A stretch of DNA of 64,000 nucleotides from Patescibacteria group bacterium. Lineage in GTDB: Bacteria > Patescibacteriota > Microgenomatia > UBA10105 > UBA927. The translations under genes and the position numbers were made by a program. The stretch covers positions 128,784 through 192,783 of the forward strand of contig JBMOPU010000033.1 in NCBI GenBank assembly GCA_049322955.1. Reading direction: 5' to 3'. Each line of letters opens with the position of its first letter. Position 1 is the first letter of the stretch. Of the stretch, positions 1 through 64,000 are shown one piece after another. Below the pieces are notes generated by a model. It was not told where the DNA came from and did not search any database. It saw nothing but the letters and a program-made list of their open reading frames with translations.

Positions 1-1344
1 CGGGCAAGTAAAGACCAATTGAAACAACTGTGCGCTATCAAAGGATTGGTCGTTGATCCGTTGGGAAAGATCGTGGAGCTTCCGACCAAGAGTAACTACC
101 GCGAAGGACTTTCCATCTTCGAGTACGTTACCAGTACTCGCGGATCGCGCAAAGGTCTTACGGACTCGGCACTCAAAACCGCCGATGCCGGATACCTGAC
201 CCGACGTCTTGTCGATGTCGCTCATGATGTCATCATCAGAATGCATGATTGCGGAACCACTGAAGGATGGGCGCTTTCACGCAAAGACGGTCGCCAGATG
301 GCCTTTGCCGCACGTCTTGCAGGACGGTTCAGCGCCGAAGATGTCGTTGTTCCGGGAAGCAAGAAAGTGCTGGTCAAACAGGGCGAGGAAATCACGGAAG
401 ATATTGCCCGTCAGATCGACGAGGCAAATGTTGAAACCGTCGTCGTCCGTTCACCGATTGCCTGTACCGCAAAGATCGGTATCTGCGCAATTTGCTATGG
501 CCGCGACTATGCGACAACCAAATTAGTGGAACTCGGCACTCCCGTAGGAGTTATGGCGGCACAATCGATCGGAGAACCGGGAACGCAACTTACCATGCGA
601 GTGAGACACGCGGGAGGAATCGTCGGATTGGACGTTACGCAGGGATTGCCTCGTGTGGAAGAACTGTTCGAAGCACGAACGCCCAGAAACCTTTCGCCGG
701 TTTCGGAAATTGCCGGAAAAGCGGAAGTAACCGAAACCCCGCAAGGGTATAAGGTCAAAGTGGTGAATAACACCATGAAGCCCGTTGAAGAACGCGAATA
801 CCTTGTTCCGCTTACCAGCGAACTGAATGTAAAGACCGGAGATTTGGTGGCGGCGGGAGATCAATTGGGGAGCGGCTATCTTGATATCAAGGAAGTACTG
901 CAGGTCCGCGGACTCGCGGGGGCTCAGTATTACCTTATCAACGAGGTACAAAAAGTGTACGAATCACAGGGTATCTCGATCCACGACAAACATTTTGAGG
1001 CGATTGCCCGCAAAATGAGTGATAAAGTGCGTATCGATACTTCAGGCGACACGATGCTTCTTCCCGGAGAGCTGGTTGACAAAAACCGCTTCCGCGAAGA
1101 AAATGCACGAGTGCTTGCGGAAGGCGGCGAACCGTCAACGGCACACATTGTCGTCCTGGGTATTACGAGAGCGGCGCTCTATACCGAAAGCTGGTTGTCA
1201 GCGGCATCATTCCAGGAAACAACCAACGTGTTGACCGATGCGGCTCTTGCCACCAAAGAAGACAAGTTGTTAGGACTCAAAGAAAACGTTATAATCGGAC
1301 GACTCATTCCGGTTTCCCCGGAACGGGCGGCGATTCACGAATAA
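1..1344 (+). CDS. rpoC: DNA-directed RNA polymerase beta' subunit, C-terminal fragment. The 5' end lies outside the window.
   Basis: The translation matches the conserved RpoC C-terminal domain (…[36 protein letters not shown]…). The reading frame is open from the window edge. It is followed 4 nt later by rpsL. Confidence 0.9.
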
Positions 1345-1348
1345 TACT

Positions 1349-1786
1349 ATGCCAACAGTCAATCAATTAGTTCGCCAAGGGCGACATCATAAATCAAAAA
1401 AGGTGAAAGCCACCGCGCTTCGCAAGTTTTTTAATGCGAAAGACGGGGTGACGAAATCACTGCCGGCTCCGTTCAAGCGGGGAGTGGTGACGCTGGTCAA
1501 AACCATGACGCCGAAAAAGCCGAATTCGGCACTTCGGAAGGTAGCCCGCGTGCGGCTTTCAAACAAACAGGAAGTGACGGCATATATTCCCGGTATCGGT
1601 CATGAGTTGACCGAACACGCCATCGTGCTTGTCCGCGGCGGCCGTGTCCCTGATTTGCCAGGAGTAAAATACCATATTGTCCGAGGTAAGTTTGATACGA
1701 CCGGAGTGGTCACAAGGCGCCAAGGGCGCAGTCGATATGGAACCAAGAAAACGCAAAGCGGACCGACTCCCGCATCAGCAAACTAA
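1349..1786 (+). CDS. rpsL: 30S ribosomal protein S12
   Basis: N-terminus [12 protein letters not shown] and overall sequence are typical of S12. It sits immediately upstream of rpsG. Confidence 0.95.
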
Positions 1787-1795
1787 TCCTATCCT

Positions 1796-2272
1796 ATGAG
1801 AACAAGCAAAACATACCATAAACTTCTTCCCGCCGATCCTATGTACGGCAATCGTCTCGTGTCACGATTTGTGAATCGCGTGATGATTGACGGAAAAAAG
1901 ACCGTTGCCGAGGGCCAGGTGTATAAAGCGCTTGATCTTATTAAGGCAAAGACCAACGATGATCCCATCAAAGTGTTCGAAAACGCGATCAATAACGTCG
2001 GGCCCAAAACGGAAGTAAAAGCACGTCGTGTCGGAGGAGCAAGTTATCAGGTTCCTATGGAAGTCCGCGGTGACCGACGCGTATCGCTTGCCATCCGTTG
2101 GATTGTCGAATTTGCCAAGAAACGAAGCAATCGTGAATTCCATACGTTTGCGGAAAAACTTGCGGCGGAGATATTGGATGCCGCAAACAATGTCGGAGAA
2201 GCGATTAAGAAGCGAGATACCGTACATCGTATGGCAGATGCAAACAAGGCGTTTGCCCACTTCCGATGGTAA
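1796..2272 (+). CDS. rpsG: 30S ribosomal protein S7
   Basis: S7-like sequence (…LVSRFVNRVMIDGKKTVAEGQVY…). Canonical str-operon position. Confidence 0.95.
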   Translation: MRTSKTYHKLLPADPMYGNRLVSRFVNRVMIDGKKTVAEGQVYKALDLIKAKTNDDPIKVFENAINNVGPKTEVKARRVGGASYQVPMEVRGDRRVSLAIRWIVEFAKKRSNREFHTFAEKLAAEILDAANNVGEAIKKRDTVHRMADANKAFAHFRW

Positions 2273-2871
2273 AGGATTCCCCGATCCACGCGCATTTTCA
2301 AAAAGTTGATCCTGTGCTTTATTCCCTGTTGCCGTCACGAGTCGTTCGGCTTGCGCCGAGTAACCCCCGTGAGTACTTTGTCAGCATGTGTCGTACCATT
2401 ATCGGACAACAACTGTCCACGACGGCGGCAGATACCATCTATGCACGATTTTGCGCGCTGTTCGGAAGAAGGCGCATCAGTCCCTCGGCCGTTTTGGCGC
2501 TTCCCGATGAAACACTCCGTAAGGTGGGTATGTCGTATGCCAAAATTCGCTTTATGAAAGACTGGGCGCAACGGGTGAATTCGGGTGATATCCCGCTTCC
2601 CGCGCTTTCGGCGATGGATAACGACGGTGTTATTGCGGTACTTACCAAAACAAAAGGAATCGGGAAGTGGACCGCTGAAATGTTTCTGATGTTCACGTTA
2701 GGGAGGGAAGACGTATTTTCGTTCGGTGATCTGGGGCTCAAACGGGCAATTCAGACGGCGTATAAATTGCGTCGCGAACCGTCTCTCCGCTTCATGGAAA
2801 AACTGAGCAGGCGATGGATGCCGTACAGAACCTACGCCGCTCTTGCGTTATGGGCGTTTAAGGATCGATAA
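2266..2871 (+). CDS. HhH-GPD DNA glycosylase, AlkA-like 3-methyladenine DNA glycosylase II core domain
   Basis: Contains the HhH motif followed by the Gly/Pro-rich loop and catalytic Asp (LTKTKGIGKWTAEMFLMF…FSFGDLGLKRA), typical of the AlkA/HhH-GPD family. It overlaps the rpsG stop by 7 nt. Confidence 0.7.
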   Translation: MVKDSPIHAHFQKVDPVLYSLLPSRVVRLAPSNPREYFVSMCRTIIGQQLSTTAADTIYARFCALFGRRRISPSAVLALPDETLRKVGMSYAKIRFMKDWAQRVNSGDIPLPALSAMDNDGVIAVLTKTKGIGKWTAEMFLMFTLGREDVFSFGDLGLKRAIQTAYKLRREPSLRFMEKLSRRWMPYRTYAALALWAFKDR

Positions 2872-2882
2872 TAGAAAGAGCT

Positions 2883-3269
2883 TTGAAATTATTCATTACC
2901 CTCGTTATCCTCGGTGTTCTGGGAATAGGTATCCGATACGGATTTCTGTTGCGACAAACAGCCCGCGCCTGTAACGCCGTGTATCAGGAATCACTCGATA
3001 CCATAGCCGCACAATCGCAAACCGTGCTCGCTGACAACAAAACCTCGTGTATTAACTCATACTCACTCCTCACCGAATGGGATGCCTGTCTTACGAAGGG
3101 AAAAGATGTTGTTCCCGATACGCTTCTTCCGGTCGTCGACCCCGTCGTTTCGAATGTCATGCTGTTTTTCCGCGAAAAACGAAAGGATATGACGGTACTC
3201 AAAAAGGAACACGATGTCCGGTGCAAAGGGTACACCGAGCTCATATTTTTCCCTCCTGATGCGGAGTGA
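2883..3269 (+). CDS. hypothetical membrane-anchored protein with an N-terminal TM helix and 4 Cys
   Basis: The ORF has a hydrophobic N-terminus and lies within a + strand gene run. No recognisable domain. Confidence 0.4.
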   Translation: MKLFITLVILGVLGIGIRYGFLLRQTARACNAVYQESLDTIAAQSQTVLADNKTSCINSYSLLTEWDACLTKGKDVVPDTLLPVVDPVVSNVMLFFREKRKDMTVLKKEHDVRCKGYTELIFFPPDAE

Positions 3270-3278
3270 AACGCGTCT

Positions 3279-3902
3279 ATGCAAGGCGGCTTACACAAAA
3301 TAACCGTGCAAAAGCCAAACAGAAAACGCCTCTTTATCGCCATACCAATAGAAGGCTCATGGCAGTCGGCTCTTGCCGCATTGCAAACGAAAGCTGAAGA
3401 ATCACATGCCACAAGTGCCGTGCCTACCCATTGGACACCGCCTCATCATTTTCATATCACCGTTCGGTTTGTCGGTACTGTCGATAAACGCTATATTCCG
3501 GGGATTATTGCGGCAATTCGTGTGCTCACCGGCAGGCATCGGACATTTTTGTTACCGTTTCACGGAATCGAATATGCGACCCGAAATGAACCAAAAATGA
3601 TATGGGCACGGTTTGCCAAAACCGCATCGTTCAACGGACTGGTTCGGGAAATGACGCGTCAGATTTCCCGTTTCCTGCAAACGCGCGGGGATGTCCGGTT
3701 ACTCCGGTCCGGCCATCGTGTTATTCCCCACGTAACGCTTGCCCGCGCGAAAGGCAATTTAACTGCTACGGGAATGCGTTCTCCCGATGCGGTGCGTCAT
3801 GATCTCCTTCTTCCCGTCACGTCGCTAGTTCTGTATGAATCGGTAAGCGAGCAAGGTCATACCGACTATAAAACGCTTGCAACGTTTCAATTACCTCGCT
3901 AA
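3279..3902 (+). CDS. 2H phosphoesterase, ThpR/LigT-like RNA 2',3'-cyclic phosphodiesterase (2'-5' RNA ligase family)
   Basis: Two H-x-T-x motifs (HHFHITVRF and PHVTLARA) at the spacing characteristic of the 2H/LigT family. Confidence 0.65.
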   Translation: MQGGLHKITVQKPNRKRLFIAIPIEGSWQSALAALQTKAEESHATSAVPTHWTPPHHFHITVRFVGTVDKRYIPGIIAAIRVLTGRHRTFLLPFHGIEYATRNEPKMIWARFAKTASFNGLVREMTRQISRFLQTRGDVRLLRSGHRVIPHVTLARAKGNLTATGMRSPDAVRHDLLLPVTSLVLYESVSEQGHTDYKTLATFQLPR

Positions 3903-3919
3903 GGCGGTACTATAGAAGC

Positions 3920-5128
3920 ATGAGGATCAAATATGCATTCCTCGTAGTTCTTTTTGCCGTTATTGCGTACGGCGCATGGTTTGTGTACACCAACCTGCGC
4001 GGGAGCGGTGCGGCGTTTGGTCCGATCCCGCAATTGCCGGAACAACCCGTAGAGCCGTCGGGGACGGCTCCCGGCAATACCACCGGTCTTCCGCTCACCC
4101 TGCCGCCGGGATTTTCACTTTCGGTATATGCAAAGAATCTCGGTGCGCCGCGGGTGCTTGCAGAGGATTCGACCGGGACAATCCTTACCAGTATTCCGTC
4201 ACAGAGCAAGGTGGTGGCATTACCGGATGCCGATAGTGACGGCGTAGCGGATACCGTGATCACGGTTGTCGAGGGACTTTCCCTTCCGCACGGTATCGCG
4301 TTTCATGACACACGGCTATATGTGGCCGAAACCGACGCGGTCTCTTCATATGCCTACGATCCGACGAACAAAAAAGCGACGGATAAAAAAAAGCTTTTTG
4401 ATCTTCCCGCGGGCGGGAATCATTTCTCGCGCTCGATAGGATTCGGTCCCGACGGAAAACTTTATGTTTCCATAGGCTCCAGCTGTAACGTCTGCGTGGA
4501 AAAGGATCCCCGAAGAGGAGCGATATTTGTTGCCAATGCGGACGGTTCGGATTTTCGTAGCTTCGCCACGGGATTACGAAATACGGTGTTTTTTACTTGG
4601 CATCCTCAAACAAATGAAATGTGGGGGACGGATATGGGGAGGGATCTTTTGGGAGACAACACGCCGTTTGAAGAAGTAAATATCATTAAAAACGGCGGCT
4701 TTTACGGTTGGCCGTATTGTTACAACAATAAAACGCATGACACGACCTTCGATGCAAGTACCAAAGCCAGGGAAAAATGCGAGGCAAGTATTTCGCCGCA
4801 TATAACATTTCAGGCACACTCGGCGCCGTTGGGTTTGGCGTTTATTCCCGACGAATGGCCTGCCGATTATCGGGGTGATCTGCTCGTAGCCTATCACGGA
4901 TCCTGGAACAGGAGTATGCCGACGGGATACAAAATCGTGCGATTTGATCTCGATGAACGTCAAATCGCCAAGACAGAAACCGATTTCATTGCAGGTTGGC
5001 TTGTGGGTGACGGCGCGCTCGGCAGGCCGGCAGGGCTGTTGTTCGGGCGTGATGCGGCACTCTATATAAGTGATGACAAGTCGGGGACGATCTACCGCAT
5101 GTTCCCCCGTTCGGCGGCAGGCAATTAA
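3920..5128 (+). CDS. PQQ-dependent sugar dehydrogenase (soluble glucose/sorbosone dehydrogenase-like beta-propeller), N-terminally membrane-anchored
   Basis: Signal/TM N-terminus. Motifs PHGIAFHD…LYVAET, GPDGKLYVSIGSSCNVC and GWPYCY are typical of the sGDH/L-sorbosone dehydrogenase family. Confidence 0.65.
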   Translation: MRIKYAFLVVLFAVIAYGAWFVYTNLRGSGAAFGPIPQLPEQPVEPSGTAPGNTTGLPLTLPPGFSLSVYAKNLGAPRVLAEDSTGTILTSIPSQSKVVALPDADSDGVADTVITVVEGLSLPHGIAFHDTRLYVAETDAVSSYAYDPTNKKATDKKKLFDLPAGGNHFSRSIGFGPDGKLYVSIGSSCNVCVEKDPRRGAIFVANADGSDFRSFATGLRNTVFFTWHPQTNEMWGTDMGRDLLGDNTPFEEVNIIKNGGFYGWPYCYNNKTHDTTFDASTKAREKCEASISPHITFQAHSAPLGLAFIPDEWPADYRGDLLVAYHGSWNRSMPTGYKIVRFDLDERQIAKTETDFIAGWLVGDGALGRPAGLLFGRDAALYISDDKSGTIYRMFPRSAAGN

Positions 5129-6835
5129 TTAGCCGAAGGTGAATGCATACAGCTCTATATCCCCGTCAAGAACTTCAAGCTTGAGGATATGTTTGCCTGC
5201 GCTTGGGAGTTTAATAAGCTTATATAACCGGTCGGTGGTTATCTTAACGTTACTTTGCTCAACATCTTCGCCTTTGAACTTCTCGGGGACGGGCACACCG
5301 TCAAGGAAAACGCGGATTCCCCCTTTGGCATCCTCCTTGGGTCGCATGACGAGGAACACCTCTTTTGCCTCAAAGTGATAGGTGAGGGTGGCTCCCGTCT
5401 GCGGCATTGCCCGTTCTCCGCCGATCGTCCATTTGCCCGTGAATGCAAAGCTGTTCCTGGGAAGGATTGCGGGTGCGGAAAATTCCGTGAGAATATCCGG
5501 CCGAACCGGTTCGGGAGAAACAATTCCCGCCATCCGTTCATACCCTAAGTAGGTTTCCGGTGATCTCGTCTCCACGCGGTACGTCGGATTTTCGATCTTT
5601 TCATCAACGGTAGATCCCGCTTCTTTAAGAAGCCTTTGGATCATCTCTTCCGTTTCATCATAGTCGCCCTCACCGAAATGCGTGTAGCGGATTTTTCCGT
5701 TTTTATCGATGAGGTACTTGGCCGGCCAATAACGGTTGGCATACGCCCGCCAGGTTTTATAGTCGTTATCCTGCATGATGGGGTACGTAAGTTCAAAATC
5801 AGCGGCCGCTTTTTTCACGTTATCAAGATCTTTTTCGAACTCGAATTCAGGCGTATGTACGCCGACGATAACAAGTCCCTTGTCTTTATACTTTTCATGC
5901 CATGACCGGATGTAGGGGAGCGTACGAATGCAGTTTATGCAGGTGTACGTCCAGAAATCGACCAGCACCACTTTGCCGCGCAACTCTTGCATGGTGAGGG
6001 GCGCGGAGTTTATCCACTCACCGCCGGCAATAAATTCAGGTGCGTTGCCGTAATTATTCTCTAACAGATCGGTCATCATAGATCCTCCTTTTTGTAAGTC
6101 TGTTAACCGGTTTCGTACCAGTGCATTATCTTCAAGTTGGGTAAGCCCCGTGCCGTATGCGGGAAATTTGTCCAATATAAACGTCTGAAACGCTCGATCC
6201 CAGGAATGATAAATGGCGAATGCGGTAAGGAGCATAAGGATACCGAATGCTTTCTGAATCCGTGCGGTATTTGCCAGTAACCAAGGGTGGTTGGTAAGCA
6301 GTGACCTGCCGCCCAAGGTGATGGCAAGGAGGGGAATTGCCGTCCCTAGGGCGTATGCAAGGGTGATGATGACCGCGTTAAGCCCTACGGTGCTGGTGGC
6401 GGCAAGTGTAATGATAGATGCAAGAATAGGACCGACGCAGGGTGTCCAGAGCAATCCCAAACTCACCCCGACCAATATGCCCGAGAGATACCCGTCAGTT
6501 TGTGTTTGTTTGGGGACAAATGAGGTCACTTTTGAGAAGAATTTTTCCATTGTAATCTGGAACGCCGGGACAAGCAAACTGACGCCGAAAAAGGCGATAA
6601 CAACGACGGCAACGAGCCGCAGGGTATCAGCGGGAAGACCCGTGCTCCGTACTATCGCGGAAAGAAAAAGGGTAAAGAAGGTAAAACTTGCGACAAACCC
6701 GGTGACCACCCCCAACGGCCGGCGTTTGCCTCCCGTGATACTTCCCGAAAGGACCACCGGGAGGATAGGGAGAATACACGGGGAAAGGATGGTAATGAGT
6801 CCGCCGAGAAATGCAAAGAAAATTAGGATAATCAT
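5129..6835 (-). CDS. dipZ: DipZ-like thiol:disulfide interchange protein with a CcdA/DsbD membrane domain, a thioredoxin-like (TlpA/ResA) domain and a C-terminal domain
   Basis: N-terminal polytopic CcdA-type domain with conserved Cys (LSPCILP…WTPCVGP). Thioredoxin fold with WTYTCINC. The C-terminal beta-rich domain matches the architecture of mycobacterial DipZ. Confidence 0.8.
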   Translation of the reverse strand: MIILIFFAFLGGLITILSPCILPILPVVLSGSITGGKRRPLGVVTGFVASFTFFTLFLSAIVRSTGLPADTLRLVAVVVIAFFGVSLLVPAFQITMEKFFSKVTSFVPKQTQTDGYLSGILVGVSLGLLWTPCVGPILASIITLAATSTVGLNAVIITLAYALGTAIPLLAITLGGRSLLTNHPWLLANTARIQKAFGILMLLTAFAIYHSWDRAFQTFILDKFPAYGTGLTQLEDNALVRNRLTDLQKGGSMMTDLLENNYGNAPEFIAGGEWINSAPLTMQELRGKVVLVDFWTYTCINCIRTLPYIRSWHEKYKDKGLVIVGVHTPEFEFEKDLDNVKKAAADFELTYPIMQDNDYKTWRAYANRYWPAKYLIDKNGKIRYTHFGEGDYDETEEMIQRLLKEAGSTVDEKIENPTYRVETRSPETYLGYERMAGIVSPEPVRPDILTEFSAPAILPRNSFAFTGKWTIGGERAMPQTGATLTYHFEAKEVFLVMRPKEDAKGGIRVFLDGVPVPEKFKGEDVEQSNVKITTDRLYKLIKLPSAGKHILKLEVLDGDIELYAFTFG

Positions 6836-6837
6836 AG

Positions 6838-7302
6838 TTATTTTACCTTCGCGATAAGTTCGTTAAGATCGCCGCCATTCCACTTTGTTACCGCGTTGCC
6901 GTATGCGTCCACCTGGACAAACGTATGTTGGTAGGTCACTTCGTACTTTTTCTTCAATTCAGTAGCGGTGTCATAATCGGTTTTAAACAGAACCACACCT
7001 TCGGGGATACGTGCCGCTTCTTTCTGGAATGCCGCATCGGCGGGTCGGCAAGTAGGGCACCACTGCGCATGGAAAAAGAGTACGCGTTTTTTGTCGGCCG
7101 CCGCATCAAATGACGGTTGGGAATAGGGTACGTAGCGTCCTGTTTTTTGCGAGGTGCCTACATCTTCCCCGTCAACGACGGGAGTGAGTACCGGTACAGG
7201 TGAGTCGTGTGCGGTATCGGGTGGCGTGCGTCGGGGAACAATATAGATGCCAACAGCAACGATGCTGACAAGTGCGGCCGCGACGATTATGTAATGTTTC
7301 AT
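6838..7302 (-). CDS. membrane-anchored thioredoxin-family protein (WCPTC active site)
   Basis: TM anchor plus thioredoxin fold with WCPTC. The stop abuts the dipZ start, which suggests an operon. Confidence 0.7.
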   Translation of the reverse strand: MKHYIIVAAALVSIVAVGIYIVPRRTPPDTAHDSPVPVLTPVVDGEDVGTSQKTGRYVPYSQPSFDAAADKKRVLFFHAQWCPTCRPADAAFQKEAARIPEGVVLFKTDYDTATELKKKYEVTYQHTFVQVDAYGNAVTKWNGGDLNELIAKVK

Positions 7303-7387
7303 ACAATAAGTGTAGAGAAGTTCGCCGGGCTAATCAAATCATATGAAGGCTTGACTATAACGTTACGTTATCGTTTAGTATCACGAT

Positions 7388-8131
7388 ATGGTCTATACGG
7401 TTAAACAATTAGCAACCCTTGCGGGTATAAGCATCCGCACACTCCATTATTATGACGACATCGGTTTGCTTAAACCGTCGTTCGTGCGGCAAAACGGTTA
7501 TCGGGTCTATGAAGAAAAAGAATTGGTCAAACTACAACAAATATTGTTGTTCCGTGAGCTTGCATTTCCGCTCGAACAGATAAAGGAAATGATATATGCA
7601 AAAAAATTTGATATGAAAGCGGCGCTTCGTGATCAGCGAAAAATGCTGGTAATGAAAAAGAATCGGATAAACAAATTATTGAGCGTTGTGGATGCACAAT
7701 TGAAAGGAGGTGAGCATATGGCAAATCAGCATTCCTTCGGCGTATTTACCGATACGACCATGGAAGAATTTAAAGAGGAAGCGCGCAAGCGATGGGGGAA
7801 TACCGATGCATACAAACAATCCGCAGAGCGCACGAAACACTGGACAAAAGCAGACTATGACAGGATCGCGGAGGAGGGCACGAAATTCACCGAAGCGCTC
7901 TCAAAGCTCATGGATCGGGGAATAGCGGATGAAAAAGTCCAGCAAATGATACAGAAGCATTATGATGGCATTCAGGTATTTTATGATTGTCCTATTGAGA
8001 TGTACAGGAATTTAGGAGCAATGTATGTCGAAGATTCTCGCTTTCGCGCGTATTACGAAAAGTTCCGCAAAGGTATGGCGGAATTTATGAAAAATGCTAT
8101 CGCGTATTATTGCGATAGCCGAATGACCTAA
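7388..8131 (+). CDS. MerR-family transcriptional regulator with a TipAS-like C-terminal effector domain
   Basis: N-terminal MerR HTH (VKQLATLAGISIRTLHYYDDIGLL…) plus a C-terminal TipAS-type domain. It is divergent from the trx-dipZ pair. Confidence 0.8.
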   Translation: MVYTVKQLATLAGISIRTLHYYDDIGLLKPSFVRQNGYRVYEEKELVKLQQILLFRELAFPLEQIKEMIYAKKFDMKAALRDQRKMLVMKKNRINKLLSVVDAQLKGGEHMANQHSFGVFTDTTMEEFKEEARKRWGNTDAYKQSAERTKHWTKADYDRIAEEGTKFTEALSKLMDRGIADEKVQQMIQKHYDGIQVFYDCPIEMYRNLGAMYVEDSRFRAYYEKFRKGMAEFMKNAIAYYCDSRMT

Positions 8132-8620
8132 GCGAAATTCTCCGGGGTGATACGTACGCCCCGGAGGATTCGGGGTGATACCCGTGTGCAGATGGTATGA
8201 AAAATCTTCTCCCGGCTGTTTTCGGTTACGGCCAAAAAAATCGCATAGTATTTAAACAAGGGAAAAAATTGCAAAATATGCAAGGAAAGCGTATAGTCAA
8301 CGCGTTATGGCGGCAGGAAAAGAGGATACGACAACAATAGATGCGGGGTGTGAATTTCTTCGTGGTCGGCAAATAGCTGATGTACAGGTGGAGGTCGTAG
8401 AACCGGTGCAAAAGGGAAGTTTGGGAAGATGTTTGGGTATGTGTCCCGATTGTCCGGCGTTACCAAGCAGAACGGTGACGTTTATTTCCGTAAGCAGGTT
8501 TCCCGCGTTAGGCATAGGAAACACGATTATCAAACCGGTGACCAGTGCGGAGACGGCATAGACAACCGGCATATTTTCTAGTACAATAATCTCCATAGAA
8601 GTGTTGAAGGAAATATTGGT

Positions 8621-8643
8621 CCCGCTTCGGCGGGTTTTTTTAT
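8621..8643 (+). terminator. GC-rich hairpin (cccgc-ttcg-gcggg) followed by a T-run, ending 4 nt before the fusA ATG
   Basis: Perfect 5-bp stem with a tetraloop, followed by TTTTTTTTATT. It is read directly from the sequence. No Shine-Dalgarno sequence lies between it and fusA. Confidence 0.5.
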
Positions 8644-8647
8644 TACT

Positions 8648-10750
8648 ATGGCAAATCCACAAACAACCGTAACAGAAAATCGCGACGTTCCTCTTGATAA
8701 GGTAAGAAACATCGGTATCATCGCGCACATTGACGCAGGAAAAACCACCACTACCGAGCGCATCCTTTTTTACACCGGACGAAGTTATAAGTTGGGCGAC
8801 ATTGACGAAGGCAACACTCAAATGGACTGGATGGAACAGGAACGGGAACGCGGCATTACCATCGTGTCCGCGGCGACCACCACCTTCTGGAAAGGCTTTC
8901 GTTTCAACATCATTGATACTCCCGGACACGTTGACTTTACCGCGGAAGTCGAGCGATCGCTTCGCGTGCTTGACGGCGGCATTACCGTCCTTGATGCGGA
9001 AGAAGGCGTACAATCACAGTCTGAAACCGTATGGCATCAGGCGGACAAATACAAGGTACCTCGTATCTGTTTTGTCAACAAAATGGATAAAATCGGAGCC
9101 GATTTCCGAAACACCATAAAACAGGTCGAAGAACGACTGGGTGCGCGTACCGCCGTTATGGTCGTTCCCATCGGACGCGAAAACACTTTCCGGGGAGCCG
9201 TTGATTTGTTGACCCGCGAAGCGCATGTGTGGAATACCGATGATTTGGGAGCAAACCCCGAGACAATCGAAATTCCCGAAGAGCTGAAAGCGGAAGTGGA
9301 AGAATCACGACATGCACTCATTGAACGCGTTGCGGAAACGGATGACGCATTGCTTGAGAAATATCTCGGCGGCGAAGACATCAGCGTCGAAGAGCTCAAG
9401 GCGGCGCTTCGTCGCGCCGTCATCGCCTACAAGCTTGTTCCGGTCTATTGCGGCACGAGTTTGAGAAACAAAGGGGTGCAACCGCTTCTTGATGCCGTCG
9501 TCGATTATCTTCCTTCGCCGCTTGATCTTCCCGAAGTGGAAGGAACCAACCCCAAGACGAACGAAAAGACGACAAGAAAACGCGTGAACGAAGAAAAGTT
9601 TGCCGGTTTGGCGTTTAAAATCCAGATTGATCCGCACGTCGGAAAACTTACCTACGTCCGTATTTATTCCGGAAAACTCGAATCGGGATCCTATGTCTAT
9701 AACTCCACCAAAGGAGCAAAGGAACGCGTCGGCCGGTTACTTCTCATGCATGCAAACCAACGGGAAGAAATCCGGGAAGCATATGCGGGAGAAATTGTCG
9801 GTGTCGTCGGCTTTAAAGATACGATTACCGGAGATACCATCTGTGATGATGCCAACCAGATCGTGTTAGAGCAGATTACCTTTCCGGAACCGGTTATTTC
9901 GTTGGCTATCGAGCCCAAGACCAAAAACGATCAGGAAAAGATGGGCTATGCCTTACAACGGTTAAGCGAAGAAGACCCGACATTTAAGATCAAATCCAAT
10001 CAGGAAACGAATCAGACCATTATCTGGGGTATGGGTGAGCTTCATCTCGAAATTCTCGTTGATCGCATGAAGCGGGAGTTTAAAGTCGAGGCAAATGTGG
10101 GCGCTCCTCAGGTTGCCTACAAGGAAACCATCAAGAAAATGGCTGAAGGAGAAGGAAAGTATATCCGACAAACCGGAGGTCGCGGTCAATACGGTCATGC
10201 AATGATCCGCATTGAGCCGAAAGCACGCGGCGAAGGATTTGAATTTATCGATGCTATCAAGGGAGGCGCGGTTCCCAACGAATTTATTCCTCCGATTGAA
10301 AAGGGTATTGTGGAAGCGATGGAAAACGGCGTGTTGGCGGGATATCCGCTGGTTGATATGTCCGCAACGCTGTATGACGGAAGTTATCATGATGTCGACT
10401 CTTCGGAAATGGCCTTTAAGATCGCGGGTTCCATGGCACTGCAGGATGCGGTAAAGCACGCGGATGCGACGATTCTCGAACCGATCATGAAGGTCGAGGT
10501 GACAACCCCCGACGAATACATGGGAGATTGTATCGGTGACCTTTCCGCGCGTCGTGCGCAGATCATGGGATCCGAACAGCGGGGAACCGTGACGGTGATT
10601 CTAGCCATGGTACCGCTTGCGGAATTGTCCGGATATGCCACGGTACTTCGTTCATTATCGAAAGGAAGAGCAACCTATTATATGGAGCCTTCCCACTATG
10701 AAGAGGTTCCGAAGAATATCCAGGAAAAGATTATTGCGAAGAACGTCTAA
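8648..10750 (+). CDS. fusA: elongation factor G
   Basis: GTP-binding motifs ([14 protein letters not shown]) and full-length EF-G similarity. Confidence 0.97.
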
Positions 10751-10839
10751 GATGTGTTAAAATGTCGCAAGCGACTTAATTTTTTACGGTCGAGTATTTA
10801 TTTTTTATAAACATTATTGAGATCTTTTAAGGAGGGAAT

Positions 10840-12027
10840 ATGGCAGATGCAGCCAAATTTGTTCGAAATAAGCCACATTTGAATATCGGAACCATCGGTC
10901 ACGTTGACCATGGAAAAACAACCCTTACCTCCGCAATCACGCACGTCCTTGCCAAAAAAGGCATGGCGAAAGCGATGAAATATGAGGAAATCGATAATGC
11001 ACCGGAAGAAAAGGCACGCGGAGTCACCATTAACATCCACCACTCCGAATACGAAACCGACAAACGGCACTATGCCCACATTGACGCCCCGGGACATGCT
11101 GATTATGTCAAGAACATGATCACCGGAGCCGCCCAAATGGACGGAGCCATCCTGGTGGTATCCGCTCCGGACGGTCCGATGCCGCAAACCCGCGAGCACA
11201 TTCTGCTTGCAAACCAAGTGAACGTTCCGGCCATCATCGTCTTCATGAACAAATGCGACATGGTGCAGGACAAAGAGCTTTTGGATCTTGTGGAGATGGA
11301 AGTCCGTGAACTTCTCACCAAATACAAGTATCCCGGAGACAAAATCCCGGTTATCCGCGGCTCAGCGCTCAAAGCATTGCAGGGCGATGCCGATGCGGAA
11401 AAAGCAATTGAAGAGCTCATGAAGACCGTCGATGAATACATCCCGGATCCCGTTCGTGAACTCGAAAAACCGTTCCTTATGCCGGTAGAGGACGTCTTCT
11501 CTATCAAAGGCCGAGGAACCGTCGTAACCGGAAGAGTTACCCGAGGAAAAGTGAAAGTCGGCGACACGATTGAAATCGTCGGTATCAAACCGTCACAGTC
11601 AACCGTGGTTACCGGAGTCGAAATGTTTAGGAAATCACTCGACGAAGGACTTGCCGGCGATAACATCGGCGTATTACTCCGCGGCGTTGAAAAAGAACAG
11701 GTAGAACGAGGCCAGGTGCTTTCAGCGGCCGGCTCCGTGAAACCGCACACCGAATTTGAAGCGGAAGTGTACGTGTTGACCAAAGAAGAAGGCGGACGAC
11801 ACACACCGTTCTTCACGGGATACCGACCGCAGTTCTATATCCAGACGACCGACGTAACCGGAGAAGTTGCCCTTCCCCAGGGAGTCGAAATGGTTATGCC
11901 TGGAGATAGTACCAAGATGAATGTCAAACTTATCGTACCCGTTGCCCTTGAAGAAGGACTTCGGTTCGCTATCCGCGAGGGTGGTCATACGGTAGGAGCG
12001 GGAGTTGTTACAAAGATTATCGCTTAA
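10840..12027 (+). CDS. tuf: elongation factor Tu
   Basis: [22 protein letters not shown]. An AAGGAGGG Shine-Dalgarno sequence lies upstream. Confidence 0.97.
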
Positions 12028-12069
12028 GTTTCTTAAGGAATTAAGGCTCATTAAGCACATTAACACACA

Positions 12070-12378
12070 ATGCCAAAAGGTCGTATTCGTGTCAGATTAA
12101 AAGCATATGACAGCAGGATCGTTGATGACTGCTGTCAGAAGATACTCGATACCGCTGTAAGAACGGGTGCTCGGGTTGTGGGACCGGTTCCCCTTCCTAC
12201 CGACAAAACCCATTTTAACGTGGCGCGAGCGACATTTATCGACCGGAACAGCCGTGAGGACTTTATGATTAAAGTCCATAAGCGACTTATTGACATTGTG
12301 GAACCTACCGACAAGACCATTGATCAACTCATGCACTTGGATCTTCCGGCAGGAGTGGATATCGAGATTAAAATGTAA
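12070..12378 (+). CDS. rpsJ: 30S ribosomal protein S10
   Basis: MPKGRIRVRLKAYDSRIVD… is typical of S10. Confidence 0.95.
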   Translation: MPKGRIRVRLKAYDSRIVDDCCQKILDTAVRTGARVVGPVPLPTDKTHFNVARATFIDRNSREDFMIKVHKRLIDIVEPTDKTIDQLMHLDLPAGVDIEIKM

Positions 12379-12486
12379 TTTGAGTTTGCTGAGATACTCT
12401 GGTATACTAAGCATCTTGATATGACGCGACAAAGCGAAATATCGGAAGTGACCAAAAGTCTCGGATGAGCGTAATCCGCAAAGGGC

Positions 12487-12517
12487 GGAAAACGACCTCA
12501 ACCGAGGTCGTTTTTTT
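12487..12517 (+). terminator. intrinsic-terminator-like hairpin plus a U-run between rpsJ and rplC. It is a candidate attenuator.
   Basis: Stem gaaaacgacctc, loop aacc, then gaggtcgttttt followed by ttttg. It lies 14 nt upstream of the rplC ATG. Confidence 0.5.
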
Positions 12518-12530
12518 GTGGAATATTTAT

Positions 12531-13169
12531 ATGATAACTGCTTTACTCGGTAAAAAACTTGGACAATCGCAAGCCTTCGATGAGAACGGCAAGCGTATGC
12601 CGGTCACAAAAATTTTGGCGGGACCGAACTGGATTACCGAGGTTGAAGATAAGGAAAGCTTCAAAAGCGTTCAGCTCGGATTCGGTACCATCAAAAATCT
12701 CAGCAAGGCGGAAGCAGGACACTTAAAAAAGGCGGGGCTCGAAGACAAAAAGCTCCGCTTTTTACGTAGTTTTACGGTAGCGGAAATTGCCGAGACCGAA
12801 AAACCCGGTGCACAGGTGGCTGTTGACGCAATTTTTTCCGTCGGCGACATCATCCGCGTAACGGGGACGAGCAAGGGAAAAGGATTTGCCGGAGTGGTAA
12901 AGCGCCACAATTTTCGCGGCGGACCGCGCAGTCACGGTCAATCTGATCGAGAACGCGCACCCGGTTCCATCGGACAGACAACGACTCCGGGACGCGTGTA
13001 TAAAGGAAAGCGCATGGCGGGAAGAATGGGAAGCGATACCGTCACAATGAGAAATTTGAAAGTGGTCGCCGTTGATCCCGCAAGTCAGATTATCACGGTC
13101 AAAGGGCTGGTTCCCGGTTCGGTGAGCGGACTTGTCATCATCGCAAAAGAACCCGGTAAAAACAAATAA
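12531..13169 (+). CDS. rplC: 50S ribosomal protein L3
   Basis: The start MITALLGKKLGQSQAF is canonical for L3. The upstream in-frame ATG at 12465 would include the hairpin and was rejected. Confidence 0.9.
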   Translation: MITALLGKKLGQSQAFDENGKRMPVTKILAGPNWITEVEDKESFKSVQLGFGTIKNLSKAEAGHLKKAGLEDKKLRFLRSFTVAEIAETEKPGAQVAVDAIFSVGDIIRVTGTSKGKGFAGVVKRHNFRGGPRSHGQSDRERAPGSIGQTTTPGRVYKGKRMAGRMGSDTVTMRNLKVVAVDPASQIITVKGLVPGSVSGLVIIAKEPGKNK

Positions 13170-13171
13170 CT

Positions 13172-13876
13172 ATGGCAACGAAAACGACAAAATCAGTACG
13201 TAAAACGGTTCCTGCGGTAAAGAAAGAAGCAAAGCAGGAAGTCAAAAAAGACTCGGGTCTTTCCGTTTCCGTTGTGGATGCTTCTGGTCGCGCAAACGGC
13301 ACGGTTTCCCTTGCTCCCGAATTATTCGGCGCAAAAGTGAACAAAGAATTATTGGCGCAATCCGTCCGTGTGTATCTGGCCAACCAACGTGAAGGGGGAG
13401 CACGAAGCAAAACCCGCGGTATGGTGGAAGGATCGTCACGGAAGATTTATCGACAAAAGGGTACCGGAAAAGCACGACACGGCTCAATTCGGGCACATAT
13501 TTTCGTCGGCGGAGGGGTAGTATTTGGGCCCGTCGGTCGGGATTATCACCTTACGATGACCAAACAGATGAAACGCGGTGCATTGGTGTCCGCATTAAGT
13601 GCGAAGAAAGATGATGTTATCGTCGTTGACGGTTTGGAAGCCGTCGAAGCAAAAACGAAACAGATTGCCAAGGCGCTGACGCTCGTCGGGGCGACGGACA
13701 AAGTGTTATTGGTGCTTCCGACGGGAGCGACCGGACTTTCCCGCGCCGCGCGAAACATCGCGTCCGTGAATTTGATCGGTGCGAAGGAACTGCATCCGTA
13801 TGCACTCGTGACCCACAAAAAGATAGTTTTTACAAAGAAATCTCTGGAAGAAAGCAAAGCGCATTTTACGAAGTAA
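13172..13876 (+). CDS. rplD: 50S ribosomal protein L4
   Basis: L4-family sequence in canonical S10-operon position. Confidence 0.9.
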   Translation: MATKTTKSVRKTVPAVKKEAKQEVKKDSGLSVSVVDASGRANGTVSLAPELFGAKVNKELLAQSVRVYLANQREGGARSKTRGMVEGSSRKIYRQKGTGKARHGSIRAHIFVGGGVVFGPVGRDYHLTMTKQMKRGALVSALSAKKDDVIVVDGLEAVEAKTKQIAKALTLVGATDKVLLVLPTGATGLSRAARNIASVNLIGAKELHPYALVTHKKIVFTKKSLEESKAHFTK

Positions 13877-13877
13877 T

Positions 13878-14174
13878 ATGAAACTTATCCGACCTATTAT
13901 TACCGAAAAGTCCATGACGCTTGCCCAAAAGGGATGGTATTCTTTTATGTTGCCTGCAGGCAGTAGAAAAGAAGGGATAGCACGGGAAATCAACGATTTG
14001 TATAATGTCACGGTTCGGGAAATCCGCACGATTCGACGAAAAGGTAAGATGCAACGGACAGGAAGAAAGGCGGTACCAAAACAACGACCGGACTGGAAGA
14101 AAGCGATGGTGCGTTTGGCAAAAGGACAAAAAATAGCGATATTTGATATCGGAGATCAGTCAAAACAGGCATAA
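13878..14174 (+). CDS. rplW: 50S ribosomal protein L23
   Basis: MKLIRPIITEKSMTL… is typical of L23. Confidence 0.9.
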   Translation: MKLIRPIITEKSMTLAQKGWYSFMLPAGSRKEGIAREINDLYNVTVREIRTIRRKGKMQRTGRKAVPKQRPDWKKAMVRLAKGQKIAIFDIGDQSKQA

Positions 14175-14178
14175 TAGT

Positions 14179-14934
14179 ATGAGCAAAATAATCGTACGAT
14201 CATTGGTCACCATTCTCCCGAAAAAATCCGGGAGGGATATGTTTGGGCATGTTTCCGTACGCCATCAGGGCGGTCGGGAGAAGCGCTATTATCGGACTAT
14301 CGATTGGAAGCGGGACAAAGATAACGTACCCGCCAAAGTGCTCGACATCAGCTATGATCCGAACCGTTCTGCCGATGTTGCTCTTTTGGGCTACCAAGAC
14401 GGGGATAAACGGTATATACTAGCCCCTCTGGGTCTTAAGGTGAATGATATCGTGTTGACGGGAAGTAACATTGATGCCAAAGTCGGTAATTGTATGCCGC
14501 TTGGGAGTATGCCCGTCGGCACCATGGTGCACAATTTGGAAATCAAACCGGGAAGAGGTGCTCAAATGGTACGATCCGCGGGAAACGTGGCTACGGTTCT
14601 TGCCCGTGACGGCGCATTGGTGCAGGTGAAACTCCCCAGCGGAGAAACCCGCGTCTTTGATGCCGCGGCCAAGGCAACCGTCGGACAAGTCGGTAACATC
14701 GAATGGAAAAATCGCGTTATCGGAAAAGCGGGAAGAGCTCGACACATGGGAAAGAGACCGGAAGTTCGAGGAGTCGCCATGAATCCTCGGAGTCATCCGC
14801 ACGGAGGAGGAGAAGGACGAAGCGGCATCGGTCTTAAGTCACCCAAGAGTCCATGGGGAAAGAGAACCCTTGGAAAGCGAACGAGAAAATTACGCAAATA
14901 TAGTGACCGCTTTATTGTCGGTCGGAGGAAATAA
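14179..14934 (+). CDS. rplB: 50S ribosomal protein L2 (shortened N-terminus)
   Basis: Conserved L2 core (…[14 protein letters not shown]…, SHPHGGGEG). Start chosen at the ATG at 14179, just after the rplW stop. Confidence 0.9.
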
Positions 14935-14936
14935 CT

Positions 14937-15221
14937 ATGGCACGAAGTAGCAAAAAAGGACCGTATATTGATCCGCGAGTGCTTGCAAAAATTAACAAGC
15001 AAAAAGCGGGAGGAGATCGTGCACCGATTAAAACATGGGCGCGGGCAAGTCAGATATCTCCCGAATTTGTGGGAGTGACGTTTGCCGTCCACAACGGTCG
15101 CGTATTTACCGAAGTATTCGTTACTGAAGCGATGGTAGGACATCGGTTGGGTGAATTTGCCCCGACTCGAACGTTCCGAGGACACGGACAAGTGACGAAG
15201 CGCGTATTGGATAAGACTTAA
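14937..15221 (+). CDS. rpsS: 30S ribosomal protein S19
   Basis: [12 protein letters not shown]… is typical of S19. Confidence 0.95.
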
Positions 15222-15297
15222 TGCTATGTTCGTAACACACGTTACTTCGTCACAAAAAAACGAAGAAGCGATGGAACGAAAAACGAAATAACGAATT

Positions 15298-15642
15298 ATG
15301 GAATACACAGCAACAGCCAAATATATTCGAACGAGTCCGCGCAAATTGCGGTTGGTTGCCCGTGCGATTTCAGGGAAGAAAGTATCCGTAGCATTACAGG
15401 CATTAAGTGCGATGACAAAACATGCATCGGAGCCGATGACGAAAGTAGTCGCTTCCGCGGTGGCAAATGCCGTACAAAAGAAAGCGGCGGCGGAAAATCT
15501 TATGATTGCGACCGTTGACGTTATGGGCGCGCCGGCGCTCAAAAGATGGCATGCCGTCAGTAAAGGAAGCGCGCACGCGTTCAAAAAAAGAATGACACAT
15601 GTCAAAGTTGTACTCAAGGAAGTGGAGAAGAAAGGTAACTAA
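15298..15642 (+). CDS. rplV: 50S ribosomal protein L22
   Basis: L22-family sequence (AKYIRTSPRKLRLVA…). Confidence 0.9.
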   Translation: MEYTATAKYIRTSPRKLRLVARAISGKKVSVALQALSAMTKHASEPMTKVVASAVANAVQKKAAAENLMIATVDVMGAPALKRWHAVSKGSAHAFKKRMTHVKVVLKEVEKKGN

Positions 15643-15644
15643 TT

Positions 15645-16325
15645 ATGGGACAAAAAATTCATCCGTACGGATTTCGCTTAGGGCCCTTATATACATGGGT
15701 GTCCCGATGGTTTGCCGATGATGCGCATTATGCTGATTTACTGCTTCAGGATGTATTACTCCGCGAAGCATTGGCGAAGCGCTTAAAACCAGCGGGTCTT
15801 GCGCAAATCGAACTTGAACGATCAATCAACAAGTTGCGGGTCATTTTGCATGTTTCACGACCGGGATTGGTTATCGGCCGGGGAGGCACCGGACTTGAAG
15901 AAGTCAAAAAATTCATTGAAGCGGAAGTCATAAAAATTGCCCGGACCAGAAAACTCGGCAAGGCGGCTTTCGATAAAACAAAAACGAAGATTGAAGTAGT
16001 GGTGGAACCGGTCAAAGAACCGAATTTGAGTGCACATATTGTTGCCGTCAACATTGCCGATCAGCTGATTAAGCGGATGCCCCACAAACGCATCTGTATG
16101 CAAACGCTTGACCGTGTGATGACGAGTGGCGCTCGAGGAGTCAAAATCAAATTGGCAGGACGTATTGCAGGAGCTGAAATCTCACGTCGTGAGACCTACA
16201 AAACCGGGACGATTCCGCTCTCGACCCTCCGGGAAGAAGTGGATTATGCCGAGGTACCTGCACTGACGAAATCGGGATATGTCGGAGTGAAAGTCTGGAT
16301 TTGCAAAAAGAACAAATCGTTATAA
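15645..16325 (+). CDS. rpsC: 30S ribosomal protein S3
   Basis: MGQKIHPYGFRLG… and the KH domain of S3. Confidence 0.95.
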   Translation: MGQKIHPYGFRLGPLYTWVSRWFADDAHYADLLLQDVLLREALAKRLKPAGLAQIELERSINKLRVILHVSRPGLVIGRGGTGLEEVKKFIEAEVIKIARTRKLGKAAFDKTKTKIEVVVEPVKEPNLSAHIVAVNIADQLIKRMPHKRICMQTLDRVMTSGARGVKIKLAGRIAGAEISRRETYKTGTIPLSTLREEVDYAEVPALTKSGYVGVKVWICKKNKSL

Positions 16326-16331
16326 ACCTAT

Positions 16332-16748
16332 ATGTTAGCACCAAAACGAGCAAAACATCGAAAAGTATTCAGAGGCAAACGCCGAGGATTGGCGTTTCGG
16401 GGCTCGGTGCTTTCCTTCGGTGAATACGGTCTGAAGGCAATGGAATCCGGTTGGGTTTCAAGTCGGCAAATCGAAGCATCACGACGGGCACTCACGCACC
16501 ATATCCGCCGGGGCGGTCGTGTTTGGATCAGAATATTCCCTGACAAACCGATTACCAAGAAACCGCCGGAGACCCGTATGGGAAGCGGTAAGGGAGATGT
16601 TGCGGAATATGTGTGTGTCGTTAAACCGGGAAGAGTCTTGTTTGAAATGTCGGGAGTTGACGCAACACTTGCCGCGGAAGCCATGCGGCTTGCCGGTATC
16701 AAATTGCCGATCAAATCAAAGTTCATTATGAAGGAGAAGACGGTATGA
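16332..16748 (+). CDS. rplP: 50S ribosomal protein L16
   Basis: [11 protein letters not shown]… is typical of L16. Confidence 0.95.
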
Positions 16749-16954
16749 AAAAACGGGATCGCGATGAGATGCATGGCATGAAGCCTGAGGAATTGGTAAA
16801 AAAAGCGATCGAGCTCAAAAAGCAGATTGCCTCAGAGCGCCTTGCGATGCAGACAAAAGAGGTGAAAAATAGGAGAGCGGCCAAGGAATTACGGAAAAAA
16901 CGGGCGGTCGCATTAACGATAGCTCGCCAGAAAATGCTCGCGCAAGGAAAGTAG
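16745..16954 (+). CDS. rpmC: 50S ribosomal protein L29
   Basis: Small basic helical protein in the canonical position between rplP and rpsQ. The start overlaps the rplP stop. Confidence 0.85.
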
Positions 16955-16959
16955 GTATT

Positions 16960-17202
16960 ATGAAAAAACGAAAAGAATTTATCGGTACCGTGATATCAAC
17001 CAAAATGAAAAATACGATTGTCGTGGAAGTCGAGCGCATGACGCGTCATCCGCTTTACCGAAAGACAATGAAAAGCACCAAACACTTTGTCGCTCACATT
17101 GAAAATGCGGTCGTCGAAGTCGGTGACTATGTGAAGATTGCGGAAACAAAACCGATCAGTAAAACAAAACATTTTCTTTTTATTGAAAAAGTATCGAAAT
17201 AA
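16960..17202 (+). CDS. rpsQ: 30S ribosomal protein S17
   Basis: S17 OB-fold sequence (GTVISTKMKNTIVVEVER…). Confidence 0.9.
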   Translation: MKKRKEFIGTVISTKMKNTIVVEVERMTRHPLYRKTMKSTKHFVAHIENAVVEVGDYVKIAETKPISKTKHFLFIEKVSK

Positions 17203-17211
17203 TATTTACCT

Positions 17212-17580
17212 ATGATTCAACGACGTACCAATTTGACCGTAGCCGACAATTCTGGAGTACAGAAGATGGTGGTTATCCACATATACGGCGCCGGGCAAAA
17301 AACAACGGCGACATTGGGCGATGTGGTGCAATGTGTCGTAAAACAGGCTGATCCGTTGGGAATTGTCAAAGATGACGAATTGGTGCATGTGGTGATCGTC
17401 CGTGTGCGGAAAGAATACCATCGTGCGGACGGTTCATATATTCGATTTGACGATAATGCGGGTGTGGTTATCGATGATGCGGAGAATCCGAGAGGAACCC
17501 GTGTGTTCGGACCGATCGCACGCGAGGTGAAGGAAAAAGGATTTGATAAAATTGCCAGTTTGGCGGTAGAGGTTTATTAA
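17212..17580 (+). CDS. rplN: 50S ribosomal protein L14
   Basis: MIQRRTNLTVADNSG… is typical of L14. Confidence 0.95.
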   Translation: MIQRRTNLTVADNSGVQKMVVIHIYGAGQKTTATLGDVVQCVVKQADPLGIVKDDELVHVVIVRVRKEYHRADGSYIRFDDNAGVVIDDAENPRGTRVFGPIAREVKEKGFDKIASLAVEVY

Positions 17581-17581
17581 T

Positions 17582-17887
17582 ATGAAATACAAAAAAGGCG
17601 ATACCATTGTCGTGACGGTCGGGCGTGATAAGGGGCACAAAGGAAAAATTGATAAGGTGCTTCCCGCGGAATCGAAAGTCGTCGTTTCGGGAGTCAACAT
17701 GTCCAAAAGACACATGAAACGAAGAGATGAAAAGAATCCCGGAGGGATTATTGATATCGTCAAACCTATTGATGTTGCAAAAGTGGCGATCGTCTGTCCT
17801 TCATGCAACAAGCCGACACGGGTAGGCTACATTGTAGCCAAAAATGAAAAGGTCCGGGTATGCAGAAAGTGCGGAAAGAAAATATAA
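17582..17887 (+). CDS. rplX: 50S ribosomal protein L24 carrying a C-terminal CxxC…CxxC (zinc-ribbon-like) motif
   Basis: N-terminal KOW motif (KKGDTIVVTVGRDKGHKGKI). The C-terminus reads VCPSCNKPTRVGYIVAKNEKVRVCRKCGKKI. Confidence 0.85.
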   Translation: MKYKKGDTIVVTVGRDKGHKGKIDKVLPAESKVVVSGVNMSKRHMKRRDEKNPGGIIDIVKPIDVAKVAIVCPSCNKPTRVGYIVAKNEKVRVCRKCGKKI

Positions 17888-17889
17888 TT

Positions 17890-18438
17890 ATGAACACGCT
17901 TATTGAAACATACAAAAAGGAAATCGTACCCCAGCTCATGACCGAGCTTGGTATCACCAACAAAATGGCGGTGCCGAAGCTCGTCAAGATTGTGGTTAAC
18001 TGCGGTATCGGAGCAGAAGCACAGAAAGACAAGAAGATTATCGAGAAGGTAACGGAACAGCTCGGTATCATTACCGGACAAAAGCCGCATATCACTCGTG
18101 CCAAACAGGCAATTTCATCCTTTAAGCTCCGCGCAGGTGATCCTGTCGGATTACGGGTAACGTTGCGCGGTATGCGTATGTATGATTTCATTTTGCGTCT
18201 TACCGTTGTTGCACTTCCCCGTGTCCGTGATTTCCGGGGAATTCCCAACAAGGGATTTGACGGCAGAGGAAATTATACGTTGGGACTTTCCGAGCAAACA
18301 CTGTTTCCCGAACTTGATTACGGACTGATCGATCGGGTGCGCGGTTTCGAAATTACATTTGTTACAAACGCAAAAAATGATAAAGGGGGAAAGACACTCC
18401 TTAAGGCATTAGGCATGCCGTTTGCAAAGGAGAAATAA
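17890..18438 (+). CDS. rplE: 50S ribosomal protein L5
   Basis: L5-family sequence. Start taken at the ATG at 17890, immediately after the rplX stop. Confidence 0.9.
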   Translation: MNTLIETYKKEIVPQLMTELGITNKMAVPKLVKIVVNCGIGAEAQKDKKIIEKVTEQLGIITGQKPHITRAKQAISSFKLRAGDPVGLRVTLRGMRMYDFILRLTVVALPRVRDFRGIPNKGFDGRGNYTLGLSEQTLFPELDYGLIDRVRGFEITFVTNAKNDKGGKTLLKALGMPFAKEK

Positions 18439-18441
18439 TAT

Positions 18442-18627
18442 ATGGCAAAAACATCAGATGTCGTCAAATTTGAACATAAGCAGAAATTTAGTGTCCGGCA
18501 CCGAAACCGCTGTGTCCTTTGCGGCAGGTCACGTGCATATATGCGCAAGTTTAAATTGTGCCGCATCTGTTTCCGGAAACTCGCACACAAAGGCGAATTG
18601 CCGGGAGTAGTGAAGGCGTCTTGGTAA
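18442..18627 (+). CDS. rpsN: 30S ribosomal protein S14 type Z (zinc-binding, 61 aa)
   Basis: 61 aa with CVLCGRS…CRIC and the characteristic C-terminal W. Confidence 0.9.
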
Positions 18628-18639
18628 AGGAGTAATTTT

Positions 18640-19035
18640 ATGATGATAAGCGACCCAGTCGGAGACATGTTGACCCGCATCAGAAATGCGGCTCTTGCCC
18701 ACAAGAAAAATGTGGAGCTTCCTTCGAGCAAGCTCAAGGTTGCCGTGGCAAAATTGCTGGTAAAAGAAGGATATCTTAGCTCGGCCGAGGAAGAAGTGAA
18801 CGAACACGGTCACGTGTTAAAGCTTGCGCTTACCTACGAAGGTAAGGAGCCGTTGCTTACGGGTATCAAACGGATAAGTAAGCCGGGTCTTCGCTGGTAC
18901 ATCAACAAGAAAAAGATCCCTATGGTTATGGGGGGTGCTGGTATTGCCATCTTATCGACGCCGCAGGGGATCATGAGCGGCAAAGATGCCAAGACCAAAG
19001 GAGTCGGCGGAGAATTATTGTGTGAAGTTTGGTAA
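18640..19035 (+). CDS. rpsH: 30S ribosomal protein S8
   Basis: MISDPVGDMLTRIRNA… is typical of S8. Confidence 0.95.
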   Translation: MMISDPVGDMLTRIRNAALAHKKNVELPSSKLKVAVAKLLVKEGYLSSAEEEVNEHGHVLKLALTYEGKEPLLTGIKRISKPGLRWYINKKKIPMVMGGAGIAILSTPQGIMSGKDAKTKGVGGELLCEVW

Positions 19036-19045
19036 GGAGCTACGT

Positions 19046-19606
19046 ATGTCACGAATAGGAAATTTACCGGTTGCAGTACCAAAAGATGTTACCATCATCA
19101 TGGCAAGTGACGCCGTAACGGTCAAAGGACCAAAAGGCGAGCTTATCGTGCCTGTCCAGAGCGGCATCGCCGTTTCCCAGGAGGGAGAAAATCTTATTGC
19201 CAAAAAGACCCGGAATGACAAAAGTACCCGGGCCGCGCACGGCACTGTCGTTGCGTTACTCAAAAACGCCATTATCGGGGTGACCAAAGGGTGGACAAAA
19301 CAGCTGGAGTTAACCGGTGTCGGATATCGATCGGCGTTAAGCGGAGCGAACCTGACGTTGAATGTCGGATTCTCCCATCCGGTGACGGTTGCTCCTCCAA
19401 GCGGCATTACCTTTGCCGTCACGGACGGAAAGATCGTGGTAAGCGGTATTGATAAATATCTGGTGGGACAAACGGCCGCAACCATTCGCGGTGTCAAACC
19501 GCCTGAGCCGTACAAAGGCAAAGGCATCAAATATACCGGTGAACATATCCGTAAAAAGGCTGGTAAATCTGCAAAAGCAGTAGGAGGGGCTCCGGGAGCC
19601 AAATAA
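19046..19606 (+). CDS. rplF: 50S ribosomal protein L6
   Basis: MSRIGNLPVAVPKDV… An AAGGAG Shine-Dalgarno sequence lies at 19034-19039. Confidence 0.9.
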   Translation: MSRIGNLPVAVPKDVTIIMASDAVTVKGPKGELIVPVQSGIAVSQEGENLIAKKTRNDKSTRAAHGTVVALLKNAIIGVTKGWTKQLELTGVGYRSALSGANLTLNVGFSHPVTVAPPSGITFAVTDGKIVVSGIDKYLVGQTAATIRGVKPPEPYKGKGIKYTGEHIRKKAGKSAKAVGGAPGAK

Positions 19607-19609
19607 TCT

Positions 19610-19939
19610 ATGAAAACGAAGAAACAGATGCGATTGAAACGAAAATTGACTATCCGACGACGATTGAGCGGTACGCAAAGCCGTCCGAGAATGTCGATTT
19701 TCCGTTCAAATACCCGACTTTCGGCACAACTCATTGATGATGAAAAGGCGGTAACTGTCGTCTCAAGCTGGGTTAAGGGTAAAAATATCGCCGCGGCGGT
19801 AAAACTGGGAGAGACGATGGTTTCCCTTACAAAAGCAAAGAAAATCACCTCCATTGTTTTTGATCGATCGGGGTATCGGTATCACGGGGCGATCAAGGCA
19901 TTTGCGGAAACCCTGCGGAGCGGAGGATTAGTTTTCTAA
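19610..19939 (+). CDS. rplR: 50S ribosomal protein L18
   Basis: L18-family sequence in spc-operon position. Confidence 0.9.
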   Translation: MKTKKQMRLKRKLTIRRRLSGTQSRPRMSIFRSNTRLSAQLIDDEKAVTVVSSWVKGKNIAAAVKLGETMVSLTKAKKITSIVFDRSGYRYHGAIKAFAETLRSGGLVF

Positions 19940-19952
19940 AAAGGAGCATATT

Positions 19953-20429
19953 ATGATGAACACGCGAAGACAAGAAAACAGACCGCCGAGTGAATTCGAT
20001 GAGAAAGTCGTTCAGGTCAATCGGGTATCGAAGAAGACCAAAGGCGGCAACAAGATCGGGTTTTCCGTACTCGTCGTCGTCGGTGACAAAAAAGGACGGG
20101 TCGGTGCCGGGTTAGGCGGCGCCCCTGATGTTTCCGCCGCAGTCAAAAAAGCGGTGATTTATGCAAGAAAGCATTTGGTGACGGTGCCGATGAATAAATC
20201 AACGATACCGCACGTGGTTTTTGTGAAACTCGGAGCGGCGAAGATCATGTTGAAGCCAGCTCCTGCGGGAACCGGCGTTATCGCGGGAGGACCCGTTCGT
20301 GCGGTGGTTGAGGCCGCCGGTATCCGGGATATCGTCTCAAAGATTCTGGGAACCAGTAACAAAGCATCCAACGTCTATGCTACGATAGAAGCTCTGAAAC
20401 AATTAAAGGCGATAAAAGCCGCAAAATAA
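19953..20429 (+). CDS. rpsE: 30S ribosomal protein S5
   Basis: S5 dsRBD and C-terminal domain (…VVVVGDKKGRVGAGLG…). Confidence 0.9.
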   Translation: MMNTRRQENRPPSEFDEKVVQVNRVSKKTKGGNKIGFSVLVVVGDKKGRVGAGLGGAPDVSAAVKKAVIYARKHLVTVPMNKSTIPHVVFVKLGAAKIMLKPAPAGTGVIAGGPVRAVVEAAGIRDIVSKILGTSNKASNVYATIEALKQLKAIKAAK

Positions 20430-20433
20430 TTCT

Positions 20434-20859
20434 ATGATACACACAATGCCAACTACCGTTGATCGTTCACACAAGCGCCTCGGACGGGGTCACGGATCAG
20501 GCCGAGGAAAGACGTCCGGGCGAGGAACAAAAGGGCAGAAGGCCCGGGGTACGATTCCTCCGCATTTTGAAGGAGGTCAGCTTTCCGTGATGAAGCGGTT
20601 GCCGTATCTTCGCGGAAAACAGAGAAACAAATCGCATCACGAAAAACCCGCGCGCGTACAAGTACAGCAACTTGCCGTTCTCTCCGCAGGATCAAAAGTG
20701 ACGCTTGAATTGTTGAAAAAGCATGACTTGGTTCCCGCCGATGCCTATGCGGCAAAGATACTCGGGAACGGAAAACTCGACGTTGCATTGACCGTTCAGG
20801 TTGCCTGTTCTCAGGGAGCTAAAACGATCATAGAAAAAGCCGGCGGAACGGTTGCGTAA
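20434..20859 (+). CDS. rplO: 50S ribosomal protein L15. It follows rpsE directly with no rpmD/L30 gene.
   Basis: L15-family Gly/Arg-rich N-terminus ([15 protein letters not shown]). Confidence 0.9.
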
Positions 20860-20900
20860 TACGGGCCTTGCGTTTTCCTGATCTCAGGAATACAAATGGT

Positions 20901-22190
20901 ATGAATTCACTTTTGACTGCGCTTGTTAATAGTTGGAAGTCACCTGAACTGCGAAGGAAAATACTTCTCACCGCACTGATTTTTGTCATATTCCGAATAT
21001 TTGCCCATACTCCGATTCCCGGTATTGATCGGGATAAGCTGGCGCTTCTCTTTTCCCAGAATCAATTTTTGGGGCTTTTGGATATATTTTCTGGAGGAAC
21101 GCTTGTTAATTTTTCGATTCTTGCCTTGGGACTTAATCCGTATATCAATGCTTCCATCGTATTACAGCTTCTGACGATTGTATTTCCGAAACTTGAAGCA
21201 CTCCAAAAGGAAGGCGAATACGGCCGGGAAAAAATCAACCAATATACCCGTTTTCTTGCCGTTCCTCTTGCCGCCATGCAGGCGGTGGGTATGTACGTGT
21301 TATTGCGAAACCAGGGGATTGTCGGCGTTCTCGATCCGTTAACGCTTATCTCCATCGTGCTCACCATGACCGCAGGTACGTTGTTTGTGATGTGGCTCGG
21401 CGAACTCATCACCGAGTACGGGGTGGGTAACGGAATATCGCTTCTTATTTTTGCCGGTATCGTGGGAAGGCTTCCCGTGGTGCTATTCCAAACGGCAAGC
21501 ACGTTCCAACCGGAACAGCTCATGAATATGGTGATATTCGGCGTGGTTGCGCTGGTCGTGATTGCGGGAACCGTATTTATGAATGAGGCGGTGCGTCGTA
21601 TTCCCGTGCATTATGCGCGACGAATCCGCGGCAACCGCATGTACGGAGGCAATACCTCATACCTTCCGCTTCGTGTTAACCAGGCCGGCGTTATTCCCAT
21701 TATCTTTGCGGTCTCGTTAGTGCTTATCCCGTCGCTTTTGGGGGGATTCATGCAACAGCTTAGGAATCCGACGCTTGCCGGTATCGGAAGATTTTTCACG
21801 ACGGCATTTAATCCCGACGGCATTTCCTATAACGTGATTTACTTTTTCCTGGTGCTCGGTTTTACGTATTTTTATACCGCAATTACCTTTAATCCCACAA
21901 AGATAGCCGGAGAAATTCAAAAATACGGCGGCTTTATCCCCGGCATCAGACCGGGAACACCGACGGCAAATTATTTAAACTATATTCTGACAAGAATAAC
22001 GCTTGCGGGCGCATTGTTTTTAGGCGTCTTGGCGGTATTTCCTTCCATAGCACGAAGTATTTCGGGGTTGTCAACGTTACTTGTCGGAGGCACGGGGGTA
22101 TTAATCGTTGTCTCCGTCGTATTGGAAACCGTGAAGGCACTCGAAGCGCAACTTGTCATGCGCAACTATGAGGGTTTCATGGATAAATAG
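20901..22190 (+). CDS. secY: preprotein translocase subunit SecY
   Basis: Ten-TM SecY family. Start chosen at the ATG at 20901. The upstream track start at 20868 is a TTG codon. Confidence 0.9.
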
Positions 22191-22288
22191 TCTTTTTGTC
22201 ATTCCGGGCGTGATCCGGAATCTCTCAGGTGAGCCGGATGGATCCTGAAACAAGTTCAGGATGACAAAAGAAAGGAATTACAGTAATT

Positions 22289-22834
22289 ATGAAAGTGATA
22301 CTTATCGGTATTCAGGGGTCGGGAAAATCGACACAAGGAAATATTTTAAGCGAGAAATTACACGTGCCGTATTTATCGAGCGGACACATCTTCCGCCAGA
22401 TGTCGCAGGAAAAAACGGCATGGGGAAGATACGTCAAGGAGACACTCAATGCGGGCTTTCTTATCCCGGACGAAAAAGCGATCCCCATCATCGAAGAATA
22501 TCTGGCAAAACCCGAATATAAAAACGGGTATATTCTTGACGGGTTTCCCCGAACCACAAAACAGGCGGAAGACTTTACCAACGGGGTTGATAAGGTCATT
22601 TATCTTAAAGTATCCGATAAGGAAGCGTTATGGCGATTAAGCGGTCGGATTGAAGAAGGAGTACGAGAAGATAACACGCTTCAGGCGATCAGAAACCGTA
22701 TTCAGCTTTTTCATGACGTGACGGAGCCGGTGCTCCATTACTACCGTGATCACGGAAGACTTCTTGAGGTTGATGGCGAGCAATCCATCGAAGAAGTCAC
22801 CTCTAAAATTCTCTCAGGTCTGGGGGTGTCGTGA
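22289..22834 (+). CDS. adk: adenylate kinase (short form, no zinc lid)
   Basis: P-loop GIQGSGKSTQ, NMP-binding and the characteristic fold. Canonical position after secY. Confidence 0.9.
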   Translation: MKVILIGIQGSGKSTQGNILSEKLHVPYLSSGHIFRQMSQEKTAWGRYVKETLNAGFLIPDEKAIPIIEEYLAKPEYKNGYILDGFPRTTKQAEDFTNGVDKVIYLKVSDKEALWRLSGRIEEGVREDNTLQAIRNRIQLFHDVTEPVLHYYRDHGRLLEVDGEQSIEEVTSKILSGLGVS

Positions 22835-23382
22835 AAAAAAACACGTATGTCGCAATCGTGGGGCTTCCCGGTTCCGGGAAGACCGTTGCCGCCCAATTTT
22901 TCCGACTTCGCGGTTTTTCCGTTCTTCGTTTCGGTGATGTCACCGACTCGGGGCTTGCCGAGTTAGGTCTGCCGCTCACCGAAGCCAATGAACGCAAATA
23001 CCGTGAGGAAATACGCGCAAAATTGGGTATGGGTGCGATGGCAATAAAGATCGAACCGCGTATCAGGGAAGCGGAAAAAACTTCGTCCCGTATAGCACTC
23101 GACGGCATGCGGAGTTTTGAAGAATACGTATATCTTAAGGAAAAATTTCCCGGTCTTGTCGTGTTATCGGTGTATGCCTCACCCGCTATCCGCTACGCAC
23201 GGCTTGCCGCACGGAAGGAACGACCGCTTACGCCGACAGAATCACAATCAAGAGATTACGCGGAAATAGAAAATTTACACTCGGGTGGTCCGATTGCCAT
23301 GGCGGATTATGTCATAAAAAATGAAAGTACCCCTGAAGCATTTGAGGCATCTCTTACCGAATTTTTAGCGACACTCTCATGA
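22831..23382 (+). CDS. archaeal-type UPF0200-family P-loop nucleotide kinase (dephospho-CoA-kinase-like/adenylate-kinase-like)
   Basis: Walker A GLPGSGKT, and the blocks ALDGMRSFEE, RYARLAARKER and ADYVIKN match the UPF0200 pattern. Confidence 0.6.
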   Translation: MKKNTYVAIVGLPGSGKTVAAQFFRLRGFSVLRFGDVTDSGLAELGLPLTEANERKYREEIRAKLGMGAMAIKIEPRIREAEKTSSRIALDGMRSFEEYVYLKEKFPGLVVLSVYASPAIRYARLAARKERPLTPTESQSRDYAEIENLHSGGPIAMADYVIKNESTPEAFEASLTEFLATLS

Positions 23383-24152
23383 AATCGGAAAACACCAACC
23401 AAAAAATAACGGCAATGCGGGAAGGGGGCGCGGTGCTCGGCGCCATATTGGATGAACTTCTCGACATCGCGGCTCCGGGAATTGCACTCCTGGAACTTGA
23501 ACAAATCGCACAAAAAAGGATAAAGGCCGCGGGCATGAAACCGTCGTTTTCCACCGTGGCGGATTATCAATGGGCGACCTGCCTGTGTGTGAATGATGTC
23601 ATCGTGCACGGTATTCCCACAAACTATGTGCTTACCGAAGGAGATCTGTTAACGATAGACATAGGTCTAATCAATCGCGGCTATCACACGGATACCGCCT
23701 GGTCAAAAGTTATCGGAGGTCCGGGATACCGGGTAAAACCCGACGTAGAGAAATTTTTGGCTACCGGAAAGGAAGCGCTCCAAAAGGCGATTGGTGAGGC
23801 ACGGCACGGAAATCATGTCGGCCATATATCGAAAATGTTACAGACGATCGTAGAAGGTGCGGGATACGGTATCGTTCGGCCGCTCGTCGGACACGGAGTA
23901 GGGAAAACGCTTCATGAAGAACCGCAAATACCGGGGTTTCTGAAAGGCGCGATAGAAAAAACGCCGAAATTGATAAGCGGCATGACCGTGGCTATTGAAG
24001 TTATCTATACCATGGGAAATCCCACCGTTTATTATCACGAAGACGGTTGGTCGATTGCCACGCGCGACCACTCGCTTTCGGCGGTCTTTGAACAAACCAT
24101 TGCCATAACCGAGAATGAGCCGACTATTCTGACACCCCCGCATGCGGTATGA
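23379..24152 (+). CDS. map: methionine aminopeptidase type I
   Basis: Pita-bread fold with metal ligands (D…D…H…E…E). Canonical position. Confidence 0.9.
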   Translation: MKSENTNQKITAMREGGAVLGAILDELLDIAAPGIALLELEQIAQKRIKAAGMKPSFSTVADYQWATCLCVNDVIVHGIPTNYVLTEGDLLTIDIGLINRGYHTDTAWSKVIGGPGYRVKPDVEKFLATGKEALQKAIGEARHGNHVGHISKMLQTIVEGAGYGIVRPLVGHGVGKTLHEEPQIPGFLKGAIEKTPKLISGMTVAIEVIYTMGNPTVYYHEDGWSIATRDHSLSAVFEQTIAITENEPTILTPPHAV

Positions 24153-24200
24153 TGCGCATCACTTGACGCAACCTTCATTGCGTATTACGCTTGGTGCAGA

Positions 24201-26204
24201 ATGAAGAAACTTCTTTTGTTTGTCGCATTGCTTCTTATCGTCGTTTCCGGGTATCGCTACACGCAGGGAAAAACAGGATCCGCAGGATCACCAAAGGTGA
24301 AGTTGTATTGGTTTATTCCTGACGGGATGCGTGCAGAACCGGATCTGTTTAATATTTACGCATGGGCAAAGGAAGGGAAGCTCCCCAATATCAAGAGACT
24401 CATGGATCGGGGCACCTACGGGTACTCATATCCTAATTTCCCCAGTCATACTCCGACGAATTTTGCGACGCTTTTAACGGGATCCATGCCGGAGGTCCAT
24501 GGGGTCGATGACGGTCCGATGCGGGAAGTAGGCAAACCGCTGGACGCCGTGGCGGTTCCCGGATTCCGATCGACCGCAAAAAAAGTCGCTCCGATTTGGA
24601 AAACCCTTGAAGAAGCGGGAATGAAGGTTGCCGTCCTATCTGTTCCCGGGAGTACCCCTCCCGAGATTCAAAAAGGAGTGGTCATTCGCGGCCGTTGGGG
24701 AGGATGGGGGGCGGATTTTGCGTCGTTGAACTTTGAAACGCTCGGCGATCTTACCCAACGAAAAAAACAGGGAAGGGCAACCAAGTTGTTCTTTTTCGGA
24801 CCCCAGCTTACCCAGTATATCGATAGTGTTGCACCCACCGGGTGGGAAAATCCGCCGATGAGTTTTTCTGATGCATCTGAAGTCACGCTTACCGGTTGGG
24901 GAACGCCGGTGTATGCCTATATCTATGACAGTACCAATGACGGCAAGAAAAACCCGGATCATGTACTCTTTTCGCTCGATAAAAAAACACCCCTCGGTGA
25001 TATCACTCCCGGTAGTTGGACCGACTGGCATCCGATCACCCTTACCTGGAAAACGGCGGATGCCGCAGTACCCGTCGCTTCGCATGTAAAAGCGGGTGTC
25101 ATAAAGCTGGGAGATAACGGTTTCTTCCGGATGCGGCTTTTGTATGACGCCTTAAACAAGAATATTACGTTCCCGGAAACCGCCGCTGACGTACTGCAAA
25201 AATCCGTGGGTCCCATGACCGATTTTGCAGACAATTTCCCTGCCCAGCTTATTTACTATCCGGAAGATAAGAAAGCGTTTATGGATGAGGCAAAATTATC
25301 CTTTGATTGGCATACCAAAGCGGTGGGAACGATGGTGAAAAACTTCACCCCCGATGTCGTTATTCATGATATCTACACGCCAAACCAAATGCTTACGAGT
25401 AAGTGGTGGATGGGCGGCATTGATCCCAAGAGCGCAACGTACAATACGATGGCTTCCGCGGATCGGGAAAAGCTTTGGCGTGAGGTGCAGGATATGTATG
25501 TGAATCTCGACACGATGGTCGGTGAAATTCTCAAGGTAGCCGATGCCAACACCTACATCGTGGTGAGTAGTGATCACGGTGCTGTTCCGCTTGATAGAAG
25601 CGTGAATCTTAACAATGTGTTTGCGAAGAAAGGGTGGTTGAAGTTTGCGATCGATCCCAAGACCGGGGAGCCGATTATTGATTGGGAGAAATCAACGGTA
25701 ATGTACCTCAAAATGGCACATGTCTACGTCAATCCAAACGGACTTGCCGGCAAATATACCCGGGCAAGCGGTCCCGCCTATGACGCATTGCGAAACGAGG
25801 TTATCGAAACGCTGAACAATCTTGCCGATGAAAACGGAACAAAGCCCGTCGTTGATATCGTCAAATGGGAAGATGCAAAGGCATATATGCAACTTGATCC
25901 CGATAGGATCGGAGATCTTGTCGTCGCCAATGCTCCCGGCTACGGATGGAATGAGGAAATGACCGCCGATCTTGCCTTCTTCTCTGTTCCCTCTGTCGCG
26001 GGATACAAACAGGCGATCAAAGCAATAGATGTTCCCGGTATGTGGACGCCGTTTATTATGGCGGGTCCGGGTATAAAGAAAAATAATTTTTTGGGGGACA
26101 AGCCGTTCTCGCTTATCCAACAATACCCCACCATCATGAAAGCGCTGGGAGTTGAGATACCGACGTTTGTTCAGGGGAAGCCGCTTGAAATATTCGGCAG
26201 ATAA
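24201..26204 (+). CDS. alkaline-phosphatase-superfamily nucleotide pyrophosphatase/phosphodiesterase (NPP/type I phosphodiesterase)-like ecto-enzyme with an N-terminal anchor
   Basis: FIPDGMRAE, a Thr-nucleophile block SHTPTNFATLLTGSMPEVHG and the SSDHG metal motif, all typical of the NPP family. 667 aa with a long C-terminal extension. Confidence 0.7.
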   Translation: MKKLLLFVALLLIVVSGYRYTQGKTGSAGSPKVKLYWFIPDGMRAEPDLFNIYAWAKEGKLPNIKRLMDRGTYGYSYPNFPSHTPTNFATLLTGSMPEVHGVDDGPMREVGKPLDAVAVPGFRSTAKKVAPIWKTLEEAGMKVAVLSVPGSTPPEIQKGVVIRGRWGGWGADFASLNFETLGDLTQRKKQGRATKLFFFGPQLTQYIDSVAPTGWENPPMSFSDASEVTLTGWGTPVYAYIYDSTNDGKKNPDHVLFSLDKKTPLGDITPGSWTDWHPITLTWKTADAAVPVASHVKAGVIKLGDNGFFRMRLLYDALNKNITFPETAADVLQKSVGPMTDFADNFPAQLIYYPEDKKAFMDEAKLSFDWHTKAVGTMVKNFTPDVVIHDIYTPNQMLTSKWWMGGIDPKSATYNTMASADREKLWREVQDMYVNLDTMVGEILKVADANTYIVVSSDHGAVPLDRSVNLNNVFAKKGWLKFAIDPKTGEPIIDWEKSTVMYLKMAHVYVNPNGLAGKYTRASGPAYDALRNEVIETLNNLADENGTKPVVDIVKWEDAKAYMQLDPDRIGDLVVANAPGYGWNEEMTADLAFFSVPSVAGYKQAIKAIDVPGMWTPFIMAGPGIKKNNFLGDKPFSLIQQYPTIMKALGVEIPTFVQGKPLEIFGR

Positions 26205-26212
26205 CGAATCGG

Positions 26213-26797
26213 TTATTCATTGCAGGAAAGGGCGTTTATCCTATCCGTGAATTCTTTTTCATGGGAAGTGAATTCCTGCGTTTCCGCAATGAGCTCGAGT
26301 TTGATGAGGAGTGATGATTTCGGACAATACAAAAAACCCATAATCCCCCTATACACCGCCTGATCCTGTGAACAGGAGCCGAATGTCAGACGATTGTTTA
26401 AAAAACCCGTAAAGTAACGGATCCCGTTTGCTTCCGTATAGCGAGGGATATACCGGTCGTCGCAAACGATCGCATCGGAGATTTCCCCGGGGTAAGGAGC
26501 CGGGGCCTTTTCAAAAAGAGCTTTCATGCGCGAGACGGCACCGTCAAGTTCCTGATCCGCTTGTTGTTTCAGCGTTTTTTTTGCTTCAATGCGAAGAAGG
26601 GAAGATGGTGACTCATAGAGCGCGCGATAGGTGTCAGCGGTATCAGCATACTCTTCTTTCAGATGAAATATCGTTCGGTTTGGTATGGTGATGCAAGTGA
26701 GATTTTCACATAGTGATACGGGAGAAATAAATCTGTCGCGGGCAAAAATTGCGAGAGCACCTGCGAGCAAAATATACATGATGACGCGAGTAGTCAT
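26213..26797 (-). CDS. hypothetical protein with an N-terminal TM anchor
   Basis: Open frame with a hydrophobic N-terminus. It is the only minus-strand gene inside the AP-enzyme insertion. No recognisable domain. Confidence 0.4.
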   Translation of the reverse strand: MTTRVIMYILLAGALAIFARDRFISPVSLCENLTCITIPNRTIFHLKEEYADTADTYRALYESPSSLLRIEAKKTLKQQADQELDGAVSRMKALFEKAPAPYPGEISDAIVCDDRYIPRYTEANGIRYFTGFLNNRLTFGSCSQDQAVYRGIMGFLYCPKSSLLIKLELIAETQEFTSHEKEFTDRINALSCNE

Positions 26798-26848
26798 AGG
26801 CGAGTATATATACTATAGTTGACTGTAGCACATTTTTGATTCGTCGCA

Positions 26849-28219
26849 ATGAAATCGTTAGCACTTTCGGTTCGTTTTTTGTACGGTATTCTCGGAGGAG
26901 TCTTTATCCTTTGTTCATTATTGCTTTTTTCTTTTTTTCGCCGCGATGATTCCTCGTTATCCTGTAAAGATTGCAATATCATATTTATTGAAATAGACCC
27001 GCTTCGTGCAGATGCCCTTAAAAGCACCGGAGGAATGAGAGAAGCACCGACGCTTGACGCATTGGCCAAGCGGGGGTATACGTTCACAAATGCCGTTGCC
27101 GCATCGTCCTGGACGTTGCCGTCTGCAATGAGTCTGATGACGGGTGTGTATCCATCACGGCACGGCATCATTAACAAAGAACTTTTGCGTGATTCCCCGA
27201 ATAAGGAAATTATTCCGGCATCACTGCAAGTAACGGCTCCGCATATTACTCCCTTGGTGACACTATTTCGTTCGCACGGATACGCAACCGGCGGTTTTGC
27301 CGGAGGAGCGGCGCTTGATCCCTCCTACGGATTTGCCGACGGCTTTGACGTGTATGAGAGCCCGGGAGATTTTGAGGATATAGCAAGCTCGTCGGCAAAA
27401 GCGATCGACTTTATACGGAAGAATAAAAATAAAAAAATCTTTGTGTTTCTTCACGGATTTGATGTGCACGGGCAATATATGCCCCCGCAAGGGTTGGATA
27501 AGCGGTTTGTTTCTTCTTCCTATAAGGGATCATTGATCGGAAATACGGTTGAACAAAAAGAACTCCGGGAGCAGGGGGTACGTCAGGGGTCAGTCTACAT
27601 CACCGATGATGATGCCATGTTTCTCCGGGCTATTTATGACGAAAAAGTTTCGCTTATGGATGCACGAATCGGGGAATTTCTCGCGGCGTACCATGCATTG
27701 GGATTGGAACAAAAAACCGTTATCGTTTTCAGTTCCCATCATGGAGAAGAATTTTATGAGCATGGGCGAATTGATCACGGTATGACGCTGTATGACGAGG
27801 TCCTCCGGGTACCGCTTATCGTCGTGCTTCCCGGTGGAGCAAAAGGAAAACGCATTGATCGTCAGGTAAGAAATGTTGATATCCTTCCCACTATTCTTGA
27901 TATTGTCGGTATACCAATACCCGCACGCATGGCGGAGTTGATCGACGGAGTAAGCGTGGTTCCTCTTATGCGGGGGAAAGAGTTGAAACTTGATGCCATT
28001 TCGGAAACAAGCTATCGATATGCGACGTTTCAGACTTCACTGAGGGGTGAAAACGGCTGGAAAATTATCTATGACAGGGAACAACAAGTAAAAAAGCTCT
28101 ATCATTACGCGGTCGACCCGGGAGAAGTCAACGACCGGTACGGTCAAAATGAGCCGGCTGAACAATCGTTAGTCAACAGGATACTGCAACACATAAACGG
28201 TGTCGCCGTCAAGCGATGA
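26849..28219 (+). CDS. sulfatase-like alkaline-phosphatase-superfamily hydrolase/transferase, membrane-anchored. Thr replaces the formylglycine Cys/Ser.
   Basis: Sulfatase-fold blocks (IFIEIDPLRADAL; FLHGFDVHGQY; SSHHGEEFYEHG). The signature reads SWTLPSAMSLMTG, with T at the C/S position and A at the R position. Confidence 0.7.
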   Translation: MKSLALSVRFLYGILGGVFILCSLLLFSFFRRDDSSLSCKDCNIIFIEIDPLRADALKSTGGMREAPTLDALAKRGYTFTNAVAASSWTLPSAMSLMTGVYPSRHGIINKELLRDSPNKEIIPASLQVTAPHITPLVTLFRSHGYATGGFAGGAALDPSYGFADGFDVYESPGDFEDIASSSAKAIDFIRKNKNKKIFVFLHGFDVHGQYMPPQGLDKRFVSSSYKGSLIGNTVEQKELREQGVRQGSVYITDDDAMFLRAIYDEKVSLMDARIGEFLAAYHALGLEQKTVIVFSSHHGEEFYEHGRIDHGMTLYDEVLRVPLIVVLPGGAKGKRIDRQVRNVDILPTILDIVGIPIPARMAELIDGVSVVPLMRGKELKLDAISETSYRYATFQTSLRGENGWKIIYDREQQVKKLYHYAVDPGEVNDRYGQNEPAEQSLVNRILQHINGVAVKR

Positions 28220-29840
28220 TATGAAGAACTTCAGACCTTTCCTAGTTATGCTCTTGGGAATCTCGGGAGTTGCCGTTCTGTTGTATGGACGGCAAATTAC
28301 CGAAAGTGTACGCAAAACGTCACTCCTCAACCGTACCATACGACACGCGCTGACGAAGAAACCTCCTTGTCCTGAGTGCAATATTTTGCTGATAAATTTG
28401 GATACCCTGCGTCCGTCCGAGATGCCCTGTTACGGATATTTCCGTGATACGTCTCCCAATTTATGCGCGTATGCGGCGAGTAATCAACGTTTCACTAACT
28501 TTTACACTCAAACCTCCTTTACTCTGGATAGCCATATGTCTATTTTTACCGGCCTATATCCTTCCACGCACCATATGGTTGAAGCGCTCAAGGATTTTTT
28601 GAATCCCGCTATACCGACGCTCGCGAAAACTTTGAAAGACAACGGATATCACACGGTGTGGGCGGGAGTAACCGATGACGTGAACCTTCCGCTTGACCGT
28701 GGTATGGGTACGGGATTTGATGAATTTTATACCTTGGACGGCAAAGAACCGGATTGGGTGAGCAAATACGTAAAACTGCTCCCGAAATTTTTGGAAGATA
28801 AGCCGACGTTTATGTTTCTTCATTCTTACGGAGTGCATTCACCGTATTTGGTAGGAAAGGGGCCGTACCGTTTTCTGACCCGCGTCAAACCGTCCGTTCC
28901 GCTGACGGAAGACGAATTTCAAGCAAAGTCACGCGGATTTTTTGAATTCGTTCTCGCCGAATTTACCGATCGGTTACGCGCAAGCAACACGAAAGAAAGT
29001 AAGGAGCGAAACGGAGCGATCGTACGAGAACTTTCCCGGGCGATACGCGCCAATGATCTGGATAAGGCGGAACAAATCACCTGGGAGTTCCCCGGATACG
29101 AAAGCTATAGCCTCTACATGAGCTGGTACTACCGACAGTTGTCGGAAGTGGGCACCGCCGTCGATGCCGCAACGATTGATTATTTAAAAACGCTGTACGA
29201 TGAACGAATTTATCAGGTGGATCAACAGCTTATGCCTCTTCTCGCCTTTCTTAATCGTCCCGAGGTAAAGAAAAAAACCATCGTTATATTCCTTTCCGAT
29301 AACGGTGAAGAATTTATGGAACACGGATTTTTGGATCACGGATGGAATATCTACAACACGGCGACGCATGCGCCTCTCATTCTTGCCGTTCCGGGGATGA
29401 AGAACGGTGTGCACCATGATTTAGTGCAGGCAATTGATATTATGCCGACGCTTTTGGATTTAGTCGGCATTCCCGCTCAAGGACCGATGGAGGGAATGAG
29501 CATTCTTCCGTTACTGGAAGGTCGGGGATTATCGTATATCGGTGAACGATATCTCATCGGCCAGTATAGCGGGGGTGATATTGTCTCGATACGAAATAAT
29601 CGCTGGAAGATGTACAAAAATACGAGACCTCGTGCTTATGTCGAGCTGTTCGATTTACTGAAAGATCCATTGGAGCAGAATAATGTCTTAGGTGAGCATT
29701 TGGACATAGCGGGGCGTCTGGATGAGGTCCTGACACGTCAATTGAATGCATCGCCCAAATATGCACCAGTTACGGGGGATTTCCCCAGTTGGCTGGATGA
29801 GGAAAAGCGAAATAGCCTCAAAAATGCGGGGTATTTTTAG
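28200..29840 (+). CDS. second sulfatase-like alkaline-phosphatase-superfamily protein (paralog of the preceding gene). Thr is at the nucleophile position.
   Basis: [12 protein letters not shown]; signature [14 protein letters not shown]; [11 protein letters not shown]; [17 protein letters not shown]. It overlaps the upstream paralog by 20 nt. Confidence 0.7.
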
Positions 29841-29855
29841 GCACCAGCAGGCGTG

Positions 29856-29884
29856 TTGACCAATCGGCGATTATAGGGTACAAT
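29856..29884 (+). promoter_or_regulatory. sigma70-like promoter (TTGACC -17- TACAAT) upstream of infA. An 8-bp perfect hairpin follows at 29901-29923.
   Basis: -35 TTGACC at 29856-61. A 17-nt spacer. -10 TACAAT at 29879-84. The hairpin is ttccctct-ctaacta-agagggaa, followed by GTTTGTTGTT. Confidence 0.35.
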
Positions 29885-29938
29885 AAGAGTCTTCAACAAA
29901 TTCCCTCTCTAACTAAGAGGGAAGTTTGTTGTTATAAT

Positions 29939-30157
29939 ATGGCGCATCAGGGGAATATAGAGATAGACGGGGAAGTGGTAGAATGTCTGCCGAATACATT
30001 GTTCCGAGTTAAACTCGCCAATGGCCATATCGTGTTGTGTCATCTTTCGGGGAAAATGCGATTGCATTTCATCCGCATTATGCCGGGTGACCGGGTAAAG
30101 TTGGAGATGACACCGTACGATCCGGCAAAGGGAAGAATTACCTATCGGTTGAAGTAA
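29939..30157 (+). CDS. infA: translation initiation factor IF-1
   Basis: S1-like OB fold (…[31 protein letters not shown]…). Confidence 0.95.
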
Positions 30158-30164
30158 CGATTGT

Positions 30165-30278
30165 ATGAAAGTTCGAGCAAGTATTAAACCAATGTGTAGA
30201 AAATGTAAAATCGTCCGCAGACGAGGACGGGTTTATATCATTTGCGAGAACCCGAAACATAAACAGCGACAAGGATAA
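30165..30278 (+). CDS. rpmJ: 50S ribosomal protein L36 (37 aa, zinc-ribbon form). It is not in the ORF track because it is under 60 aa.
   Basis: Translated by hand as [37 protein letters not shown]. It sits between infA and rpsM as expected. Confidence 0.85.
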
Positions 30279-30286
30279 AAACAACT

Positions 30287-30694
30287 ATGGCACGTATCTC
30301 AGGAGTAGATTTACCGAACGACAAACGTCTTGATATTGCGCTTACCTATCTGTATGGGGTAGGCAGGTCAAACGTAAAACTTATCCTCCAAAAAGCCGAA
30401 CTTGATCCCACTCGACGATTCAAAACATTAACCGACGACGAAGTCAGCAAACTTACCAAAATCATCGAAAAAGAAACGATGGTCGAAGGAGATCTGCGTC
30501 GCGCGGTCGGCGATAATGTAAAGCGACTTATCGAGATCAAATCATATCGCGGTATCCGACACGCACGAAGACTTCCTTCCCGCGGACAGCGGACACGAAC
30601 AAACGCCCGCACCAAGCGCGGAAAGCGTATGACGGTGGGAGCGCTTAAGAAAGAAGATCGCGCAAAGACGGAAACAGCCGCGGCGGCAAAATAA
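30287..30694 (+). CDS. rpsM: 30S ribosomal protein S13
   Basis: MARISGVDLPNDKR… is typical of S13. Confidence 0.95.
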   Translation: MARISGVDLPNDKRLDIALTYLYGVGRSNVKLILQKAELDPTRRFKTLTDDEVSKLTKIIEKETMVEGDLRRAVGDNVKRLIEIKSYRGIRHARRLPSRGQRTRTNARTKRGKRMTVGALKKEDRAKTETAAAAK

Positions 30695-30697
30695 CCT

Positions 30698-31069
30698 ATG
30701 GCAACCAAATCAACCAAAACCATTCCGACAAAAGGCCGTGTCTATATTACGGCCACCTTCAACAATACGTTGGTGACGTTAACCGATGAACACGGCAATG
30801 CATTGTTCTGGGGTTCGTCAGGACTCGTAGGATTTAAGGGTGCAAGACGGGCAACGCCATATGCGGCAACGACCGCTGTGGAAGGAGTTGCCAGAAAAGC
30901 ACTTGATGCGGGTCTGCGCGAGGTTGAAGTGTATATCAAAGGGCCGGGAGCCGGTCGTGATGCGGCACTTCGCGCGTTAAAAGCAGTCGGATTGGGTATT
31001 ACGCTTATTGCCGATGTGACGCCCATCCCCCATAACGGGGTCAGACCGAAGAAAAAGCGGAGAGTATAA
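30698..31069 (+). CDS. rpsK: 30S ribosomal protein S11
   Basis: S11-family sequence (…[22 protein letters not shown]…). Confidence 0.95.
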
Positions 31070-31072
31070 CCT

Positions 31073-31693
31073 ATGGCAAAATATAACGGACCAAAAAACA
31101 GACTCGCACGAAAAGAAGGCATTGATTTGGGCCTTAAGACCGTCGGTACCAAAGCCCATGCCGGTTTACAACGCAGACTGAATGTTCCTCCGGGACAACA
31201 CGGTCAGAAAATGCGAAGGAAAGTATCTGGCTATGGAGTCCAGCTTCGTGAGAAACAGAAAATGAAGCGCCTGTACGGTGTTTTGGAACGCCAATTCAGA
31301 AAGTATTTTGCCATGGCAAGAAAGTGGCGGGGAAATACCGGTGACATGCTCGTCCAATTTTTGGAGCGCAGACTTGATAACACCGTGTATCGTTTGGGAC
31401 TTGCTCCCACGAGAACGAGTGCAAGACAATTTGTTTCCCACGGTCATATTATGGTCAACGGGGCACGGGTCAATATTCCGTCCTATCTTGTTGCCGCCGA
31501 TGCCGTCATTACCGTTAAGCCGAAAGCGGCGGAAATTCCGGTGATTAAAAAGATGCTCGAAGACAAAACCTTTACGCCTCCCGCATGGTTGGAGCGCAAA
31601 GGCGGGGCCGGAAAAGTAGTCCGTTTGCCGGAACGGGATGATGTGAAAGAAGATATTAATACACAATTAGTTATCGAGTATTATTCTCGTTAA
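31073..31693 (+). CDS. rpsD: 30S ribosomal protein S4
   Basis: S4 N-terminal and S4 RNA-binding domain. Confidence 0.95.
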   Translation: MAKYNGPKNRLARKEGIDLGLKTVGTKAHAGLQRRLNVPPGQHGQKMRRKVSGYGVQLREKQKMKRLYGVLERQFRKYFAMARKWRGNTGDMLVQFLERRLDNTVYRLGLAPTRTSARQFVSHGHIMVNGARVNIPSYLVAADAVITVKPKAAEIPVIKKMLEDKTFTPPAWLERKGGAGKVVRLPERDDVKEDINTQLVIEYYSR

Positions 31694-31764
31694 GGAGGCA
31701 GGGTCTAGGCTGTTGAGTTTATTTGGGGAAGTAAGCTCAAAGCATTATGCCCTAAGCACGAATT

Positions 31765-32685
31765 ATGATAGATCCGAATTTTGCAATAAAGACTGAGGTG
31801 GACAAACCCGGATACGGGATGTTTGTCATGGAACCTTTGGAACAGGGATATGGACACACGCTCGGCAACAGTCTTCGCCGGGTGCTTTTGACTTCTCTTC
31901 CCGGTGCATCCATAACGTCTATAAAAATCGGCGGTGTGGCGCATCAATTCTCGACGCTTGCAGGGCTTAAAGAAGACATTGTAGAACTTATTTTGAATCT
32001 TAAGAAGGTTCGTATCGCCGTTGCCACCGGAGAAAGTGCCGTGATCAAACTTTCCAAAAAAGGAGCGGGCACGGTTACCGCCGGTGATTTTGAAGTTCCC
32101 GCGGGAGTCACCATTGTGAATCCTGATCTTGTCATTGCAAACCTTACCGACAAAAAGGCGGAGCTTGATCTTGAAGCGACGGTTGAAACCGGATACGGCT
32201 ATGTTCAGGCGGATGAACGCCATGTTGATGAAGTAGGACGTATTCCCATGGATTCATTGTTTAGCCCGGTTGTTCGCGTCAATTATCGTGTTGACGCCAC
32301 CCGTGTGGGTCGCATGACGAACCTTGATAAGCTTGTTATGGAAATCTGGACCGATGAAACAATCAGTCCGCTTGCCGCATTGAAGAGTGCCGCAAAAGTG
32401 CTTGTCTCTTATTTCATGCAGGTTTATGAACCGAAAGCAAAGCTTTCTGACGAAGCGGTTGCGGTGGCTCCGTCTGTCTCCGATGAAGTGCTCAAAATGC
32501 GCATCGAAGAACTTGATATTCCGACCCGCATCGTCAATGCACTTGCGCGGGGAAGCATCGAAACCATCGGTCAGTTGTTGGGGACCCCCCGCACCGAGCT
32601 GATGAAGATCAAAAATCTCGGAGCAAAGTCCCTTTCTATCGTGGAAGACAAGCTTCGTGAAAAGGGAGTGGCAATTTCTGTCTAA
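31765..32685 (+). CDS. rpoA: DNA-directed RNA polymerase alpha subunit
   Basis: Alpha N-terminal domain and C-terminal domain (…ELDIPTRIVNALARGSIETIGQL…). Confidence 0.95.
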   Translation: MIDPNFAIKTEVDKPGYGMFVMEPLEQGYGHTLGNSLRRVLLTSLPGASITSIKIGGVAHQFSTLAGLKEDIVELILNLKKVRIAVATGESAVIKLSKKGAGTVTAGDFEVPAGVTIVNPDLVIANLTDKKAELDLEATVETGYGYVQADERHVDEVGRIPMDSLFSPVVRVNYRVDATRVGRMTNLDKLVMEIWTDETISPLAALKSAAKVLVSYFMQVYEPKAKLSDEAVAVAPSVSDEVLKMRIEELDIPTRIVNALARGSIETIGQLLGTPRTELMKIKNLGAKSLSIVEDKLREKGVAISV

Positions 32686-32690
32686 TACTT

Positions 32691-33182
32691 ATGAAGCACG
32701 GGTATTTTGGTCGCAAACTGGGAAGGAATAAAGATGAACGGCGTCGTCTGTTCATGATACTGACAAGATCCCTCATCGGATCGGGTCGGGTTCGTACCAC
32801 GATTGCGAAAGCAAAAGCAATTCAGCCGATGGTTGAAAAGCTTATTACCAAAGCAAAGTCAGGTGAATCCGGAGCGCTTCGTAAAGCATCTATGGTGCTT
32901 GCCGATGACGGTTCTTACAAGAAACTGCTTGAGATGGCAAAGGAACGATTCACCAAACGCACAAGCGGCTTCACAAGAATCGTAAAACTCGGAACCCGAC
33001 GGGGTGATGCGTCGGAAATGGTATATCTTGAGTTTGTCGATAGCGCGCCCGTCAAGGAACAACCGAAGAAAACGGCAAAAAAGGGTGAAAAAGAAGTACA
33101 GGAAGCGGAAGTGGTAACGGAAGAACCGAAAGCTCCCGTCAAAAAAGCGAAAGCCGAAAAAAAAGTAAAAGCGGATAAATAA
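32691..33182 (+). CDS. rplQ: 50S ribosomal protein L17 with a Lys/Glu-rich C-terminal tail of about 45 aa
   Basis: L17 core plus a KKTAKKGEKE…KKAKAEKKVKADK tail. Confidence 0.9.
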   Translation: MKHGYFGRKLGRNKDERRRLFMILTRSLIGSGRVRTTIAKAKAIQPMVEKLITKAKSGESGALRKASMVLADDGSYKKLLEMAKERFTKRTSGFTRIVKLGTRRGDASEMVYLEFVDSAPVKEQPKKTAKKGEKEVQEAEVVTEEPKAPVKKAKAEKKVKADK

Positions 33183-33183
33183 T

Positions 33184-33603
33184 ATGAACACTACCAAAGC
33201 GACCAAAGCAAGCAAGATTAACAGAGTTTGGCACCTTATTGATGCAAAGGATAAGGTTTTGGGACGCGTTGCTGTTGAAATTGCCGCGAAATTAATCGGT
33301 AAATCCAAGCCGTATTTTGTTCGCAACTTGGACTGCGGAGACTTTGTGGTCGTTATCAATGCAAAAGAAGTAAAAGTAACGGGTCATAAGGAAAAAGAAA
33401 AGCTTTACACCCGTTACTCAGGATTCCCGGGCGGCCTGAAGACCAAAGCGTTGTGGCAGATGCGGGATGAAAAGCCGACGGAAATTATCCGCCGTGCGGT
33501 AATGGGTATGCTTCCCAAAAACAAGTTGAGAAACCGTATGATTACGAGACTCCACATTTCGGCTGATGCAACACATAACTTTGCCAGTAAATTTAATCAA
33601 TAA
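33184..33603 (+). CDS. rplM: 50S ribosomal protein L13
   Basis: L13-family sequence (…RVWHLIDAKDKVLGRVA…). Confidence 0.95.
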   Translation: MNTTKATKASKINRVWHLIDAKDKVLGRVAVEIAAKLIGKSKPYFVRNLDCGDFVVVINAKEVKVTGHKEKEKLYTRYSGFPGGLKTKALWQMRDEKPTEIIRRAVMGMLPKNKLRNRMITRLHISADATHNFASKFNQ

Positions 33604-33608
33604 TCATT

Positions 33609-34067
33609 ATGGAAGAAGATACAAACCAAACAAAAACAACGTATTATGAAGCCGTAGGTCGCAGAAAGAATGCAACCGCACGGGTGAGACTGTATGTCGT
33701 CAAAGATGAGTCGGTGGTTATCAATGGGACGACGGTTGCCAAGGGCGACATGATTGTCAACGGCAGACCCGCCGAAGCGTATTTTCCCGGTGAAATCGAC
33801 AAGAAAGTATATCTTGAGCCGTTTAGAACCACCAACACGATCGGTAGATTTGCGGTGAGTGTCCATACGGTCGGTGGCGGGCTTGCGGGACAACTCGGTG
33901 CGACGTTACAGGGAATTTCCCGTGCACTTGAAAAGACGGATAAAGAGAAGTTCCGTCCGATCCTGAAGAAACGCGGCTTCATGACGCGTGATTCCAGAAA
34001 GAAACAACGCATCAAGGCAGGATTTGCTCACAAAGCGCGTGCTCGCAAGCAATCTCCGAAGCGATAA
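33609..34067 (+). CDS. rpsI: 30S ribosomal protein S9
   Basis: S9-family sequence ending in …KARARKQSPKR. Confidence 0.95.
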   Translation: MEEDTNQTKTTYYEAVGRRKNATARVRLYVVKDESVVINGTTVAKGDMIVNGRPAEAYFPGEIDKKVYLEPFRTTNTIGRFAVSVHTVGGGLAGQLGATLQGISRALEKTDKEKFRPILKKRGFMTRDSRKKQRIKAGFAHKARARKQSPKR

Positions 34068-34074
34068 GGTGGTC

Positions 34075-34154
34075 TCGGGACGGAAACGAGTTTCCTTCCC
34101 GATGTGGCGACAGGCAATGCCTGCGGAAAACCGCATCTGCTCTTCTTTCCTTTT
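34075..34154 (+). other. structured element copy A. It has a bulged hairpin with a C/U mismatch (34075-34102), a second hairpin (34111-34123) and a pyrimidine tract CTGCTCTTCTTTCC (34137-34154). It is a candidate terminator module or small RNA.
   Basis: Read directly: tcggga-c-ggaaa-cgag-tttcc-t-tcccga, then caggc-aat-gcctg, then ctgctcttctttcc. It is homologous to the copy at 40947-41025, with compensatory changes between copies. Confidence 0.45.
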
Positions 34155-34216
34155 ATAGCGCGGATATCCTATTGGTCGGGAAGTAGTACTGCTCTTTTTC
34201 CCTCAGCATGAACGTA

Positions 34217-34810
34217 CTATTTTTTGGCGCGTTCAAGGAAGTCGTTCAGAAGCGTTTGTTGTTCGTTGTCCGTAAGCGGAGTCGGAGTATTGTCATATAC
34301 CCGTTGTTTGGTGATTTCCCATAACAATATCGCCGTGGCGACCGATACATTGAGACTCTGCACAAATCCGCGCATAGGAATTTTGAGCACGGTATCGGCA
34401 CTCTTACGCATGACATCTGAGACCCCGGCATGTTCGTTGCCGACGATAACGGCAAGCGGTGTTTTGGGATCGTGATACCGTTCCAATGAAACGGCACCCT
34501 CGGTAAGTGCGGAAACAACGATACGATATTTTGCTTTTTTCAACGCTTCAATACATGCCTGTGCGGATGAAAACACCGTAAAATCCAACCATTTATTCGC
34601 GCTTGAACTCGTTGCCTTTCCGATGCGTTTGGGATTATACGGCGTCTCTTTTTCGAAAATAAACCACACCTGTTGGATACCCATTGCCTCGCATGTACGC
34701 AGTATCGCCGCCGCATTATGCGGATCATGAATATCTTCAAGTACCACGACCACCCCAGCCTGTCGGCTCCGTACCACGTCCGTAATCCTTTGTAATCGTC
34801 GTTGTTCCAT
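34217..34810 (-). CDS. SpoU/TrmH-family (SPOUT) RNA 2'-O-methyltransferase
   Basis: SPOUT motifs (…AVIVGNEHAGVS…, …QSLNVSVATAILLWE…). Start taken at MEQRRLQRI. The track start at 34849 is an alternative. Confidence 0.7.
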   Translation of the reverse strand: MEQRRLQRITDVVRSRQAGVVVVLEDIHDPHNAAAILRTCEAMGIQQVWFIFEKETPYNPKRIGKATSSSANKWLDFTVFSSAQACIEALKKAKYRIVVSALTEGAVSLERYHDPKTPLAVIVGNEHAGVSDVMRKSADTVLKIPMRGFVQSLNVSVATAILLWEITKQRVYDNTPTPLTDNEQQTLLNDFLERAKK

Positions 34811-34923
34811 AATGGGAATAAAAAGCTGAGGGCAATCCCACAACAACAATGAGGGTATAAGTGTTTGAATGCGAAGTCAAGCGAATGGCGTATCGTATGA
34901 AAGATGCCGTACTATAGAGGTAT

Positions 34924-36366
34924 ATGCGACAACGTACGAAAATCATAGCCGTCGCGTTAAGAATCGGCTTACTTTTTCTCAGCATCGCGGTAACGATAGT
35001 GGTGTGTGAATCCGTATTGCGAGGAGCTTCGGTCATTGCGGGTGCAAAGATTACATCGCGTATCCATACCGATACCGCCGACTTTGTTATCCTCACGCTG
35101 GGCGAGTCAACAACGCAGGATACCACCGGGCATACCTGGCCGCTCCTCCTCGAAAAACGACTTTCTCAGGCATATCCGAACCGTTCCATACGGGTTATCA
35201 ATAAAGCTATCCCCGGAACAAATACGAGTGTATTAGTGGGGAACCTTCCCGCACAGATTACCGAGTACCAGCCGGATGTGATTGTGAGCATGATGGGCAT
35301 AAACGATCAGTATGAGGCGACATTTCCGGCAAGTGTGTATATCCCCGATAAGGATACTACCCCGTGGCTGACCGTAAAGTTTTTTCGTATGACGGTACGA
35401 TATCTTTCCCTGCTGATTGCTGAAGCCCGTGACTTTTATCACTCACCCGATCCGTACGTGTTAAGTCAAAAAGCCGATATGTATCGGATAAACGGCGAGT
35501 ACGAACGTGCGGAACGGTATCTCCGACGATCGATTACTCTTGAGCCAGATAATCCCGAGCATTTGATGCTTTTGGCGATTCTCTATAGGGATATGTCCCG
35601 CAACCGTGAAGCCGAATATACGTTACTTACCGCAAAGCTAATCGCCCCGACTGCAGACGGCGTCTATGTCGAGCTTGGCAACTTCTATCGGGATAATGGA
35701 AACCATATGCTCGCTGAGGAGATGTACAAAACGGCATTGCTTCTTAATCCGCAAAACGGACTTGCCTATGATGCGTATGGGATGCTTGCTTCGTGGTATC
35801 AGGGGGATATGGCGAAAGCGAGGGAGTTATATGAGCAGGGAATCAGGTATTATCCGACCATGATTTCTCCGTATTTTGAACTGGCGGATATATATATTGC
35901 GGAGAATAATATCGGGAAAGCGAAGGCATTATACGAAAAAGTGCTTTCAGTTGAACCGAATAGCACACTGGCAAAACGCGGCCTTGCGAGGGTAGAAGGT
36001 GAGGTAATGGGCGACAGTAGCACAAACGAACAATCGCCCGGATCGCTGTTTTCCCCTATGACCGTCAAAAATTATGGAAAACTACTTGCGATCGCGAGTG
36101 CCCGACGCATTCCCGTAATTGCGGTACAGTATCCGTTACAATCGGCAGAAGAACTGCGGTCGGTGATTACGGGCTTAGCGGATTCTTTCAGTGAGGTGAC
36201 GGTAGTAGGAAATGAGGAAAACTTTCGGGATTTTTTGCAAAGGGGCTCGTATGATGATCTTTTTTCCGATCATTTCGGCGGCAATTTCGGTCACACGACC
36301 GAAAGAGGAAGCGAGCTTATCGCCGCCGGCGTTGCGCGTACGATAGAGACGATACTCAAGAGATAA
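34924..36366 (+). CDS. membrane-anchored SGNH/GDSL-family hydrolase with a TPR-repeat insertion of about 200 aa between catalytic blocks III and V
   Basis: Block I ILTLGESTT (Ser nucleophile). Block III MMGINDQ. Block V DHFGGNFGHTTERG (Asp/His). TPR repeats lie between them (…YRDNGNHMLAEEMYKTALLLNPQNGLAYDAYG…). Confidence 0.6.
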   Translation: MRQRTKIIAVALRIGLLFLSIAVTIVVCESVLRGASVIAGAKITSRIHTDTADFVILTLGESTTQDTTGHTWPLLLEKRLSQAYPNRSIRVINKAIPGTNTSVLVGNLPAQITEYQPDVIVSMMGINDQYEATFPASVYIPDKDTTPWLTVKFFRMTVRYLSLLIAEARDFYHSPDPYVLSQKADMYRINGEYERAERYLRRSITLEPDNPEHLMLLAILYRDMSRNREAEYTLLTAKLIAPTADGVYVELGNFYRDNGNHMLAEEMYKTALLLNPQNGLAYDAYGMLASWYQGDMAKARELYEQGIRYYPTMISPYFELADIYIAENNIGKAKALYEKVLSVEPNSTLAKRGLARVEGEVMGDSSTNEQSPGSLFSPMTVKNYGKLLAIASARRIPVIAVQYPLQSAEELRSVITGLADSFSEVTVVGNEENFRDFLQRGSYDDLFSDHFGGNFGHTTERGSELIAAGVARTIETILKR

Positions 36367-36425
36367 CAGCGCACGATCCCGCTAAGCGGGACGAACATTC
36401 GACTCCACCATGGACTTTATGCTTG

Positions 36426-36498
36426 TCGGGGCGACACGATTTGAACGTGCGACCACACGACCCCCAGCCGTGTGCTCTACCAACTGAGCTACGCCCCG
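36426..36498 (-). tRNA. tRNA-Pro (anticodon GGG)
   Basis: Hand-folded cloverleaf. Acceptor is C1-G72 with A73. D-arm is GCTC/GAGC. Anticodon stem is CACGG/TCGTG with loop CTGGGGG. T-arm is GCACG-TTCAAAT-CGTGT. The 3' CCA is not encoded. Confidence 0.85.
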
Positions 36499-36516
36499 TC
36501 TTCGTAATTCGGACCT

Positions 36517-36564
36517 CATTCACTTTGGGACGAAACCTACGGTTTCTTCCCAACGATCTTCCCT
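36517..36564. repeat. direct repeat copy 1 (48 nt) in the tRNA-Pro/recA divergent intergenic region. It contains the bulged hairpin 36525-36553.
   Basis: cattcactttgggacgaaacctacggtttcttcccaacgatcttccct. It is identical to copy 2. Confidence 0.85.
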
Positions 36565-36595
36565 TAATAGGAAAGATTATGGAAGAGATAACCTC

Positions 36596-36643
36596 CATTC
36601 ACTTTGGGACGAAACCTACGGTTTCTTCCCAACGATCTTCCCT
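36596..36643. repeat. direct repeat copy 2 (48 nt, period 79 nt). It contains the bulged hairpin 36604-36632.
   Basis: 48/48 identical to copy 1. The flanking (t)aatagga is also shared. Confidence 0.85.
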
Positions 36644-36832
36644 AATAGGAGTCGCGAACTATTCAGCTTCCTATCCCACGTTCGCGACAGATACATTATA
36701 ACCAGTCTTTATGTGGACTGTTCCAATATATCTTTATCGATCCTTGTATTCTATCATTTATTGTGTAAAAATGGGAAAGATCCTGCAAATACCGCAGGTC
36801 TGCCCCAATATTATTTCCCACAGGAGGTACGT

Positions 36833-37867
36833 ATGGCACAGGACCAAAAACTTCAGGCGATTCGTCTTGCGATGGAGACTATCGAAAAACAATACGGCAA
36901 AGGATCCATCATGAAGCTCGGCGACAAAAACAATGTCAAAGACGCCATTGATGTAGTTCCCACGGGAATCTTACCGCTTGATCTCGCCCTCGGAGTGGGC
37001 GGCGTGCCAAAGGGAAGAATCGTCGAAATTTACGGACCCGAAGCATCGGGCAAAACGACCGTATGTCTTTCCATCATTGCCGAAGCACAGAAGGCGGGGG
37101 GAGTGGCGGCGTTTATTGATGCCGAACATGCACTTGATCCCCAGTGGGCGGAAGTGTTGGGCGTGAAACTCGACAACCTGCTTATTTCTCAACCCGATAC
37201 CGGAGAACAGGCGCTTGAGATTGCCGAGACGCTTATCCGAAGCGGCGGTATTGACGTTATCGTCATTGACTCGGTGGCGGCGTTGGTGCCGCGTGCCGAA
37301 ATAGAAGGTGAAATGGGTGACAGTATGATGGGAGTGCATGCCCGCCTTATGTCACAAGCCTTACGAAAACTCACGGCAGTCATCGCAAAATCAAAGACGA
37401 TCGTTATATTTACCAATCAGCTCCGTCAGAAAATCGGTGTCATGTTCGGTAACCCCGAAACGACGACCGGAGGGATGGCGCTCAAGTTTTATGCCAGTAT
37501 CCGCATGGACAGCAGAAAGATCGAAACGATCAAAGACGGCGATAAAGTCATCGGAAGCAGGCATCGGGTACGGATTGTCAAAAATAAGGTTTCTCCGCCG
37601 TTTAGACTTGCCGAGTATGACGTCATGCATGACGGAATCTCCCGTGAAGGAGCAATCCTTGATGTCGGCGTAGAGCAGGGGGTTATCAGCAAATCGGGCG
37701 CGTTTCTCAAGTACGGCACCCAAATGCTCGGTCAGGGAAAGGAAGCGGCAAAACTATTCCTCAAGGAAAATCCCAAAGTATTTAAAGAGATTTCCGAAGC
37801 GATCTGGAAAGCGGTGAAGTCCGGCCACGCACAAGCCAAGGTTGCCGTCACCGAAGACGAAGAATAA
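36833..37867 (+). CDS. recA: recombinase RecA
   Basis: Walker [10 protein letters not shown] and L1/L2 loops. AGGAGG Shine-Dalgarno sequence at 36823-28. The track ORF start at 36713 was rejected. Confidence 0.95.
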
Positions 37868-37904
37868 CACGCCATCTGTCGATAGCGTACATTCCGCACA
37901 CGCC

Positions 37905-38663
37905 TTATTTTTTCTTAAATCCTTCGAGTGCATGAAGGATTTCAAGAGGAACCGTAAAGACCACCGTGTTCGATTGGTCGGACGAGATATCATTGATCGA
38001 ATTTAACGTCCGCAGATGCAGTGCTCCCGGTGTTTCTCCCATGGTTTTGGCGGCAATGGCGAGATTCTTTGATGCAATGACTTCTCCTTCAGAGTTGATG
38101 ATGGTGGCACGTTTTTCCCGTTCCGCTTCCGCTTGCTTGGCCATGGTACGTACCATGGATTCGGGAAGCTTGATATCTTTTAGTTCCACGCTTGAAACAT
38201 CCAGTCCCCAAAGTCCCGCGGATTTTTCGACGATATCGCGGATTTTGACCGCGAGATCATGACGCTGGGTGAGCAACTGGTCGAGTGTCACCTCTCCTAT
38301 GACGTTTCGCATGGTCGTTTGCGCAAGTTGGGAAACCGCCCAATAAAAATTCTCGACTTCGAGGATGGCTTTTTTTGCATCCACGATTTTGTAGTAAATA
38401 ACCGCGGTAATTTTAGTGCTGACGTTATCCTTGGTGATCACTTCCTGATCCGGTTCTTCGACCACTTTGGTACGGACGTCAACTTTTTGCCAGGTCTGAA
38501 AAATCGGAAGTACGATCCGCCAACCCGGCTCAAGGACTCCGGAAAACCGCCCGATGGTAAATTGGATACCCCGTTCGTACTCGTTAATTTGCTTGAGGGA
38601 AGAAAGAATCAGTACCGCTATGGCGATAAACACCGGGGTTAACCCCGCAAAAAGTAATTCCAT
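37905..38663 (-). CDS. SPFH/band-7 (stomatin/prohibitin-like) membrane protein
   Basis: N-terminal TM plus SPFH domain (…ITKDNVSTKITAVIYYKIVDAKKAILEVEN…). Start at 38663, which has a GGAGG Shine-Dalgarno sequence. Confidence 0.8.
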   Translation of the reverse strand: MELLFAGLTPVFIAIAVLILSSLKQINEYERGIQFTIGRFSGVLEPGWRIVLPIFQTWQKVDVRTKVVEEPDQEVITKDNVSTKITAVIYYKIVDAKKAILEVENFYWAVSQLAQTTMRNVIGEVTLDQLLTQRHDLAVKIRDIVEKSAGLWGLDVSSVELKDIKLPESMVRTMAKQAEAEREKRATIINSEGEVIASKNLAIAAKTMGETPGALHLRTLNSINDISSDQSNTVVFTVPLEILHALEGFKKK

Positions 38664-38719
38664 AAATACCTCCGTTAGGTGTAGTATATACGCGAGCTCT
38701 CCTGCGGGCAAGCATACCT

Positions 38720-39211
38720 ATGGACCTGTCAGAAAGTACCGTTTATGAACGACTGATGAACGCCGCTATCCGGTACATATCGTTTCGTCTGCGCAGTGAA
38801 AAAGAAATACGGGATTTTATCCGGCAAAAACTCATCAAAAGCCACACGACCGCGCCCGAGGTGGAAGCTCGGGTACTGCATCGACTCGGTGAACTGGACT
38901 ATGTGAACGATGAGAAATTCTGTGAGTGGTGGCTGAGCCAGCGGCAAGGCAGTAAGCCCAAGGGTATCCGGTTGATTCGTGCCGAGTTGGCACAGAAGGG
39001 GATCGCACGTGCGCTTATCGATAAAGCGGTGAGTCAGTCGGCATCCGATGAACGTACGCTCGCATACCGAGCCATAAATAAGAAACGCGAAATTTGGCGT
39101 CAATTGCCTCTCCTTGCCCGAAAAAAGAAGCTGGGAGACTATCTGTTACGCCGCGGTTTTTCCTCGGATGTCGTCCGGGGTGTCGTTGACGATGTAGTGG
39201 AAAACGTGTAA
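38720..39211 (+). CDS. recX: RecA regulator RecX
   Basis: RecX three-repeat helical protein (…YVNDEKFCEWWLSQR…). It is separated from recA by the antisense SPFH gene. Confidence 0.8.
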   Translation: MDLSESTVYERLMNAAIRYISFRLRSEKEIRDFIRQKLIKSHTTAPEVEARVLHRLGELDYVNDEKFCEWWLSQRQGSKPKGIRLIRAELAQKGIARALIDKAVSQSASDERTLAYRAINKKREIWRQLPLLARKKKLGDYLLRRGFSSDVVRGVVDDVVENV

Positions 39212-39386
39212 AATACATGACAGTAGGCCAGCAAATTGTTCTGGCATAGGTAAAGATATAAAAAACAACAGATTGACTTGTAGGATTATGAGATTGCATC
39301 ACACCACGTGTTCTCCTACATACCGCACTTCTTAAGCCGCGGATTTTTTTGTTGCTTTTTTGTCTTCACCTTGAGAAAGGATTCTT

Positions 39387-40940
39387 ATGTTTGACGTACT
39401 TAAAACGTTATCCGGGTTAGTAAAACCCAAAAGTAGTACGAGTGGTTCCATGAAAGCGCCCGTCATTGTCCCCGTGACACAGACTCCGCCCGAACCGGTA
39501 CTCTCCGCCAAAAAAAGCAAGAAAGGCGCACAGCCGCAAGTGCCCGCGGTGGATATTGAAGCCATCAAAAAGATGGCGGAAGCACAAGCCCGGGAAATTA
39601 TCCTTGAAGCGAAAGATGAATCGCTCCGGATTCGCCGTGAAGCGGAATCCGAGATCAGACGACTTGAAGGGAGCGTCCGTGACCGGGAAATTGCCGCCGA
39701 TCGTAAGGATGCAAGTCTCATTGATCGTGAGAAACGTATTCTCGAGGCGGAAGCATCCATGCTAAAGATAAAAGCGGATATTGAAAAGACCCGCCAGGAA
39801 ACGATCACAAAACTTGAAAAAACAGCACACCTCACCCGTGATGAAGCAAAGGAACTTATCCTGAGCGAACTTCGCGGAGAGCTTGATCAGGATATCGCCA
39901 GAGAGATCAAAGAAGCGGAGGCAAAAGCAAAAGAAGAAGCGGAGGTCAAAGCCCGCGAAATATTGGTTGACGCCATGAAACACGGAGCAACCGATTATGT
40001 TCCCGAATATACGGTATCAGTTATTAAAGTAGCCGATGAGGAAGTAAAAGGAAGAATTATCGGCAAAGAGGGACGAAATATCCGTGCGTTTGAAACCGCA
40101 ACGGGGGTTGATGTGGACCTTGATGAAGAAGGAGTGATACGACTTTCGAGTTTTGATCCCGTGCGTAGGGAAATCGCCCGAGTTACTCTTGAGCGTCTGC
40201 TTCGTGACGGAAGGGTACAGCCAGGCCGTATCGAGGAGCTCATCGAACAGGTAAAGAAAGAAACAGAACGGATTATGTTCGAGGAAGGACAGAAGCTTTG
40301 TCATTCAGTGGGTGTCTATAACCTTCCGCCGCCACTTATTGCCATGCTCGGTCGGTTCAAGTACCGCTATTCCTTCGGGCAAAATATGATTGCCCATACC
40401 ATGGAAGAAACCAAAATCGGTATAGCGATTGCCCAGGAAATCGGCGCCGATGTCAATGTGGTTCGTCTCGGTTGTCTCTTGCACGACATAGGCAAGATTG
40501 TTGCCGATAAAGAGGGAAACCATATCGAGTTGGGTGTCGAACTGTGTAAAAAATACGGATTACCGCAGAAAGTGATAGATTGTGTGGCGCAACATCACGA
40601 GGATACGCCATTTACCAGCGTTGAATCCATGCTTGTCTACATTGCCGATGCGATTTCAGGAAGCAGACCGGGCGCACGGTACGAAAATTATGACGAGTAT
40701 GTCAAACGCCTGAAGGATCTTGAGGAAATTGCCAAATCCCATAAAGGGGTAACCGCAAGCTTTGCATTCCAGGCAGGTCGCGAAATACGGGTCATTGTCG
40801 ATCCCGGAACGGTCAGTGATGCCACCACCGTGGTTATGGCAAAAGAGATCCGTGACGAGATAGCGAAAAAAGTTATCGTACCCGGAAGCGTGAAGGTTAC
40901 GGTAATCCGTGAGCTTCGTGCGGTGGAAACGGTGAAATAA
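39387..40940 (+). CDS. rny: ribonuclease Y (N-terminal TM/coiled-coil, KH and HD domains)
   Basis: KH (…IGKEGRNIRAFE…) and HD (…LLHDIGK…) domains with a long coiled-coil N-terminus. Confidence 0.9.
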   Translation: MFDVLKTLSGLVKPKSSTSGSMKAPVIVPVTQTPPEPVLSAKKSKKGAQPQVPAVDIEAIKKMAEAQAREIILEAKDESLRIRREAESEIRRLEGSVRDREIAADRKDASLIDREKRILEAEASMLKIKADIEKTRQETITKLEKTAHLTRDEAKELILSELRGELDQDIAREIKEAEAKAKEEAEVKAREILVDAMKHGATDYVPEYTVSVIKVADEEVKGRIIGKEGRNIRAFETATGVDVDLDEEGVIRLSSFDPVRREIARVTLERLLRDGRVQPGRIEELIEQVKKETERIMFEEGQKLCHSVGVYNLPPPLIAMLGRFKYRYSFGQNMIAHTMEETKIGIAIAQEIGADVNVVRLGCLLHDIGKIVADKEGNHIELGVELCKKYGLPQKVIDCVAQHHEDTPFTSVESMLVYIADAISGSRPGARYENYDEYVKRLKDLEEIAKSHKGVTASFAFQAGREIRVIVDPGTVSDATTVVMAKEIRDEIAKKVIVPGSVKVTVIRELRAVETVK

Positions 40941-40946
40941 ACATAT

Positions 40947-41025
40947 TCGAGACAAAACCTACGGTTTTTTCTCGACGCGGAGCGGGCATAGCCCGCGTAA
41001 CGCTGCCGCTGCTCTTTTTCCCTCA
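40947..41025 (+). other. structured element copy B. It has a bulged hairpin with a C/U mismatch (40947-40975), a second hairpin (40982-40996) and a pyrimidine tract CTGCTCTTTTTCCCTCA (41009-41025).
   Basis: tcgaga-c-aaaacc-tac-ggtttt-t-tctcga, then gcgggc-ata-gcccgc. Compensatory substitutions relative to copy A preserve both helices. Confidence 0.45.
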
Positions 41026-41232
41026 ATACGCAAGCAAGAAAAATATTTATTTTCTTTATTGGATTGTCGGGACAATCCAAAATGTTTATGTGTTGCGATT
41101 TAGATTGTTATACTGCGATGTACTAAATGATAGGTTGACAGGACGCGCTGTATCTTTTACATTGCCTCGTAGAGATTGTTGCAACAATCCCTTAATAAAA
41201 ATTTCTTGTCCTAACCCTCTGCCCAAAAGGAG

Positions 41233-41517
41233 GTGAATTTCTCCATGACCAAAGCAGATCTCGTTGATGTCGTTGCAAAAAAAGCAAATCTGACCGCAAA
41301 AGCCGCACGCGAAGCAGTCGGCGCCGTATTCGGAGCCGTTACTGATGCATTGAAAAAAGGCGACAAGGTTGTCGTCACCGGTTTCGGTACCTTTATGGTA
41401 CGATCCCGCAAAGCACGCACTGGCCGCAACCCGCAGACCGGGGTGGCGATCAATATTGCCGCACGAAAAACTCCTGGTTTCACCGCCGGGAAGGCACTCA
41501 AAAAAGTCGTTCGTTAA
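41233..41517 (+). CDS. hup: DNA-binding protein HU
   Basis: MTKADLVDVVAKKANLTAKAAREAV… is typical of HU/IHF. AAGGAGG Shine-Dalgarno sequence. Confidence 0.9.
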   Translation: MNFSMTKADLVDVVAKKANLTAKAAREAVGAVFGAVTDALKKGDKVVVTGFGTFMVRSRKARTGRNPQTGVAINIAARKTPGFTAGKALKKVVR

Positions 41518-41546
41518 CAGTTTTACTTTTTTTGAAAGAGGCTCGC

Positions 41547-41600
41547 TTTGTTTTTACAGGCGAGTCTCTTTTTTTGCGCAAGAGACTTGCAGAGTACAAC
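41547..41600 (+). terminator. hairpin (agaggctcgc…gcgagtctct) plus a T7 run after hup
   Basis: An imperfect 10-bp inverted repeat followed by TTTTTTT. Read directly. Confidence 0.4.
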
Positions 41601-41623
41601 GTAAGTTACTATACTTATTTCAT

Positions 41624-42472
41624 ATGCCACCAAAAGGTAAACGCAAACGAGCATCACTGAAGCTTGATACGGAAAGCGGACAGATACAGGAGAGTGATTT
41701 TTCCGCGTCCGATTCTTCAGAACAAAAAGAGCCAGCGGTTCGACAGGTTGTTGAAGTTGTTGAAGAAAATTCCATCCCCGAAGCCATAGAGACCATCAAA
41801 AAAGATGCCGAAGAAATCGCCGAGGCGGTATCGGATATAGAAGAAGAAGTCTCCGAAGAAGTAAAAGAAAAAGAAACCGAGGAAGCCGCGGCGGAAATGT
41901 CTCAAACTTCCATGGCACATGAAGAAACCGCAAGTACCCACAAAGGGGGAGTGGAATCGTTATTTGTGAAATCCGAACCGGGAATCAGCCCGGAAATCAC
42001 CGTTGTCGGGAAACGCGGCACTCCTCTCGGCGTGTGGGTTGGTGCAATGCTTGGTGTTGCGCTTGCCATTGGTGTATCGTTGGTGCTTTTGGTAAAAGGT
42101 CCGCCGACGTTTTCATTTATGAAGCCGACGCCCACGCCGACGCCCATGCCTACCGTCGCTCCGACACCGAGTCCCGTATCCGTCAATAAGTCTGATATCA
42201 AAATCGCCGTATTAAACGGCGGAGGTACTCCGGGAGCGGGAAGCAAAATGAAAACATTTCTTGAAGGAAAAGGCTACACCGTGGTAAGTGTCGGCAACGC
42301 GAAGGAATATACCTATACGCAAACGGAAGTCCAGACCAAATCGGGTAAAGACGAGTATGCAACACTCATCACCGATGATCTCAAGGCAGATTATGTCGTA
42401 GGCTCCTCGTCCGCCGTCGTTGAAGAAAGCGCGGCCTATGATGTGCAGGTCGTCGTCGGGAAAGAGGAATAA
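41624..42472 (+). CDS. membrane protein with an acidic N-terminal region, one TM helix, a Pro/Thr linker and a C-terminal LytR_C-like domain
   Basis: Start at MPPKGKRKR. The track ORF start at 41369 overlaps hup and was rejected. The C-terminus (IKIAVLNGGGTPGAGSKMKTFLEGKGYTVVSVGNA…) resembles the LytR/CpsA/Psr C-terminal domain. Confidence 0.55.
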   Translation: MPPKGKRKRASLKLDTESGQIQESDFSASDSSEQKEPAVRQVVEVVEENSIPEAIETIKKDAEEIAEAVSDIEEEVSEEVKEKETEEAAAEMSQTSMAHEETASTHKGGVESLFVKSEPGISPEITVVGKRGTPLGVWVGAMLGVALAIGVSLVLLVKGPPTFSFMKPTPTPTPMPTVAPTPSPVSVNKSDIKIAVLNGGGTPGAGSKMKTFLEGKGYTVVSVGNAKEYTYTQTEVQTKSGKDEYATLITDDLKADYVVGSSSAVVEESAAYDVQVVVGKEE

Positions 42473-42497
42473 CGCTCCTTCTTGCCTTGCTATCCCC

Positions 42498-43247
42498 ATG
42501 AAGTACAAAGCAATATTTCTTGATGTTGACGGTACCACCGTACGGCACGGTATCGATAACCTTCCCTCGCCTCGTGTCACTCAGGCGGTTACTGCCGCAA
42601 TGGAACGGGGTGTTGTGGTGGGACTCGCAACTTCTCGCCCTCCGCGGTCGGTAATTCGAGTCATCGAACATTTGCAATTGAACGGACATTCCGTGCTCTC
42701 CAGCGGTTCAGAGATATACGATCCAAAGAAAAAGGAAGTTGTTATACGAAAAGCATTTCCCATCACCGCGATCCCACATATTCTCAATGCGGCAAACAGG
42801 CATCATGCATCAGTTCGCATATATGACGGGAAAGAAGAGTTTGTTTATACGGGAGGAGCGGTGCCGGAACAGGTATTGGGAATGTACTTTCCTGAGGTAA
42901 CGCCTGCGACACTGCAGGATCTGTCAAAGGAACTATCAACGGTGGAAGGTATTTCCCTCCACCGCATGGAAGCATGGAATAACGGTTTTGAATGTTTAGA
43001 TATCGTTCGCTCGGATACTTCCAAATTACATGGGGTCGTTGAAGTGCTCCGATTATCGGGAATACCGGTATCTGAGGTAATTGGCATTGGGGATGGGTAC
43101 AACGATTTTCCCTTACTGCTTGCCTGCGGATTGAAAATTGCCATGGGCAACGCCGTCCCTGAACTTAAGGCGATTGCCGATTTTGTGGCGCCTTCCGTGG
43201 ATGAAGACGGGGTAGCAATGGTTATCGAAAAGTTTCTCCTCAGCTGA
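42498..43247 (+). CDS. Cof-type HAD-IIB family phosphatase
   Basis: FLDVDGT motif and C-terminal GDGYND. Start at MKYKAIFLDVDGTTV. Confidence 0.75.
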   Translation: MKYKAIFLDVDGTTVRHGIDNLPSPRVTQAVTAAMERGVVVGLATSRPPRSVIRVIEHLQLNGHSVLSSGSEIYDPKKKEVVIRKAFPITAIPHILNAANRHHASVRIYDGKEEFVYTGGAVPEQVLGMYFPEVTPATLQDLSKELSTVEGISLHRMEAWNNGFECLDIVRSDTSKLHGVVEVLRLSGIPVSEVIGIGDGYNDFPLLLACGLKIAMGNAVPELKAIADFVAPSVDEDGVAMVIEKFLLS

Positions 43248-43294
43248 CCCCCGTACTCCTCGAAAAAGCGATTTGATGGTAAAATATACCTCGC

Positions 43295-44518
43295 ATGAAA
43301 TACTACATTAAAACCTTCGGCTGTGCCGCCAACGAAGCGGATTCAGAGCGTGTTGCGGCCTTTTATGAAGCCCGGGGGTATTCGCGTGCCCGATCAATGA
43401 AAACCGCAGATGATGTGGTGATCAACACCTGTATGATCAGGGCATCCGCCGAACATCGTGTCTACGGATTAGTGCACAACCTCACCCAGGAAAAGAAAAA
43501 AGGGAGGAAAGTGAAAATTGTTGTTACCGGGTGCATGGTCGGTATGGCGGCACGAGAAAAAACCGGACGGATGCTTTCCGTACTTGCCAAAAAAATGCCC
43601 GGGGTCGATGAATTTCTGCCCATTGAAGAAGTAGGGTTTGATTTTGCGCCACTCCGAAATGATCCGCATCATGCGCTGGTTCCCATCACCAACGGATGCA
43701 ATAATTTTTGCACCTTCTGCGTCGTTCCATTTACCAGAGGACGGGAGATCAGCAGGCCGATGCGCGATATCATATGCGAGATTGAAGAATTGGCAAAAAG
43801 GGGTGTAGCACATGTCACCCTTGTCGGGCAGAACGTCAACTCCTACGGCGCGGATTTGCTTTTGGGAGCGGATAACGTTCAGACCATGAGGGATCTTCCC
43901 GACAAAAAATACTTTCGTGATGAGACTATTGCCGAACAAACGAATAAAATCTTTACGGTGGACGGCAAAAAAGTAAAACCCACGTATGTGAAACATTTGG
44001 GTCGCTTACGGATTCCGACGCTTTTTCCAGAGTTGCTTCGAAAGATATGTGCCATAGACGGCATAGAGCTTATCGACTTTATTTCCAGCAATCCGTGGGA
44101 TTTTTCTGAAGATTTGATAGATGTAATCGCAAAAAATCCGAAAATATCACGGCGACTCCATCTCCCGGTGCAGGCGGGGGACAACGAGGTACTCCGGAAG
44201 ATGAACCGATGGTACACACGCGAAGAATACCTGTCGCTCGTAGAAAAACTCAAAATGCATATCCCCGGAGTTACCATCAGCACCGATATTATCGTGGGAT
44301 TTCCGGGAGAAACGGAAGATCAATTTAATAATACCGTTGATTTGGCGAAACATGTGGGATTTAGTAAGGCGTATGTGGCGATTTATTCCGACCGTCCGAT
44401 GACGGCGGCCCATAAAGTTCTGTCGGATGATGTACCATATAAAGAAAAGAAACGGCGATGGCGGGTGCTTGAAGAACTCATCAATATCACTAACTTACGT
44501 GCGGGCACCTATCAATGA
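43295..44518 (+). CDS. miaB: MiaB-family radical-SAM methylthiotransferase lacking the C-terminal TRAM domain
   Basis: MTTase N-domain Cys triad plus the radical SAM motif CNNFCTFC. The protein ends about 45 aa after the radical-SAM core. It overlaps the miaA start. Confidence 0.7.
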   Translation: MKYYIKTFGCAANEADSERVAAFYEARGYSRARSMKTADDVVINTCMIRASAEHRVYGLVHNLTQEKKKGRKVKIVVTGCMVGMAAREKTGRMLSVLAKKMPGVDEFLPIEEVGFDFAPLRNDPHHALVPITNGCNNFCTFCVVPFTRGREISRPMRDIICEIEELAKRGVAHVTLVGQNVNSYGADLLLGADNVQTMRDLPDKKYFRDETIAEQTNKIFTVDGKKVKPTYVKHLGRLRIPTLFPELLRKICAIDGIELIDFISSNPWDFSEDLIDVIAKNPKISRRLHLPVQAGDNEVLRKMNRWYTREEYLSLVEKLKMHIPGVTISTDIIVGFPGETEDQFNNTVDLAKHVGFSKAYVAIYSDRPMTAAHKVLSDDVPYKEKKRRWRVLEELINITNLRAGTYQ

Positions 44519-45477
44519 GAGCACTTGTTGTCGCCGGAACAACGGCAACCGGAAAAACTGCATTAGCACTGAGTCTCGCCAAACGTTTTCACGGCGAACT
44601 GGTGAGTGCCGATTCGCGACAAATATATCAGGGATTGCGGGTGCTTTCCGGACAGGATGTCCCGCCGGGTGTCCGGCCTGTTTTTTGTAAAGAAGTCATT
44701 CATAAATCACATCGATACCCGCTTGTTACCTATGCAATCGAAGGGATTCCCGTGTGGTTGTATGATGCCCTTACTCCTTCGCAACCGTGCAATATCTCGC
44801 TCTATCGTGCTCTCGCTCTTGAGGCCATACGAGATATTTCCGCCCGAGGGAAACTTCCGATTATCGTCGGCGGCGCGGGATTATATATTGATGCGATTTT
44901 TTTGCCCCCCGAAACGATCGATATCCCCGTCAATGCGGCGCTTCGCCACCGGCTCACGCTGGTTCCCGTTCCTTTGCTTCAAAAACAATTACAGGACATT
45001 GATGCCGCAAAGTACGGACGCATGAATAATTCGGACAGAAATAATCCCCGTCGCTTGGTACGGGCTCTTGAGGTGGCGGTATGGCAACAGCGCCATCCCC
45101 ATGTCAAACCGAGCGGACAGGAATCGGTCGAAGGATTATGGATAGGTCTCACCAGGGATTCTGATGAACTTTCGTCACGTATCGCATCGAGAGTGGACAA
45201 ACGTTGGCATGGAGCGATTGAAGAGGTAAAGCGCATACGTGCTCTTGCATCTTTCGCGGTGCGCACGTCGCTGGGGGTAGCGGAAATTACCGCCTATCTT
45301 GACGGCGCGCTTTCAGAACGGGAAGCGAAGGAGCAATGGACGAGGAACGAACATGCATACGCGCTACGGCAACTGCGGTGGTTTAAAAAACGGCAATATA
45401 TATATTGGTACAATGCGGCAAGCGAGGATACTCAGCGACTAGTGGTGGAGAGGGTGAGCGGATGGTATACTAAATAA
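44515..45477 (+). CDS. miaA: tRNA dimethylallyltransferase
   Basis: P-loop GTTATGKT and the IPT fold. Confidence 0.85.
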   Translation: MRALVVAGTTATGKTALALSLAKRFHGELVSADSRQIYQGLRVLSGQDVPPGVRPVFCKEVIHKSHRYPLVTYAIEGIPVWLYDALTPSQPCNISLYRALALEAIRDISARGKLPIIVGGAGLYIDAIFLPPETIDIPVNAALRHRLTLVPVPLLQKQLQDIDAAKYGRMNNSDRNNPRRLVRALEVAVWQQRHPHVKPSGQESVEGLWIGLTRDSDELSSRIASRVDKRWHGAIEEVKRIRALASFAVRTSLGVAEITAYLDGALSEREAKEQWTRNEHAYALRQLRWFKKRQYIYWYNAASEDTQRLVVERVSGWYTK

Positions 45478-45480
45478 ACT

Positions 45481-46464
45481 ATGCCGACAAAGATCGAAAT
45501 ATCCCATCGAACCATTATTTTTACCCTGATCCTGTTGGGAAGTCTTTGGTTTATCCTGCAGATAAGGGATATACTCTTTTTACTCTTTATTTCGTTTATC
45601 CTCATGTCGGCGCTTCGACCCCTTGTGGACGGACTGGAGCGGATGCGCATTCCGCGGGTCGTTTCCATTCTGTCTCTTTACGGACTTATTTTCGGCGGCC
45701 TAGGTGCGTGGGTGGCAAGCATGATTCCCTCGCTTGTCAGCCAATCGGGAAAACTGTTTGCTCAGCTACCGGAGTTTCTTTCCCGGGCATTCCCATACAT
45801 ATCATCGGATATTCAATCACTGATGCAACAGGTGGCTCCCGTTGGAGAAAATCTGCTTCGGGTAACCGTCGGGGTGTTTTCAAATTTGATTTCGATGTTC
45901 ACCGTCATGACTTTTACGTTCTATTTTTTGCTGGAACGACGGCATCTTCGTGATATGTTGGCAACACTGCTTGGTGACGCTACGGGAGAACGGGTATTTG
46001 GCGTTCTTATCCAAATTGAAAAACGGTTAGGTGCCTGGGTGCTCGGCGAATTGTGCCTTATGGGTATCGTGGGGATATTGGTGTATGCGGGATTGTTTTT
46101 CCTGCGCGTTGAATTTGCGCTTCCGCTTGCCATATTGGCAGGAATTTTGGAAATTGTGCCTACCATCGGTCCCACCGTATCGGCAATACCCGCTGTTCTG
46201 GTCGCGTTCGGGAGTTCTCCGCTCTTAGCGATCTCGGTCGTTGCTCTCTACATCATTGTCCAACAGATTGAAAACAATTTGCTTGTGCCGCTGGTTATGC
46301 GAAAGAGCGTAGGATTATCTCCCGTCCTGACCATTCTTGCGCTTATGATCGGAGGACGGTTTGGCGGAGTTACGGGTGCGATCCTTGCAGTGCCGGTACT
46401 GTTGGCCATACAGGAAATCGTTAATTCATTCCCCGTAGGAAACCAAAAGCCAAAGAAAGAATAA
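45481..46464 (+). CDS. AI-2E family (PerM/UPF0118) transporter
   Basis: Eight TM helices in the AI-2E family pattern. Confidence 0.75.
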   Translation: MPTKIEISHRTIIFTLILLGSLWFILQIRDILFLLFISFILMSALRPLVDGLERMRIPRVVSILSLYGLIFGGLGAWVASMIPSLVSQSGKLFAQLPEFLSRAFPYISSDIQSLMQQVAPVGENLLRVTVGVFSNLISMFTVMTFTFYFLLERRHLRDMLATLLGDATGERVFGVLIQIEKRLGAWVLGELCLMGIVGILVYAGLFFLRVEFALPLAILAGILEIVPTIGPTVSAIPAVLVAFGSSPLLAISVVALYIIVQQIENNLLVPLVMRKSVGLSPVLTILALMIGGRFGGVTGAILAVPVLLAIQEIVNSFPVGNQKPKKE

Positions 46465-46487
46465 CTCGGCATCTTCCCGGATTTTTT

Positions 46488-46670
46488 ACGCACCTTGGGA
46501 TCCTCGGGCTACACGCGCACTCCGCGCAGTTCACAAAAAACCCATATTTCTATGGGTTTTCTTGGTGCACCTTGGAATCCTTGGGGCTACTCCCGTGTTC
46601 TCCCTCGGTATAAACAAAAACTCATGTTTAATCATGAGTTTTTGTTTGCACCTCAGGATCCTCGTAAGCC
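46488..46670. repeat. degenerate tandem array of about 2.5 copies with an ~80-nt period. Each unit has a 24-nt motif GCACCTYRGRATCCTYG…GCYAC (46488, 46566, 46647). A palindromic terminator-like hairpin follows the first two motifs (46535-46560, 46616-46643).
   Basis: Read directly from the sequence. The array lies inside a 616-nt non-coding gap (46465-47080). Confidence 0.6.
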
Positions 46671-47080
46671 AGATTCTGTTTTGAGACACTCATTTCTCTG
46701 TGCCCGTACTCTTTGGTCCTCCCGAATGCGTGGTAGTAACGGACCGGTCGCCGGTTGCAGCGGGTGGGATTGCCAACGTTTCACCCATCTTCCGAGCCGA
46801 GTTTCGGCTGGCGGCTGATGATCGTCTCTGTGGCTCTCTCAACCTGTCGATTCAGATATCGTTCCTTATCTCTTTCGAAATAAAGACACCCGATCTTTCG
46901 ACGCTCCGCTTACACGGAGTCCCCTGCATTCTGCTGTCTGGACTTTCCTCCCGCCCTCACTGCCCAAAGGGCTGAGAGGCGAGCGAGTGTCCGGGTTCCC
47001 AAGGTACAGCTTATAGTATATATCATATGTGTAAGATATTCCACTGAAACGGCCGGGGATTCGGGGTATGGTGAGAAGTA

Positions 47081-48610
47081 ATGCTTGCCAAAATCCTGTC
47101 CGGAGCAGTGGTCGGATTAACGCCGGTTCCCATTACCGTTGAGGTTGATATTTCATCAAATAGTCTCCCTTCATTTACGATTGTCGGCCTTCCCGACAAA
47201 GCGGTTGAGGAAAGCAAAGAGCGGGTGCGCGCGGCTATACGAAACAGCGGCGCTTCATTTCCCGATCATCGGGTGACGGTTAATCTTGCGCCCGCTGATC
47301 TCCCCAAAGCCGGTCCCGCCTATGATCTCCCGATTGCCGTGGGTATTCTTATCGCCTCGGGGCAGTTACCGCCGCTTACGAAAGAAGCACTTTTCTTAGG
47401 CGAATTGTCACTGGACGGCACCCTCCGACACACGAATGCGGTGCTCCCCATCACGATGATGCTCAAGGGGAACAAAACAACAAATACCTGTTATGTGCCG
47501 CTTATTGATGCCAAAGAAGCCGCCGTGACCGGCGGCATCGTCGTGTATCCCGTGCCATCCCTTATCGGGTTGTTTCACCATCTTACCGGTACAACGAAAA
47601 TTATTCCCCAAACGCATACGGATATTTCATTGTCCGCCTCGCCGTCCGCGTTTGCGTTCGATTTTTCCGACGTGGCAGGACAGGAACAGGTAAAGCGGGC
47701 GCTCGAAATCGCGGCGGCGGGAGCGCATAACGTATTCATGCAGGGACCGCCCGGAGCGGGAAAAACAATGCTTGCCAGGTGTTTGCCTTCGATCCTTCCC
47801 CCCATGACGGAGGAAGAGGCACTTGAGGTAACGAAGATATACTCCATTACCGGCAACTTGCCTCCGGGAGAATCACTTGTTACCTTTCGTCCGTTTCGTT
47901 CACCGCACCACACGACCTCGCGAGCGGGATTAATCGGCGGAGGTGCAAAACTTATCCCGGGTGAAATATCTCTTGCGCATCGGGGCGTACTTTTTATTGA
48001 CGAGTTGCCGGAGTGTCCCCGACATGTCCTTGAGGCATTACGTCAGCCAATTGAAGACGGTGTCGTCACCATTTCCCGTGCGGCGGGATCCGTACAGTAT
48101 CCGGCAAAATTTATGTTTGTCGCGGCGGCAAATCCGTGTCCTTGCGGCAACTTTCGTTCGGTGACACGCGAGTGTACCTGTTTGCCTGCGGCAGTGCTTC
48201 GGTACCAAAAGCGTATCTCAGGGCCACTTATGGATAGAATTGATATGCACGTTCATGTGCCGACCGTCGCCACTGAAAAACTTATCGGCGGGGGGAATGC
48301 CGAATCTTCGTATATCGTCCGCAGACGTGTGCAACGGGCAAGGGCACGACAGTGGGAACGATTGCGAAAGCTTGGGGTATCCGCCAACGCCGAAATGACG
48401 ACAAAACAAGTAAAGGAATATTGTCCGTTAACCCCTGATGTCCGTGAATTTATGCGCCACGCGGTATCCCGTTTCTCTCTTTCCGCGCGAAGCTATTACC
48501 GGGTCATTAAGGTTGCTCAAACCATTACCGATCTTTGCGGCGGCAATACTATCACACTCCCACATGTTGCCGAAGCACTGCAATACCGGGCAAAAGACGC
48601 ATCGGTATAG
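47081..48610 (+). CDS. YifB/ComM-family Mg-chelatase-like AAA+ ATPase
   Basis: N-terminal Lon-like domain, AAA+ Walker A GPPGAGKTMLA and C-terminal domain, typical of YifB. Confidence 0.85.
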   Translation: MLAKILSGAVVGLTPVPITVEVDISSNSLPSFTIVGLPDKAVEESKERVRAAIRNSGASFPDHRVTVNLAPADLPKAGPAYDLPIAVGILIASGQLPPLTKEALFLGELSLDGTLRHTNAVLPITMMLKGNKTTNTCYVPLIDAKEAAVTGGIVVYPVPSLIGLFHHLTGTTKIIPQTHTDISLSASPSAFAFDFSDVAGQEQVKRALEIAAAGAHNVFMQGPPGAGKTMLARCLPSILPPMTEEEALEVTKIYSITGNLPPGESLVTFRPFRSPHHTTSRAGLIGGGAKLIPGEISLAHRGVLFIDELPECPRHVLEALRQPIEDGVVTISRAAGSVQYPAKFMFVAAANPCPCGNFRSVTRECTCLPAAVLRYQKRISGPLMDRIDMHVHVPTVATEKLIGGGNAESSYIVRRRVQRARARQWERLRKLGVSANAEMTTKQVKEYCPLTPDVREFMRHAVSRFSLSARSYYRVIKVAQTITDLCGGNTITLPHVAEALQYRAKDASV

Positions 48611-48615
48611 CTTTT

Positions 48616-49773
48616 CTATGAGCGGTGTAACTGCTGTATGCCGAAGCCGATACCCAACATGACAAACGGTACGATGGGCAAATAGTAACGGGGTTCGTTG
48701 AATACGCAATATGAAAGTACGCTTGCCGTAACCACCGCTCCGGATGCAAGAAATAACAGTTGTTTTTGCGAAACGGTGCGATAACGGGCATTCCATAGAA
48801 AAATAATCAGGCTGAGTATCGCCGCTCCCGTAAGCCACATAGGAAAAACATGATGAACGAGTGAAGCTATACGGGACTGCGGGCTCAGGAGTACATGTGC
48901 CGGATTCACCCGGGAAAAATAGGCGACATGCTCGTCGGTGATGAGCACTCTGTCCCTGAATTGTGCCAACGGGCCATACTCGGGGTAAAAAAAGAAATTC
49001 GGATGGAGGATGAGAAATACCAGCAAACACGAGAATACCGTCACGCCGAGTGCCGCACCGTATTTCCGATACGGAAAACCCGACTTTTTATTGAGCGCGT
49101 ATGCCATGAGGAAGGCGATGATCGGGAGAAAAAGTAATCCGTTTATTTTGGTGCTGACGAGCATACCCAACGCAATGCCGATCGCCGCAAAATTTCCCCA
49201 TGATCTTCGATGCCAAAAAAGTGACAACAGCAGAATCATTTGCCACAACAGAAGAATTCCGTCGGAGAACGCATGGGTGGCGACATGGGTGACGATGGGA
49301 TGCATGCCGAAGAGTATTGTGGCAAGTGCCGCGGAAAGCGCCGGGAGACCGATAAGGATCCCTAACGGATAGAGGAGGGAAATAGCCAACGCGGTTATCA
49401 CAGCGGAAATAATCCGTGCATGAATAACCAGGGAGAAAGCCGCGTGATCAATCGGAAACGGCATCGGTTCGAATGATATCCATCGGTAATAGGTCTGAGG
49501 AGCCGTTCCCGTTATCCGTACGTCGCGATGTCCGAACAGCAGTAGCCCTACTCCATACACATATTTGGCGCCGTTAAAGTTGGTAAATCCGTAATTTTCC
49601 CGCCACAGCGGATTTTTTGTGTCCCGGTTTTGTAACAGGTGCACCGTGTTCGCCGTGCTTATCCAATACATTTCATCGGTGAAAAAAGCGACCGTATTTC
49701 TATAAATCGGGATTAGGTAAATCACCAATGCAACACCAAACAACAAAAATGTAATCGCGAGGTGTTTGTGCAT
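48616..49773 (-). CDS. polytopic membrane protein, putative GT-C glycosyltransferase (GT39/GT83 ArnT/PMT-like)
   Basis: About 11 TM helices. A DE-x-Y motif (TDEMYW) lies in the first periplasmic loop, as in ArnT/PMT enzymes. Confidence 0.5.
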   Translation of the reverse strand: MHKHLAITFLLFGVALVIYLIPIYRNTVAFFTDEMYWISTANTVHLLQNRDTKNPLWRENYGFTNFNGAKYVYGVGLLLFGHRDVRITGTAPQTYYRWISFEPMPFPIDHAAFSLVIHARIISAVITALAISLLYPLGILIGLPALSAALATILFGMHPIVTHVATHAFSDGILLLWQMILLLSLFWHRRSWGNFAAIGIALGMLVSTKINGLLFLPIIAFLMAYALNKKSGFPYRKYGAALGVTVFSCLLVFLILHPNFFFYPEYGPLAQFRDRVLITDEHVAYFSRVNPAHVLLSPQSRIASLVHHVFPMWLTGAAILSLIIFLWNARYRTVSQKQLLFLASGAVVTASVLSYCVFNEPRYYLPIVPFVMLGIGFGIQQLHRS

Positions 49774-49953
49774 ACACTCATACTAGCACGGATCCCATCA
49801 AAACCCCCCGCCGGTGGCGGGGGGAAGTTGATAAAACGTCTTACGGCTGGCTCCGAAACGCAAAAACAAATGCTTTTGCGGCTTCGGAGCAATATGAACG
49901 TTCATTGACCGGAAGACCGATCACCGTGGTTCGGTCTTCACCAGAAAAGGACA

Positions 49954-50094
49954 TTAGCCACCGATCTTGTACATACCGGTTCCACACACGGGGCATTTTC
50001 CTTTCATTGCCGGCTTACCATTTTTCATGGTAACTTTGACGGCTTTGTCATCTTCGCGCTTCGCGCGACATTTTACGCAATACATTTGTGCCAT
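49954..50094 (-). CDS. small zinc-ribbon protein (46 aa, CxxC…CxxC, DUF5679-like). It is absent from the ORF track.
   Basis: Hand translation gives MAQMYCVKCRAKREDDKAVKVTMKNGKPAMKGKCPVCGTGMYKIGG. An AAGGAGGTG Shine-Dalgarno sequence lies 9 nt upstream. Confidence 0.6.
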   Translation of the reverse strand: MAQMYCVKCRAKREDDKAVKVTMKNGKPAMKGKCPVCGTGMYKIGG

Positions 50095-50126
50095 AGTTTT
50101 TTTCACCTCCTTTCCAAAAAAGATAG

Positions 50127-50435
50127 TTATCTAGGCAGCCACGATGTGAGCAGGAATTCGCACACGAGAATAGCAACGGTGATCAATACCGTCTTTACAA
50201 GAGCTTTCTTTATTAGACTATAATTCGCTTCCGTCGCTACGGAAGTCCGCGAGGATGCTTTTCCGGTCGAAAGGGAGAACGAAAAAGACGAATTTGCCGG
50301 GGTAAGAGGCACGGCGGTTGCCGGCGCATGCGTTGCTATCGGAGCCAAATGCGACCTTCGCGCACTCGCGAGCAGTTTTTCCTTTTTGGTTTTTTTAGGC
50401 ATACAGAATGAAGCTCGTGGGCATGAGCGTAGCAT
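50127..50435 (-). CDS. hypothetical small tail-anchored membrane protein (low complexity)
   Basis: Open frame with a C-terminal TM helix, directly upstream of the zinc-ribbon gene. Weak support. Confidence 0.25.
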   Translation of the reverse strand: MLRSCPRASFCMPKKTKKEKLLASARRSHLAPIATHAPATAVPLTPANSSFSFSLSTGKASSRTSVATEANYSLIKKALVKTVLITVAILVCEFLLTSWLPR

Positions 50436-50548
50436 AGGCCAGATTCGGTTGTCAACTTCGTTAGCCTCATCCGACGCACAAAAAGAGAAAATGAGTGCGG
50501 CAAACGATTGACAACGATGAAATGGGAATCGTAATATGATGAATACGA

Positions 50549-51034
50549 ATGGTGTTCAATAGCGCATTACTCATCGGAGGGATAGGAGTCGGCTTTGCCC
50601 TGTGGTTGGGAATCATTTCATTTTTGCTAATTCGGATGATTTCGCATTATAATAAGTTGACCGTCGGAGGGACAAAAACGGGACTTTTCGACGCACTTGA
50701 GGGAATATTCCGATCGATACATAACTTGCAGGGAAGAGTCGGAATATTGGAAGATCGGACAAACTCGATTGCGGTTGATGGTGAATTTCATGTACAACGG
50801 ATCGGTATCGTCCGGTTTAATCCTTTTGCGGACACGGGAGGCGCGCAGAGTTTTTCCATAGCCCTTCTTGATGCGCAGGGAAGCGGTGTCGTCATGACAT
50901 CACTGTATGCTCGGGCAGGGAACAGGTGGTATGTCAAGGAAGTAGTGCGGGGCAAAGGAAAAGAGCTTGCCCTGTCAAAGGAAGAAGAATCGGTCATCGA
51001 AAAAGCAAAACAGATAGGAGACAAAGCTGTATGA
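50549..51034 (+). CDS. DUF4446-family protein (N-terminal TM)
   Basis: RFNPFADTGGAQSFSIALLDAQGSGVV…RWYVKEV matches the DUF4446 pattern. Confidence 0.6.
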   Translation: MVFNSALLIGGIGVGFALWLGIISFLLIRMISHYNKLTVGGTKTGLFDALEGIFRSIHNLQGRVGILEDRTNSIAVDGEFHVQRIGIVRFNPFADTGGAQSFSIALLDAQGSGVVMTSLYARAGNRWYVKEVVRGKGKELALSKEEESVIEKAKQIGDKAV

Positions 51035-52209
51035 ATAAACAAAAATTTGCGGTAACGATGCTTATCGGTTTGGTTTTATATCTTATTGCCACGGGATTAT
51101 CGTTTGCCGGCTTTTCCATGCTCAATAAATCATCGGGTAGCGCACCAACGACGAAAAACACCGGAAACGGGGCACAAGAACATTTTGCTGTTGATCCGTC
51201 CGCACCGAAAACCGCGGCATGCCCGATTAACGGCATGTTTTACACGGAGCAGGAAAAAGCCATCTGGGAGACAAGACGGCCGTTGGCGGTCATGATCGAA
51301 AATCATGCGGATAGCCGTCCGCAATCGGGCCTTTCAAGCGCCGATGTCGTGTATGAATCGGTTGTTGAGGGCGGAATTACCCGATTTATGGGTGTTTTCT
51401 ACTGCGGTATTGCCGCAAAGTCCGTTAATCTTGCCCCCGTGAGGAGCGCGCGTGAACACTACCTGGGATGGGTGCAGGAATATGATGCGCTCTATAACCA
51501 TGTGGGAGGAGCCGGTCTTTGTAATGATCCGACCGTCGATGAACGGGCAAAGGCGCTCTGCCACATCCAGCAATATAAGATCAAAGATATGGATCAGTTC
51601 GGTATTTCATTTCCTACCTGTTACCGCAATTATGACCGGTTGGATCATGAAGTGGCGACGGAACATACGATGGTGTGTGTGACGGATAAATTGCTCTCCC
51701 TTGCCAAGCAAAAAGGCTGGACGAATGTTGATGCGGCGGGTGTTTCATGGGACAAAAATTTTCAGCCCTGGAAGTTTAAAAATGACGCCAAAGAAAACGA
51801 GCGCGGAACCGCAACAAGTATCAGTTTCTCCGCATGGAAGGGGTATGAGCGTGATTACGGCGTCAAATGGGATTATGACAAAGTGGCAAATGTCTATAAG
51901 CGTACCAACGGGGGGGCGCCCCATATGGATCTGGAAACCAAACAACAGCTGACGGCAAAAGCGGTGGCAATCCTGTTCGCGAAGGAAACCGGTCCCGTTG
52001 ACTCGCACGGGCATCTTCTGTATGCCAATTTAGGAAGCGGTGAAGGCATTGTGTTTCAGGACGGTAAAGCGACAAAAGCGGTATGGAAGAAAGAAACACG
52101 TACGGCACGGACAAAGTTCTATGACGCATCGACCAATAAGGAGATAGAATTCACACGCGGACAAATATGGATCGAGATGTTGCCCACGGGAACACCGGTT
52201 ACGTACTAA
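51031..52209 (+). CDS. DUF3048 (YerB-like) secreted/lipoprotein-like protein
   Basis: PLAVMIENHADSRPQSGLSSADVVYESVVEGGITRFMGVF matches the DUF3048 core. Start at MNKQKF, with an AGGAG Shine-Dalgarno sequence. Confidence 0.65.
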   Translation: MNKQKFAVTMLIGLVLYLIATGLSFAGFSMLNKSSGSAPTTKNTGNGAQEHFAVDPSAPKTAACPINGMFYTEQEKAIWETRRPLAVMIENHADSRPQSGLSSADVVYESVVEGGITRFMGVFYCGIAAKSVNLAPVRSAREHYLGWVQEYDALYNHVGGAGLCNDPTVDERAKALCHIQQYKIKDMDQFGISFPTCYRNYDRLDHEVATEHTMVCVTDKLLSLAKQKGWTNVDAAGVSWDKNFQPWKFKNDAKENERGTATSISFSAWKGYERDYGVKWDYDKVANVYKRTNGGAPHMDLETKQQLTAKAVAILFAKETGPVDSHGHLLYANLGSGEGIVFQDGKATKAVWKKETRTARTKFYDASTNKEIEFTRGQIWIEMLPTGTPVTY

Positions 52210-52249
52210 ACCTCTGCCCAGTCCCGCCGAGGCGGGAGAAGGAGGATGT

Positions 52250-52831
52250 ATGCTTCTTGAAGATCTGATTATTTCTCGGGTTCGAGTAAAGATGTTGTCG
52301 TTATTTCTGAATAATCCGGCAACCATTTATCATGTTCGTGAAATCGTACGGCAAGTCGGAGAAGAAATAAATGCCGTCCGTCGGGAACTCGCTCACCTTG
52401 AAAAAGCGGGGATGCTTGCCAAAGAACAACGGGCAAACCGTCTCTTCTACCGTTTCCGGAAAGATTATCCGTTGTATTTTGAACTCATGGAGCTTATCGG
52501 CAAAACGACCGGGCTCGGTTGGGATATCGTCAAAAACAGAACGAAGCTCGGCAAAATTAAATATGCCATGCTTTCAGGGAGGTTTCTTCGCGGGCTTCCC
52601 CATACGAGTAGCAGTGATGTGGATCTTTTGATTGTCGGTTCCGTCGTTCTGCCTGAACTTGCAAGCTATGTGAAGGCGGAAGAGGTGAAAAAAGAACGCG
52701 AGCTCAATTATACCGTTATGTCCGAAGAGGAATTTACTTTTCGAAAAAGAAGACGGGATCCGTTTGTCCTTGAAATTCTCGGAGGGTCGCGGGTACTTCT
52801 TATCGGCGATGAGGAAGAATTGGTAAATTAA
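52250..52831 (+). CDS. winged-helix transcriptional regulator fused to a minimal nucleotidyltransferase (MNT) domain
   Basis: N-terminal wHTH (…YHVREIVRQVGEEINAVRRELAHLEKAGML…). The C-terminus has G-x(n)-SSSDVDLLIVG, an NTase signature. Confidence 0.5.
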   Translation: MLLEDLIISRVRVKMLSLFLNNPATIYHVREIVRQVGEEINAVRRELAHLEKAGMLAKEQRANRLFYRFRKDYPLYFELMELIGKTTGLGWDIVKNRTKLGKIKYAMLSGRFLRGLPHTSSSDVDLLIVGSVVLPELASYVKAEEVKKERELNYTVMSEEEFTFRKRRRDPFVLEILGGSRVLLIGDEEELVN

Positions 52832-52921
52832 CGCTATCTTGTCATTCTGAACTTGCATCAGCATCCGGGAATTATTTTGATTGATGCCGGATCAAGCCAG
52901 GCATGACATAATAATACAATT

Positions 52922-54280
52922 ATGTTTCGCAATCCACGAAAGGTGTTCTTTCTTCTCTTTGTTTTGACCATGCTTCTTGTCGTGGTTGATCTTCCGGAAA
53001 ACTATCGGGTGAAATTTAATTTCCTCGGTATCTCGGTCGATCGCATCATCAATCCTCCCACGATCAGACTTTTCGGTTGGGTGAAGCCAATCCGGACTTC
53101 CTTGGGACTCGATCTTGCAGGCGGCAGTCACGTGGTGCTTGAAGCGGACATGAAGGATATTGCCGCAGGGGACCGTGCCCAGGCTATAGAATCCGCTAAG
53201 GAAGTTATTGATCGCAGGGTGAACTTTTTCGGGGTTTCCGAGCCCGTCGTTCAAACCGCGATATCGGAAAATTCCTATCGAATTATCGTCGAACTTCCCG
53301 GAGTCAATGATGTCGACCAGGCAATTGATCTTATCGGGCAGACAGCGCTTTTGGATTTCCGTGAATTTACCGACGCCGGTGAAGCGAGCGCCGGCGCATT
53401 CGTTATCCCGATGCTTGAAAACACCAAGTCGGTGGGACTCACCGGTAAGGACTTGGCACGGGCAAGCATGCAATACAGTCCGCAAACGGGGCAACCCGAA
53501 GTGCAATTGGAGTTTAATGCTGAGGGAGCAAAAAAATTTGCCGACGCAACGACCCGACTGGTGGGGAAGCCGATTGCGATTTTTTTGGATGCCATACCGC
53601 TGACATCCCCGACAGTGCAAACGGCAATTACCGACGGGAGAGCCGTGATTACGGGAAGTTTTGATCGGGACACCGCAAAAACACTTGCGCTTCAGCTCAA
53701 CGCGGGAGCGCTTCCCGTACCGGTACATCCGGTTGAACAACGGACGGTGGAAGCAACCCTAGGTGCTGAATCCGTGGCAAAGAGTATCACCGCGGGCGTT
53801 ATCGGTCTGGGATTTGTGGCGCTGTTTATGGTGCTCCAGTATGGCAGGCTCGGGCTTATTGCCGATGCCGCGCTTATACTGTACGGGTTATTATCGTTCG
53901 GCGTGTTCCGGCTCTTCGGTATCACCCTCACGCTTCCGGGTATTGCGGGATTCTTACTTTCGATCGGTATGGCGGTTGACAGTAATATCCTTATTTTCGA
54001 GCGGTATAAGGAAGAACTTCAATCAGGAAAACCGTGGGGAATTGCCATGGAACAGGCATTCGGGAAGGCGTGGGATAGTATCCGGGATGCGAATTTTACG
54101 ACCATTATCACTTCACTTATTCTCTATAATCCTGCGAATTCGAGTCTCTTGCCTTCAAACGGCCTTGTTCGCGGGTTTGCGGCGACACTTCTCATCGGCG
54201 TGCTCATGAGCTTATTTACGGGCATCGTCGCCACGCGAACCTATATCCGCGTGTTCTATAAGGAGAAAAAATCACTATGA
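52922..54280 (+). CDS. secD: protein translocase subunit SecD
   Basis: SecD periplasmic domain and the C-terminal six-TM RND-like domain. Confidence 0.9.
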   Translation: MFRNPRKVFFLLFVLTMLLVVVDLPENYRVKFNFLGISVDRIINPPTIRLFGWVKPIRTSLGLDLAGGSHVVLEADMKDIAAGDRAQAIESAKEVIDRRVNFFGVSEPVVQTAISENSYRIIVELPGVNDVDQAIDLIGQTALLDFREFTDAGEASAGAFVIPMLENTKSVGLTGKDLARASMQYSPQTGQPEVQLEFNAEGAKKFADATTRLVGKPIAIFLDAIPLTSPTVQTAITDGRAVITGSFDRDTAKTLALQLNAGALPVPVHPVEQRTVEATLGAESVAKSITAGVIGLGFVALFMVLQYGRLGLIADAALILYGLLSFGVFRLFGITLTLPGIAGFLLSIGMAVDSNILIFERYKEELQSGKPWGIAMEQAFGKAWDSIRDANFTTIITSLILYNPANSSLLPSNGLVRGFAATLLIGVLMSLFTGIVATRTYIRVFYKEKKSL

Positions 54281-55155
54281 TACGGTTCAGTAAATATCTT
54301 TGGCTGTACGCTCTCATTTCGTTGACGGTATTGGTGCCCGGCATATATTCCCTTGTCCGCTACGGGTTCCGCCAGTCGATCGATTTTGCGGGGGGAACAT
54401 TGGTCGAATATCGGACAAGTAAGCCGGTATCCGTCGACATCGTGGAGCGGGCGGCCCGTGATGCTTCAATTGATCTCGTGAGTGTCCAGCAATCCCGTGA
54501 CTCGTCGATTCTTACCCGCATGAAACAGGAGCCGAAAGAACGGATCAGTACACTCACACAGCGCATTGAAGAACTCGCATCGGTAAGTGCGGTTATCCTC
54601 CGCAATGAAACCGTCGGTCCGACACTCGGTGCGGAACTTCTTCGGAAAGCGCTTTTTGCCGCACTCCTTGCCATCTCGGCCATCCTTCTCTATGTTGCCT
54701 GGGCGTTTAAAAATATCCGTTTCGGGGTCGCGGCGGTCATTGCGCTTATGCACGATCTCCTGGTGGTGTTGGGGATGTTTTCATTGTTCGGGTACTACCT
54801 CGGTATTGAAGTGGACACGTTGTTCGTCACCGCATTTTTGACGACGATGAGTTTTTCCGTTCACGATACCATCGTGGTGTTTGACCGAATCCGTGAGTAT
54901 ATACGACGGGATAGAAACCGACCCTTTGACGAAATTGCCGATATGGCGCTTACGGAAACCATGAATCGGTCGCTTACTAATTCATTTACGATCATTTTCA
55001 TGTTGGTTGCGCTCATTCTTATGGGAGGGGAGACCATCAAATGGTTTGTCATGGCCCTTCTCATCGGTACCGTGTCGGGAACCTATTCGTCACCGTTTGT
55101 GGCAACCCCGATCCTCATTCTCTGGCATAAATGGGATAAACAAAAGCGAAGTTAG
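54277..55155 (+). CDS. secF: protein translocase subunit SecF
   Basis: SecF family. Overlaps secD by 4 nt. Confidence 0.9.
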   Translation: MIRFSKYLWLYALISLTVLVPGIYSLVRYGFRQSIDFAGGTLVEYRTSKPVSVDIVERAARDASIDLVSVQQSRDSSILTRMKQEPKERISTLTQRIEELASVSAVILRNETVGPTLGAELLRKALFAALLAISAILLYVAWAFKNIRFGVAAVIALMHDLLVVLGMFSLFGYYLGIEVDTLFVTAFLTTMSFSVHDTIVVFDRIREYIRRDRNRPFDEIADMALTETMNRSLTNSFTIIFMLVALILMGGETIKWFVMALLIGTVSGTYSSPFVATPILILWHKWDKQKRS

Positions 55156-55166
55156 AATCCCGTTGG

Positions 55167-56537
55167 TCAATGGACAAAAGTCGTTTTGAGATCCGACATT
55201 TTGGCGAGTAACTGTGCCCTTTCATTGGGAAGCGTTCCGTTTTCCACTTCGGCAAAAAGCGCATCCAGTACCTTGCCGATAACGGGCCCGGGAGTGACGG
55301 CAAAAATCTTCATGACATCATGTCCGTTCACCTGTAAATCTGCAACGGTGAAAGGCTGTTTTTGCACTTCTGCAAGCCTTTTTTTATAGAGTTCGAGACG
55401 CCATGACGTTTCTGTGGCTCCTCCGCCAAGTCGATCGCCGATACGAAGAGCAAGCATATGATCGAGATTTTCTTTGCCGACGCGGCGGATAAATCGACGA
55501 AGGGCGCTGTCCGTTTGGCGTTCATCCACGCTGAATTGGTGCCATCGCACCAAAATATAGAGGAGCTCAGCCTGTTTTCGGGAGAGGCGAAGCCGATTGG
55601 CGACCTGTTTTGCTATACGCGAGCCGACCACTTCATGGTTGTAGAAGGTGATAACGCCCGTCTCATCTTTGCGAAATGTCGGCGGCTTTCCCAAATCGTG
55701 GATAAGGGTGGCAAGACGGACGATGGGATCGGTTGACGGACAAAATTTCATCGCCATGACTGAATGAGTCCCCACATCGTAGATATGATGCCGCTTCGGG
55801 CTTTTTTGCGGGGTTGCAAATGCCGTTTCAAGCTCGGGAAGAATGTAATGGAGAAGTCCGATGTTTTTAAGCACCAACACCGCATCGGCGGCATGGGGAG
55901 ATGTTAAAATTTTAAGAAACTCATCGCGGATGCGTTCAGCGGAAATTTTCGTGATAAGCGATGCATGTTCCGATATGGCGGCCGCGGATTGTTCTTCGAC
56001 GGCAAATCCGAATCGTGCGGCGAACCGTACGGCACGAAGCATCCGTAACGAATCTTCACGGAATCTGTCGGAAGGCAAACCCACGGTGCGAATCAATTTT
56101 GCCGCAATATCCGTTTGTCCGTCATACGGGTCAATAAGTGCGTTGCCGTCAAACGCGATGGCGTTCATCGTAAAATCGCGTCGTGATAAATCCTCAAGGA
56201 GTGTTTTGCCCCAGGTAATTTTATCGGGATGACGGTGATCGCCATACCCTTCTTCACTCCGATAGGTGGTTACCTCATAAATATCGATGACGGCAGACTC
56301 CGGTTGCTCAGGGTGCTCGCGCAGTTTAATGCCGACCGTGCCGAATTGGTTGTCGTAAAAGCTGTCGGGAAAAAGAGCAAGAATTTCCTCGGGTGTTGCG
56401 TTCGTCGTAAAATCCCAGCCGTGGGTTTCGCTCCCCATGAGCAAATCACGTACGGATCCTCCCACTGCGTAACACTCAAAACCGGCCTTCCGAAAGGTAT
56501 CGATAATGGTTTGTGCGGATTGAGGTAGGCTAATCAT
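55167..56537 (-). CDS. cca: CCA tRNA nucleotidyltransferase (class II polymerase-beta head plus HD domain)
   Basis: GGSVRDLLMG…DFTTN NTase head and an HD motif (HHIYDVGTHS…LIHDLGKP). Start at 56537. The alternative at 56573 would overlap recJ. Confidence 0.85.
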   Translation of the reverse strand: MISLPQSAQTIIDTFRKAGFECYAVGGSVRDLLMGSETHGWDFTTNATPEEILALFPDSFYDNQFGTVGIKLREHPEQPESAVIDIYEVTTYRSEEGYGDHRHPDKITWGKTLLEDLSRRDFTMNAIAFDGNALIDPYDGQTDIAAKLIRTVGLPSDRFREDSLRMLRAVRFAARFGFAVEEQSAAAISEHASLITKISAERIRDEFLKILTSPHAADAVLVLKNIGLLHYILPELETAFATPQKSPKRHHIYDVGTHSVMAMKFCPSTDPIVRLATLIHDLGKPPTFRKDETGVITFYNHEVVGSRIAKQVANRLRLSRKQAELLYILVRWHQFSVDERQTDSALRRFIRRVGKENLDHMLALRIGDRLGGGATETSWRLELYKKRLAEVQKQPFTVADLQVNGHDVMKIFAVTPGPVIGKVLDALFAEVENGTLPNERAQLLAKMSDLKTTFVH

Positions 56538-56555
56538 ACTGGTATTATACCTAGA

Positions 56556-58235
56556 ATGAGCAGGAAGTGGCATATTATCCGTGAATTTGATGGTTCCGAC
56601 GACAAAATGAGCCCGGCTTCACTGATAGCGGATATTTTGGGAGATCGGGGTATTGCAACCGCCGGGGAGCGAAAAAATTTTTTGCATCCGAAAGATCCCG
56701 CAACGCTCACTGCCGATGACGTCGGTATTGCTCCCGATGCCCTTACCGCGGCACTTACAAGGATCATCAAAGCCATAGATGCAAGAGAATCCGTTGTGGT
56801 CTATGCCGATTATGATGCCGACGGAATAACGGCGGGAGCGGTTCTTTGGGAAACACTATGGAAATTGGGTGCCCGTGCGATGCCCTATATTCCTCATAGG
56901 GTGGAGGAAGGATACGGTCTTTCGGTAAAAGGGATTGATGCGGTGATGGATGAGTACGACCCCTCGCTTATTATCACGGTGGATCACGGTATTACCGCAC
57001 GAGAACAGGTGGAATACGCCAAAAAACGGGGCATCGAAGTGATCGTGACGGATCACCATGTGAAGCCCGAGAAATTACCGCTTTGTACGATCGTGCACAC
57101 CACAGCGCTTTCCGGTTCGGGGGTATCGTGGTTTGTTGCAAAAGAATTGCTCAAGCACTATCACAAGGATGATCCGGAGCTTATTGCACTTCCCGCCATA
57201 GGAACGATTGCCGATCTTTTGCCGCTTATCGGTATCAATCGGGCGATCGTTAAAGCGGGACTCTCCGTTATGCGTACGACAAAACGTATCGGGCTTGATG
57301 CGCTGATCACTGAATCCGGGATAGAAAAGTCCACGCTTTCCACCTACTCGATATCTCACATGATAGCCCCCCGCTTAAATGCGATGGGGAGACTGGAACA
57401 TGCATTGGATGCGCTTCGACTCCTTTGTACGAGGGATCCGGATAAGGCAATCATGCTTGCTCAAAAACTGGGGCTCACCAACAAAGAGCGGCAAAAACTC
57501 ACGGAAGATACCGTAACTCACGCCAGGGAGCTTTTTCTCCGATCAGTAGCCTCCGATCCGTCGGAAAGCAGGCTTATTTTTCTTGCGCATGAATCCTACA
57601 ACCCGGGAGTTATCGGTCTTGTTGCAGGAAGGCTGGTCGAAGCATACTATCGACCCGCCGTTATCCTTGCTATGGGTGACGGGTTTGCCAAAGCCTCCGC
57701 CCGCTCGATTAAGGGGTTTAATATTGTCGAAGCGATCAGAAGATGTTCTGATTTGCTGGTGGATGTCGGCGGGCATCCGATGGCGGCGGGATTTACCGTG
57801 GAAACGAAAAATATCGAAGCATTGCGGGATCGGCTAACGGCACTGGCTACGGATCAATTATCGCCGGAAACCCTGCTCCGCACGCTTACCATAGATGCCG
57901 TCCTTCCGCTGGGGTGGGTGACCGGCGCATTATGGAAGGAAATTCAGGTTTTGGCCCCGTTCGGCTTCGGCAACTATGAGCCGGTGTTTGCGTCAAGAAA
58001 CGTGATAATCAACGATAGTAGGATTATCGGGGCAACCAAAAAGCATATCAAGCTTTCTCTCACGGAAAAAAAGACAAGAAACGTATTTGAAGCAGTGGGA
58101 TTTAATATGGCCGATGAGTTCGGGGGTATCCCGAAAGGAACGGTTGCCGATGTTGCCTACTCGATCGATATGAACGAGTGGAACGGAAAAAGAACGCTCC
58201 AGCTGAAGCTAAAAGACATCATCATTTCCCCATAA
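56556..58235 (+). CDS. recJ: single-stranded-DNA-specific exonuclease RecJ
   Basis: DHH motifs (VYADYDADGITAG; TVDHGI; VTDHH) and DHHA1. An alternative start is at 56607. Confidence 0.85.
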   Translation: MSRKWHIIREFDGSDDKMSPASLIADILGDRGIATAGERKNFLHPKDPATLTADDVGIAPDALTAALTRIIKAIDARESVVVYADYDADGITAGAVLWETLWKLGARAMPYIPHRVEEGYGLSVKGIDAVMDEYDPSLIITVDHGITAREQVEYAKKRGIEVIVTDHHVKPEKLPLCTIVHTTALSGSGVSWFVAKELLKHYHKDDPELIALPAIGTIADLLPLIGINRAIVKAGLSVMRTTKRIGLDALITESGIEKSTLSTYSISHMIAPRLNAMGRLEHALDALRLLCTRDPDKAIMLAQKLGLTNKERQKLTEDTVTHARELFLRSVASDPSESRLIFLAHESYNPGVIGLVAGRLVEAYYRPAVILAMGDGFAKASARSIKGFNIVEAIRRCSDLLVDVGGHPMAAGFTVETKNIEALRDRLTALATDQLSPETLLRTLTIDAVLPLGWVTGALWKEIQVLAPFGFGNYEPVFASRNVIINDSRIIGATKKHIKLSLTEKKTRNVFEAVGFNMADEFGGIPKGTVADVAYSIDMNEWNGKRTLQLKLKDIIISP

Positions 58236-58932
58236 AAAATCCCCGCGTTCGGATCGGCGCTATTGCCGGTGAACACGGGGATTTGTGTTGTTGTTCGTTT
58301 CCCATAAACGCTTTGATTGAAAAAGTAATTATGTTGTGTGTCACTCCTTCAGAAAAAGCGTTTATGAGACAAAATGTCGGGGGAGTATAAAAAATAAAAT
58401 ACGCAAACCAGTATGCGCAGTGTATGTTCAATAGCCCCCCCGAAGAATAAGAAGACCTCGACCCGAGGTTGAGGTCTTCTTATCCGTATTCGGTTGTAGG
58501 TCGGGTTGTAGTCACCCGGCGTGGTGGGAGTGGTCAGGGTGTCCTTTGCGGCACCATGAACACAGTCCGTCCTTTGCACCGAGTGTCGGCGCGCCGCATT
58601 TTCTCCCTTTCAGGAAGCCGCGACTTTTGTGAAATTTTCCGTTCTTACATTTGCAGGTCTGTTGCGTATGGGTAAGCTTCTCTTTACCTGCCTGTGGCTC
58701 CGGTGTTTGTGCCGGGGTTGGGTGCGTTTTTTGTCTCATACGGTCCTCTTTAGTCATAAAAATTTGGCGGATGGGTGGGTATTACGGTTTGTATCTCTTT
58801 CTTTTCGTACTCCTCTGTTTGGTTGGGATTTTATTTTTTTATTGCCCCCGATTTTTGAACAACGGAAAAGACGGAACGGACAGTATTTCCGTCTTTGCCA
58901 TCGCTCAAAAGATGTTAAGGTGCCTCACAACA

Positions 58933-59109
58933 CTACTGCGTTGCTTCTTTTTCGTCTCGTGCCGTACCGAGTTCTTCCGCCATGGGAAATACGACCGTTA
59001 CCGTCGTTTCCTTATCGGTTACCACCGCAATTTTCCAGACAGACGACCGTCGTTCCGGCTCATCGGGTTGCATTGCTCTTTCATTTGCTTTTTCCATAGT
59101 TTTTGGCAT
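58933..59109 (-). CDS. hypothetical small protein (58 aa)
   Basis: Hand-translated as MPKTMEKANERAMQPDEPERRSSVWKIAVVTDKETTVTVVFPMAEELGTARDEKEATQ. It has a strong AAGGAGGG Shine-Dalgarno sequence. A 9-bp hairpin follows at about 58868-58900. Confidence 0.35.
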   Translation of the reverse strand: MPKTMEKANERAMQPDEPERRSSVWKIAVVTDKETTVTVVFPMAEELGTARDEKEATQ

Positions 59110-59275
59110 TAAAAAACCCTCCTTTTTTGGGGAGGGTCCGTGTTATGCGAATTTTTTTATTGTGTTTATGCGCGCATCACACGACCCTCTCCGACGATTC
59201 GGAGGGTAATAAGGGTCATAAAAAGATGCGCAGATTTCTGCATAAGAGCTCCATTATATAAAGAGGATCATTATC

Positions 59276-59304
59276 TTGTCAACCGTACTTTCGCGGCATA
59301 TAAT
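59276..59304 (+). promoter_or_regulatory. sigma70-type promoter TTGTCA -17- TATAAT driving the aspS leader
   Basis: -35 TTGTCA at 59276-81. A 17-nt spacer. -10 TATAAT at 59299-304. Confidence 0.5.
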
Positions 59305-59309
59305 ACGAA

Positions 59310-59465
59310 AAGCAGGCGCTGATGGTCTGACACACCGGAGCTTTTCGGGGTAATAACCGAGACGGGTACGCCCGTTACAGCAATAAAGAGAAAAAAATAA
59401 GGTGGTACCGCGAATTACCCGTTCGCCCTTATCCTAGTAAGGAGAACGGGTTTATTTGTGGCATA
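59310..59465 (+). promoter_or_regulatory. T-box riboswitch-like leader of aspS. It has the conserved T-box sequence AAGGUGGUACCGCG (59399-59412) and a terminator hairpin (59417-59452) plus a U-run.
   Basis: ataaGGTGGTACCGCGaatt matches the T-box consensus (AGGGUGGNACCGCG). It is followed by acccgttc…gaacgggt TTATTTG. GAC triplets occur upstream. Confidence 0.55.
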
Positions 59466-59476
59466 ATGGAGGATGT

Positions 59477-61360
59477 ATGCGGACACTCGCAATTGAAACG
59501 ACGGCAAAAGTCGGTGAAACAGTTACTCTTCAGGGATGGGTGCTTGCCCGTCGTGATCACGGCAAGATCATGTTTTTGGATCTTCGCGACCGATCGGGGG
59601 TGGTGCAGATGGTCGGCACGAAAACCCTGGGTGATGCGCGTGCTGAAGATGTGATCGAAGTCACCGGATTGGTGAAACAGCGCCCCGATTCTATGGTGAA
59701 CGCCAAGATTCCCACGGGAACCGTCGAATTGGAGATCCAAAGCCTTACCGTGCTTACCCACGCCCATGAAATGCCGTTTCCCATCGATACCGATGGGTAT
59801 GAGGTGAATGAGGAAATACGCACCAAGTATCGGTATCTTGATCTTCGTCGACCCCGGATGGCACACAATATCCGAATGCGCAGTAAGGTAGTAGGGTTTA
59901 TCCGAAACTTTCTGTATGAACGGGATTTCGTGGAGATAGAAACCCCGATTTTAACCAAAACAACTCCCGAAGGTGCTCGGGACTTCCTGGTGCCGTCACG
60001 ATTACAACCGGGAAAATTTTACGCTTTACCGCAATCACCACAGCAATACAAACAAATGCTTATGGTAGCCGGCATGGAACGGTACTTTCAAATCGCCCGT
60101 TGTTTCCGCGATGAAGATCCCCGCAGGGATCGCGCGTACGGAGAATTTACCCAGCTCGACATGGAACTTTCCTTTGTCACGCAAAATGACATCCTTGAAC
60201 TTATTGAGGAGATGTTCACGAAACTCGTCACGACGATGTTCCCGGAAAAACACATCAGCGTTTCCCCTTGGCCGCGGCTTTCACATAAGGAAGTCATGGA
60301 TAAGTATGGTACCGACAAACCGGACTTACGCAAGGATAAAAACGATCCGAATGAACTCGCATTTTCATGGACGATTGATTTCCCATTGTTTAATGAACAA
60401 AAAGAGGATGACTTTTTTTACGGTTCCGGCAAAGCGAAATTTGCTCCCAGCCACCATATGTTCACCGCTCCTCATCCTGACGATATTCCTCTTTTGGATA
60501 CCGATCCCATGAGGGTTCGCGGACTACAGCATGATCTTGTATTAAACGGGTTTGAGGTCGGAGGTGGCAGTATCCGTATTCATCAGGCGGAGGTGCAGGC
60601 CAAGGTTTTTGACCTCATCGGTTTTACGGAGGCGCAAAAACAGGAGTTTTCCCATATGCTTACGGCATTCACATATGGTGTTCCGCCGCACGGAGGGATT
60701 GCTCCCGGTATAGATCGGTTTTTAATGACGATTCTTGGCGAACCGAGTGTGCGTGAAGTCATGGCGTTTCCCACGTCGGCTTCTGGTACGACCAGCGTTA
60801 TGGATGCGCCGAGTCTTGCTACTCCTGAACAGCTCAGCGAGCTTTCGATCGCCGTTTTGAAAAATGAGGTGCAGAAGCCGGCAAGTGGGGAAGCGGTATA
60901 TGAAAAAATCATCGAAGGATTGAATCAAAAAAAGTTTTCATTTGAGCCGTACGAGCATGTTGCGGTCAAAACGTCGGAAGAAGCCGCAAAGGTTCGCAAC
61001 ACGCCGCTTCGCGAAGGAGCCAAAGCACTGCTTTTGTATGCGGATGACAAACCCGTCATGGTGGTTGTGGCAGGCGACAGAAAACTCGATATGAAGGCCT
61101 TCAAAGCACTCTATCACGTTCGCGATCTTCGCATGGCGACACCGAAGGAAGTTGAAGAAGTAACCGGAGTTACGATCGGCGCGGTACCTCCGTTTGGGCA
61201 TCTTTTCGGCATAGCGCTGTATATGGATGCGGCGATAAAAACCAATACGCATGTGTCCTTTAACGCGGGACTTCATACCAAATCCGTTCGTATGAAGGAA
61301 ACCGATTACGAGAAGTTTGCAAGTCCCACGATCGGTGAGTTTTCCAAAGAAGCGGTATGA
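59477..61360 (+). CDS. aspS: aspartyl-tRNA synthetase lacking the bacterial GAD insertion domain, fused to a C-terminal YbaK/ProX-type aminoacyl-tRNA deacylase domain of about 165 aa
   Basis: Anticodon-binding OB fold. Class II motifs (FRDEDPRRDR; GGGSIRIH; GIDRFLM). There is no GAD domain between GTDKPDLR and WTIDFPLF. The C-terminal 165 aa align with YbaK (KKFSFEPYEH…; VTGVTIGAVPPFG). Confidence 0.9.
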   Translation: MRTLAIETTAKVGETVTLQGWVLARRDHGKIMFLDLRDRSGVVQMVGTKTLGDARAEDVIEVTGLVKQRPDSMVNAKIPTGTVELEIQSLTVLTHAHEMPFPIDTDGYEVNEEIRTKYRYLDLRRPRMAHNIRMRSKVVGFIRNFLYERDFVEIETPILTKTTPEGARDFLVPSRLQPGKFYALPQSPQQYKQMLMVAGMERYFQIARCFRDEDPRRDRAYGEFTQLDMELSFVTQNDILELIEEMFTKLVTTMFPEKHISVSPWPRLSHKEVMDKYGTDKPDLRKDKNDPNELAFSWTIDFPLFNEQKEDDFFYGSGKAKFAPSHHMFTAPHPDDIPLLDTDPMRVRGLQHDLVLNGFEVGGGSIRIHQAEVQAKVFDLIGFTEAQKQEFSHMLTAFTYGVPPHGGIAPGIDRFLMTILGEPSVREVMAFPTSASGTTSVMDAPSLATPEQLSELSIAVLKNEVQKPASGEAVYEKIIEGLNQKKFSFEPYEHVAVKTSEEAAKVRNTPLREGAKALLLYADDKPVMVVVAGDRKLDMKAFKALYHVRDLRMATPKEVEEVTGVTIGAVPPFGHLFGIALYMDAAIKTNTHVSFNAGLHTKSVRMKETDYEKFASPTIGEFSKEAV

Positions 61361-62331
61361 AACGTCTTACCCTGCCTAACATACGCAATCTCTGGGTGAT
61401 AAGACACGGGGATAAAATCCTGTTTTTAACGGTGTGTGTCATCTTCTTTGTTTTCGTGCCGACGCCAAAAATGTATGGGAAGCTCGTTTCACAGGAAGGA
61501 CCGTTGAAGCGTCTCATACCCTTTCCGACACCGACGCCAGCGCCGTACCCTATCAATAAAACCGGTGTGTATCCGGGGTATGAGATTACGGCTCAGGGTG
61601 TTATCGTTCACGATCTCGACAGCGGTGTAACGCTGTACGGCAGAAACACCCAAGAACTCCTGGCACCGGCATCCACAACAAAGATCATGACCGCGCTTAT
61701 TGCCATTGAACACTATGATTTGGATGAAGTGGTCACGGTGAAAACCGTTGCAAATTCCGGAGCAGTCATGGGGCTTGTTCCTGGAGAGCAGATTACGGTG
61801 GAAAATCTCTTGTACGGCGCCCTCATACAATCAGGCAACGATGCGGCATGGGCACTTGCCGAGCATTTTGACGGGGGAGTCGAGAAATTTGTCGAAGCGA
61901 TGAATGAAAAAGCCGCCGCTTTACATCTGACGCATACGCACTTTACCAACCCAGTAGGCTACGATGATCCGAATCATAAAATGTCGGCAAGTGATCTGGC
62001 GCGACTTTCCGCATATGCGTTAACCGATAAAACAATTGCCAAGATTGTCGCCATACCGCAAATAACCATTTCCGATGTTACCCACACCCGATTTCATCCG
62101 CTGACAAACGTCAACGCGCTTTTGGGAAAGATCCCGGGGGTGGCGGGTATCAAAACGGGCTGGACGGAAGAGGCGGGGGAGAATCTTGTCACTCTGGTCA
62201 CGCGTGACAATCGGCGCATCATCATGGTTGTGCTAAAAAGTCTCAATCGCTTCGGGGATACCGAACAACTCATTAACTGGGTTTTTTCAAACTACGAGTG
62301 GCGGGTATATCAGCCGCCTTCGGAAAATTAA
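61357..62331 (+). CDS. D-alanyl-D-alanine carboxypeptidase (S11 peptidase, PBP5/6-like)
   Basis: SxxK motif ASTTK, SGN (QSGND) and KTG (IKTGWT). Confidence 0.8.
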   Translation: MKRLTLPNIRNLWVIRHGDKILFLTVCVIFFVFVPTPKMYGKLVSQEGPLKRLIPFPTPTPAPYPINKTGVYPGYEITAQGVIVHDLDSGVTLYGRNTQELLAPASTTKIMTALIAIEHYDLDEVVTVKTVANSGAVMGLVPGEQITVENLLYGALIQSGNDAAWALAEHFDGGVEKFVEAMNEKAAALHLTHTHFTNPVGYDDPNHKMSASDLARLSAYALTDKTIAKIVAIPQITISDVTHTRFHPLTNVNALLGKIPGVAGIKTGWTEEAGENLVTLVTRDNRRIIMVVLKSLNRFGDTEQLINWVFSNYEWRVYQPPSEN

Positions 62332-62336
62332 CTTCC

Positions 62337-63395
62337 TTATTGTTCGATGAACTCCGGGCTTACCGCCGGTACGTAGGCCATGAATCCGTCATCTCCTTCA
62401 AACACAAATACGGGTTGGAGATAGGTTTGCGGGATCGTCGGATCGTAATACGCAAGGTAAATATTACGTACCGTAATAAGCGGTGTCTTCGGATATTTCA
62501 GGACATACCCGCCTCCCTGCTGAAGTTCCTGCCATGCTTGAGCGCTGGATTTCAATGCATAGGTCGCTACCGTTTGGTAATCAATCGGCCAGTATGCATA
62601 GGTAAAGCTTATGATGCGTTTTTTGGCATTTCCCGAGCCCGATAATACGATTGATATCGGTCCGTCAGATGTTCCAGTGACGATCGGGGTTGCGGCAATT
62701 TTCGGCCTGAAAAAGTCAACTTTCACCGCATCCGCTTGAGACTGACTTGAAACGGGAATGAGACTGCTTTCGGAGACACGGTAGTAGGTGACGCGTACCT
62801 CGCCGCCGGTCAGATCCTCAGGGTAGAGATTATACGTCTGCAATAAATTTCTCGCTTCCGCTTTTGCCTCCTGGATGGAGGGAACCTTACTGTTTAAGAA
62901 TAACCCGGTGTCCCGCTGAAAATCGTACTGGATGACAAAATTCGTCGTCACGATGTCATACCATAAGTGTCTCAGCTGGGTGGTTGCGTCATCGAAGCGG
63001 TAAATATTTTTATTGGCGGCATCAGGAATCGGAGTAGTGGCAAACCCAAGACGCTTCGCAAACGCCTGAGCCGTCGACAGTGCCAGGAGGTTTGATCCTT
63101 TTTTCGGCATGAAGTACACGTTAGCCGAGGGGGAGGCCGCAGGCACGGATCCTTCGATTGTCTGAAGCTGAAAAATAAGTTGTCCCGTGGGGGACGCTTC
63201 CGTCAGCGGAAACGTTAACGCGGGCAGATTACCGAATGCATGATTGGGTGGCGGTGCCTGAGGGGGAAAGATCGTGAGATAGACATTGACGACGACTCCC
63301 CAAAAGATACGGAGCAGAATATAGCCGATGACGGCAATAATGCTCCAGTTTATGGTCCTTCTTGTGTAAAAAGCGGTTTCGGTAAGCGAACTCAT
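62337..63395 (-). CDS. hypothetical membrane-anchored/secreted protein
   Basis: N-terminal TM, a Pro-rich segment, no recognisable domain. A long clean frame. Confidence 0.5.
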   Translation of the reverse strand: MSSLTETAFYTRRTINWSIIAVIGYILLRIFWGVVVNVYLTIFPPQAPPPNHAFGNLPALTFPLTEASPTGQLIFQLQTIEGSVPAASPSANVYFMPKKGSNLLALSTAQAFAKRLGFATTPIPDAANKNIYRFDDATTQLRHLWYDIVTTNFVIQYDFQRDTGLFLNSKVPSIQEAKAEARNLLQTYNLYPEDLTGGEVRVTYYRVSESSLIPVSSQSQADAVKVDFFRPKIAATPIVTGTSDGPISIVLSGSGNAKKRIISFTYAYWPIDYQTVATYALKSSAQAWQELQQGGGYVLKYPKTPLITVRNIYLAYYDPTIPQTYLQPVFVFEGDDGFMAYVPAVSPEFIEQ

Positions 63396-63469
63396 AGGCA
63401 GTATGGTATCACGACGGCAGAATCCCCACTACATTGAGTATATGGATATGACTTGATAGAATCAATCGT

Positions 63470-64000
63470 ATGACGACACGAACACGCATCGCACCTTCAC
63501 CGACCGGTCAGGATCTCCACATCGGGAATGCCTACACCGCGCTTATTAACTATGTCGTGGCCGCCAAGGCGGACGGGCAGTTTATTATCCGAATCGAAGA
63601 TACCGATAGGACAAGATTGGTGGAAGGATCCGAAGGACGTATACTTTCGTCGCTTGATTGGCTCGAGATTCCGCACGCGGAGGGTCCCGATATCGGCGGT
63701 CCTCACAGTCCGTACCGGCAGTCTGAACGTCTCCCTACGTACAAAAAATATGCGGAGGATCTCATTGAAGCAGGGCATGCCTATTATTGCTTCTGCACTT
63801 CAGAGAGACTGGAAGAGATGCGCAAAAGCCAGGAAGCAAACCATAAACCGCCTATGTATGACGGCTTGTGTAAAAAAATCAGTCTTACCGAGGCAAGAAA
63901 GCGTGTGGCCGAAGGGGAAAAACACGTGATCCGAATGAATGTTCCCGAAACAGGGACAACGGTATTTACCGATCTTATTCGAGGAGAAGTTGCTTTTGAG
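63470..64000 (+). CDS. gltX: glutamyl-tRNA synthetase, N-terminal fragment. It continues beyond the window.
   Basis: Hand translation MTTRTRIAPSPTGQDLHIGNAYTAL… contains the HIGH motif. The frame is open to the window edge, so it is absent from the complete-ORF track. Confidence 0.9.
   Translation, partial: MTTRTRIAPSPTGQDLHIGNAYTALINYVVAAKADGQFIIRIEDTDRTRLVEGSEGRILSSLDWLEIPHAEGPDIGGPHSPYRQSERLPTYKKYAEDLIEAGHAYYCFCTSERLEEMRKSQEANHKPPMYDGLCKKISLTEARKRVAEGEKHVIRMNVPETGTTVFTDLIRGEVAFE

Follow-up and report, generated by a model that had tools for sequence, protein, structure and literature searches.

In the 64,000-nucleotide stretch of DNA analysed here (the window), the genes for ribosomal protein S7 (rpsG) and elongation factor G (fusA) are separated by seven genes (2266–8131) and a 516-nt spacer. 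The separation is probably due to an old, remodelled island of Candidatus Gottesmanbacteria that consists of several expression units, with fusA having its own promoter and a terminator-like leader. The best relatives of EF-G and rpsG were named Gottesmanbacteria or Patescibacteria and, judged by sequence comparison, the host lineage is Candidatus Gottesmanbacteria (Microgenomates, CPR).

Gene identities, synteny, sequence conservation and hairpin stability were observed directly. On the upstream side, the C-terminus of rpoC (19–1344) is followed by rpsL (1349–1786, +; TIGR00981, 195.6 bits) and rpsG (1796–2272, +; TIGR01029, 204.4 bits); since rpsL starts only 4 nt downstream of rpoC, these two genes close an rpoBC-rpsL-rpsG unit. 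Beyond the island, the second half of the split str operon consists of fusA (8648–10750, +; TIGR00484, 1094.5 bits) and tuf (10840–12027, +) and is joined here to rpsJ (12070–12378, +); the block as a whole spans 8648–12378 (+) and was also placed by tblastn and gene tables. The identities that the initial annotation had given to the seven inserted genes were all upheld. These are an HhH-GPD (AlkA-type) DNA glycosylase (2266–2871, +; PF00730, E = 2.5e-13), a family-less 128-aa membrane-anchored hypothetical protein with four cysteines (hyp128; 2883–3269, +), a ThpR/LigT 2H phosphoesterase (RNA 2′,3′-cyclic phosphodiesterase; 3279–3902, +; TIGR02258), an anchored glucose/sorbosone dehydrogenase-type (GSDH) beta-propeller (3920–5128, +; PF07995, E = 7.6e-19), the CcdA/DsbD-thioredoxin fusion DipZ (5129–6835, −), an exported thioredoxin with a WCPTC motif (trx; 6838–7302, −; Pfam matches of the trx-dipZ pair: PF02683, PF00578, PF17991 and PF00085) and a MerR-TipAS regulator (7388–8131, +; PF13411, PF00376, PF07739).

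The rpsG-fusA junction in other genomes

In a contiguity survey of 80 sampled genomes, 75 loci were informative, and fusA lay at most 700 nt from rpsG in 68 of them (median 74 nt), confirming that the two genes are normally contiguous, as previously stated. All seven non-contiguous loci belonged to close CPR relatives of the window, and the genes were contiguous or nearly so in five other Microgenomates-type genomes (L005, L006, L009, L015, L021). These comparisons support the interruption being derived with respect to other bacteria and to several other Microgenomates-type CPR genomes.

An island of 4.7–11.3 kb was present at the junction in 12 of 12 Gottesmanbacteria relatives (11 measurable, one above 10 kb), a small sample of about a dozen loci that were picked without a phylogeny. 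The distance between rpsG and fusA was 7.3 kb in L091, 7.1 kb in L179, 7.4 kb in L096, 7.6 kb in L097, 9.5 kb in L093, 4.7 kb in L181, 6.2 kb in L182, 6.0 kb in L003, 6.1 kb in L108, 11.3 kb in L001/L098 and >10 kb in L004. The EF-G of these relatives was 83–100% identical where measured. Their islands contained a shuffled common pool of genes, including HhH-GPD, hyp128, LigT, GSDH, DipZ and Trx as well as CvpA-CAP, an MGMT-like domain, DUF2130, PGA_cap, Cdd1 and TipA. Additionally, at least 23 independent contigs encoded an identical MerR protein, and the 10 of these that were fetched, which came from separate sequencing runs and samples of the same species, had the same gene order and were 98–100% identical to the window.

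The spacer and the fusA leader

Directly 3′ of the merR stop lies a hairpin without a T-run (CTCCGGGG-N11-CCCCGGAG; 8140–8166, +), which may mark the end of the merR transcript. In L179 a double change (G>A and C>T) preserves its pairing; L091 has lost the whole hairpin by deletion. The 516-nt spacer before fusA is present as described, but its designation as non-coding is doubtful, since an 84-aa ORF (ORF84; 8307–8561, +) is intact at this length in three diverged lineages (the window, L091 and L179). Its substitutions look coding-like: between the window and L179, the ORF84 frame contained 19 synonymous and 19 non-synonymous codon changes, whereas four of the five remaining frames had 4–8 synonymous and 32–34 non-synonymous changes, and the antisense frame was biased like that of ORF84 (18:20). 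ORF84 matched no Pfam family, and its homologues were confined to the genus; it may encode a small protein specific to that genus. The TAG stop of the ORF constitutes the first three bases of the predicted fusA −35 element. Folding of the whole spacer was no better than that of shuffled sequence (z = −0.07). Only 10 of 298 sites (3.4%) differed between the window and L091 over 8350–8647, vs. a divergence of 0.18 at four-fold degenerate sites in the coding sequences of TipAS and fusA on either side; because four-fold-site divergence was mosaic along the locus (0.02–0.04 in tuf, rpsJ and hyp128, 0.18 in fusA), part of the low value could stem from a recombination tract and not from constraint.

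Since the island severs fusA-tuf-rpsJ from upstream promoters, these genes would have a promoter of their own, predicted as a sigma-70-type TAGACA-17 nt-TACAAT at 8559–8587 (+). This site scored 10/12 and was one of only two matches to the motif in the window. The motif T(A/G)GACA-N17-TA(C/T/G)AAT was also found upstream of fusA in L091, L179, L093, L096, L097, L098, L108, L181 and L182, and in L003 no more than the −10 element (TACAAT) could be made out. Its retention ahead of the hairpin in the further Gottesmanbacteria loci whose leader was read makes the earlier suggestion that fusA-tuf restart from an internal promoter very probable.

The fusA leader (8603–8647, +) comprises a TTGAAG box (8603–8608), the hairpin CCCGC-TTCG-GCGGG (8621–8634; −9.4 kcal/mol), seven T residues (8635–8641) and ATTACT. 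The reported hairpin and T-run are therefore real, but they end 6 nt (ATTACT) before the ATG and not 4 nt. Among intergenic sites on the plus strand of the window, only one other was strongly terminator-like; it lies ahead of rplC, which is likewise preceded by a conserved terminator-bearing leader. The promoter-hairpin-ATG layout recurred in 10 Gottesmanbacteria relatives, where the stems (−9.4 to −15.4 kcal/mol) were of at least four kinds unrelated in sequence, and the hairpin leader layout was also found in L007; because the layout is the same while the stems differ, the fusA leader looks attenuator-type. No consensus structure emerged from RNAalifold on a MAFFT alignment, as the alignment had left the hairpins out of register. 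Positioned just before the AUG, the hairpin and U7 would most likely act as a partial terminator or attenuator. Against this reading, a terminator that follows the promoter of its own gene would halt fusA transcripts too, and no antiterminator is evident in the window's leader.

It is conceivable, though unlikely, that the leader is a regulated attenuator, in which a terminator/antiterminator switch responds to a protein or small-molecule signal such as S7. [quoted passage not shown] However, the pairing is lacking in the leaders of the window, L091 and L179. In the relatives' leaders the terminator was thermodynamically dominant, no ligand-pocket-like conserved structure or Rfam match was found, and covariation support was informal.

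An improbable alternative is that the hairpin and T-run terminate merR, with or without ORF84, the promoter match being fortuitous and fusA being transcribed by read-through only. The shape of the structure is that of a canonical terminator, the ORF84 stop lies 60 nt upstream of it, and promoter-like matches in the region (14) were about as numerous as expected from shuffled sequence (13.7). Nevertheless, the promoter motif was conserved at a fixed short distance before the hairpin in nine further loci, among which the sequence upstream of it was unrelated. L096 retains both promoter motif and hairpin although fusA is preceded there by an opposite-strand gene, which the hairpin thus cannot terminate. 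Moreover, efficient termination at the hairpin without a promoter would leave the essential fusA and tuf untranscribed.

Proposed expression units of the island

Co-transcription, promoter activity, termination and read-through were inferred from sequence, and the island would work as three or four separate expression units. One of these would be an operon extension, with the genes for HhH-GPD, hyp128, ThpR and GSDH appended to rpoBC-rpsL-rpsG and transcribed with that operon. The HhH-GPD gene begins before rpsG has ended, the two sharing 7 nt (ATGGTAA), for which reason the glycosylase is probably co-transcribed and translationally coupled with rpsG; with this overlap followed by spacers of 9–17 nt, all four genes most likely ride on rpoBC-rpsL-rpsG transcription. 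The glycosylase aligned with residues 112–273 of PRK10308, and its GIG hairpin and Asp155 were unchanged in nine orthologues. The gene follows rpsG in Gottesmanbacteria L001, L002, L004, L091, L093, L096, L099, L105, L179 and L181, and does so with one extra gene or ORF in between in L095, L097 and L108. Hyp128 had no Pfam, NCBIfam or PADLOC match; its four cysteines (C30, C56, C69 and C114) were unchanged in six orthologues, and it is probably an extracytoplasmic disulfide-containing protein. The ThpR/LigT protein matched TIGR02258 at 76.6 bits (cut-off 65.7) and contains two H-x-T motifs (H59-I-T and H151-V-T), and GSDH, which belongs with the soluble PQQ-type sugar dehydrogenases, carries a hydrophobic anchor at its N-terminus.

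On the opposite strand, trx-dipZ (5129–7302, −) would form a thiol-reductant unit, convergent with the GSDH gene with zero spacer. It has its own promoter-like site (7309–7337, −), read as TTGATT (7337–7332), 17 nt and TACACT (7314–7309), with 6 nt between TACACT and the ATG in a leaderless-type layout. DipZ combines a CcdA/DsbD transmembrane domain (with C20 and C133), a TlpA/ResA-like thioredoxin domain and a Thioredoxin_10 domain, and contains a CINC motif at 299–302. Judged by these domains, the pair would transfer reducing equivalents through the membrane to thiols on the extracytoplasmic side.

The TipA-class module would be self-contained and autoregulated, with a leaderless mRNA. The regulator (247 aa) matched PF13411 and PF00376 at residues 3–70 and PF07739 at residues 128–241 (E = 3.1e-34). 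Its predicted MerR-type promoter (7351–7381, +) consists of TTGACT (7351–7356), a 19-nt spacer and TAGTAT (7376–7381), the spacer containing the dyad ATAACG-TTA-CGTTAT (7357–7371). With only 6 nt between the −10 element and the ATG, the mRNA would be leaderless or nearly so. Promoter and dyad were kept in seven loci, and in L091 both arms have changed with the dyad kept (ATGACG-CAA-CGTCAT). An in-frame internal ATG at 7718 (Met111), with AAAGGAGGTGA upstream of it, predicts a 137-aa TipAS short form, which would act as a sequestering form; this internal SD and ATG were likewise kept in seven loci. The gene thereby resembles autoregulated TipA modules with a two-start TipAL/TipAS layout, the two products of which have been described (PMC7762955). 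The role of island regulator that had been proposed for MerR is at odds with this layout and with the predicted dyad operator inside the gene's own 19-nt-spacer promoter. It is also at odds with the absence of MerR from L096, L004, L108 and L181, which keep HhH-GPD and DipZ and, in three of the four, GSDH. Genes intervene between trx and merR in most relatives (L084, L091, L093, L097 and L179). TipA-class homologues were ~55–60% identical, one being labelled Ktedonobacteraceae, and the gene occurred in part of the clade only; these homologues and the patchy presence suggest that the TipA-class gene alone was acquired horizontally.

Age and origin of the island

The claim of an insertion, made in the initial annotation, holds as far as a derived interruption relative to other bacteria is concerned, but not for a recent event: related genomes have the same order, the observation that the initial annotation had itself named as refuting, and the arrangement is therefore ancestral at genus or family level. 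A foreign composition was not found either, since GC3 and codon usage of the island were like those of the rest of the window. GC3 came to 0.535 for the island, against 0.532 for the core genes and 0.518 for the remainder of the window, and the codon-usage distance to the rest of the window was smaller for the island (0.062) than for the core genes (0.088). No integrase, transposase, tRNA or mobility domain was detected in the island, no flanking repeats were detected around it, and defence systems were represented by nothing beyond generic HTH and deaminase-domain matches. Island content varied between species and even between strains. This comparison indicates that the island is old, lineage-wide, chromosomal and still being remodelled, and is neither a mobile element nor a recent acquisition.

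Of its description as a stress island, the repair and thiol-redox content is supported by the islands of relatives, in which such genes recur (HhH-GPD, an MGMT-like domain, LigT, DipZ with or without Trx, and a protein of the AP_endonuc_2 family, which includes endonuclease IV); regulation by MerR is not supported. That the locus is a recent, horizontally acquired stress island, co-regulated by MerR/TipA inside a constitutively transcribed operon, is quite improbable. The repair and thiol-redox flavour of the genes, the varying content and the seemingly horizontal origin of the TipA-class gene alone would agree with it. The gene order common to related species and genera largely refutes it, and the native composition and the lack of mobility genes or repeats argue in the same direction. 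So do the predicted MerR operator in its own promoter, with its compensatory dyad changes, the absence of MerR from four loci that keep HhH-GPD and DipZ, and the genes between trx and merR. An assembly chimera in a metagenome bin, with the island wrongly placed between rpsG and fusA, is suggested by the unusual gene order alone and was rejected as having a negligible probability, given the identical order in the 10 fetched contigs from different sequencing runs, the same junctions in related species' long contigs (up to 1.29 Mb) and the 7-nt HhH-GPD/rpsG overlap.

The presence of repair, redox and drug-sensor genes between the genes for ribosomal protein S7 and elongation factor G appears to be fairly ordinary operon splitting. 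In the old, remodelled island proposed here, the leader would shield fusA from transcription of the island and also determine how strongly EF-G and EF-Tu are expressed.

Gene order across the split str operon

The str operon of the window was not contiguous, since rpsG and fusA were separated by 6375 nt (2273–8647). rpsL (1349–1786, + strand) and rpsG (1796–2272, +) were followed by seven genes (2266–8131), referred to here as the island, by a spacer of 516 nt (8132–8647), and then by fusA (8648–10750, +), tuf, and rpsJ. All gene calls of the initial annotation were confirmed by ORF listing and profile searches. As in the canonical str operon of the E. coli type (rpsL-rpsG-fusA-tufA), the four genes were alike in order and strand, and rpsJ and the S10/spc/alpha ribosomal-protein array continued downstream within the window. 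The window differed from the canonical operon in the distance between rpsG and fusA (6.4 kb vs. a median of 74 nt elsewhere), in the joining of rpsL to rpoC across a gap of 4 nt, in the predicted promoter and leader belonging to fusA itself, and in the position of rpsJ directly after tuf, with a leader before rplC and not before rpsJ. The rpsL product (145 aa) matched the 124-position bacterial S12 model over residues 1–136, which implies an insertion of approximately 13 residues common to the closest relatives (144–145 aa).

The first four island genes followed rpsG closely, with an overlap of 7 nt and then spacers of 11, 9, and 17 nt. They encode an HhH-GPD glycosylase (2266–2871, +), whose ATG overlaps the rpsG stop codon (ATGGTAA), a four-cysteine membrane-anchored protein of 128 aa (2883–3269, +), a ThpR/LigT 2H phosphoesterase (3279–3902, +), and an anchored glucose/sorbosone dehydrogenase (GSDH)-type protein (3920–5128, +). 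No terminator-like sites and no promoter-like sites better than chance were found among these genes, and they are best read as a putative extension of the rpoBC-rpsL-rpsG unit. The glycosylase matched PF00730 and contained the helix-hairpin-helix, the Gly/Pro-rich loop, and the presumed catalytic Asp; G131, G133, and D155 were invariant in an alignment of nine orthologues, and D155 is presumably the equivalent of AlkA Asp238, judging from the span of the PRK10308 alignment. The phosphoesterase carried two H-x-T motifs (H59-I-T-V and H151-V-T-L) and scored above the cut-off of TIGR02258. The dehydrogenase contained a PF07995 beta-propeller domain (E=7.6e-19) and reached 41 bits against the TIGR03606 subfamily model, for which the cut-off is 434, making it a member of the soluble PQQ-dependent glucose/sorbosone dehydrogenases at the family level only.

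The next two genes were encoded on the opposite strand: a DipZ-like CcdA/DsbD-thioredoxin fusion (5129–6835, −) and an exported thioredoxin with a WCPTC motif (trx; 6838–7302, −). The DipZ-like protein matched PF02683, PF00578, and PF17991, with C20 and C133 in the membrane domain and a CINC motif at residues 299–302. This pair shares with the DsbD/CcdA family, including DipZ-type fusions and their partner thioredoxins, the two-cysteine CcdA-like membrane domain, the CxxC thioredoxin fold, and the adjoining gene for a secreted thioredoxin; it differs from those systems in that genes for cytochrome c maturation are absent from its surroundings. The four-cysteine membrane protein and the anchored dehydrogenase, both encoded close by, may be clients. 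A promoter-like site (TTGATT-17-TACACT) was predicted to end 6 nt before the trx ATG. The GSDH stop codon (5128, +) abutted that of dipZ (5129, −) with zero spacer and no terminator between them, so that transcription arriving from rpsG would proceed antisense through dipZ and trx.

Age and turnover of the rpsG|fusA junction

The usual contiguity of rpsG and fusA, on which the initial annotation had relied, was borne out: among 80 loci retrieved with rpsG, of which 75 were informative, fusA lay within 700 nt of rpsG in 68 (median 74 nt), and the seven exceptions were all Candidate Phyla Radiation (CPR) relatives of the window. The nearest relatives of the rpsG and EF-G products belonged to Candidatus Gottesmanbacteria or Patescibacteria. 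An assembly artefact was ruled out by an exact-protein look-up of the MerR regulator encoded by the seventh island gene, for which 23 independent contigs were read and 10 fetched; the latter came from different sequencing runs, were 98–100% identical to the window, and agreed with it in gene order.

An island occupied the junction in every Gottesmanbacteria relative reached. The rpsG-fusA gap measured 7.3 kb in locus L091 (EF-G 100% identical to that of the window), 7.1 kb in L179 (98%), 7.4 kb in L096 (93%), 7.6 kb in L097 (90%), 9.5 kb in L093 (90%), 4.7 kb in L181 (89%), 6.2 kb in L182 (84%), 6.0 kb in L003 (83%), 6.1 kb in L108 (83%), 11.3 kb in L001/L098 (83%), and more than 10 kb in L004; in L095 (MerR protein 82% identical) the contig stopped short of fusA. 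These islands drew on an overlapping gene pool, the first gene after rpsG usually being that of the HhH-GPD protein. Recurrent members were the four-cysteine protein, LigT, GSDH, DipZ with or without Trx, the TipA-class regulator, and a small membrane protein paired with an HTH protein of XRE type. Further members were Cdd1-like proteins, a deaminase, CYTH, a CvpA-CAP fusion, an MGMT-like domain, a PD-(D/E)XK nuclease, DUF2130, PGA_cap, a flavodoxin, and a protein of the AP_endonuc_2 family, to which endonuclease IV belongs. Among more distant loci of Microgenomates type, rpsG and fusA were contiguous or nearly so in five (L005, L006, L009, L015, and L021), and different insertions, smaller or larger, were present in four (L007, L008, L010, and L019). 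In a metagenome scan with the HhH-GPD alignment, the matches listed were mostly in unrelated contexts at 40–48% identity, and only L099, L105, and L108 among them were informative. Taxonomic labels appeared wrong in several public MAG records (L001, L004, L005, L007–L010, L015, and L021), which bear the titles 'uncultured Gammaproteobacteria' or 'Pseudomonadales' and whose rpoC, rpsL, rpsG, fusA, and tuf were closest to Gottesmanbacteria or Microgenomates.

The proposal that the seven genes are an insertion thus held in deep time but not as a recent event, the arrangement being ancestral to the lineage. A foreign origin of the island was also not borne out by its composition: GC3 was 0.535, compared to 0.518–0.532 elsewhere in the window, and in codon usage it lay nearer to the remainder of the window (distance 0.062) than the core translation genes did (0.088). 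Integrase, transposase, and recombinase domains were absent from the seven island proteins and from the relatives' islands, no direct repeats flanking the island were found, and no tRNA attachment site was present there, the sole tRNA of the window being at 36426–36498. A mobile genomic island or integrative element was rejected on these grounds, and a defence system was likewise rejected, as the PADLOC matches were limited to generic HTH and deaminase-domain proteins.

The junction is still active. In four strains of the same species (L084, L085, L087, and L089), approximately 920 bp (L084:7764–8682) stood in place of the 217 bp at 7128–7344 of the window. This variant encodes an alternative Trx N-terminus (169 vs. 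154 aa) together with a 124-aa protein, apparently multi-pass membrane with weak DUF2178 and Acyl_transf_3 matches, and a 78-aa HTH_3 protein of XRE type. Since the pair also occurred in five related lineages (L091, L093, L096, L097, and L179), it was most likely lost from the window strain. A toxin-antitoxin function of the pair was considered and rejected, there being no evidence of a toxin.

Multigene insertions between concatenated transcription and translation operons have been described in Proteobacteria (Brandis, Cao and Hughes 2019, PMC6735719), and the window island is another example of this known event, a multigene insertion in a conserved translation-gene region. In both cases accessory genes entered the conserved rpoBC-str-S10-spc-alpha region and were long retained. 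The proteobacterial insertions lie between operons, whereas the window island interrupts the str operon itself, at the rpsG|fusA junction. It also characterizes an entire CPR lineage and is accompanied by a predicted new internal promoter and leader.

The TipA-class gene and the spacer upstream of fusA

The last island gene (merR; 7388–8131, +) encodes a MerR-TipAS regulator with an N-terminal DNA-binding domain (PF13411 and PF00376, residues 3–70) and a TipAS domain (PF07739, residues 128–241, E=3.1e-34). Its predicted promoter consisted of TTGACT, a 19-nt spacer containing the dyad ATAACG-TTA-CGTTAT, and TAGTAT, and was conserved with its dyad in seven loci; in L091 both arms were altered in a compensatory manner that kept the symmetry (ATGACG-CAA-CGTCAT). 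Within the gene, a Shine-Dalgarno sequence (AAAGGAGGTGA) at 3–5 nt from an in-frame ATG at codon 111 was conserved in 7/7 loci, and a start there would give a product with the TipAS domain only. This sequence stood out in the window, where most genes lacked a Shine-Dalgarno sequence and had an A/T-rich context (ATAACT, AATACT) directly before the ATG (e.g., the starts at 1349, 1796, 13172, 30698, and 31073, and that of 5129–6835 on the minus strand); tuf also had a strong Shine-Dalgarno sequence (AAGGAGGG). The −10 elements of merR and trx both ended 6 nt before the ATG, a predicted leaderless layout.

The TipA class (Streptomyces lividans TipAL/TipAS; SkgA; Mta) has been described as a 'minimal autoregulated multidrug-resistance system', the layout with two products, TipAL and TipAS, being a property of the family (PMC7762955). 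The window protein shares its combination of MerR HTH and TipAS domain, and the window gene shares, as predictions, the dyad-bearing promoter with a 19-nt spacer ahead of the gene itself and the internal in-frame start. It differs from known TipA regulators in belonging to a CPR bacterium, in lying directly upstream of fusA, and in its apparently leaderless mRNA. As far as can be read from sequence, a complete TipA-type drug-sensing module is present in a CPR bacterium. Compared to its counterpart in L091 (10001–10744), the gene differed at 28.5% of nucleotides in the DNA-binding half and at 7.2% in the TipAS half, with the switch near the internal start codon; this mosaic suggests either intragenic recombination or that the two products have evolved separately.

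The MerR gene appeared to be a self-contained module and not the regulator of the island, as it was absent from four relatives in which the remainder of the island is retained (L096, L181, L004, and L108) and other genes lay between it and trx in most relatives. Control of a stress island by MerR, as the initial annotation had proposed, was accordingly not supported; the dyad lies in the promoter of merR itself. Thiopeptides block the binding of EF-G and EF-Tu to the ribosome. The position of the tipA-like gene beside the genes for these two factors may be coincidental. In a bolder version of the attenuator proposal made below, the TipA-class drug sensor kept upstream of fusA could couple the detection of antibiotics that target the ribosome to the expression of EF-G and EF-Tu.

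The spacer was not clearly non-coding, as had been assumed. An ORF of 84 aa (8307–8561, +) was uninterrupted in three loci, namely the window, L091, and L179. Codon changes between the window and L179 were 19 synonymous and 19 non-synonymous in its frame; its codon-aligned antisense frame gave about 19:19, and the remaining four frames 4–8 to 32–34. It had no homologues beyond the genus and no Pfam family. Three other readings of the spacer were rejected. A 50-aa ORF in frame 0 (8429–8581) had looked coding from four of four synonymous early changes relative to L091, but in L179 it starts with GTG and is interrupted by an in-frame TAG. The minus-strand ORF 8572–8297, which shares the codon-aligned frame with the 84-aa ORF, is truncated in L179. 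Homology of this ORF to anything known was rejected, the exhaustive HMMER search having matched it only in multiple stretches to repeat-like or spurious proteins (e.g., P0244), with pairwise E-values of no better than 0.005–0.02. A decayed Cdd1 or deaminase gene, such as takes the position of the spacer in L093, L095, L097, and L181, was dismissed since tblastn detected no similarity between the spacer and any ORF of the relatives' islands. Directly 3' of the merR stop codon, an 8-bp GC hairpin (8140–8166) had no T-run; it showed a compensatory double change (G>A and C>T) in L179 and was deleted in L091. A direct repeat, CGGGGTGATAC, occurred twice in this region (8143–8153 and 8171–8181).

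Candidate leaders before fusA and rplC

A sigma-70-type motif (TAGACA-17-TACAAT) was found at 8559–8587, one of only two matches to the motif in the 64-kb window. Approximately 33 nt 3' of it lay the hairpin CCCGC-TTCG-GCGGG (8621–8634; −9.4 kcal/mol), followed by a run of seven T (8635–8641) that ended 6 nt before the fusA ATG. Strong intergenic terminator-like sites on the plus strand of the window were limited to this hairpin and a similar site before rplC. The complete order of promoter motif (T(A/G)GACA-N17-TAnAAT), short leader with a TTGAA(G) box, GC hairpin, T-run of at least 5, and ATG 5–30 nt further on recurred upstream of fusA in nine relatives (L091, L179, L093, L096, L097, L098, L108, L181, and L182). 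In L003 the −10 element, hairpin, and T-run were followed by the ATG after approximately 70 nt, and L007 had a similar layout. Hairpins followed by a U-tract were thus present in 10 Gottesmanbacteria relatives and L007 (−10.3 to −15.4 kcal/mol for the seven that were folded). Across the window and these loci the stems were unrelated in sequence: CCCGC/GCGGG, GCTTCCC/GGGGAGC, CTGCTTCG/CGAAGCAG, and GGCTATGC/GCGTAGCC. Since the upstream neighbour of fusA in L096 is on the other strand, the hairpin of that locus cannot be the neighbour's terminator.

In six relatives a conserved GAAGCA box can pair with UGCUUC, the 5' arm of the terminator, a possible antiterminator; this pairing was not found in the leaders of the window, L091, and L179, and no mutually exclusive antiterminator structure was found in the window's own leader. 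Only 3.4% of sites differed between the window and L091 over 8350–8647, compared to 0.18 at four-fold sites of the flanking TipAS and fusA sequences, which suggests constraint but not conclusively, because divergence along the locus is mosaic. Among Rfam covariance models only tRNA reached the gathering score in the window, and E-value scans of 7250–8750 and 12330–12580 gave noise (E at least 1). No consensus structure was obtained by RNAalifold from the fusA leaders as aligned with MAFFT, because hairpins of differing length were not aligned in register, and per-sequence folds were used in its place; the folding energy of the whole conserved 311 nt was no better than that of shuffled sequence.

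The earlier guess of an internal promoter or regulated read-through before fusA was supported by comparative evidence. The element would serve a fusA-tuf-rpsJ unit as its promoter and attenuator-like leader, a unit that would have arisen because fusA had been separated from upstream promoters by the island. It resembles fusA leaders proposed in other bacteria in the terminator hairpin and T-stretch directly upstream of fusA and, in some relatives of the window, in the possible antiterminator. It differs from them in having no sequence similarity and no Rfam match, in following a dedicated (predicted) promoter after a multi-kb island, and in the window's own copy, which shows no antiterminator.

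A second conserved leader occupied the rpsJ-rplC spacer (12379–12530) and was also present in L093, L096, L097, L098, L003, L108, L181, and L182. Its boxes GAGATACTYTGG(TATACT) and CCAAAAGTCTCGGATGA can pair around a variable insert, and a terminator-like hairpin (CGACCTC-AACC-GAGGTCG, then seven T; 12494–12517) ended 13 nt before the ATG at 12531, which is probably the true rplC start in place of the mechanical ORF start at 12465. The hairpin sequence differed in L096, L108, and L182, and the leader matched no Rfam family. The element may be a ribosomal-protein attenuator (possibly responding to L3 or L4), placed before rplC rather than rpsJ. In the S10-operon leader of E. coli, attenuation is mediated by L4. 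Like it, the window element is a conserved leader that ends in a terminator hairpin immediately ahead of a block of ribosomal-protein genes with rplD among them, but it is situated downstream of rpsJ, in the spacer preceding rplC, instead of ahead of rpsJ, and shares no sequence similarity with the E. coli leader. Upstream of infA (29900–29938), a hairpin (TTCCCTCT-N8-AGAGGGAA) was followed by GTTTGTTGTT and TATAAT directly before the ATG, a third case of a hairpin and T-rich tract just before a translation gene.

That the fusA and rplC leaders are undescribed cis-regulatory RNA attenuators of Gottesmanbacteria is a tentative proposal that we regard as rather unlikely to hold. With the str operon split, such attenuators would control how much of the translation factors and ribosomal proteins is made, in response to a signal that might come from a ribosomal protein (S7, L4), a Nus factor, or an alarmone. 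As two concrete and conserved candidate RNA leaders they are the parts of the locus most worth following up; to our knowledge, gene regulation in this phylum is almost unstudied. None of these findings overturns current understanding. Gene turnover at the rpsG|fusA junction has been long-lasting and extends to strain-level differences, and the locus is a clean natural example of an operon, among the most conserved in bacteria, that was split and remained split, with accessory genes piggy-backing on rpsG and the orphaned fusA-tuf predicted to have gained its own promoter and leader.

Follow-up and report, generated by a model that had tools for sequence, protein, structure and literature searches.

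Genes at the map-infA junction

In the stretch of DNA analyzed here (referred to as the window, 64 kb in full), which comes from a Gottesmanbacteria (Patescibacteria) genome, four genes (ORF A, hyp, ORF B, and ORF C) lie between map and infA in an inserted block of ~5.7 kb. This arrangement raises two questions: whether the position next to genes for the translation machinery bears on what the four genes do, and what that function might be. All of the ORFs that an earlier, sequence-only reading had reported were present in the window where it had placed them. The genes and possible signals are as follows.

23379..24152, plus strand: map (methionine aminopeptidase), PF00557 Peptidase_M24, E 4e-33; upstream border of the insertion
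24201..26204, plus strand: ORF A, 667 aa, anchored NPP/PhnA-like alkaline-phosphatase-superfamily enzyme, PF01663 Phosphodiest
26213..26797, minus strand: hyp, 194 aa, anchored PsbP/Mog1-like protein by predicted fold; no Pfam or NCBIfam match
26798..26848, no strand assigned: divergent hyp/ORF B intergenic region, 51 bp, overlapped by a promoter-like site (26791-26819, plus strand; consensus match only)
26849..28219, plus strand: ORF B, 456 aa, anchored sulfatase-fold protein, PF00884 and SGSH_C
28221..29840, plus strand: ORF C, 539 aa from the ATG at 28221, anchored sulfatase-fold paralogue, PF00884 and SGSH_C
29901..29923, no strand assigned: hairpin with a 9-bp stem in the ORF C/infA gap (pattern match only)
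29939..30157, plus strand: infA (IF-1), PF01176, E 8e-27; downstream border
30165-30278, plus strand: rpmJ, 37 aa, 3' of infA
30287-30694, plus strand: rpsM, 3' of rpmJ

The locus protein was found on seven contigs. At the five places shown, which come from five different sequencing runs, the gene order was identical, which rules out an assembly chimera. Recent horizontal acquisition in the lineage of the window was also rejected because the GC content of the insert was the same as that of its flanks in a composition scan of the window and because the arrangement has been kept across a diverged clade.

The stops of the convergent pair ORF A and hyp are 8 bp apart, and the starts of the divergent pair hyp and ORF B are 51 bp apart. 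Promoter- and terminator-like sites recovered in a pattern scan of the block were no more common than in shuffled sequences, and thus no operon structure can be claimed from the scan. Of the promoter-like sites in the scanned region, the one with the best match (TTGACC-17-TACAAT, 29856-29884) was 5' of the hairpin at 29901..29923. With candidate sites at the shuffle level and the block split by the antisense hyp gene, the earlier notion of a single transcription unit was not borne out.

Position between map and infA

The insertion was found in only one Gottesmanbacteria sub-clade (loci L006-L012, L050, and L086-L088, with map at least 64% identical). The next-closest sampled lineages, L089 (secY 76% and map 55% identical) and L090, had infA directly after map, which agrees with the earlier view that the block was inserted into a junction that is normally contiguous. 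The two genes were also adjacent in at least nine more distant lineages. In other Gottesman-, Woese-, Levyi-, Collier-, and Paceibacteria, the same genes occurred together, and no ribosomal-protein gene lay within 10 kb of them. The map-infA position is derived and lineage-specific: it arose once in the Gottesmanbacteria sub-clade and was then retained.

The sequence-only reading had proposed that the enzymes are coupled to, and coexpressed with, the translation machinery, and it had named the occurrence of the same genes elsewhere in relatives with map-infA intact as the pattern that would speak against this. Essentially that pattern was found. Because the insertion is confined to one sub-clade, relatives have map-infA intact, and the genes lie elsewhere in other lineages, coupling to translation is unsupported. 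The operon position is best read as a lineage-specific accident or insertion, not as a link to translation. There is only a very slim chance that the placement is functional, so that the ecto-enzymes would be expressed in step with growth rate and translation. In favor of such a role, the arrangement was kept across a clade in which map diverged to 64% identity, and just 48 bp, without a terminator-like site, separate map from ORF A. However, the antisense hyp gene would break any single transcript, and the best promoter-like match is directly upstream of infA. One Parcubacteria genome (L063) independently has hyp, ORF A, and a sulfatase-like gene directly 3' of map, but two junctions among ~70 lineages are weak evidence when most carriers have the cassette away from ribosomal-protein genes and close relatives retain the uninterrupted junction.

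ORF A resembles phosphodiesterases of the NPP type

ORF A matched the Pfam family PF01663 (Phosphodiest) with 106.8 bits (cut-off, 23; E 2e-30). In alignments to solved structures, T84 was placed on the nucleophile Thr of ENPP1, D41 on its metal-binding Asp, N87 on its phosphate-binding Asn, and the motif S-S-D-H-G (D458 and H459) on I-S-D-H-G of ENPP1. Residues D41, H83, T84, N87, D458, and H459 were invariant in 29 ORF A homologues from bacteria and archaea. T84 is the predicted nucleophile, and D41, D458, and H459 are predicted metal ligands.

ORF A has in common with NPP and other PF01663 proteins (ENPP1, Xanthomonas NPP, PhnA, and PafA) the D…T-x-x-N block with its Thr nucleophile, the S-D-H-G metal block, and an extracytoplasmic location, which is predicted for ORF A. 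In contrast to these proteins, ORF A has an insert of ~250 residues that separates the two conserved blocks and is accompanied by a small partner gene (hyp, in 52 of 80 loci). Scores against the NCBIfam equivalogs were far below the cut-offs (PhnA, 23.8 versus 407; PafA, 19.3 versus 650).

A further difference concerns the metal site. The NPP Zn1 ligands (Asp-x3-His plus a C-terminal His) were not recovered in ORF A in sub-region profile-to-PDB alignments. Region 375-520 aligned to PDB profiles only around S-S-D-H-G, and the Zn1 His of PafA fell in a PafA-specific insertion when PafA was aligned with ORF A. The best alignment of the C-terminal segment was to PMH/sulfatases. ORF A may be mononuclear, and not NPP-like in specificity, because the Zn1 ligands were not found and the C-terminal segment is nearest to PMH/sulfatases. 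The structure model of ORF A, built from a 16-sequence alignment, was poor (pLDDT 58), and a fold search with it returned nothing significant (top match PhnA, E 0.02).

ORFs B and C are sulfatase-fold proteins with a predicted threonine nucleophile

ORFs B and C both matched PF00884 (Sulfatase) in Pfam (B, 110 bits, E 1e-31; C, 124 bits, E 1e-35; cut-off, 25) and the C-terminal subdomain SGSH_C (56 and 61 bits, respectively; cut-off, 29). They are paralogues (29% identity, E 2e-45), with ORF C longer by ~90 residues. Their top overall matches were S1 sulfatases (E ~1e-22), namely the GALNS-like 7stt and the choline sulfatase 6fny. Thus, with Pfam thresholds passed, the families assigned in the sequence-only reading, NPP/Phosphodiest-like for ORF A and sulfatase-fold paralogues for ORFs B and C, stand.

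ORFs B and C resemble S1 sulfatases and PMH in having two subdomains and in the first metal Asp. However, HMMER alignments placed Thr89 of ORF B (W-T-L-P-S-A; aligned to 7stt) and the Thr of F-T-L-D-S-H in ORF C (aligned to 6fny) on the Cys/formylglycine column of the sulfatase motif C-x-P-x-R, and the Arg column of the motif was occupied by Ala in ORF B and His in ORF C. Together with T84 of ORF A, these alignments confirm the proposal that all three enzymes have Thr in place of Cys/Ser on the catalytic column. Thr was also at the nucleophile position in all 120 of the database homologues of ORF B that were listed and in 85 of 97 cassette-linked genes of the ORF B family. The downstream metal pair in this family is mostly D-H, as in the phosphoryl-transfer members, rather than the D-N of sulfatases. 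ORF C retains D-N, and ORF B itself has H-H, so that with His at the expected metal-binding Asp it may have altered activity or none.

In LtaS, EptA/MCR-1, CptA, OpgB, and YejM, the nucleophile is Thr, the metal site is of the type D/E…T…D-H, and the active site lies outside the membrane. The ORF B family resembles these transferases in the Thr nucleophile and, for most members, in the D-H site. In contrast, the transferases have a polytopic (~5-TM) N-terminal domain and no SGSH_C, whereas ORFs B and C each have one anchor helix and SGSH_C.

Thr at the nucleophile position excludes formylglycine chemistry, as Thr is not convertible to formylglycine (PMC5066984). No gene for a maturation enzyme (FGE or anSME) was found within the 64-kb window, in which the sole radical-SAM gene was MiaB-like. 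The active sites are not as unusual as had been suggested, since Thr in place of Cys/Ser is already documented in PF00884, in 30 of 59 Pfam seed sequences (SulfAtlas, PMC5066984). For annotation, it is relevant that the large Thr-nucleophile subgroup labeled "sulfatase" cannot consist of formylglycine sulfatases.

A hydropathy scan gave one N-terminal hydrophobic segment, and no other, for ORF A (residues 1-22), hyp, and ORF B. The result for ORF C depended on the start codon. The options are GTG at 28200 (546 aa), ATG at 28221 (539 aa), and ATG at 28248 (530 aa). The anchor segment is whole with either of the first two, but from 28248, the start of the 530-aa call in public assemblies, the anchor is cut off and no hydrophobic window passes. 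The start at 28221, 1 nt past the ORF B stop, is more plausible than GTG 28200. With either of these upstream starts for ORF C, the earlier prediction of N-terminal anchors on all three enzymes was upheld, and the anchors point to an extracytoplasmic location of the active sites, which had been described as extracellular.

hyp is a conserved partner of ORF A

The minus-strand gene hyp belongs to the conserved core of the cassette, as the partner of ORF A; the sequence-only reading had mentioned the gene but had not recognized this status. When 35 hyp homologues were scanned against Pfam, nothing above noise was found, and the family, for which there is no Pfam model, comprises 910 clusters at E<=1e-3. 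The protein carries an invariant P-Y-P-G-x-x-[S/T] loop and conserved cysteines. An AF2 model of hyp had a pLDDT of 90.7 and was least confident at the invariant loop (residues 101-110). The Foldseek matches of the model were PsbP, LpqN, DcrB, and MTC28 (E 3e-4 to 1e-2; probability, ~1.0), at a TM of only 0.40-0.47, an rmsd of ~7 Å, and 5-12% identity. A PsbP/Mog1-like fold is predicted for hyp from this model. The likeness to PsbP/CyanoP, LpqN, DcrB, and MTC28 lies in the predicted α/β-sandwich; like hyp, which is membrane anchored, the last three are extracytoplasmic envelope proteins. hyp differs from PsbP/Mog1-like proteins in the low structural and sequence similarity (TM ~0.45), in having no sequence-family match to them, and in its own PYPGxx[S/T] loop and cysteine pattern.

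The inserted genes belong to a widespread cassette

Among 80 loci found via ORF A, only three families recurred: ORF A (79 loci), sulfatase-like genes (54), and hyp (52). For loci with at least 4 kb on both flanks, 45 of 53 had at least one of three partners within 3 kb: hyp, a sulfatase-like gene, or an ASST-like gene. ORF A, hyp, and the Thr-"sulfatase" were linked across Patescibacteria, DPANN archaea, Omnitrophota, Planctomycetota, and others. The inserted block is a single instance of a widespread and self-contained cassette, whose distribution reaches far beyond the lineage of the window. What is newly recognized here is hyp as a core component and its linkage across phyla with ORF A and the Thr-"sulfatase"; no description of the cassette was found in the literature on Patescibacteria/CPR/DPANN sulfatases, phosphodiesterases, COG3379, or the Gottesmanbacteria ribosomal operon.

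ORF A is at least 48% identical across both domains, and its distribution is patchy. Searches of known plasmids gave a single partial match (26%, on a Halopiger plasmid) and no full-length homologue, and none was found in known phages; thus a mobile-element carrier was not demonstrated.

The genomes of Patescibacteria and DPANN archaea are very small, and these organisms are believed to rely on material from a host or the environment. The cassette is surface exposed, it is conserved across both domains, and one of its core components belongs to no described family. It is therefore a testable candidate for machinery of acquisition or surface interaction.

The neighbors of the cassette vary. Sulfatase-like genes are repeated in tandem, with as many as five copies at L038. 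Uptake genes (for an NMT1-type binding protein, an ABC permease and ATPase, and an SBF permease) lie beside the cassette in some distant loci, NitT/TauT-type binding proteins and ABC genes adjoin ORF A in several loci, and one protein fuses an NMT1 binding domain to a hyp domain. In nine loci labeled Omnitrophota, Bacteroidota, or similar, an ASST-like propeller (PF05935/PF14269) replaces the sulfatase-like gene beside ORF A and hyp, and one locus (L069) has two PAPS-type sulfotransferases. These propellers and sulfotransferases give the distant loci a sulfur flavor, which counts against scavenging. Neither uptake genes nor sulfur-related neighbors were found in the lineage of the window. GT4 glycosyltransferases and NAD-epimerases are near the cassette in several Patescibacteria loci, a setting as compatible with envelope biosynthesis as with scavenging.

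Possible functions of the cassette

The best explanation for these results, put forward tentatively and with somewhat less than an even chance of being right, is that the block is an extracytoplasmic scavenging cassette for the metal-dependent cleavage of phospho(di)esters. A single N-terminal helix would anchor each enzyme on the outer side of the membrane, and in each a metal-activated Thr would form a covalent phospho-enzyme intermediate that is then hydrolyzed. Phosphomonoester or phosphodiester groups would be cleaved from a substrate that is external or associated with the envelope, and the products would be taken up. hyp would bind or present substrate or product, or organize the enzymes. 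We infer hydrolysis rather than transfer, and phosphate rather than sulfate esters as the target. Hydrolysis with scavenging is preferred to transfer because ORFs B and C have a single transmembrane helix instead of the polytopic domain of LtaS/EptA, because they keep the sulfatase-type SGSH_C subdomain, because sulfatase-like genes form tandem arrays, and because some distant loci have adjacent uptake genes or, in one protein, an NMT1-hyp fusion.

It is unlikely, but to an appreciable degree possible, that the cassette modifies the cell envelope. ORFs B and C, and perhaps ORF A, would then be transferases like LtaS, EptA, or OpgB that use the same phospho-Thr intermediate to move a headgroup (phosphoglycerol, phosphoethanolamine, or phosphocholine) from a donor, whether a lipid or not, to a cell-surface polymer or protein. 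The invariant exposed loop of hyp could be the acceptor site. Although a Thr nucleophile with a D-H metal pair is that of the transferase branch of PF00884, ORFs B and C are without the N-terminal domain that defines the lipid-donor transferases and are far more similar overall to hydrolytic S1 sulfatases and PMH. The NCBIfam similarity to LtaS, CptA, EptA, and YejM is weak, 15-32 bits against cut-offs of ~400-1200, and the glycosyltransferases near several Patescibacteria loci are neighbors in just ~11 of 80 loci.

Metabolism of sulfur esters, in which the sulfatase-fold proteins or ASST-like propellers would handle the sulfuryl groups of sulfated or sulfonated compounds while ORF A hydrolyzes an associated phospho-sulfate or phosphodiester, is distinctly unlikely. 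Alkaline-phosphatase-superfamily enzymes with a Ser/Thr nucleophile hydrolyze sulfate esters only promiscuously and poorly. The closest overall matches of ORFs B and C are genuine S1 sulfatases, and the C-terminal segment of ORF A also aligns best to PMH/sulfatases, but the Arg of C-x-P-x-R is missing, Thr cannot be converted to formylglycine (PMC5066984), and the window has no FGE/anSME gene. The ASST-like replacements in nine loci, the sulfotransferases of L069, and the NitT/TauT-type binding proteins and ABC genes beside ORF A would fit sulfur-ester metabolism; however, sulfur-related neighbors are absent from the lineage of the window. There is also a slim chance that ORF A, hyp, and the Thr-"sulfatase" or ASST-like protein are an undescribed extracytoplasmic group-transfer system, with the invariant, flexible PYPGxx[S/T] loop of hyp as the dedicated acceptor or carrier of a phospho- or sulfo-group, that spread horizontally among ultrasmall symbionts (Patescibacteria, DPANN, and Omnitrophota) and serves interaction with the host surface or uptake of host metabolites.

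Gene content of the locus

The six-frame ORF list of the window, in which rpsE and rplO were also listed on the forward strand, gave this order around map and infA:

20868-22190, +, secY
22289-22834, +, adk
22831-23382, +, extra AAA_18 kinase-like gene (183 aa) between adk and map, with a 4-nt overlap with each
23379-24152, +, map
24201-26204, +, ORF A (667 aa), PF01663 Phosphodiest, E 2e-30
26213-26797, -, hyp (194 aa)
26849-28219, +, ORF B (456 aa), PF00884 Sulfatase, E 1e-31, plus SGSH_C
28200-29840, +, ORF C (546 aa from GTG), PF00884 Sulfatase, E 1e-35, plus SGSH_C
29939-30157, +, infA
30165-30278, rpmJ (37 aa), directly after infA, with rpsM next

The block genes and their arrangement are genuine. 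The protein occurred on 7 contigs, and the 5 places examined, each from a different sequencing run, agreed in gene order. The ORF list, the Pfam matches, and this identical order bear out the sequence-only reading that genes lie between map and infA, and the HMM search that it proposed assigned ORF A to PF01663 and both ORF B and ORF C to PF00884 with SGSH_C. The GC content of the block (0.44-0.53) was the same as that of the flanks. ORF B and ORF C are paralogues (29% identity, E 2e-45), with about 90 additional residues in ORF C. The kinase-like gene had weak similarity to archaeal-type (d)CMP kinase and PRK08356. The remaining genes have housekeeping functions (rpoC, ribosomal proteins, recA, RNase Y, miaB/miaA, secDF, cca, recJ, and aspS), and no FGE or anSME gene was found in the 64-kb window. 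The 634-aa product of aspS (59456-61360, +) combines the class II core with a C-terminal YbaK/ProX-type tRNA_edit domain (PF04073, E 1e-30); we know of no description of an aspartyl-tRNA synthetase fused to such a domain.

A cassette conserved across phyla

A profile scan with ORF A, over one genome per species, confirmed 245 loci, and the analysis went on with the 80 best. When the ORFs of these best 80 of 245 loci were clustered, just three families recurred: ORF A was found in 79 loci, hyp in 52 (54 genes), and sulfatase-like genes in 54 (97 genes). Every other family was limited to at most 13 loci. In the subset of 53 loci that had at least 4 kb on both flanks, the 3 kb on either side of ORF A contained hyp in 31 loci, a sulfatase-like gene in 37, and an ASST-like gene in 5, and 45 loci had one or more of the three; these counts are lower bounds because the ORF caller missed some genes found by tblastn. 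Nine loci with labels such as Omnitrophota or Bacteroidota (L051, L055, L058, L060, L061, L062, L066, L070, and L077) had an ASST-like arylsulfotransferase β-propeller gene (PF05935/PF14269) in place of the sulfatase-like gene beside ORF A and hyp, which suggests that the third component of the cassette is interchangeable.

Other Pfam-checked neighbours were B12-binding radical-SAM genes (12 loci), GT4 glycosyltransferases (11 loci, mostly Patescibacteria), and an ABC ATPase, permease, and NMT1-type binding protein; an NAD-epimerase-like family, assigned by eye, was found in 7 loci, mostly Patescibacteria. In four proteobacterial or Bdellovibrio-like loci (L067, L069, L081, and L085), an SBF-family permease gene (PF01758, sodium/bile-acid symporter-like, about 305 aa) adjoined ORF A immediately upstream on the opposite strand, and ABC permease and ATPase genes came next; L069 also had two PAPS-type sulfotransferase genes. 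None of these radical-SAM, GT4, epimerase, ABC/NMT1, SBF, or sulfotransferase neighbours was present in the window.

ORF A was 64-91% identical across the 120 best database clusters and 48-60% identical in DPANN archaea (Woesearchaeota, Nanoarchaeota), Omnitrophota, Planctomycetota, Bacteroidota, Verrucomicrobiota, Bacteriovorax, and Desulfobulbaceae. This conservation is unusual. Some Patescibacteria copies (48-53%) were further from the ORF A of the window than archaeal copies were (57-60%), a pattern that speaks for horizontal spread. A search of known plasmids and phages gave no full-length homologue.

Position between map and infA

When window proteins were compared by tblastn with the best 80 of 245 loci, the order secY-adk-(kinase)-map-A-hyp(−)-B-C-infA-rpsM was found only in L006 to L012 and L050, which are Gottesmanbacteria loci with ORF A at least 73% identical; L012 had an additional copy of ORF C. 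Searching metagenomes with the map protein added L086 to L088 to the loci with the insertion. In the next-closest lineages, L089 and L090, infA directly followed map, as it did in at least nine further, more distant lineages. L089 (secY 76% and map 55% identical to the window) has the extra kinase gene and no cassette, and the kinase-like gene is thus older than the insertion. In other Gottesman-, Woese-, Levyi-, Collier-, and Paceibacteria and the rest, the cassette genes had no ribosomal-protein gene within 10 kb, in a check that covered the cassette loci of those genomes. The exception was a Parcubacteria locus, L063 (6619-14210), with the order secY-adk-map-hyp(+)-A-(IS200-like ORF)-sulfatase-like gene. 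The intervening ORF (218 aa) had a below-threshold IS200-like (Y1_Tnp) match, and infA was not downstream of the cassette. Its internal order differs, and L063 is therefore a second, independent case of the cassette joined to the end of the spc operon.

The map-infA placement is best read from this synteny as a lineage-specific insertion. The functional coupling to translation proposed from the sequence alone was not supported: the next-closest lineages have an intact map-infA junction and other lineages have the same genes away from ribosomal neighbours, and the proposal itself had named such an outcome as its refutation.

ORF A and hyp are convergent, with stops 8 bp apart, and hyp and ORF B are divergent, with starts 51 bp apart; the block is therefore not one transcript. 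A site scan gave no excess over shuffled sequence for promoter-like (11 versus 11.1) or terminator-like (12 versus 9.0) sites. The top promoter-like match and a 9-bp hairpin were immediately upstream of infA.

Records L006, L009, L011, L016, and L018 and other 'binchicken' TPA assemblies are titled 'uncultured Gammaproteobacteria bacterium'. They contain Gottesmanbacteria-type ribosomal operons, in which secY reaches 99% identity with that of the window. The organism names of these MAGs look wrong and are unfit for taxonomic distribution.

Active sites

The assignment of ORF A as NPP/type-I phosphodiesterase-like was supported by its PF01663 match and by alignment with ENPP1. In single-sequence and profile alignments, D41, T84, and N87 aligned to the ENPP1 metal Asp, nucleophile Thr, and Asn, and S-S-D458-H459-G fell on I-S-D-H-G; these residues were invariant in 29 homologues from bacteria and archaea. 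ORF A thus has the NPP-like nucleophile block and a complete metal-site-2 set, but the second metal (Zn1) site was not located in profile alignments to solved structures. Region 375-520 aligned only around S-S-D-H-G, and the PafA Zn1 histidine sits within a PafA-specific insertion in the alignment with ORF A. The C-terminal segment is PMH/sulfatase-like, with phosphonate monoester hydrolase 4upk as the top alignment (E 7e-7) and sulfatases also matched. NCBIfam gave only sub-threshold similarity to PhnA and PafA. The AlphaFold model of ORF A was poor (pLDDT 58), and a fold search with it gave no significant match.

The sequence-only reading had Thr in place of the formylglycine Cys/Ser in ORF B and ORF C, and HMMER alignments to GALNS-like 7stt and choline sulfatase 6fny agreed. 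The Thr of ORF B (…SSW-T-L-P-S-A-MSLMTG) and that of ORF C (…[14 protein letters not shown]) fell on the Cys/formylglycine column of C-x-P-x-R, with Ala and His, respectively, on the Arg column. The column was Thr in 120/120 listed database homologues and 85/97 cassette-linked genes (the other 12 had 6 gaps, 4 Ser, and 2 other residues), and Cys was found in none of either set. The metal pair downstream of the Thr was mostly D-H in these sets. D-H is the pair of NPP, LtaS, and EptA, and D-N is that of sulfatases. ORF C kept the first metal Asp and a D-N pair. ORF B and its closest orthologues had His-His at this position (S-S-H-H-G-E, residues about 295-300 of ORF B); the Asp column of the pair was D 75, N 22, H 12, S 7, and G 3 in the 120 listed homologues. 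The metal site of ORF B may be altered, or ORF B may be a non-catalytic paralogue. NCBIfam matches of ORF B and ORF C (arylsulfatase, choline-sulfatase, PehA, LtaS, CptA/EptA, YejM, and STM4013) were all sub-threshold. The Thr-for-Cys/Ser substitution is already known in PF00884 proteins: SulfAtlas found Thr in 30/59 Pfam seed sequences and noted that Thr is unable to give formylglycine (PMC5066984).

Topology and the small anchored protein

Hydropathy gave one hydrophobic 19-residue window, N-terminal and with no second, for each of ORF A, ORF B, and hyp. N-terminal anchors, previously proposed for all three enzymes, hold for ORF C only if it starts at 28200 or 28221. The ATG at 28221 lies 1 nt past the ORF B stop (TGA-T-ATG) and gives the N-terminus [23 protein letters not shown]; if the gene is called from ATG 28248 (530 aa), the anchor is truncated. 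From these anchors we infer that ORF A, ORF B, ORF C, and hyp are probably extracytoplasmic, and the conserved cysteines of hyp are consistent with such a location. Elsewhere in the window, 5129-6835 (-) encodes a 568-aa protein in which a DsbD/CcdA-type membrane domain is fused to AhpC/TSA-redoxin and Thioredoxin_10 domains; this extracytoplasmic thiol-redox system likewise agrees with such a location and would be in keeping with disulfide bonds in surface proteins such as hyp.

The sequence-only reading of hyp as a small anchored hypothetical was right about the anchor and the opposite strand, but hyp is a conserved cassette member. It had no Pfam match, NCBIfam similarities being limited to ORF A, ORF B, and ORF C, and none of 60 word-index homologues had a Pfam domain or informative name. 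Among 1.84 billion cluster representatives, 910 matched a hyp profile at E≤1e-3, and 457 did so at ≤1e-10. Invariant positions include Y50, Y57, R58, P101-Y102-P103, C112, N134, R136, G140, C142, C158, E168, and C192, and the loop across phyla is [P/G]-Y-[P/x]-G-x-x-[S/T]. The confident AlphaFold model (pLDDT 90.7; lowest at the invariant loop, residues 101-110) has an N-terminal helix followed by an α/β sandwich. Its top Foldseek matches (PsbP/CyanoP, LpqN, DcrB, MTC28, Mog1, and Tsi3; E 3e-4 to 1e-2, TM about 0.45) suggest, with modest confidence, a predicted fold in common with PsbP/Mog1-like proteins. Cluster representative P0401 (452 aa) fuses an NMT1/SsuA-type ABC solute-binding domain (40-213) to a hyp domain (299-441), and in P0400 and P0437 the hyp domain is duplicated in tandem.

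Possible function

The cassette combines three anchored alkaline phosphatase (AP)-superfamily proteins, with Thr on the nucleophile column, and a conserved anchored partner, hyp. By analogy with established AP-superfamily enzymes, the Thr of ORF A, ORF B, and ORF C, once activated by metal, would attack a phosphoryl centre and carry the resulting covalent intermediate, which water (hydrolase) or an acceptor (transferase) would resolve.

Hydrolytic scavenging is favoured, although tentatively and at somewhat under even odds, because ORF B and ORF C keep a hydrolase-type C-terminal subdomain, sulfatase-like genes occur in tandem arrays, and in distant lineages the cassette is linked to uptake genes and a binding-protein fusion. 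The single anchor helix of ORF B and ORF C, in contrast to the polytopic domain of lipid-donor transferases, also favours scavenging over envelope phospho-group transfer, which is a distinctly less probable alternative. Sulfur-ester chemistry is unlikelier still; ORF B and ORF C share PF00884 and SGSH_C with S1 sulfatases but have Thr for Cys. True coupling to translation is very improbable, given that the genes lack ribosomal neighbours in most other carriers and that antisense hyp splits the block. Inactive or structural roles, or explanations outside those considered, take the remaining probability.

The superfamilies of ORF A, ORF B, and ORF C are already known. The cross-domain cassette, the PsbP-like partner family of hyp, which has no Pfam model, and the hybrid ORF A, with its NPP-like nucleophile block, PMH/sulfatase-like C-terminal segment, and no detectable Zn1, all appear to be undescribed in the literature searched.

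Follow-up and report, generated by a model that had tools for sequence, protein, structure and literature searches.

Four hairpins from a Patescibacteria genome belong to a candidate family of small structured intergenic elements in CPR bacteria

Hairpin elements at the rpsI, tRNA-Pro and rny loci

The window (the whole 64 kb stretch of DNA analysed here) carries four hairpins of one architecture, all on the forward strand and named A, B1, B2 and C (Table 1). Hairpin A starts 7 nt past the rpsI stop codon and C starts 6 nt past that of rny; the B copies adjoin the 5′ end of tRNA-Pro(GGG), which is encoded on the opposite strand. The preliminary description had located and spelled out all four hairpins exactly, but its statement that they directly follow operon ends holds for A and C and not for the B copies. 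A blind structural scan, run on both strands with Watson–Crick pairs only (6 bp, any 1x1 position, 5–6 bp, loop of 3–5), matched nowhere but at A, B1, B2 and C, and a degenerate sequence pattern has a chance expectation of 0.01–0.03 matches per window. The four hairpins represent three independent loci: B1 and B2, formerly counted as separate copies, lie within a 48-nt perfect direct repeat with a spacing of 79 nt and are a local duplication.

Each element is built on hp1, a 29-nt hairpin with a nearly all-purine 5′ arm, a pyrimidine 3′ arm and, usually, a central C·U mismatch. In type I elements (A and C) hp1 is followed by one linker C, an insertion closed by helices (P2/P3), UG and a pyrimidine tract; in type II elements (B1 and B2) the tract comes straight after hp1 via CGA. 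Total length is about 45–110 nt. The second hairpin and pyrimidine tract reported earlier for A and C were both confirmed. The orthologue of hairpin A (L040:1887) has 29 nt, which means that A has lost one nucleotide, and P2 of A is weaker than in L040 (GTGGCGG/CCGCCAC). Downstream of element A, a degenerate second unit adjoins the stop codon of a convergent SpoU gene. The second type II hairpin, hp2, has homologues with the loop TATTCAC in Roizman-, Levy- and Gottesmanbacteria.

The B copies are inserted between tRNA-Pro and its promoter, and would therefore be transcribed as their reverse complement, with an A·G mismatch. In relatives that lack the element, the ancestral −10 box sits 12 nt from the tRNA. 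Type II units repeatedly have TATAAT-like boxes at their distal end.

Table 1. Elements of the window, their parts and adjacent signals
Feature	Position	Strand	Description	Score (bits)
Element A hp1, type I	34075–34102	+	TCGGGA-C-GGAAA-cgag-TTTCC-T-TCCCGA	37.5
Element A P2 (closing helix) and P3 (inner hairpin)	34103–34136	+	P3 CAGGC-aat-GCCTG; GGAAAAC bulge	
Element A pyrimidine tract	34137–34150	+	CTGCTCTTCTTTCC	
Degenerate second unit	34178–34205	+	purine arm GGGAAG paired with second tract copy	
Second tract copy in degenerate unit	34189–34202	+	CTGCTCTTTTTCCC	
tRNA-Pro(GGG)	36425–36498	−	leader holds B1 and B2 in antisense orientation	
Element B1, type II	36517–36564	+	hp1 36525–36553 and tail CGATCTTCCCT	51.6
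Element B2, type II	36596–36643	+	perfect 48-nt copy of B1, offset 79 nt downstream; hp1 36604–36632	
Type II second hairpin hp2	36651–36688	+	GTCGCGAAC - loop starting TATTCAG - GTTCGCGAC	
TATAAT at distal end of type II unit	36695–36700	−	possible inner promoter of tRNA-Pro leader	
Ancestral tRNA-Pro promoter −10 (TGaTAGAAT)	36748–36753	−	promoter-like site 36777–36748, with TG	
Element C hp1, type I	40947–40975	+	TCGAGA-C-AAAACC-tac-GGTTTT-T-TCTCGA	50.3
Element C P2 and P3	40976–41008	+	CGG/CCG; GCGGGC-ata-GCCCGC	
Element C pyrimidine tract	41009–41022	+	CTGCTCTTTTTCCC	
hup promoter-like site	41135–41163		downstream of element C	

Distribution and covariation of the family

An exact-pattern scan of 185,579 genomes gave 55 matches, nearly all in Patescibacteria/CPR, where ∼4 were expected by chance. 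About 49 of the copies found in these genomes lie beyond the window, and a metagenome scan added about 28. The hp1 sequence is conserved from Saccharibacteria to Microgenomates and across class- or phylum-level CPR lineages. Copy number is uneven: the Ga0172374 bin has at least 15, four relatives have 1 in 82 kb, and many genomes have a very low copy number, yet an intact structure. A database search showed the family to be absent from Rfam, and a literature search found no paper describing the element. To judge from sequence, the four window hairpins are members of an undescribed family of small structured elements of CPR bacteria. The CPR-wide distribution was absent from the preliminary description, as were the REP-like turnover and the parallel hairpin–tract relation set out below.

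Across an alignment of 31 distinct hairpins, the 12 pairs of hp1 are 99.2% paired and six of them are altered on both sides (45 cells), a level reached by none of 500 shuffles; the test is fair because the search pattern constrained neither side of five pairs, so that mismatches could occur there. When P2 and P3 are included, 31 type I elements are 96% paired and show double changes in 15 of 23 pairs (108 cells; again 0 of 500 shuffles), the covariation as a whole amounting to about 6–8 subfamily-level events in statistics that ignore phylogeny. RNAalifold independently recovered the same hp1/P2/P3 fold and left the tract unpaired. The compensatory changes first noticed between the window copies therefore extend to the whole family, and the proposal of a selected structured family rather than chance palindromes is borne out by the many further copies in which pairing is kept through compensation. 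The C·U mismatch, said to be present in every copy, is constant in the window but not in the family: positions 7 and 23, which were left free, hold C·U in 22 elements and a G–C pair in six, including L040:7486, the closest relative's orthologue of copy C. As a strand comparison for selection at the RNA level, the type I helices contain G·U in 8 cells and A·C in 11, counts that a single-stranded DNA fold fits equally well.

Parallel relation between the tract and the hairpin arm

The pyrimidine tract mirrors the purine arm of hp1 in parallel register, with C for G and U for A. In register 0 the count is 156 matches to 17 mismatches (90%), other parallel shifts reaching at most 72% and all antiparallel registers at most 68%. 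In a permutation test of the register, 117/144 was observed against 97.8 ± 3.7 on shuffling, and none of 20,000 permutations reached the observed value. Within the variable cells of the 31 aligned type I elements, a tract C stands opposite G 19 times and opposite A once, and independent variants of arm and tract match each other (GAGAGGG/CUCUCCC, GAGGGA/CUCCCU, GGGAC-G/CCCUU-C and GAGAG/CUCUC; in the type II element L032:2208, GGGAAA/CCCUUU). In element C, CUCUUUUU of the tract runs parallel to GAGACAAA of hp1. The exceptions are U opposite G in 17 cells and a C opposite A in L027; copy A is a case of the former, its tract paralleling GGGAC-GGAAA imperfectly, with U opposite G4 and G9. This parallel relation is the code of a putative major-groove triple helix. 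Antisense copies cannot rely on that RNA chemistry, stable triplexes with a purine third strand of RNA not being known, yet they retain the hairpin–tract relation.

Viewed along the 3′ arm, the mirror identity extends to position 23, where U matches U and C matches C. H-DNA is classically marked by a homopyrimidine tract in mirror repeat, and both features would suit a double-stranded DNA signal, consisting either of GGGAARA-like boxes present three times (inverted plus repeated) and bound by a regulator or nucleoid protein, or of supercoil-dependent H-DNA or cruciforms at the borders of highly transcribed units. The occurrence of both orientations next to genes and the high expression of the neighbours (tRNAs, rpsI, rpsA) point the same way. 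We nonetheless consider such a signal improbable, since the variable 30–60-nt insertion closed by a covarying P2 is sensible only for a folded single strand, since duplex binding needs neither the conserved C/T asymmetry in an otherwise perfect palindrome nor compensatory changes in hp1, P2 and P3, and since one copy pair lies within an rRNA gene.

The composition of the tract also invites comparison with boxB–boxA (nut-like) signals, in which case NusB/NusE, drawn in by the hairpin and (C)UGCUCUUU tract, would serve antitermination or processing. GCUCUUU is common to the main tract, CUGCUCUUUUUCC, to E. coli rrn boxA (UGCUCUUUAACAA) and to the boxA-like CGCTCTTTTAGAG of the L029 rRNA leader, and the elements are associated with tRNA and rRNA genes. 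However, the tract changes along with the hairpin of the same element (CCCUUCUUUCC, CUCUCCCUCC, CUCCCUUUCC, CGAUCCUUUCU), sense copies follow genes rather than occupying leaders, and the transcribed strand of the tRNA leaders is the purine complement and not boxA, all of which makes this the least probable of the readings considered.

Genomic position, turnover and candidate roles

Thirty-five copies lie 2–28 nt past a same-strand CDS stop codon (the upstream genes include rpsI, rny, rpsA and era), two follow a tRNA 3′ end, and 26 are antisense, 3–27 nt ahead of the 5′ end of an opposite-strand tRNA. Type I elements occur after coding sequences and type II before tRNAs, with the hairpin always gene-proximal, and one inverted pair sits in the V2 loop of a 16S rRNA gene. 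The small-RNA gene family suggested earlier is unlikely in the form of a free-standing gene: hairpins start about 2–8 nt from stop codons and about 3–11 nt from tRNA ends, leaving no room for a promoter of their own. The other early suggestion, a terminator module, fits the sense copies A and C, which stand between a stop codon and the next promoter, but not the B copies in the tRNA-Pro leader.

Sense copies in general have the next gene's promoter downstream and no other terminator between. This arrangement would be explained if the elements were ordinary Rho-independent terminators, alike by descent or local duplication, whose tract is a U-rich tail: type II offers a hairpin with CGAUUUUCC and type I a P2 stem with UGCUCUUUUU, and intrinsic terminators likewise place a stem-loop and a U- or pyrimidine-rich stretch directly after genes, ahead of a promoter. 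We doubt this explanation strongly. Ordinary terminator hairpins, unrelated to this family, stand at other gene ends of the window. The hp1 hairpin has a central mismatch and a sequence conserved across class-level lineages; the 26 antisense copies are reversed in front of tRNAs; and the tract covaries with the stem in parallel register, for which a U-tail has no need. A consensus terminator scan did not call hp1, because the U run begins 4–6 nt after the stem.

Copies are gained, lost, exchanged and tandemly duplicated over short evolutionary times, in a REP-like manner. Four syntenic relatives have no element at site A or site C; L091 and L092 have none at the B site, which is taken by an unrelated insertion in L093 and holds one unit in L090, two in the window and at least three in L040. 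Ahead of tRNA-Thr, L032 has a type II unit that L034 lacks. One genome with a 98% identical S9 protein has a member of another subfamily in place of copy C, and the same site can be re-occupied by different subfamilies. The elements are dispensable at all loci examined. The REP/BIME sequences of enterobacteria and pseudomonads are similarly short imperfect palindromes with a conserved mismatch, extragenic and in many cases no more than about 15 nt from a stop codon; they too occur in either orientation, in inverted pairs and in clusters, share transcripts with neighbouring genes, and show compensatory differences among copies and gain and loss between relatives. The CPR element differs in its much lower copy number (four in the 64 kb window), in a hairpin conserved across class- or phylum-level lineages rather than within one genus, in having neither a GTAG-type 5′ tetranucleotide nor any RAYT gene seen, in its purine/pyrimidine-asymmetric stem, parallel-coded tract and P2/P3 helices, and in its frequency in tRNA leaders.

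Such turnover could also be that of a selfish, REP- or MITE-like mobile element whose hairpin–triplex fold would be the single-stranded DNA substrate of an HUH/Y1 transposase (RAYT- or IS200/IS605-like) or another recombinase, and which, having no host function, persists only at harmless sites: just past stop codons, in tRNA leaders removed by RNase P and in variable loops of rRNA. Presence/absence, swaps and tandem amplification at orthologous sites, insertion into the 16S rRNA gene, the two orientations, the strong differences in copy number and the lack of preference for G·U over A·C are all consistent with this. Known substrates of transposases (IS608, REP/RAYT) include pyrimidine-motif DNA triplexes and imperfect hairpins in which one mismatch is critical, and the subterminal imperfect hairpins of IS200/IS605 are strand-specific, carry a functionally important mismatch, have a flanking segment in non-Watson–Crick contact with the hairpin region and act as single-stranded DNA. 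Unlike those, the CPR element has no conserved cleavage tetranucleotide, no transposase was found beside any copy, and the sole ORF-bearing interval between oppositely oriented copies (L084) contains recA. No target-site duplication was found, and structure stays intact in the many low-copy genomes. Conservation from Saccharibacteria to Microgenomates, the binding of each type to its context and re-occupation of one site by different subfamilies also argue against it. We regard a purely selfish element as rather unlikely, although ahead of the other alternatives.

Our preferred reading, held tentatively and short of an even chance, is an undescribed, REP-like, CPR-specific family of structured intergenic elements that form a hairpin-triplex and act as a co-transcribed transcript-end module, the last being the most likely function. 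The element would be transcribed together with the neighbouring gene; P2 would carry the tract to the foot of hp1, and the tract would fill the major groove of hp1 to give a Y·R-Y triple helix within a single strand. Sense copies after a stop codon or tRNA 3′ end would mark the end of the transcription unit, serving as a terminator, as a barrier to 3′ exonucleases with the pyrimidine tail tucked into the hairpin, or as both. Antisense copies in the leaders of tRNAs and some protein genes would be at least tolerated, RNase P removing them. Were either the transcript-end or the mobile role true, this would be a new kind of bacterial element of that sort.

A structural parallel is offered by the 3′-end triple helices of PAN ENE and MALAT1/MEN-beta: as proposed here for the CPR element, a transcript-end segment enters the major groove of a nearby helix (U·A-U and C+·G-C layers), which would block 3′ exonucleases. 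Those RNAs are eukaryotic and viral, and an A-rich tail is clamped there by two U-rich strands; in the bacterial element, a pyrimidine tail would serve as Hoogsteen strand to a purine·pyrimidine hairpin. The C·U interruption in mid-helix resembles the helical ‘reset' of PAN ENE and MALAT1/MEN-beta.

Copies of the hairpin inside and outside the window

The four hairpins listed in the preliminary description proved exact in both coordinates and sequence, and a blind scan for hairpins of 6 bp, a single unpaired base on either side, 5-6 bp and a loop of 3-5, run on both strands, recovered only these four from the 64-kb window; the degenerate sequence pattern has a chance expectation of 0.01-0.03 matches per window. 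Copies B1 and B2 lie inside a 48-nt perfect direct repeat with a spacing of 79 nt and are therefore not independent of one another; this duplication was reported by a direct-repeat tool but not by Tandem Repeats Finder. Other gene ends in the window carry ordinary terminator hairpins unrelated to the element. Within Rfam 15, at gathering thresholds only tRNA-Pro scores in the window, with noise alone at E<=10 in the interval 33950-41300.

Coordinates of element copies and associated features in the window and in numbered loci (L) from other genomes and metagenomes
Feature	Sequence	Position	Strand	Setting
A	window	34075-34102	+	7 nt 3' of rpsI stop; faces 3' end of SpoU methylase gene
Second tract copy	window	34178-34205		CTGCTCTTTTTCCC, paired with short purine arm GGGAAG; adjoins SpoU stop; also in L040
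B1	window	36525-36553	+	26 nt from 5' end of tRNA-Pro(GGG), which is on the opposite strand
B2	window	36604-36632	+	105 nt from 5' end of tRNA-Pro(GGG), which is on the opposite strand
End of contig L001	window	36614		inside the B2 repeat
TATTCAC loop of second hairpin	window	36660-36666
Hairpin CCTGCAAATACCGCAGG	window	36782-36798		directly after recA promoter-like TGGGAAAGAT
C	window	40947-40975	+	6 nt 3' of rny stop; upstream of hup
Perfect palindrome TTGGATTGTCGGGACAATCCAA	window	41059-41080		between C and hup promoter-like site
hup promoter-like site	window	41135-41163
Element with insertion	L017	5723		between core hairpin and type II tract
boxA-like CGCTCTTTTAGAG	L029	745-760		rRNA leader, downstream of TTGACA-17-TATAAT promoter
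Two inverted type I elements	L029	972-1147		16S rRNA gene
Two inverted type I elements	L068	1823-2007		16S rRNA gene
490-aa ORF	L084	9401-10873	-	runs into tRNA-Pro gene

The hairpins had been described as a family, and further copies exist in numbers outside the window. A scan of one genome per species, using a pattern in which five stem pairs were unconstrained on either side, returned 55 matches in 49 loci where ~4 are expected by chance. Six of these matches (in Desulfopila, Flavobacterium and others) resemble chance; the rest come from Gottesman-, Levy- and Roizmanbacteria, Microgenomates, Saccharibacteria and genomes named "Patescibacteria group". Metagenomes, scanned with the mismatch positions free, gave 35 loci with ~28 true members, and viral contigs gave no match. 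Full-text literature searches, literal sequences included, yielded no description of the element, and a paper on rRNA insertions in the candidate phyla radiation (CPR, the Patescibacteria) does not mention it. The element is a structured intergenic repeat that is real, widespread and apparently undescribed.

Several matching metagenome-assembled genomes titled "uncultured Gammaproteobacteria bacterium" show CPR gene order (L010, L040, L049 = CAYUZE01), as do the likewise titled L018, L025, L028, L044, L047 (CAZHOQ01), L009, L022, L029, L030 and L045. The S9 protein of CAYUZE01 is 98% identical to that of the window, which in turn matches a protein named Patescibacteria group bacterium at 100% identity. 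On the strength of this synteny and S9 identity we assign these assemblies to the CPR, and their Gammaproteobacteria titles appear to be wrong. The elements also break contigs in CPR assemblies: the contig L001 (Logan contig SRR26868047_7323), an independent assembly of the organism of the window, ends within a B copy.

Fold, covariation and the arm-tract code

The core hairpin (hp1) is represented by 31 distinct hairpins, in which its 12 pairs are 99.2% paired. Six of the 12 pairs have changed on both sides (45 cells), a count reached by 0 of 500 shuffles, which bears out against a null the compensatory base changes originally reported for the window copies. All 31 have purines at positions 3-6 and 8-11 of the 5' arm. 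The C/U mismatch, by contrast, had been described as kept in every copy; this is true of the four in the window, but not of the family. Our first genome-scan pattern fixed C7 and T23 and so had the C·U invariance built in, whereas with positions 7 and 23 left free 22 elements carry C·U and six a G-C pair, and secondary copies found with the covariance model also show a bulged U or C·C.

Beyond hp1, two arrangements were found. In type I elements a single C comes after hp1, then the closing helix P2, the inner hairpin P3 and a bulge rich in A (GAAAAC), and last UG and the pyrimidine tract CUCUUYUUCC. In type II elements hp1 is followed by CGA, the tract UYUUCC and a second hairpin (hp2) whose loop has TATTCAC; the AT-rich end of the unit gives TATAAT on the opposite strand. 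The element L017:5723, in which an insertion separates hp1 from the type II tract, links the two types. Among 31 type I elements hp1, P2 and P3 are together 96% paired, with 15 of 23 pairs changed on both sides and up to four pair types at a position, and RNAalifold independently found the same fold with the tract unpaired. The element has a conserved, covarying and strand-asymmetric fold. In type II elements the hp2 loop starts TATTCAC (GTGAATA on the tRNA strand) regardless of the stem, for example in the window and in L015, L016, L026, L033 and L041.

A count meant to separate RNA from DNA selection gave 8 G·U versus 11 A·C cells in the type I helices, a balance that favours neither; in hp1 and hp2 the same count, from a handful of copies, is suggestive for strand assignment. 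That the copies are sites recognised as duplex DNA is among the less likely explanations.

The tract is related to the purine 5' arm of hp1 by a parallel code, in which C stands where the arm has G and U where it has A. Arms GAGAC-A, GAGAC-G, GAGAG, GGGAC-G, GAGGGA and GAGAGGG are accompanied by tracts CUCUU-U, CUCUU-C, CUCUC, CCCUU-C, CUCCCU and CUCUCCC, respectively, and the type II arm GGGAAA by CCCUUU. Over 24 distinct arm/tract combinations, 156 positions matched and 17 did not (90%) at register 0, which was the best of 32, while other parallel shifts reached at most 72% and antiparallel registers at most 68%; shuffling the tracts of 18 distinct combinations gave 97.8 +/- 3.7 matches against 117 observed, a value reached by 0 of 20,000 shuffles, statistics that ignore kinship for a signal made up of ~6-8 subfamily-level events. 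Across the 31 aligned type I elements, 19 variable cells have C opposite G and one has C opposite A; U faces G in 17 cells. Copy A itself fits imperfectly, U facing both G4 and G9.

An alternative hairpin, in which tract and 5' arm would form antiparallel Watson-Crick pairs, fits the single R8/Y position and is contradicted by the G-C variants and by GGGA/CCCU, GAGGG/CUCCC and GAGAGGG/CUCUCCC, its best register matching at 68% against 90% for the parallel one. Nor does the tract have any nearby sequence complementary to it in the usual antiparallel sense.

The parallel code makes the tract a mirror repeat of the hp1 3' arm. We know of no copying mechanism that makes mirror repeats; they are the defining sequence feature of the pyrimidine-motif (Y·R-Y) triple helix. 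At the level of sequence the element has what such a helix requires, namely a homopurine strand and a parallel pyrimidine third strand with C/G and U/A correspondence. Its architecture also fits, since the 5' arm is purine over the relevant positions in every member, P2 closes a variable insertion such that the tract starts at the foot of hp1, and UG, as a 2-nt linker, bridges the two basal pairs in which the purine belongs to the opposite strand. The fold is thus predicted to be a hairpin-triplex. We propose tentatively, our doubts slightly outweighing our confidence, that a major-groove triplex does form and makes the element a novel kind of transcript-end or mobile module. In transcripts the fold would correspond, in bacteria, to the 3'-end triple helix of ENE/MALAT1: the RNA would seal its own end, thereby terminating or stabilising mRNAs and tRNA precursors. 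In single-stranded DNA the fold could instead be what a new type of transposition system recognises. If the code reflects a real fold, this would be the first bacterial repeat family built on a hairpin-triplex and a natural set of compensatory variants for the study of RNA or DNA triplexes.

Positions at gene borders and in tRNA leaders

The copies occupy border positions next to genes, and the gene-proximal end of the element is always hp1. Thirty-five non-redundant copies follow a CDS stop on the same strand at 2-8 nt, or at 17-28 nt in those Gottesmanbacteria copies that carry a 22-nt 5' extension, and two follow a tRNA 3' end at 5 nt. Type I copies at this distance behind tRNA-Thr are found in the metagenome-assembled loci L007 and L014. 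A further 26 face the 5' end of a tRNA on the opposite strand at 3-11 nt (26-27 nt for Gottesmanbacteria tRNA-Pro), seven possibly face a CDS start, and 17 (tandem copies, contig ends, rRNA) have no clear position class. Type I elements lie mostly after CDSs and type II mostly before tRNAs. Genes upstream of sense copies include rpsI, rny, rpsA (three times), era (three times), a PBP gene and others; the next promoter follows these copies with no other hairpin between, so that they mark the end of a transcription unit. Between co-directional genes inverted pairs are arranged so that the first gene is followed by a sense element, then by a promoter, an antisense element and the next gene or tRNA (L025, L032, L084, L086). 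In L029 and L068 two inverted type I elements make up 173 nt inserted into the helix-10/V2 loop of the 16S rRNA gene.

Ordinary terminators would explain part of this pattern, and a terminator module was one of the functions first proposed. The position of an intrinsic terminator (sense, downstream of a gene, before the next promoter) fits 37 copies, including A and C after the rpsI and rny stops, but not the 26-33 antisense copies before tRNAs or CDSs, including B1 and B2; the earlier statement that the elements sit directly after operon ends holds for A and C but not for the B copies, which face the tRNA-Pro(GGG) 5' end. In addition, an intrinsic terminator is a G+C-rich stem-loop with a U run within 0-2 nt, whereas the U run of hp1 comes after CGA (type II) or UGC (type I), and a consensus terminator scan of 33900-41400 returned 22 sites, none of which is hp1. 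We consider ordinary terminators less likely. The antisense copies might be terminators of a hidden plus-strand gene beyond the tRNA, an idea we rejected because eight of 15 cases have genes co-directional with the tRNA. In our preferred reading sense copies would act as a terminator and/or a 3'-exonuclease barrier, and antisense copies would be tolerated or exapted leader elements. Of the three functions first suggested, a terminator module fits A and C, a protein- or structure-recognised motif is possible and a small-RNA gene family unlikely.

Comparison of the regions upstream of tRNA-Pro(GGG) in six genomes identifies B1 and B2 as an insertion into the tRNA-Pro leader. The promoter TGgTAGAAT-acaaggat is found at the distal edge of the region in five of the six; it lies ~12 nt from the tRNA in L091 and L092, and between the two are one type II unit in L090, two in the window and at least three in L040. 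In the transcript B1 and B2 appear in reverse-complement form, which has an A·G mismatch. In L041, tRNA-His and tRNA-Lys have the same design with ~90% identical units, and tRNA-Gly and tRNA-Arg have plain TATAAT-N9 promoters. Two other accounts of the B copies were rejected: they do not belong to the recA 5' UTR or mRNA, as the recA promoter-like TGGGAAAGAT and the ancestral tRNA-Pro promoter are both beyond the insertion, and the reverse-complemented hairpin does not contain a promoter, no -10-like sequence being found at the correct distance from the tRNA 5' ends.

A different insertion at the same tRNA 5' site was seen in L093, where a duplicate of the promoter together with the initial 12 nt of the tRNA (CGGGGTGTGGCG) lies ~310 nt upstream of tRNA-Pro (11227), on the far side of an unrelated ~300-nt insertion with a 61-aa ORF.

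Turnover and comparison with known repeats

The element turns over in the manner of REP elements. Four syntenic relatives, with S9 proteins 74-80% identical, leave no room for element A, the rpsI-spoU gap being 0-6 nt in three of them; there is no hp1 after rny in any of the four, and one hp1 in total in 82 kb. In the genome whose S9 is 98% identical, the site of C holds a G-C subfamily member instead, between nearly identical flanks, and a type II unit present in the tRNA-Thr leader of L032 is absent from the orthologous L034. The main rival to a role in transcripts is a selfish element, the single-stranded DNA fold being a recombinase substrate. No target-site duplication was found at the filled and empty tRNA-Thr and tRNA-Pro sites or at the 16S insertion; MITEs, by contrast, have terminal inverted repeats and such a duplication. 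No adjacent transposase was seen, and a candidate between the oppositely oriented copies of L084 proved to be recA.

With REP elements our element shares an extragenic imperfect palindrome found in both orientations, singly or in clusters, including inverted pairs. It may differ from them in copy number (REP elements number tens to hundreds per genome, against four in the window, at least 15 in the Ga0172374 metagenome bin and 1-5 strict matches in several ~1 Mb genomes). REP elements flank a cognate RAYT (Y1 transposase) gene and have a conserved GT[AG]G at their 5' foot; no GTAG-like tetranucleotide was seen 5' of hp1, where flanks often end in TC. A boxA-like signal, which the tract might suggest, is also less likely: boxA/boxB has an invariant core GCUCUUUA(A) in the leader, whereas the tract varies with its own hairpin and lies after genes or, as its complement, in leaders. 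The rRNA leader of L029 has its own boxA-like CGCTCTTTTAGAG, which can stand as the genuine boxA of this lineage when the tract is compared with it. CRISPR arrays have identical repeats and unique spacers; our element forms only 2-3 tandem units with identical inter-repeat sequence. In behaviour it is closest to REP elements and in position to terminators, and the putative triple-helix signature occurs in neither.

The CPR comprises a large share of bacterial diversity, and to our knowledge almost nothing is known of how its members end, process or stabilise transcripts. Conservation of the element extends from Saccharibacteria to Microgenomates; it borders core genes (rpsI, rpsA, era, rny) and many tRNAs, lies even within 16S rRNA, and is a practical marker for annotating transcription-unit borders in CPR genomes. 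It is small and easy to synthesise, and occurs in Saccharibacteria, a phylum that includes cultivated and genetically tractable members (PMC10187176).

Some further features were noted near the copies. The second tract copy, at the SpoU stop, represents either a degenerate unit or what is left of an inverted partner of A. The hairpin CCTGCAAATACCGCAGG following the recA promoter-like sequence is replaced in L091 by cctgcgacgaagtgtcgcagg, the stem being conserved and the loop free; it may serve as an SOS-type operator or form a hairpin in the 5' UTR. The 490-aa ORF of L084 has a serine-recombinase-like N-terminus and is probably an integrated element at tRNA-Pro. Finally, the palindrome upstream of hup, a candidate for an operator or a structural element in the hup leader, has an identical counterpart in L040, a nearly identical one in L085 and recognisable ones in L023 and L054.
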